5,507 nucleotides of DNA from a virus. Its lineage: Duplodnaviria > Heunggongvirae > Uroviricota > Caudoviricetes. A model generated the notes under the pieces. That model worked only from the letters and a program-made list of their open reading frames with translations. It did not search any database and was not told the origin of the DNA. Made by a program: the position numbers and the translations under genes. Below are positions 1 through 5,507 of the stretch, piece after piece (within the stretch, counting starts at the first letter, position 1; every line of letters begins with the position of its first letter). The stretch is taken from positions 1-5,507 of the IMG/VR virus record IMGVR_UViG_2698536369_000006. One strand, written 5' to 3'.

Positions 1-36
1 ACTTAAAAAACTGCGAAACAGCAGAAGTGAGGTTGC

Positions 37-708
37 ATGAATATCTACGAAAGAATTGATGGCAGCAAATACCGAAATATTTGGGTAGCTGGCGATCTGC
101 ACGGATGCTACACGAACCTGATGAAAAAACTGGAGACGATAGGATTCGACACCAAAAAAGACCTGCTTATCTCGGTTGGCGATTTGGTTGATCGTGGTGC
201 AGAGAACGTTGAATGCCTGGAATTAATCACATTCCCCTGGTTCAGAGCTGTACGTGGAAACCATGAGCAAATGATGATTGATGGCTTATCAGAGCGTGGA
301 AACGTCAATCACTGGCTGTTTAATGGCGGTGGCTGGTTCTTTAATCTCGATTACGACAAAGAAATTCTGGCTAAAGCTCTTGCCCATAAAGCAGATGAAC
401 TTCCGTTAATCATTGAACTGGTGAGCAAAGGTAAAAAATATGTCATCTGCCACGCCGATTATCCTTGTGACGAATACGAGTTTGGAAAGCCAGTTGATCA
501 TCAGCAGGTAATTTGGAACCGCGAACGAATCAGCAACTCACAAGACGGGATCGTAAAAGAAATCAAAGGAGCGGACACATTCATCTTTGGTCATACGCCA
601 GCAGTGAAACCACTCAAGTTTGCCAACCAGATGTATATAGATACCGGCGCAGCGTTCTGCGGAAACCTCACATTGATTCAGGTACAGGGAGAAGGCGCGT
701 GGGCATAA
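37..708 (+). CDS. Serine/threonine protein phosphatase, lambda nin-region PPase type (ORF221/NinI-like; calcineurin-like metallophosphoesterase)
   Basis: 223-aa ORF with ATG at 37 preceded by GTGAGG Shine-Dalgarno 4-5 nt upstream. Contains metallophosphatase signatures GDLHG, GDLVDRG and GNHE. Sequence closely matches what I recall of the lambda phosphatase (…[23 protein letters not shown]…). Stop TAA at 706-708. Confidence 0.9.
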
Positions 709-1187
709 GAGAACTAAACCTCACCAAAGAACAGCACGAGTGGCTGAATGGCTGGCTTGAACTGTGGGGCGCATGGGTTTATTCAGGTCGTCTGGAAAAG
801 CGCATGAGCAGCGTAATAGCTAAGTTCATGGAGAGCGTAGAGCCGGGAAGAGTTATGACAAGGCCAATGTGTAATGATGATGATGGAATGTTGATTTCTC
901 AGGTCGTCGATTCCGTCATGTACATTGACAAGAAAGCCTTCGGCATCCTCCTCAGCTACTACGCTCATGGTTCTTCCAGGCACGCCATTGCATCTTACTA
1001 TCATCGCGTCGCAAGACCTCGCAAGATGTTATGCCGGGGCGGCGGGCGCATTCAAAAACCATCGCTCGCAACCTGTCGACGGGAAGTTGACGAAATCCTT
1101 AATGCCTCGTTGTTTATGATTTACCCGGTTCTGGATAGTGCGTTTAAAAACCGGAAACGTGTAGAGAAAATTAAACATGTAGCATAG
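699..1187 (+). CDS. Q: Late-gene antiterminator Q (phage 21 / 933W-type Q family)
   Basis: ORF in frame 3 ending at 1187. Likely start is GTG at 699 (GGAG/AAGG upstream), overlapping the phosphatase 3' end by 10 nt. Motifs LELWGAWV and [12 protein letters not shown] resemble the conserved N-terminal region of Q21/Q933W-type antiterminators. Position (after nin phosphatase, before lysis genes) is canonical. Start codon is uncertain; the first in-frame ATG (~804) would remove the conserved motif. Confidence 0.75.
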
Positions 1188-1193
1188 AACGTG

Positions 1194-1222
1194 TTGACAT
1201 CATTGAGCAAATGAGCAACACT
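1194..1222 (+). promoter_or_regulatory. Candidate late promoter (pR'-like) immediately downstream of Q
   Basis: Perfect -35 TTGACA at 1194-1199. Only weak -10 candidates follow at 17-19 bp spacing (AACACT / CACTAT). Position right after the Q stop matches where pR'/qut sits in lambdoid phages. The -10 is poor, so this is tentative. Confidence 0.3.
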
Positions 1223-1231
1223 ATTGGCATA

Positions 1232-1274
1232 AGCTGCCGTTAGTGACTCTTAAGTTGCAACGGTGGCTTTTTTT
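1232..1274 (+). terminator. Terminator-like hairpin followed by T7 run (possible tR'-like element or tRNA leader structure)
   Basis: 10-bp stem 1232-1241 (AGCTGCCGTT) pairing with 1259-1268 (AACGGTGGCT), including two G-U pairs. Loop is 17 nt, followed directly by TTTTTTT (1268-1274). The large loop and wobble pairs make it atypical. Confidence 0.3.
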
Positions 1275-1278
1275 ATTT

Positions 1279-1353
1279 GGGTCAGTCGTATAAAGGTCAT
1301 TACGGAAGGCTGTTAACCTTCTTATCGTGGTTCGAGTCCACGCTGTCCCGCCA
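1279..1353 (+). tRNA. tRNA-Asn(GUU)-like, atypical
   Basis: Manual cloverleaf: acceptor 1279-1285 GGGTCAG with 1343-1349 CTGTCCC (one T-T mismatch at pair 4-69). D-arm is GTAT/TTAC type. Anticodon stem GAAGG/CCTTC with loop CTGTTAA gives anticodon GTT at 1312-1314. T-arm CGTGG-TTCGAGT-CCACG. Discriminator G and encoded CCA at 1351-1353. Only 1 nt between acceptor and D-stem by my fold, so identity and functionality are uncertain. Confidence 0.5.
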
Positions 1354-1358
1354 AACAT

Positions 1359-1434
<76 letters not shown>

Positions 1435-1437
1435 TAT

Positions 1438-1512
<75 letters not shown>

Positions 1513-1518
1513 GTTAGA

Positions 1519-1564
1519 GTCTTTCAGTCTGCGATGATGGGAAATCCCGGAGTGACTGAAAGAC
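1519..1564. repeat. Perfect 11-bp inverted repeat (GTCTTTCAGTC / GACTGAAAGAC) with 24-nt spacer containing a GGG-AAAT-CCC mini-palindrome
   Basis: Arms 1519-1529 and 1554-1564 are exact reverse complements. Located 7 nt after the tRNA-Gly 3' end. No U-run follows. Confidence 0.7.
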
Positions 1565-1571
1565 GTTTAAG

Positions 1572-1644
1572 TTATGAATGATCGCTTTTTTTTGCAAAAT
1601 TGCTGTGCAGAAATACTAACCTTCGGGCAGGCGATCATTCATAA
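1572..1644. repeat. Perfect 14-bp inverted repeat (TTATGAATGATCGC / GCGATCATTCATAA) separated by 45 nt
   Basis: Arms 1572-1585 and 1631-1644 are exact reverse complements. Spacer begins with T8 (1586-1593) and contains a CC-TTCG-GG mini-hairpin. Confidence 0.7.
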
Positions 1645-1683
1645 GCACTCTGCTTTTATTCCGATTAACTGTGGGTGGTTTGT

Positions 1684-1712
1684 TGGATAGAGTGCTTTCC
1701 TTACTGTATATA
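1684..1712 (+). promoter_or_regulatory. Candidate sigma70 promoter (alternative late promoter / pR'-like candidate)
   Basis: -35 TTGGAT (1684-1689), 17-bp spacer, -10 TATATA (1707-1712) preceded by TG at 1705-1706. The predicted start lies just before the 1720-1745 terminator, an arrangement reminiscent of pR' followed by tR'. Confidence 0.3.
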
Positions 1713-1719
1713 TTGTTTC

Positions 1720-1745
1720 GCCCGCTTTTGCGGGCTTTTCTTTTC
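1720..1745 (+). terminator. Rho-independent terminator upstream of the holin gene (tR'-like)
   Basis: GC-rich hairpin GCCCGC-TTTT-GCGGGC (1720-1735) followed by TTTTCTTTTC (1736-1745). Confidence 0.65.
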
Positions 1746-1804
1746 AAATCCCTTTCATTTCTCAGTGTAAAACTACGCCATCCGTTATTTGCGGAGGTGA
1801 GGCT

Positions 1805-2020
1805 ATGAAATCCATGGACAAAATTTCAACGGGCATTGCCTACGGCACCTCCGCAGGCAGTGCTGGCTACTGGTTTTTACAGTGGCTTGATCAGGTCAGT
1901 CCGTCACAGTGGGCTGCGATTGGTGTACTGGGGAGTCTGGTTCTGGGCTTCCTGACTTATCTGACAAATCTGTACTTCAAAATCAGAGAAGACAAGCGTA
2001 AGGCTGCACGGGGAGAGTAA
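1805..2020 (+). CDS. S: Class II holin / pinholin, phage 21 S21-type with dual-start motif
   Basis: 71-aa ORF beginning MKSMDKIS (Met1 and Met4 give the S21-71/S21-68 dual start). Two hydrophobic segments ([16 protein letters not shown] and [17 protein letters not shown]) and a charged C-terminus. Strong Shine-Dalgarno GGAGGTGAGG at 1793-1802. Matches my recollection of S21 and E. coli EssD/EssQ. Confidence 0.9.
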
Positions 2021-2024
2021 TTCA

Positions 2025-2369
2025 ATGACTCAAAACTATGAACTGATTGTGAAAGGGATCCGCAATTTTGAGAATAAAGTTACGGTAACTTTAGCGTTAC
2101 GGGACAAAAAACGCTTTGACGGTGAAATTTTTGACCTGGACATCTCGCTGGACCGTGTTGAAGGTGCCGCGCTGGAGTTTTATGAGGCAGCAGCCAGAAG
2201 GAGCATCAGACAGGTCTTCCTGGATGTTGCTGCCGGGTTATGTGAAGGGGATGAGCTGTCGCCGGAAAAGCGCCCCATAATTTTAGAGGCGCAGAATGTG
2301 TGGATAACCTACAAAGGAAAGCTACCGGGAAGAATTACTGGTTCTCTGAAGACTCCGCCGAAATGGTAA
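2025..2369 (+). CDS. Hypothetical protein inserted between holin and endolysin (possibly the DUF1327/YdfR-like lysis-cassette ORF family)
   Basis: 114-aa ORF with ATG at 2025, 4 nt after the holin stop. GGGGAGAG Shine-Dalgarno 7-8 nt upstream. No transmembrane segment. The family guess is from position (between an S21-like holin and a SAR endolysin, as in Qin essQ-ydfR-rrrQ), not from recognised sequence. Confidence 0.6.
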   Translation: MTQNYELIVKGIRNFENKVTVTLALRDKKRFDGEIFDLDISLDRVEGAALEFYEAAARRSIRQVFLDVAAGLCEGDELSPEKRPIILEAQNVWITYKGKLPGRITGSLKTPPKW

Positions 2370-2607
2370 TTTCACCAGCATATTTTTCTTCCAGTAATAC
2401 CGCCAGCCACTTGAAAGAATTTTGTTGTTGCTGGGACCATTTGGGGTTGAGTGATTCAAGCTGGAGCGATGCCAGTGTTGGTTGCATTTGTTCCTTGGGA
2501 ATTGAGAATGCCAGATATGAAAATGCGACAGTAAGGGCATTTACATCATCCCGAAGCCTGGAAATGCAGTCGAGCAACTCCTGTAGAGAAATGGTGCTAT
2601 TGTCCAT
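2335..2607 (-). CDS. Hypothetical small acidic protein (90 aa), antisense to the late operon; no family recognised
   Basis: Minus-strand ORF with ATG at 2607-2605 and an excellent Shine-Dalgarno (AGAGAGGA, 6 nt spacer). Protein-like composition (MDNSTISLQELLDCISRLRDDVNALTVAF…), clearly better than the other frames here. Overlaps the 3' end of 2025..2369 by 35 bp. The upstream TTG at 2613 is less likely as the start. Confidence 0.5.
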   Translation of the reverse strand: MDNSTISLQELLDCISRLRDDVNALTVAFSYLAFSIPKEQMQPTLASLQLESLNPKWSQQQQNSFKWLAVLLEEKYAGEITISAESSENQ

Positions 2608-2621
2608 AAACAATCCTCTCT

Positions 2622-2652
2622 ATTGTATTTAACTATTCCTTGCCTGATTCAA
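2622..2652 (-). promoter_or_regulatory. Candidate promoter for the minus-strand gene 2335..2607
   Basis: On the minus strand: -35 TTGAAT (plus 2647-2652), 19-bp spacer, -10 TACAAT (plus 2622-2627). The SD-ATG follows within ~20 nt. The spacer is long, so this is tentative. Confidence 0.25.
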
Positions 2653-2712
2653 CAGGCCGGGACAGATAAACATATCCAGGGTTCAGAAACCGATAAATCC
2701 TGATAAATATCC

Positions 2713-3246
2713 ATGAGCGCAAAAATCAAATACGGCCTGTCAGCTGCTGTTCTGGCGCTGATTGCTGCAGGCGCGTCTGCTCCTCAAATACTTGACCAGT
2801 TTCTGGATGAAAAAGAGGGTAACCACACTACGGCATACCGCGATGGTTCCGGTATATGGACCATCTGTCGTGGTGCCACAATGGTGGATGGTAAGCCCGT
2901 CATACCGGGAATGAAGCTGTCGAAGGAAAAATGCGACCAGGTTAACGCTATTGAACGTGATAAGGCGCTGGCATGGGTGGAGCGCAATATTAAAGTACCA
3001 CTGACCGAACCACAGAAAGCGGGTATAGCGTCATTCTGTCCCTATAACATTGGCCCCGGTAAGTGTTTCCCGTCGACGTTTTATAAGCGGCTGAATGCCG
3101 GTGATCGTAAGGGTGCATGCGAGGCGATTCGCTGGTGGATAAAAGATGGTGGGCGCGATTGCCGCATACGTTCAAATAACTGCTATGGACAGGTTATTCG
3201 TCGTGACCAGGAAAGCGCATTAGCCTGTTGGGGGATAGATCAGTGA
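2713..3246 (+). CDS. R: SAR endolysin (T4-lysozyme-like muramidase, glycoside hydrolase family 24; RrrD/RrrQ-type)
   Basis: 177-aa ORF. N-terminal weakly hydrophobic Gly/Ala-rich segment ([16 protein letters not shown]) is typical of a signal-anchor-release domain. Catalytic E-x8-D-x-T-like region ([23 protein letters not shown]). Near-identical to my recollection of E. coli DLP12 RrrD. No obvious Shine-Dalgarno upstream of the ATG. Confidence 0.9.
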
Positions 3247-3680
3247 GCAGAGTCGCAGCGATTATTTATACTCTGGTTATCTGCACCATCGTCTGCCTGT
3301 CGTGGGCGGTCAATCATTACCGTGATAACGCCATCGCCTACAAAGAGCAGCGCGATAAAGCCACATCCATCATCGCTGATATGCAGAAGCGGCAACGTGA
3401 TGTAGCAGAACTTGACGCCAGATACACAAAGGAGCTTGCTGATGCTAATGCGACTATCGAAAGTCTCCGTGCTGATGTTTCTGCTGGGCGTAAGCGCCTG
3501 CAAGTCTCCGCCACCTGTGCAAAGTCAACGACCGGAGCCAGCAGCATGGGCGATGGAGAAAGCCCAGGACTTACAGCAGATGCTGAACTCAATTATTACC
3601 GTCTCCGAGGTGGAATCGACAAGATAACCGCGCAGGTTAACTACCTGCAGGAATACATCAGGACGCAGTGCTTAAAATAA
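3243..3680 (+). CDS. Rz: Spanin inner-membrane subunit Rz (i-spanin)
   Basis: Start GTG at 3243 overlaps the endolysin stop (GTGA). N-terminus (M)[30 protein letters not shown] parallels lambda Rz ([31 protein letters not shown]). Has an N-terminal TM segment and a coiled-coil periplasmic domain. GGGGGA Shine-Dalgarno upstream. Confidence 0.85.
3442..3627 (+). CDS. Rz1: Spanin outer-membrane lipoprotein Rz1 (o-spanin), embedded in the +1 frame of Rz
   Basis: ORF fully inside Rz in another frame. ATG at 3442 with AAGGAG Shine-Dalgarno 8 nt upstream. Signal peptide with lipobox (LLGVSAC) followed by a Pro-rich mature region ([13 protein letters not shown]). An alternative start is the ATG at 3448. 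Confidence 0.75.
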
Positions 3681-3715
3681 TTTTAATTTCACTGAAATTT
3701 AACAAGTGACTTTCA

Positions 3716-3747
3716 GGAAAATGCCTCGCAGATGCGGGGCATTTTTG
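3716..3747. terminator. Bidirectional Rho-independent terminator downstream of Rz
   Basis: Stem ATGCCTCGC (3721-3729) pairs with GCGGGGCAT (3734-3742), with one G-U and loop AGAT. Flanked by an A-run upstream (GAAAA) and a T-run downstream (TTTT). Confidence 0.55.
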
Positions 3748-3898
3748 TACCGGTATTTCACCGCGCACCGCAGCGCACAATAAACACCGAACCTGACCCT
3801 TTGGAATGGGCCTTTGAGGATACCAGTTAGTGCTGGCGAGCCTCGGTGGGCTGGTTTCCTGTGCGGCAAAGGTTCATTTCAAAGAAGCAGGCAACGCC

Positions 3899-4447
3899 AT
3901 GAATGAATTAATTGCGAATCATGACTTCGACTTTCGCCAGTTAGTTACCGCAGCAGAAGGTCAACCGGTAACTGACACCTTCCAGATTGCCAGGGCATTT
4001 GGTAAACGCCATCAGCATGTGATTAGGGCTATTAAATGTTTGAGATGTTCTGAGGAATTCTCGACAACCCATTTTTGGGCCGTCGAGAAAATCAATGACT
4101 TAGGGATTTTTGACAAGAAACAGATTTACTACCGCATGGACTTTAGTGGCTTCGTTATGCTGGTTATGGGATTTAACGGGGCAAAAGCCGATGCTGTTAA
4201 AGAAGCCTATATCAATGCGTTTAACTGGATGTCAGCAGAACTCCGTAAGTACAGCGAAAGTTATGAAGCAGAACGTAACGCCGTAATGCTGGAGTACATG
4301 AAAGAGAAGGATGTCGCCAGCATGTCAGGCCGTTTGCTCAATCGCTGGGGGAGAACGAAAAAACCTCAATTGCTTGCAAAGCTGGAACGTCTGGAGAGAC
4401 AGGGACAGTTTTTATTACCGGGATTCGATAAAGGTATTCAAGCCTGA
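3899..4447 (+). CDS. Rha-family phage regulatory protein
   Basis: 182 aa from ATG 3899 (MNELI…). The ORF is open from GTG 3830, which has a GAGGA Shine-Dalgarno 9 nt upstream, so the start is ambiguous. Motifs typical of the Rha N-terminal domain as I recall it: TDTFQIARAFGKRHQHVIRAI and FVMLVMGFNGAKADAVKEAYINAFNWM. Confidence 0.65.
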   Translation: MNELIANHDFDFRQLVTAAEGQPVTDTFQIARAFGKRHQHVIRAIKCLRCSEEFSTTHFWAVEKINDLGIFDKKQIYYRMDFSGFVMLVMGFNGAKADAVKEAYINAFNWMSAELRKYSESYEAERNAVMLEYMKEKDVASMSGRLLNRWGRTKKPQLLAKLERLERQGQFLLPGFDKGIQA

Positions 4448-4472
4448 CACATTATGCGCTGTATCGTCGCCG

Positions 4473-4537
4473 TATTCCCGCATTAACCATGACCGTAGCC
4501 CGACGGGGAATTCCTTCTGCGTGAGTGTGCGGGAATA
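4473..4537. repeat. 10-bp perfect inverted repeat (TATTCCCGCA / TGCGGGAATA) flanking a 45-bp spacer containing GGGGAATTCC
   Basis: Arms at 4473-4482 and 4528-4537 are exact reverse complements. Lies in the convergent intergenic region between the Rha-like gene and the minus-strand small gene. No adjacent U-run on either strand. Confidence 0.6.
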
Positions 4538-4634
4538 ATCAAAAACGATGCACACCGGGTTTTACTGTGCTGACAGACGCAGGGTTACCCTCATAGTCGC
4601 TTTTCCGGTGCGATGGTGGAAGAAACCGGGATGT

Positions 4635-4829
4635 TCATCCATCATCACTTTGGATTGATGTATATGCTCTCTTTTCTGACGTTAGTCTCCGACGGCAGGC
4701 TTCAATGACCCAGGCTGAGAAATTCCCGGACCCTTTTTGCTCAAGAGCGATGTTAATTTGTTCAATCATTTGGTTAGGAAAGCGGATGTTGCGGGTTGTT
4801 GTTCTGCGGGTTCTGTTCTTCGTTGACAT
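4635..4829 (-). CDS. Small ribbon-helix-helix-like protein, YlcI/DUF3950-like
   Basis: 64-aa minus-strand ORF with ATG at 4829-4827. Sequence MSTKNRTRRTTTRNIRFPNQMIEQINIALEQKGSGNFSAWVIEACRRRL has a basic N-terminus, a beta-strand-like RNIRFP and two helices, consistent with an RHH DNA-binding fold. Matches my recollection of DLP12 YlcI, which sits next to the Nu1 homolog nohD. Weak Shine-Dalgarno. Confidence 0.6.
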   Translation of the reverse strand: MSTKNRTRRTTTRNIRFPNQMIEQINIALEQKGSGNFSAWVIEACRRRLTSEKRAYTSIQSDDG

Positions 4830-5027
4830 GAGGTTGCCCCGTATTCAGTGTCGCTGATTTGTATTGTCTGAAGTTGTTTTTACGTTAAGTTGATGCAGAT
4901 CAATTAATACGATACCTGCGTCATAATTGATTATTTGACGTGGTTTGATGGCCTCCACGCACGTTGTGATATGTAGATGATAATCATTATCACTTTACGG
5001 GTCCTTTCCGGTGATCCGACAGGTTAC

Positions 5028-5039
5028 GGGGCGGCGACC
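5028..5039. other. cosN cohesive-end sequence (5'-GGGCGGCGACCT-3', lambda type)
   Basis: Exact lambda 12-nt left cohesive end at 5028-5039. It is preceded by the lambda right-end sequence (…CCGGTGATCCGACAGGTTACG, ending 5027), so cos is in the joined (circular or prophage-internal) form. Confidence 0.85.
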
Positions 5040-5080
5040 TCGCGGGTTTTCGCTATTTATGAAAATTTTCCGGTTTAAGG

Positions 5081-5196
5081 CATTTCCGTTCTTCTTCGTC
5101 GTAACTTAATGTTTTTATTTAAAATACCCCCTGAAAAGAAAGGAAACGACAGGTGCTGAAAACGAGCTTTTGGGCCTCTGTCGTTTCCTTTCTCTG
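5081..5196. promoter_or_regulatory. cosB: terminase small-subunit binding sites R3, R2, R1 with AT-rich IHF-site region
   Basis: R3 (5081-5098) CATTTCCGTTCTTCTTCG. R2 (5135-5148), inverted, AAAGAAAGGAAACG. R1 (5182-5196) CGTTTCCTTTCTCTG. An AT-rich segment at 5102-5125 is consistent with IHF site I1. Arrangement matches lambda cosB. Confidence 0.75.
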
Positions 5197-5217
5197 TTTT
5201 TGGCCGTGGAATGAACA

Positions 5218-5507
5218 ATGGAAGTCAACAAAAAGCAGCTGGCTGACATTTTCGGTGCGAGTATCCGTACCATTCAGAACTGGCAGGAACAGGGAATGCC
5301 CGTTCTGCGAGGCGGTGGCAAGGGTAATGAGGTGCTTTATGACTCTGCCGCCGTTATAAGATGGTATGCCGAAAGGGATGCTGAAATTGAGAACGAAAAG
5401 CTGCGCCGGGAAGTTGAAGAACTGCGGCAGGCCAGCGAGACAGATCTCCAGCCAGGGACTATTGAGTACGAACGCCATCGACTTACGCGTGCGCAGGCCG
5501 ACGCACA
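5218..5507 (+). CDS. nu1: Terminase small subunit Nu1 (5' partial; continues beyond the window end)
   Basis: ATG at 5218 in frame 1 with no stop before the window end, so it is absent from the ORF track. Translation [46 protein letters not shown]… matches lambda Nu1 as I recall it, including the winged-HTH region. Lies immediately downstream of cosB. Confidence 0.9.

Follow-up and report, generated by a model that had tools for sequence, protein, structure and literature searches.

The gap of about 290 bases between the tRNA genes and the lysis genes of this prophage contains three conserved RNA hairpins, here designated H1, H2 and H3 in 5′ to 3′ order, and a back-up terminator. On the basis of its anatomy, the region is tentatively regarded as a structured leader that precedes the coding part of the Q-dependent late transcript and is not translated, in which the hairpins would serve as a cis-acting processing and stability module placed before a second terminator; we prefer this reading while holding it to be somewhat short of likely. 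The element belongs with the structured RNAs that occur in the operon leaders and tRNA clusters of phages, and it appears to represent an undescribed family of phage leader RNA.

The window, i.e. the whole 5,507-nt stretch of DNA that was analysed, was recognized by Pfam scan and tRNA detection as the right end of a lambda-like prophage. According to the Pfam scan, a NinI-type phosphatase (37–708) and the Q antiterminator gene (699–1187) lie on one side of the gap, and the P21-type holin S (1805–2020) on the other, followed by a DUF1327/YdfR-like gene, lysozyme, Rz, Rha, a DUF3950 gene on the minus strand, cos and Nu1, in this order. The late promoter unit was located at 1194–1278 (plus strand) by positional mapping from phage 21, the record of which (OL657228) carries the pR′ −35 and −10, Q21-binding element, start site, pause element and terminator as annotated from published experiments; 97 of the 98 positions in 1185–1282 were identical to phage 21. 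The unit comprises, all on the plus strand, the pR′ −35 TTGACA (1194–1199), the Q21-binding element (1202–1217), a start site near 1229, a sigma-dependent pause element (1230–1236) and the tR′ hairpin with its T7 run (1231–1278), which folded with −20.2 kcal/mol (z = −4.5). The site of pR′/qut/tR′ had been sought within 1513–1804 in the sequence-only reading; the unit instead lies upstream of the tRNA genes, and no feature of Q utilisation (late promoter, Q-binding element, pause element, first terminator) was found inside 1513–1804.

Three tRNA genes were identified on the plus strand with both ARAGORN and the Rfam tRNA model (55–59 bits), namely tRNA-Asn(GUU) at 1279–1353, tRNA-Thr(UGU) at 1359–1434 and tRNA-Gly(UCC) at 1438–1512, separated by spacers of 3–5 nt. 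As tRNA-Asn begins 3 nt past the T-run of tR′, a separate promoter cannot be fitted in ahead of the cluster, and the tRNAs and the hairpins would therefore be made only by polymerases that pass tR′. Such polymerases either leak through in the lysogen or are modified by Q after induction.

H1 (1514–1570, plus strand) consists of an 11-bp stem, two more pairs and an apical GGG/CCC mini-hairpin, and its bulge sequences UGCGAUGAUGGG and CCGGAGUGAC are conserved. H2 (1572–1644, plus strand) is a three-way junction formed by a 15-bp outer helix around two small hairpins, with the apical segment UUGCAAAAUUGCUGUG at 1592–1607. H3 (1643–1697, plus strand) abuts H2, A1643–A1644 being common to both, and is built of a co-varying outer stem of 8–9 bp, an internal loop, and inner stems of 5 bp and 3–4 bp. 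The G/U-rich 3′ strand of H3, GGGUGGUUUGUUGGAU (1673–1688, plus strand), is nearly invariant and is the most conserved piece of the element.

The perfect 11-bp and 14-bp inverted repeats noticed from the sequence alone were confirmed, with arms at 1519–1529 and 1554–1564 (the stem of H1), and at 1572–1585 and 1631–1644, the latter pair enclosing a 45-nt spacer that starts with T8. A third perfect repeat of 9 nt (1643–1651 and 1689–1697) had been overlooked. In 1,000 dinucleotide-preserving shuffles of 1513–1804 (292 nt), the longest perfect repeat was on average 6.3 nt; a repeat of 11 nt was reached in two shuffles, and neither one of 14 nt nor three repeats of at least 9 nt together were reached in any. 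The plus-strand RNA of the region folded into three consecutive hairpins and the terminator with −99.3 kcal/mol (z = −5.9).

Conservation of the pairs was assessed on 36 diverse H2+H3 sequences, the plain MAFFT alignment of which gave a consensus of 41 pairs. Standard pairs filled 98.0% of the cells, against 35–51% when the 3′ partners were slid by 1–3 columns; 11 pairs had changed on both sides, and the covariation score was reached by none of 500 shuffles. Helix 1 of H2 included five pairs with compensatory change and was paired in 98% of its cells. In H1, five of the 17 predicted consensus pairs were compensatory (alignment of 27 variants), and H3 alone was 96% paired with four co-varying outer-stem pairs (20 variants). 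When further copies were added, the outer stem of H3 was found in at least six complementary versions: GCACUCUG/UAGAGUGC, GCAUCUCG/UGAGGUGC, GCACUCCG/UGGAGUGC, GCACAUUG/CAGUGUGC, GCACAUUA/UAGUGUGC and GCGCACCA/UGGUGUGC. Most of the compensatory changes separate a few clades, so that the independent events are modest in number. The stems are kept across ca. 25% sequence divergence and six genera. Selection for RNA structure acts on each of the three hairpins. The repeats are far beyond chance, their arms co-vary among homologues and do not diverge freely, and the earlier view of the region as an RNA element and not spacer DNA is upheld.

The strand under selection can be told from the pairs themselves. 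G-U pairs, which can exist only in the plus-strand RNA, made up 176 of the 1,440 standard-paired cells, and the identical pairs were 98.0% standard when read as the plus strand and 86.7% when read as the minus strand. Both the G-U pairs and the difference between strands point to an RNA in the late-gene direction as the selected object, rather than a DNA palindrome. The H3 G/U-rich 3′ strand is under extra sequence constraint beyond the needs of pairing: among ca. 55 unique sequences only three variants of GGGUGGUUUGUUGGAU occurred, while its pairing partners vary by A/G and C/U changes. Since these sequences were picked via the H2 motif, the conservation of GGGUGGUUUGUUGGAU is not an artefact of selection.

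An origin of the pattern at the level of DNA, whether as pR′/qut/tR′, as a promoter–terminator pair or as operator palindromes bound by protein, is very improbable. The perfect palindromes, the TTGGAT and TATATA pair and the terminator are all present, as such readings would have it, but pR′, the Q21-binding element and tR′ are accounted for at 1194–1278, and the G-U pairs speak for RNA over the symmetry of duplex DNA, which makes protein-binding operators unlikely. The promoter-like site (1683–1712, plus strand) was judged fortuitous. The proposed sigma70 −35, TTGGAT, lies at 1683–1688 and not from 1684, inside GGGUGGUUUGUUGGAU; it matches TTGACA in three of six positions and stands 18 nt before TATATA (1707–1712). 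The site was not called by the consensus promoter scan, and the −10 is not kept in close or distant homologues: it is lost even in near-identical relatives (TGTAGATCC, CAGTCGATT), reads TAGATC or CGATTC in close ones and is absent in the HK639 type. A start from this site would fall at the foot of the terminator and give an RNA of ca. 25 nt. Promoters considered in H3 and its linker, or in the TTGCAA of H2, were rejected as they had no conserved −10.

The region had been described as lacking a credible ORF, and no ORF was conserved in frame across 52 variants, in which ORF lengths and products vary widely. The T-run of H2 ranges from 5 to 9 nt among variants, which shifts the frame, and in-frame stops occur in close relatives. 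Three overlapping ORFs considered for coding potential were discarded for want of conservation across the 52 variants; an ORF that runs through the terminator, with its stop overlapping the S21 start codon, is interrupted in close relatives by an earlier stop, and the frame of a minus-strand “hypothetical protein” annotated in two phage records is not conserved among homologues.

After an A/U-rich linker, the terminator scan and the fold placed a predicted intrinsic terminator at 1720–1745 (plus strand), in agreement with the earlier description. It has the G+C-rich hairpin and U-run on which such predictions are made: a 6-bp all-G/C stem with a 4-nt loop, GCCCGC-UUUU-GCGGGC (1720–1735), followed by TTTTCTTTTC, with UUUUCUUUUC as the tail up to 1745, and a fold of −13.7 kcal/mol (z = −5.0). 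Of 79 unique contexts, 48 had a terminator within 110 nt 3′ of H3 under a strict test, with weakened versions in others and none in some; at the same place its sequence differs between clades, and a stepwise weakening of GCGGGC through GCGGGT and GCGGTT to GCGTTT is seen in many E. coli prophages. As relatives may have a weakened terminator or none, the hairpins do not strictly go together with it. Control of the 1720 terminator in the manner of a riboswitch was rejected, because wholly different terminators facing an invariant 3′ strand of H3 make a conserved antiterminator pairing impossible. Phage HK639 has three more terminators downstream of the element. Phage 21 is without the element according to the model search, yet has a long hairpin with a T-run between its last tRNA and S21, and thus a second terminator before the lysis genes recurs in several such phages.

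The 292-nt region was present with 95–100% identity in 530 of 5,426 complete E. coli genomes (ca. 10%), where it was always chromosomal and never annotated. In the phage collection it returned only six records representing five distinct phages, i.e. four E. coli phages in addition to HK639, and no Salmonella or P22-like record. The HK639 copy is 76% identical and lies between Q and the lysis genes, after tRNA-Asn and a 3′ remnant of tRNA-Gly, and it precedes an annotated terminator unrelated in sequence. Pattern scans and follow-up profile searches of viral contigs gave 104 copies in 79 different contexts. With one genome per species, the element was found in Phytobacter, Enterobacter hormaechei, E. 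coli, Shigella flexneri, Yokenella and Citrobacter sedlakii. In all examined contexts it is located 3′ of the Q gene and 5′ of the lysis cassette, with Q genes of at least three families and unrelated holin/endolysin cassettes.

The element is modular, and it is coupled either to the 3′ end of tRNA-Gly or to tR′. With few exceptions the upstream tRNA is Gly(UCC) or what remains of it, one locus being called Glu by ARAGORN. Some loci have no H1, and H2 follows directly after tRNA-Gly; in some others H1 and H2 are followed directly by a terminator. The start of the H2 model is 57–58 nt from the adjoining upstream tRNA when H1 is present and 0–7 nt when it is not, and the first hairpin, be it H1 or H2, begins ca. 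0–7 nt from the tRNA 3′ end (ca. 6 nt for the conserved H1 stem). Eleven viral contigs of another lambdoid clade carry H3 by itself, in each case on the strand of the late genes, either ca. 15–20 nt past the pR′–tR′ unit or after a moron ORF; in the two pR′–tR′ loci examined, the first late ORF starts 25–45 nt downstream. One of the H3-only copies (L160) is located after Rz, far from any 5′ end, a position that counts against a role in 5′-end processing or stabilisation.

A history of gain and loss of this kind, in which H1 can be absent, H3 can stand alone, and H3 is replaced or hit by an insertion sequence in loci L007 and L099 (one insertion being of the IS3 family), would also suit non-adaptive or selfish DNA, that is, functionless relics or mosaic-boundary linkers that hitch-hike with the tRNA-Gly module. 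The tight linkage to tRNA-Gly and the rarity among isolated phages (the six records above) point the same way. Against it, compensatory and G-U exchanges have kept all the stems over the divergence and the genera given above, and linkers kept only for recombination would not co-vary; we consider this explanation hardly probable.

The proximity of a hairpin to the tRNA 3′ end is the core of the preferred reading as a processing and stability module. RNase P and RNase E, in excising the tRNAs, would cut the late RNA just after tRNA-Gly, at about 1513, with the first hairpin marking the cut. The same hairpin would then cap the new 5′-monophosphate end of the downstream late mRNA and could shield it from 5′-end-dependent attack by RNase E, leaving a compact, stable RNA domain after the cut. 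A hairpin within a few nucleotides of a 5′-monophosphate end is known to dampen 5′-end-dependent RNase E attack and scanning. In phages where H3 directly follows tR′ or a moron gene, H3 alone might do an equivalent job. The terminator at 1720–1745 would stop unmodified polymerases that have leaked through tR′, so keeping the holin and endolysin genes silent in the lysogen, and would be read through by Q-modified polymerase. The near-invariance of the GGGUGGUUUGUUGG strand goes beyond what a pure stabiliser would need and hints at a partner, either protein or RNA, that recognises it specifically. As the invariant G/U-rich strand is not explained by stabilisation, two further readings, one of an RNA acting in trans and one of a nascent-RNA signal, stay alive.

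Stable RNAs co-transcribed with tRNA genes are familiar from E. coli 3′ETS-leuZ and RtT, the latter an Rfam family, and from the species 1 and 2 RNAs of phage T4. The present element resembles them as a structured non-tRNA RNA right after the last tRNA, from which tRNA processing would release it; it differs in having no similarity to them in sequence or by model, and in that H3 also occurs without a tRNA. Sequences 3′ of tRNAs are also known to act as small RNAs, as in the tRNA trailer 3′ETS-leuZ. By analogy, an RNA of ca. 230 nt, from the 3′ cut of tRNA-Gly to 1745, or a processed piece of H3 and the terminator, could accumulate as a tRNA-operon trailer does and act in trans, its G/U-rich strand pairing with C/A-rich (CCAACAAACCACCC-like) host or phage targets or sponging a host small RNA, probably with the help of Hfq or ProQ. 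The 3′ end would come from the Rho-independent terminator and its U-tail, which follow an A/U-rich linker, and the strand conserved beyond pairing would provide the contact. The place is also suggestive, as the zone downstream of pR′ houses the prophage small RNAs AgvB and AsxR (PMC4104026) and the Pas small RNAs PasA, PasC and PasD (PMC8550237; bioRxiv 10.64898/2026.05.13.724894).

This trans-acting role is nevertheless unlikely, since among homologues the terminator varies in sequence, is decayed or is lacking altogether and is not conserved as a unit with the body, and several H3-only copies precede an ORF instead of a terminator. Moreover, the conserved strand is base-paired and not single-stranded, and no site complementary to it was found within the window. 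Like AgvB, AsxR, PasA, PasC, PasD, STnc100 and Esr41, the element lies between Q and the lysis genes and ends in a terminator, but several of these small RNAs (e.g. AsxR and PasA) are antisense or convergent to the late genes, whereas the element is on the sense strand and larger.

Comparison with known RNA families likewise gave no relative. With Rfam 15 nothing was found in 1513–1804 at E-values up to 1 when the whole window was searched, and only chance-level matches to the terminator stem at E-values up to 10 when the region was searched alone; the families without a match in the region include tRNA, AgvB, AsxR, STnc100, Esr41, IsrK, RtT and riboswitches. No tRNA or pseudo-tRNA was detected in 1513–1804 by ARAGORN or the Rfam tRNA model. 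Derivation of H1 from a decayed tRNA half was rejected, as its best local alignment to the three tRNAs was reached by at least 18% of shuffles. The Pas small RNAs were excluded by the absence of their published probe and seed sequences from the region (PasA, PasB, PasC and PasD, of which PasB and PasC by probe only), and the H3 model had no match in the PasA- and PasD2-bearing stretch of the E2348/69 PP2 prophage. The conserved 16-mers, looked for in both orientations and spelled as DNA and as RNA, were found in no paper of the literature searchable by full text. By-eye resemblances to the GcvB seed region, CsrA GGA sites, boxA, Chi and RfaH ops were dismissed as too short or not conserved. 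The small RNA located 48 bp upstream of P22 gene 13 in a 2026 study (PMC13397905) is analogous to the element in place only. The pR′–tR′ leaders, such as lambda 6S RNA, StxS and the phage 21 unit, are similar as short, structured, constitutive RNAs of the late leader with a terminator overridden by Q; such a leader is separately present at 1194–1278, and the element lies downstream of it, without a promoter or Q-binding element and with no sequence in common.

The remaining resemblances concern RNA that acts on the polymerase during its own synthesis. An element of this kind, like HK022 put or nut, would act as nascent RNA on the polymerase or recruit an elongation factor, and so alter pausing or termination at the terminators that follow. 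As in the put RNAs of HK022 and HK639, two adjacent stem-loop domains lie upstream of terminators, here abutting, past a promoter-proximal terminator and just before more of them (three in HK639), and in several phages H3 stands immediately after tR′. The differences from put are substantial: put follows early promoters, and the element is in the late operon, which already has Q. Q-modified polymerase being already resistant to terminators, a put-like element there looks redundant, and an antiterminator that acted constitutively ahead of a conserved terminator would cancel the effect of that terminator. HK639 has both put and the element; with filters off, the H2+H3 covariance model had no match at the annotated putL-like RNA of HK639, and homology to put was therefore rejected. 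The element (H2+H3) is also longer, 126–130 nt against ca. 70 nt for put RNA (PMC9378689). A defining property of put is its binding to the zinc-binding domain of the RNA polymerase beta′ subunit, with suppression of termination in cis.

A likeness to nut comes from the string CUAACC(G)GGGUG, which the H3 core shares with the boxB hairpins of phage 21, together with flanking stems of CAAC/GUUG type. In phage 21, CUAACC is the loop of a 5-bp hairpin after boxA in the early operon, whereas in H3 it is paired, with GGUU inserted, no boxA, no loop of boxB type, and a location in the late operon. As fold and context differ, the resemblance to boxB may be taken as a lead only, and a put- or nut-like action of the whole element seems quite improbable.

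A broader proposal is that H3, with its core UAACC-N1-3-GGGUGGUUUGUUGG and co-varying stem, with or without H2, represents a new class of lambdoid late-operon nascent-RNA signal, or else an RNA that processes itself or guides RNase P and so releases the last tRNA from the late mRNA. In its first version, H3 would bind the polymerase or a host factor directly after tR′ and change the fate of read-through transcripts, the outcome being, for example, Q-independent antipausing or antitermination, or the marking of leaked transcripts for destruction. We regard this proposal as quite improbable.

The leader of the late operon decides the survival of the lysogen, because it separates the holin and endolysin genes from a constitutive promoter. 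Work on this zone has dealt first with Q, pR′ and tR′ and afterwards with Stx and a handful of small RNAs. The present analysis adds a widespread and unannotated structured RNA with clear covariation. It is found in ca. one tenth of the complete E. coli genomes and in six or more genera of enterobacteria, is physically tied to phage tRNA genes, and does not depend on the type of Q or of the lysis genes. Cultivable carriers include the phages HK639, phi467 and vB_EcoS-689R5 and the E. coli strain 042, and covariance models are supplied for annotation. If the element indeed controls the release of tRNAs, the stability of the late mRNA or leak-through, it would add a post-transcriptional layer to the silencing of prophages and the timing of lysis.

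The H3 hairpin, one of the conserved plus-strand RNA hairpins between tRNA-Gly and the holin gene, is also present as a stand-alone element in a second lambdoid clade, represented by the viral contigs L130, L165 and L222–L224, in which the Q protein is of the lambda type (MNAQQLEYVRIQLR...). In these contigs, the hairpin is located at most about 20 nt 3′ of a pR′-like promoter (TTGCAAAAyCCGACACTTTATGCCATATTT) and tR′, and its stem is extended to 15–17 bp. In viral contig L099, H3 was split by an IS3-family insertion (about 9640–9760; orfA product MSGKRYPEEFKIEAVKQ...), and hairpin H2 was intact.

Two deposited phage genomes, L002 (2751–2882) and vB_EcoM-606R7, carry an annotated 43-aa minus-strand “hypothetical protein” over H3 and the terminator. 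This ORF showed no conservation among homologues, and the annotation as a gene is most likely erroneous.

On the 3′ arm of the terminator (window 1730–1741), stepwise G/C-to-T changes (GCGGGC, GCGGGT, GCGGTT, GCGTTT) were found among E. coli prophages, when the window was compared with the homologous loci L038, L013, L069 and others. Along this series the stem is reduced from six to three pairs and the U-run becomes longer. The trend could reflect either degeneration in prophages that are defective or adjustment of the level of read-through. Phage 21 (L001 1786–1860) contains an unannotated long hairpin, GCCGTAGC...GCTGCGGC, with a T-run between tRNA-Thr and the S21 holin gene; this structure is probably a second terminator and corresponds in location to the terminator at 1720–1745 of the window.

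At the start of the S21 holin gene, a perfect 10-nt inverted repeat (window 1790–1799 with 1846–1855, TGCGGAGGTG / CACCTCCGCA) pairs the Shine-Dalgarno region with codons within the gene, and is probably linked to the dual-start (S21-71/S21-68) control annotated in phage 21. Further into the lysis cassette, the 340-nt gap between the DUF1327 and lysozyme genes holds a 92-aa ORF on the opposite, minus strand (2335–2613), which returned no match in the Pfam scan and is possibly a moron.

A lambda-type cos region was identified at about 5029–5200 of the window, including GGGCGGCGACCT (5029–5040) and a long inverted repeat (5134–5196) directly 5′ of Nu1. The Rfam match to mir-578 in the window arises from this repeat and was rejected as spurious.

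In the record of HK639, a phage with a 76% identical copy of the element, an “M3-like RNA” is annotated 3′ of cII (L219 7911–7970, i.e. HK639 37910–37969) besides the putL-like RNA. The number of distinct non-coding RNA elements in HK639 is thus three or more.

Follow-up and report, generated by a model that had tools for sequence, protein, structure and literature searches.

The lysis cassette described here contains a polymorphic slot, flanked by a chimeric ydfR and the gene for a SAR endolysin, that holds the minus-strand ORF90 as optional accessory cargo. Substitution patterns identify ORF90 as a genuine protein-coding gene under purifying selection. We consider it probable that ORF90, a member of the phrog_2411 family, is accessory cargo transcribed by itself against the late operon; its product may act as a small protein-binding factor.

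Organization of the Lysis Cassette

The window (the whole 5,507-nucleotide stretch of DNA that was analyzed) encodes an S21-family holin, a lysozyme with a SAR-like, Ala/Gly-rich N-terminus, and an Rz spanin (PF04971, PF00959, and PF03245), a gene content that fits the pinholin/SAR-endolysin type of phage 21 in predicted function. An earlier note on this DNA, made from the letters alone, had described a holin, a plus-strand ORF, a minus-strand ORF preceded by AGAGAGGA-N6-ATG, a 35-bp overlap, and an endolysin, and direct reading placed all of these where the note had them (table 1). The 3' ends of ydfR and ORF90 overlap at 2335-2369, and the gap between ORF90 and the endolysin gene (R) amounts to 105 bp because the endolysin starts at 2713. 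Nucleotide diversity is 0.034 in the block immediately 5' of that start, 0.16 at 2608-2650, and 0.11 in R; the block contains no Shine-Dalgarno sequence for R. Rfam 15 covariance models gave no match to 2025-2712, three tRNAs being the sole matches in the window.

Table 1. Features of the lysis cassette and of the slot between ydfR and the endolysin gene
Feature	Position	Strand	Evidence or remark
S21-type class II (pin)holin	1805..2020	+	PF04971, E 1.4e-35; RefSeq 'class II holin family protein'
ydfR/DUF1327 ORF, 114 aa	2025-2369	+	GGGAGAG 9 nt 5' of ATG
ydfR N-terminal domain, aa 1-69, DUF1327	2025..2231	+	PF07041, E 4e-42; near-identical to Qin ydfR
ydfR C-terminal part, aa 70-114	2232..2369	+	ends in RITGSLKTPPKW and the stop; unrelated to Qin YdfR tail
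Candidate intrinsic terminator of the ORF90 transcript	2264..2292	-	GCGCCUC-9 nt-GGGGCGC then UUUUCC; within ydfR
ORF90, phrog_2411 family, 90 aa	2335..2607	-	ATG 2607, stop 2335-2337
Optional cargo segment, 292 bp	2365..2656		ORF90 codons 1-81, its Shine-Dalgarno, and a variable upstream spacer
ORF90 Shine-Dalgarno AGAGAGGA	2614..2621	-	6-nt spacer to ATG; direct reading
Block 5' of endolysin start	2657..2712		kept also in alleles without ORF90 (sequence comparisons)
Weak candidate promoter TTTATC-17 nt-TATGTT	2669..2697	-	PWM score 7.3, among roughly the best 0.5% of positions in the window
SAR-type endolysin R (R21/RrrQ-like)	2713..3246	+	PF00959, E 1e-24; RefSeq 'lysozyme'; N-terminus read directly

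A Chimeric ydfR

The plus-strand ORF belongs to the DUF1327/YdfR family (PF07041, 142.8 bits vs. a cut-off of 25) and carries the PGAP name 'YdfR family protein'. Homology to ydfR of K-12 Qin ends at about 2232, near codon 69, and the K-12 tail (residues 73-103) is absent here; the gene is a chimera of a conserved N-domain and a different tail. By sequence, this N-domain is homologous to the RNase E-binding part of K-12 YdfR, residues 1-72 of which bind Rne-NTD, the catalytic half of RNase E, in BACTH and pull-down assays (PMC13232886, 2026). A literature search that covered ydfR/DUF1327, the lysis genes of Qin, and the accessions returned that interaction paper alone and brought up no transcript or proteome data for ORF90. 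The tail shows weak similarity (BLASTP E 0.005) to free-standing late-strand genes of 62-63 aa in Citrobacter and in another prophage, with which it has the C-terminal motif (R/K)(I/L)TG(S/D)(L/I)xxP in common. A single-sequence AF2 model of YdfR (pLDDT 46) was too poor for use.

The cassette resembles Qin essQ-ydfR-rrrQ-rzpQ of K-12 in the order of holin, YdfR N-domain, and endolysin, in the near-identity of ydfR codons 1-69, and in the 10 nt right before the R start, which are identical. It differs in that Qin YdfR, 103 aa long, ends in another tail whose coding sequence shares ATGA with rrrQ, Qin having neither a minus-strand gene nor the 343-nt untranslated gap. The earlier note's suggestion that Qin-type cassettes might conserve the minus-strand ORF therefore fails for K-12 Qin, in which ORF90 is absent and ydfR and rrrQ are fused by ATGA.

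An Optional Cargo Slot

Eighty cassettes were sampled solely by YdfR similarity and scored for their cargo state. ORF90 occupies the slot in 52 of them, 24 are empty, and 3 carry other minus-strand genes, which bears out the earlier description of the minus-strand gene as a moron-like accessory. In the empty alleles (24/80 loci) BLAST breakpoints fall at 2364 and 2657, and 19-24 nt stand in place of 2365-2656, while the holin, ydfR with the same tail, and the endolysin are retained. ORF90 is hence present or absent in otherwise collinear phages, as is a moron. The overlap of ydfR and ORF90 is explained by this arrangement, because the last 9 codons of ORF90 and its stop are the antisense of shared ydfR sequence; these codons encode a predicted disordered tail.

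Alternative cargos of 492 or 879 nt were found in two loci (L264 and L265). In both, YdfR gains a new extension at its C-terminus (183 or 268 aa), and a convergent minus-strand gene, assigned to phrog_2572 or phrog_1853, accompanies it. Homology between phrog_2411 and phrog_2572 was considered and rejected (hhalign probability 0.2%).

Coding Evidence for ORF90

Length by itself does not lift ORF90 above chance: Nu1, too, has an antisense ORF opposite it, one of 119 aa. Its pattern of change is more telling: 35 synonymous and 32 nonsynonymous variants at a synonymous-site fraction of 0.225 (P=1e-6), a dN/dS of 0.30-0.34, and segregating sites distributed 17/13/34 over codon positions 1/2/3. The ORF90 frame is the sole frame open across all lineages, and it is intact in 50 of the 52 cassettes that carry it in the sample chosen by YdfR similarity alone. 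The GAGGA core of its Shine-Dalgarno sequence is common to all clades (AGAGAGGA, CAAGAGGA, and CATGAGGA). Synonymous-biased conservation, which the earlier note had proposed as a check on the minus-strand ORF, thus goes beyond chance when taken with this core and with the distant homologues described below, and its view that the ORF is a separate, real gene opposite the late operon strand is upheld by purifying selection and by those homologues. Nonsense and frameshift alleles occur sporadically, from which it follows that selection on ORF90 has only moderate strength or has been relaxed where prophages are decaying.

The ORF90 protein is acidic (pI 4.3) and soluble, with neither a membrane segment nor a signal peptide. 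In its AlphaFold2 model (pLDDT 83), helices at residues 8-34, 38-52, and 59-77 form a predicted three-helix bundle, and residues 81-90 are a disordered tail; a comparison of this fold returned no informative structural neighbor.

A mirror ORF of 89 aa on the plus strand (2363..2632), whose ATG overlaps the ydfR stop (ATGgTAA) and whose composition is 20% Ser and 8% Cys, was rejected as a gene. It equals ORF90 in synonymous excess because the wobble positions of the two frames coincide; the rejection rests on in-frame stops, which are fixed throughout two clades (57 and 8 loci) and also interrupt the frame in all other lineages. That equal excess, the absence of codon-position bias among the 81 closest loci (8/11/13), and the existence of nonsense and frameshift alleles are what can be said for regarding ORF90 as a shadow ORF, open only because the opposite strand is constrained or because the copies have a recent common ancestor. 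Such a reading was already disfavored and is highly improbable, given that the plus frame carries fixed stops in two clades and stops in the other lineages, that distant homologues have the same length and predicted fold in unrelated contexts, that the Shine-Dalgarno sequence is conserved, and that the AF2 model is confident. The missing third-position bias in the 81 closest loci is misleading and was resolved when diverged clades were added.

Family Membership and Distant Homologues

ORF90 matches phrog_2411 (PHROGs v4) over its whole length (E 1.6e-59, residues 1-90 on profile positions 1-90/90), and RefSeq/PGAP labels it 'hypothetical protein' (WP_000370551.1 / WP_000370546.1; CFT073 C_RS06730). 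The earlier note took the minus-strand ORF to be unannotated and recognized no family for its product. Its geometry is genuine, but 'unannotated' is wrong because ORF90 is a conserved and already annotated accessory gene, called by PGAP, and the protein is a phrog_2411 member with a RefSeq entry. An identical protein occurs in phage Chlobot and in more than 999 contigs, and ORF90 DNA was found in 1221 of 5426 complete E. coli genomes.

Profile searches recovered homologues of 25-40% identity from Citrobacter, Serratia, Sodalis, Chania, and others, all acidic proteins of 80-106 aa, those of Citrobacter and locus L217 likewise matching phrog_2411. These relatives are of two types. In the prophage type the gene adjoins the lysis genes and is invariably antisense to the late operon, an arrangement present in three phage lineages; in Citrobacter it lies 5' of the holin gene, and in another prophage it follows Rz. 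The other type comprises stand-alone chromosomal or plasmid genes of Enterobacterales; the Serratia, Sodalis, and plasmid copies have no antisense partner, and the Serratia chromosomal homologue (X) sits beside housekeeping and stress genes in the order pyrC-dinI-X-bssS-solA.

No Pfam or NCBIfam match was obtained for ORF90. PADLOC-DB 2.0 yielded zero families at E<=1 for both proteins; Pfam, NCBIfam, and PADLOC gave no toxin, antitoxin, or immunity domain, and a P0036-based viral scan returned nothing.

Transcription and Proposed Role

The earlier note assigned ORF90 its own candidate promoter in the 105-bp gap. A consensus sigma-70 scan of 1500-3400 found none at threshold, which does not bear out the claim in that form, and a permissive PWM gave weak candidates. 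The hexamers TTTATC and TATGTT are invariant in ORF90-bearing cassettes, and TATGTT is changed to CAGGTT in empty alleles; we infer that this pair may serve as the ORF90 promoter. The best PWM promoter, TTGAAT-19-TACAAT, was discarded because it lacks conservation and would start transcription inside the Shine-Dalgarno sequence. On inspection by eye, neither ORF90 nor the Serratia homologue beside dinI showed a LexA box in its 5' region. Downstream, the hairpin predicted by folding at 2264..2292 is below the terminator threshold of the scan. Its stem is present in almost all cassettes and lacks covariation, and this conservation proves nothing because the hairpin lies in coding sequence. The L205 and L220 homologues have terminator-like hairpins 70-95 nt beyond their stops.

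Morons of lambdoid phages are accessory genes of the late region that are independently transcribed, and one of them, bor, is antisense to the late operon and adjoins Rz; Bor is a lipoprotein with a role in serum resistance. ORF90 is like lambda bor in being small, accessory, opposite the late operon, and beside the lysis genes, and in its presence or absence among collinear phages. Unlike bor, it lies inside the cassette, in the holin-endolysin interval and overlapping ydfR, and it encodes a cytoplasmic-looking acidic helical protein with a candidate promoter and terminator. Genes for IraM and DUF3950 are likewise antisense nearby, and a Bor gene has the same orientation in a related Salmonella prophage. 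Antisense placement in three lineages fits a bor-like, independently expressed moron, for which the promoter evidence is weak.

Under the explanation that we prefer, ORF90 would be transcribed by itself against the late operon, as is lambda bor, starting at a weak promoter within the spacer that separates it from R and ending at the hairpin within ydfR. Such antisense transcription, if it occurs, would mean that ORF90 is made mainly in lysogens, Q-dependent late transcription overriding it. The product would be a small protein-binding factor acting on a host or phage target, not a part of the lysis machinery; the step to a protein-binding regulator is a guess, because the predicted fold has no informative neighbor.

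Alternative Interpretations

It is conceivable that the minus-strand transcript is itself the functional element, tuning ydfR or endolysin expression or the timing of lysis as a cis-antisense regulator, with the ORF secondary. Either convergent transcription or base pairing to the late S-ydfR-R mRNA might bring this about. In each of three prophage lineages the gene runs antisense to the late operon and its 3' end overlaps a late-strand gene, and the insert parts R, which has no Shine-Dalgarno sequence here, from ydfR, to which its translation is ATGA-coupled in Qin. We nevertheless regard this role as unlikely: the ORF90 protein frame is under selection, the family is maintained at 25-40% protein identity where the DNA is not, the Serratia, Sodalis, and plasmid members stand alone, and Rfam offers no match. 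A purely antisense-RNA role for the locus, as suggested in the earlier note, is unlikely because of purifying selection on the frame and the stand-alone non-phage homologues, chromosomal genes with nothing antisense to them. That note also raised a superinfection-exclusion, defense, or anti-defense function. ORF90 is indeed an accessory, small, and acidic gene product encoded in a prophage cargo hot spot, in the orientation expected for lysogen expression; however, PADLOC, Pfam, and NCBIfam give it no match, it has no membrane segment or signal peptide, and homologues beside housekeeping and stress genes fit a role in host physiology better, so that we find a moron of this kind unlikely.

Of comparably low probability is a functional effector-antagonist pair, in the manner of a toxin and its immunity protein, formed by the convergent minus-strand protein with either the tail of YdfR or the free protein of 62-63 aa. 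A convergent overlap is also seen in Citrobacter (14 nt) and in another prophage (20 nt), the partners have their C-terminal motif in common, and both alternative cargos join a YdfR extension with a convergent minus-strand gene. The YdfR tail or partner and phrog_2411 do not, however, always occur together. The 24 empty loci have the same YdfR tail and no ORF90, Salmonella has the partner with the phrog_2411 gene reduced to a remnant, and phrog_2411 genes are found alone in the Serratia and Sodalis chromosomes; moreover, no domain of a toxin, antitoxin, or PADLOC system is recognized, and YdfR of the window has no extension past the common motif. In pore-forming colicin operons an antisense immunity gene separates the colicin gene from the lysis gene. 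By analogy only, the present locus is like these operons in geometry, a small gene being convergent with a larger gene of variable C-terminus before a lysis gene, and is unlike them in that there is no relation of sequence or fold and the pairing is not obligate. A broader and still less probable version is that the site after ...ITGSLKTPP of YdfR is an exchange slot for two-part modules, each consisting of a variable tail and a cognate antisense protein that would be its lysogen-made antagonist or partner. The N-domain of the late protein would then dock on RNase E, and the antisense protein would be one of phrog_2411, phrog_2572, or phrog_1853. If true, this would place a colicin-immunity-like logic, aimed at host RNA turnover, inside a phage lysis cassette.

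Implications

Since pipelines already call ORF90, little follows for annotation practice. What is added to phrog_2411 here is its wider set of Enterobacterales relatives, a predicted fold, and the cargo-slot context. About one-fifth of complete E. coli genomes carry ORF90, CFT073 and ST131 strains included, and the natural presence and absence alleles provide a clean experimental handle. Three unrelated minus-strand cargos use one slot of the lysis cassette. Codons 1-69 of the YdfR gene here are near-identical to those of K-12, the N-domain of whose product is reported to bind RNase E.

ORF90 in the late region

The window covers the start of the late region of a lambdoid, phage-21-type E. coli prophage, and a direct reading of it confirmed all the coordinates of the earlier note. 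The ydfR ATG is preceded by GGGAGAG, 9 nt upstream, and that of the minus-strand ORF between the holin gene S and the endolysin gene R (ORF90) by AGAGAGGA at 2621-2614 with a 6-nt spacer; the 3' ends of the two genes overlap by 35 bp. R has no Shine-Dalgarno sequence. The DUF3950 gene is a second small minus-strand gene in this late region, and ORF90 is therefore not its sole antisense accessory gene. Because an even longer antisense ORF, probably a shadow, lies opposite Nu1 in the same window, ORF length alone is no evidence for ORF90.

Features of the late-region window
Feature	Position	Strand	Remarks
Calcineurin-like phosphatase	37-708		
Q antiterminator	699-1187		
tRNA-Asn (GTT), tRNA-Thr (TGT), tRNA-Gly (TCC)	1279-1512	+	between Q and holin
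Terminator-like hairpin	1720-1735		after tRNA genes, just 5' of S
S, S21-family holin	1805-2020		
ydfR/DUF1327	2025-2369	+	114 aa
ORF90	2335-2607	-	ATG at 2607, stop 2335-2337
R, lysozyme with SAR-like N-terminus	2713-3246		
Rz	3243-3680		
Rha-family protein	3899-4447		
DUF3950 gene, YnfO-like	4635-4829	-	64 aa; between Rha gene and cos/Nu1
ORF antisense to Nu1	5119-5478	-	119 aa; probably shadow ORF
Nu1	from 5218		

ORF90 is a real gene. We gathered about 300 homologous loci from IMG/VR, as well as RefSeq and a single Escherichia ruysiae genome, and 106 distinct S-ydfR-ORF-R cassettes from this set could be aligned almost gap-free. In the 79 ORF90 codons outside the ydfR overlap, segregating sites are distributed 17/13/34 over codon positions 1/2/3, and the variants comprise 35 synonymous, 32 nonsynonymous and 5 nonsense changes (expected synonymous fraction 0.225, P=1e-6), which bears out the synonymous bias that the earlier note had proposed to look for among homologous cassettes. 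The dN/dS ratio is 0.30; it is lower in S (0.10) and R (0.08), and high in ydfR (0.46-0.50). A late-strand ORF opposite ORF90 (2363-2632), whose ATG at 2363 overlaps the ydfR stop as ATGgTAA, has its wobble positions in common with ORF90 and so gives the same statistics, such that substitution patterns cannot tell the strands apart. This mirror frame of 89 codons, with a Ser content of 20% and a Cys content of 8%, is uninterrupted within the window's clade, and was rejected as a gene on finding one fixed stop in a 57-locus clade and two in an 8-locus clade; stops in the ORF90 frame are scattered singletons in the same comparison. In the homologues from Citrobacter, Serratia, Sodalis and elsewhere, the ORF90 frame alone is open, and its ribosome-binding-site core GAGGA is preserved in all clades. 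Among 80 loci picked by YdfR similarity alone, 52 carry ORF90, intact in 50. The possibility that ORF90 is a shadow-ORF artefact is essentially excluded.

Family and predicted fold

The convergent two-gene geometry put forward in the earlier note is real and its moron reading reasonable, but ORF90 is neither unannotated nor without a family. It matches phrog_2411 along its whole length (E 1.6e-59), and thus belongs, already annotated, to a known, uncharacterised family of phage proteins. PGAP lists it in RefSeq as "hypothetical protein" (WP_000370551.1; WP_000370546.1 is CFT073 C_RS06730) and flags alleles with a stop as pseudogenes. RefSeq lists this exact protein as "MULTISPECIES", with at least 999 contigs encoding it, phage Chlobot encodes an identical protein, and ORF90 DNA occurs in 1221 of 5426 complete E. 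coli genomes. A literature search found no paper on ORF90. What is new here is its status as optional cargo, the exact insert boundaries, the chimeric ydfR, the wider family with its predicted fold, and a slot that takes different antisense genes.

Profile searches of 1.8 billion representative proteins and then of a 5.8-billion set recovered relatives of 80-106 aa and 25-40% identity in Citrobacter, Serratia, Sodalis, Chania, Gibbsiella, Chimaeribacter and Acerihabitans. These relatives, acidic and hydrophilic without exception, have a common core, ELL..I..L...VN.L..AF.YL.F....E....T...L.FES.N. AlphaFold2 predicts ORF90 confidently as a three-helix bundle (mean pLDDT 83; helices 8-34, 38-52 and 59-77), residues 81-90 forming a disordered tail; a fold search gave no lead to a target protein.

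A polymorphic cargo slot

Homology to the window stops at 2364 and restarts at 2657 in 24 of the 80 YdfR-selected loci, these empty alleles having 19-24 nt in place of 292 bp and a YdfR that ends in TPPESQP. Two further loci (including L264, 1201-2331) hold an 879-nt cargo, consisting of YdfR lengthened to 268 aa (phrog_1085) and a convergent minus-strand 104-aa gene (phrog_1853), and one (L265, 1201-1966) holds a 492-nt cargo with YdfR lengthened to 183 aa (phrog_2091) and, overlapping it by 53 nt, a convergent minus-strand 88-aa gene (phrog_2572). The minus-strand genes of the three cargo types are mutually unrelated (phrog_2411 versus phrog_2572, hhalign probability 0.2%). With present, absent and replaced alleles among the 80 loci, ORF90 is optional cargo. 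Sequence that the empty alleles also have, read antisense, supplies the last 9 codons and stop of ORF90 (2335-2364), which accounts for the 35-bp overlap as well as the disordered tail; in the Citrobacter prophage homologue the stop comes about 8 codons sooner.

Diversity is low in ydfR (pS 0.08, nucleotide diversity 0.03-0.05) and ORF90 (0.15, 0.075) versus S (0.51, 0.18) and R (0.36, 0.11), and the ydfR-cargo segment has thus spread recently over older, diverged holin and endolysin alleles. The 56 nt 5' of the R start (2657-2712) have a diversity of 0.034 versus 0.11 in R and 0.16 in the adjacent spacer, and are retained in alleles without ORF90. Three GATAAA-containing motifs lie in this block (2664-2674, 2692-2699 and 2702-2711). 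In the late mRNA, the R start codon is flanked by a perfect 8-nt inverted repeat, ACAGGCCG/CGGCCTGT (2652-2659 and 2733-2740); since chance alone would give about 0.15 such pairs in this stretch, the repeat may be meaningless.

The K-12 prophage Qin, whose cassette the earlier note proposed to check for the minus-strand ORF, has no such gene: its order is essQ-ydfR-rrrQ, and the stop of ydfR overlaps the start of rrrQ (ATGA), whereas in the window R is uncoupled from ydfR and ORF90 lies in between. The window is near-identical to Qin from S to about 2232 (ydfR codon 69) and wholly different beyond, as far as the final 10 nt ahead of the R start, and this break makes the window ydfR a chimera. 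Its N-domain is the counterpart of the first 72 residues of K-12 YdfR, which bind the catalytic half of RNase E in two-hybrid and pull-down assays; K-12 YdfR also co-purifies with RNA (2026 study, PMC13232886). The tail (aa 70-114, ending in RITGSLKTPPKW) weakly resembles free-standing 62-63-aa late-strand proteins of two other lineages (BLASTP E 0.005), with a C-terminal motif in common: MTLEQ...EKITGSLRAPIKL in the Citrobacter prophage and MTLEQ...KRLTGDILIPLES in the second. This partner family is tiny, being found only in Citrobacter, Salmonella and a few metagenomes.

Expression and possible function

The earlier note's candidate promoter for ORF90 was not confirmed by a consensus scan, which found neither a sigma-70 promoter nor a terminator in the insert. 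A permissive matrix gave two minus-strand candidates. TTGAAT-19-TACAAT (2652-2622) was rejected, being unconserved and placing the start site within the Shine-Dalgarno sequence. TTTATC-17-TATGTT (2697-2669) is invariant among ORF90-bearing cassettes, and empty alleles have CAGGTT at its -10. On the same strand, 43 nt beyond the ORF90 stop, a 7-bp G+C hairpin followed by UUUUCC (2292-2264) is conserved, but lies within ydfR coding sequence and lacks covariation; the Citrobacter and L220 prophages have stronger terminator-like hairpins at the corresponding position. Such signals would fit separate transcription of ORF90, without proving it.

The phrog_2411 gene is antisense to the late operon in three prophage lineages, although its position around the lysis genes differs in each: it lies between S and R in the window, on the 5' side of the holin gene in the Citrobacter prophage and after Rz in L220. 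Lambda bor likewise lies on the strand opposite its late operon, and the IraM and DUF3950 genes nearby are arranged in the same way. This arrangement is classic for genes expressed from a repressed prophage. Other relatives stand alone, in Sodalis, in the Serratia marcescens chromosome between dinI and bssS (L204, 4001-4282; pyrC-dinI-X-bssS-solA), and beside an autotransporter gene on E. coli contigs (L208-L211) and an IncF plasmid (L223, strain 0-4). The Serratia gene is flanked by terminator-like hairpins, and rne lies some 2 kb upstream of it; inspection showed no LexA box nearby. The autotransporter-linked paralogues (89-92 aa, about 75% nucleotide identity) lie outside any prophage, and their neighbours are the AIDA-type autotransporter, an AraC/GyrI-like regulator and IS remnants.

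Both the selection on the protein and these stand-alone homologues weaken the case for the ORF90 transcript as an antisense RNA. The convergent pairing of phrog_2411 and partner genes, which recurs in both prophages that have a free-standing MTLEQ partner, with overlaps of 14 or 20 nt, suggests that ORF90 and the YdfR tail could form a toxin/immunity-like pair, as do the alternative cargos of lengthened YdfR and a convergent minus-strand gene. This suggestion is weakened in turn, since the pairing is not obligate: no antisense partner adjoins the stand-alone relatives, and a Salmonella enterica prophage (L218, 3501-3921) has an intact 63-aa partner gene with only a 3' remnant of the phrog_2411 gene (…QQNSFKHLAKELEERLGSSITIL), fused to unrelated sequence. 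In place of the phrog_2411 gene, this prophage has an 83-aa late-strand gene before the holin. A defence or anti-defence role draws on genomic context and nothing beyond it.

Natural alleles without ORF90 have the same holin, YdfR and endolysin, and ORF90 is probably dispensable for lysis. On the best reading, ORF90 would be a bor-like moron coding for a small, soluble, acidic protein that may act by binding some host or phage protein.
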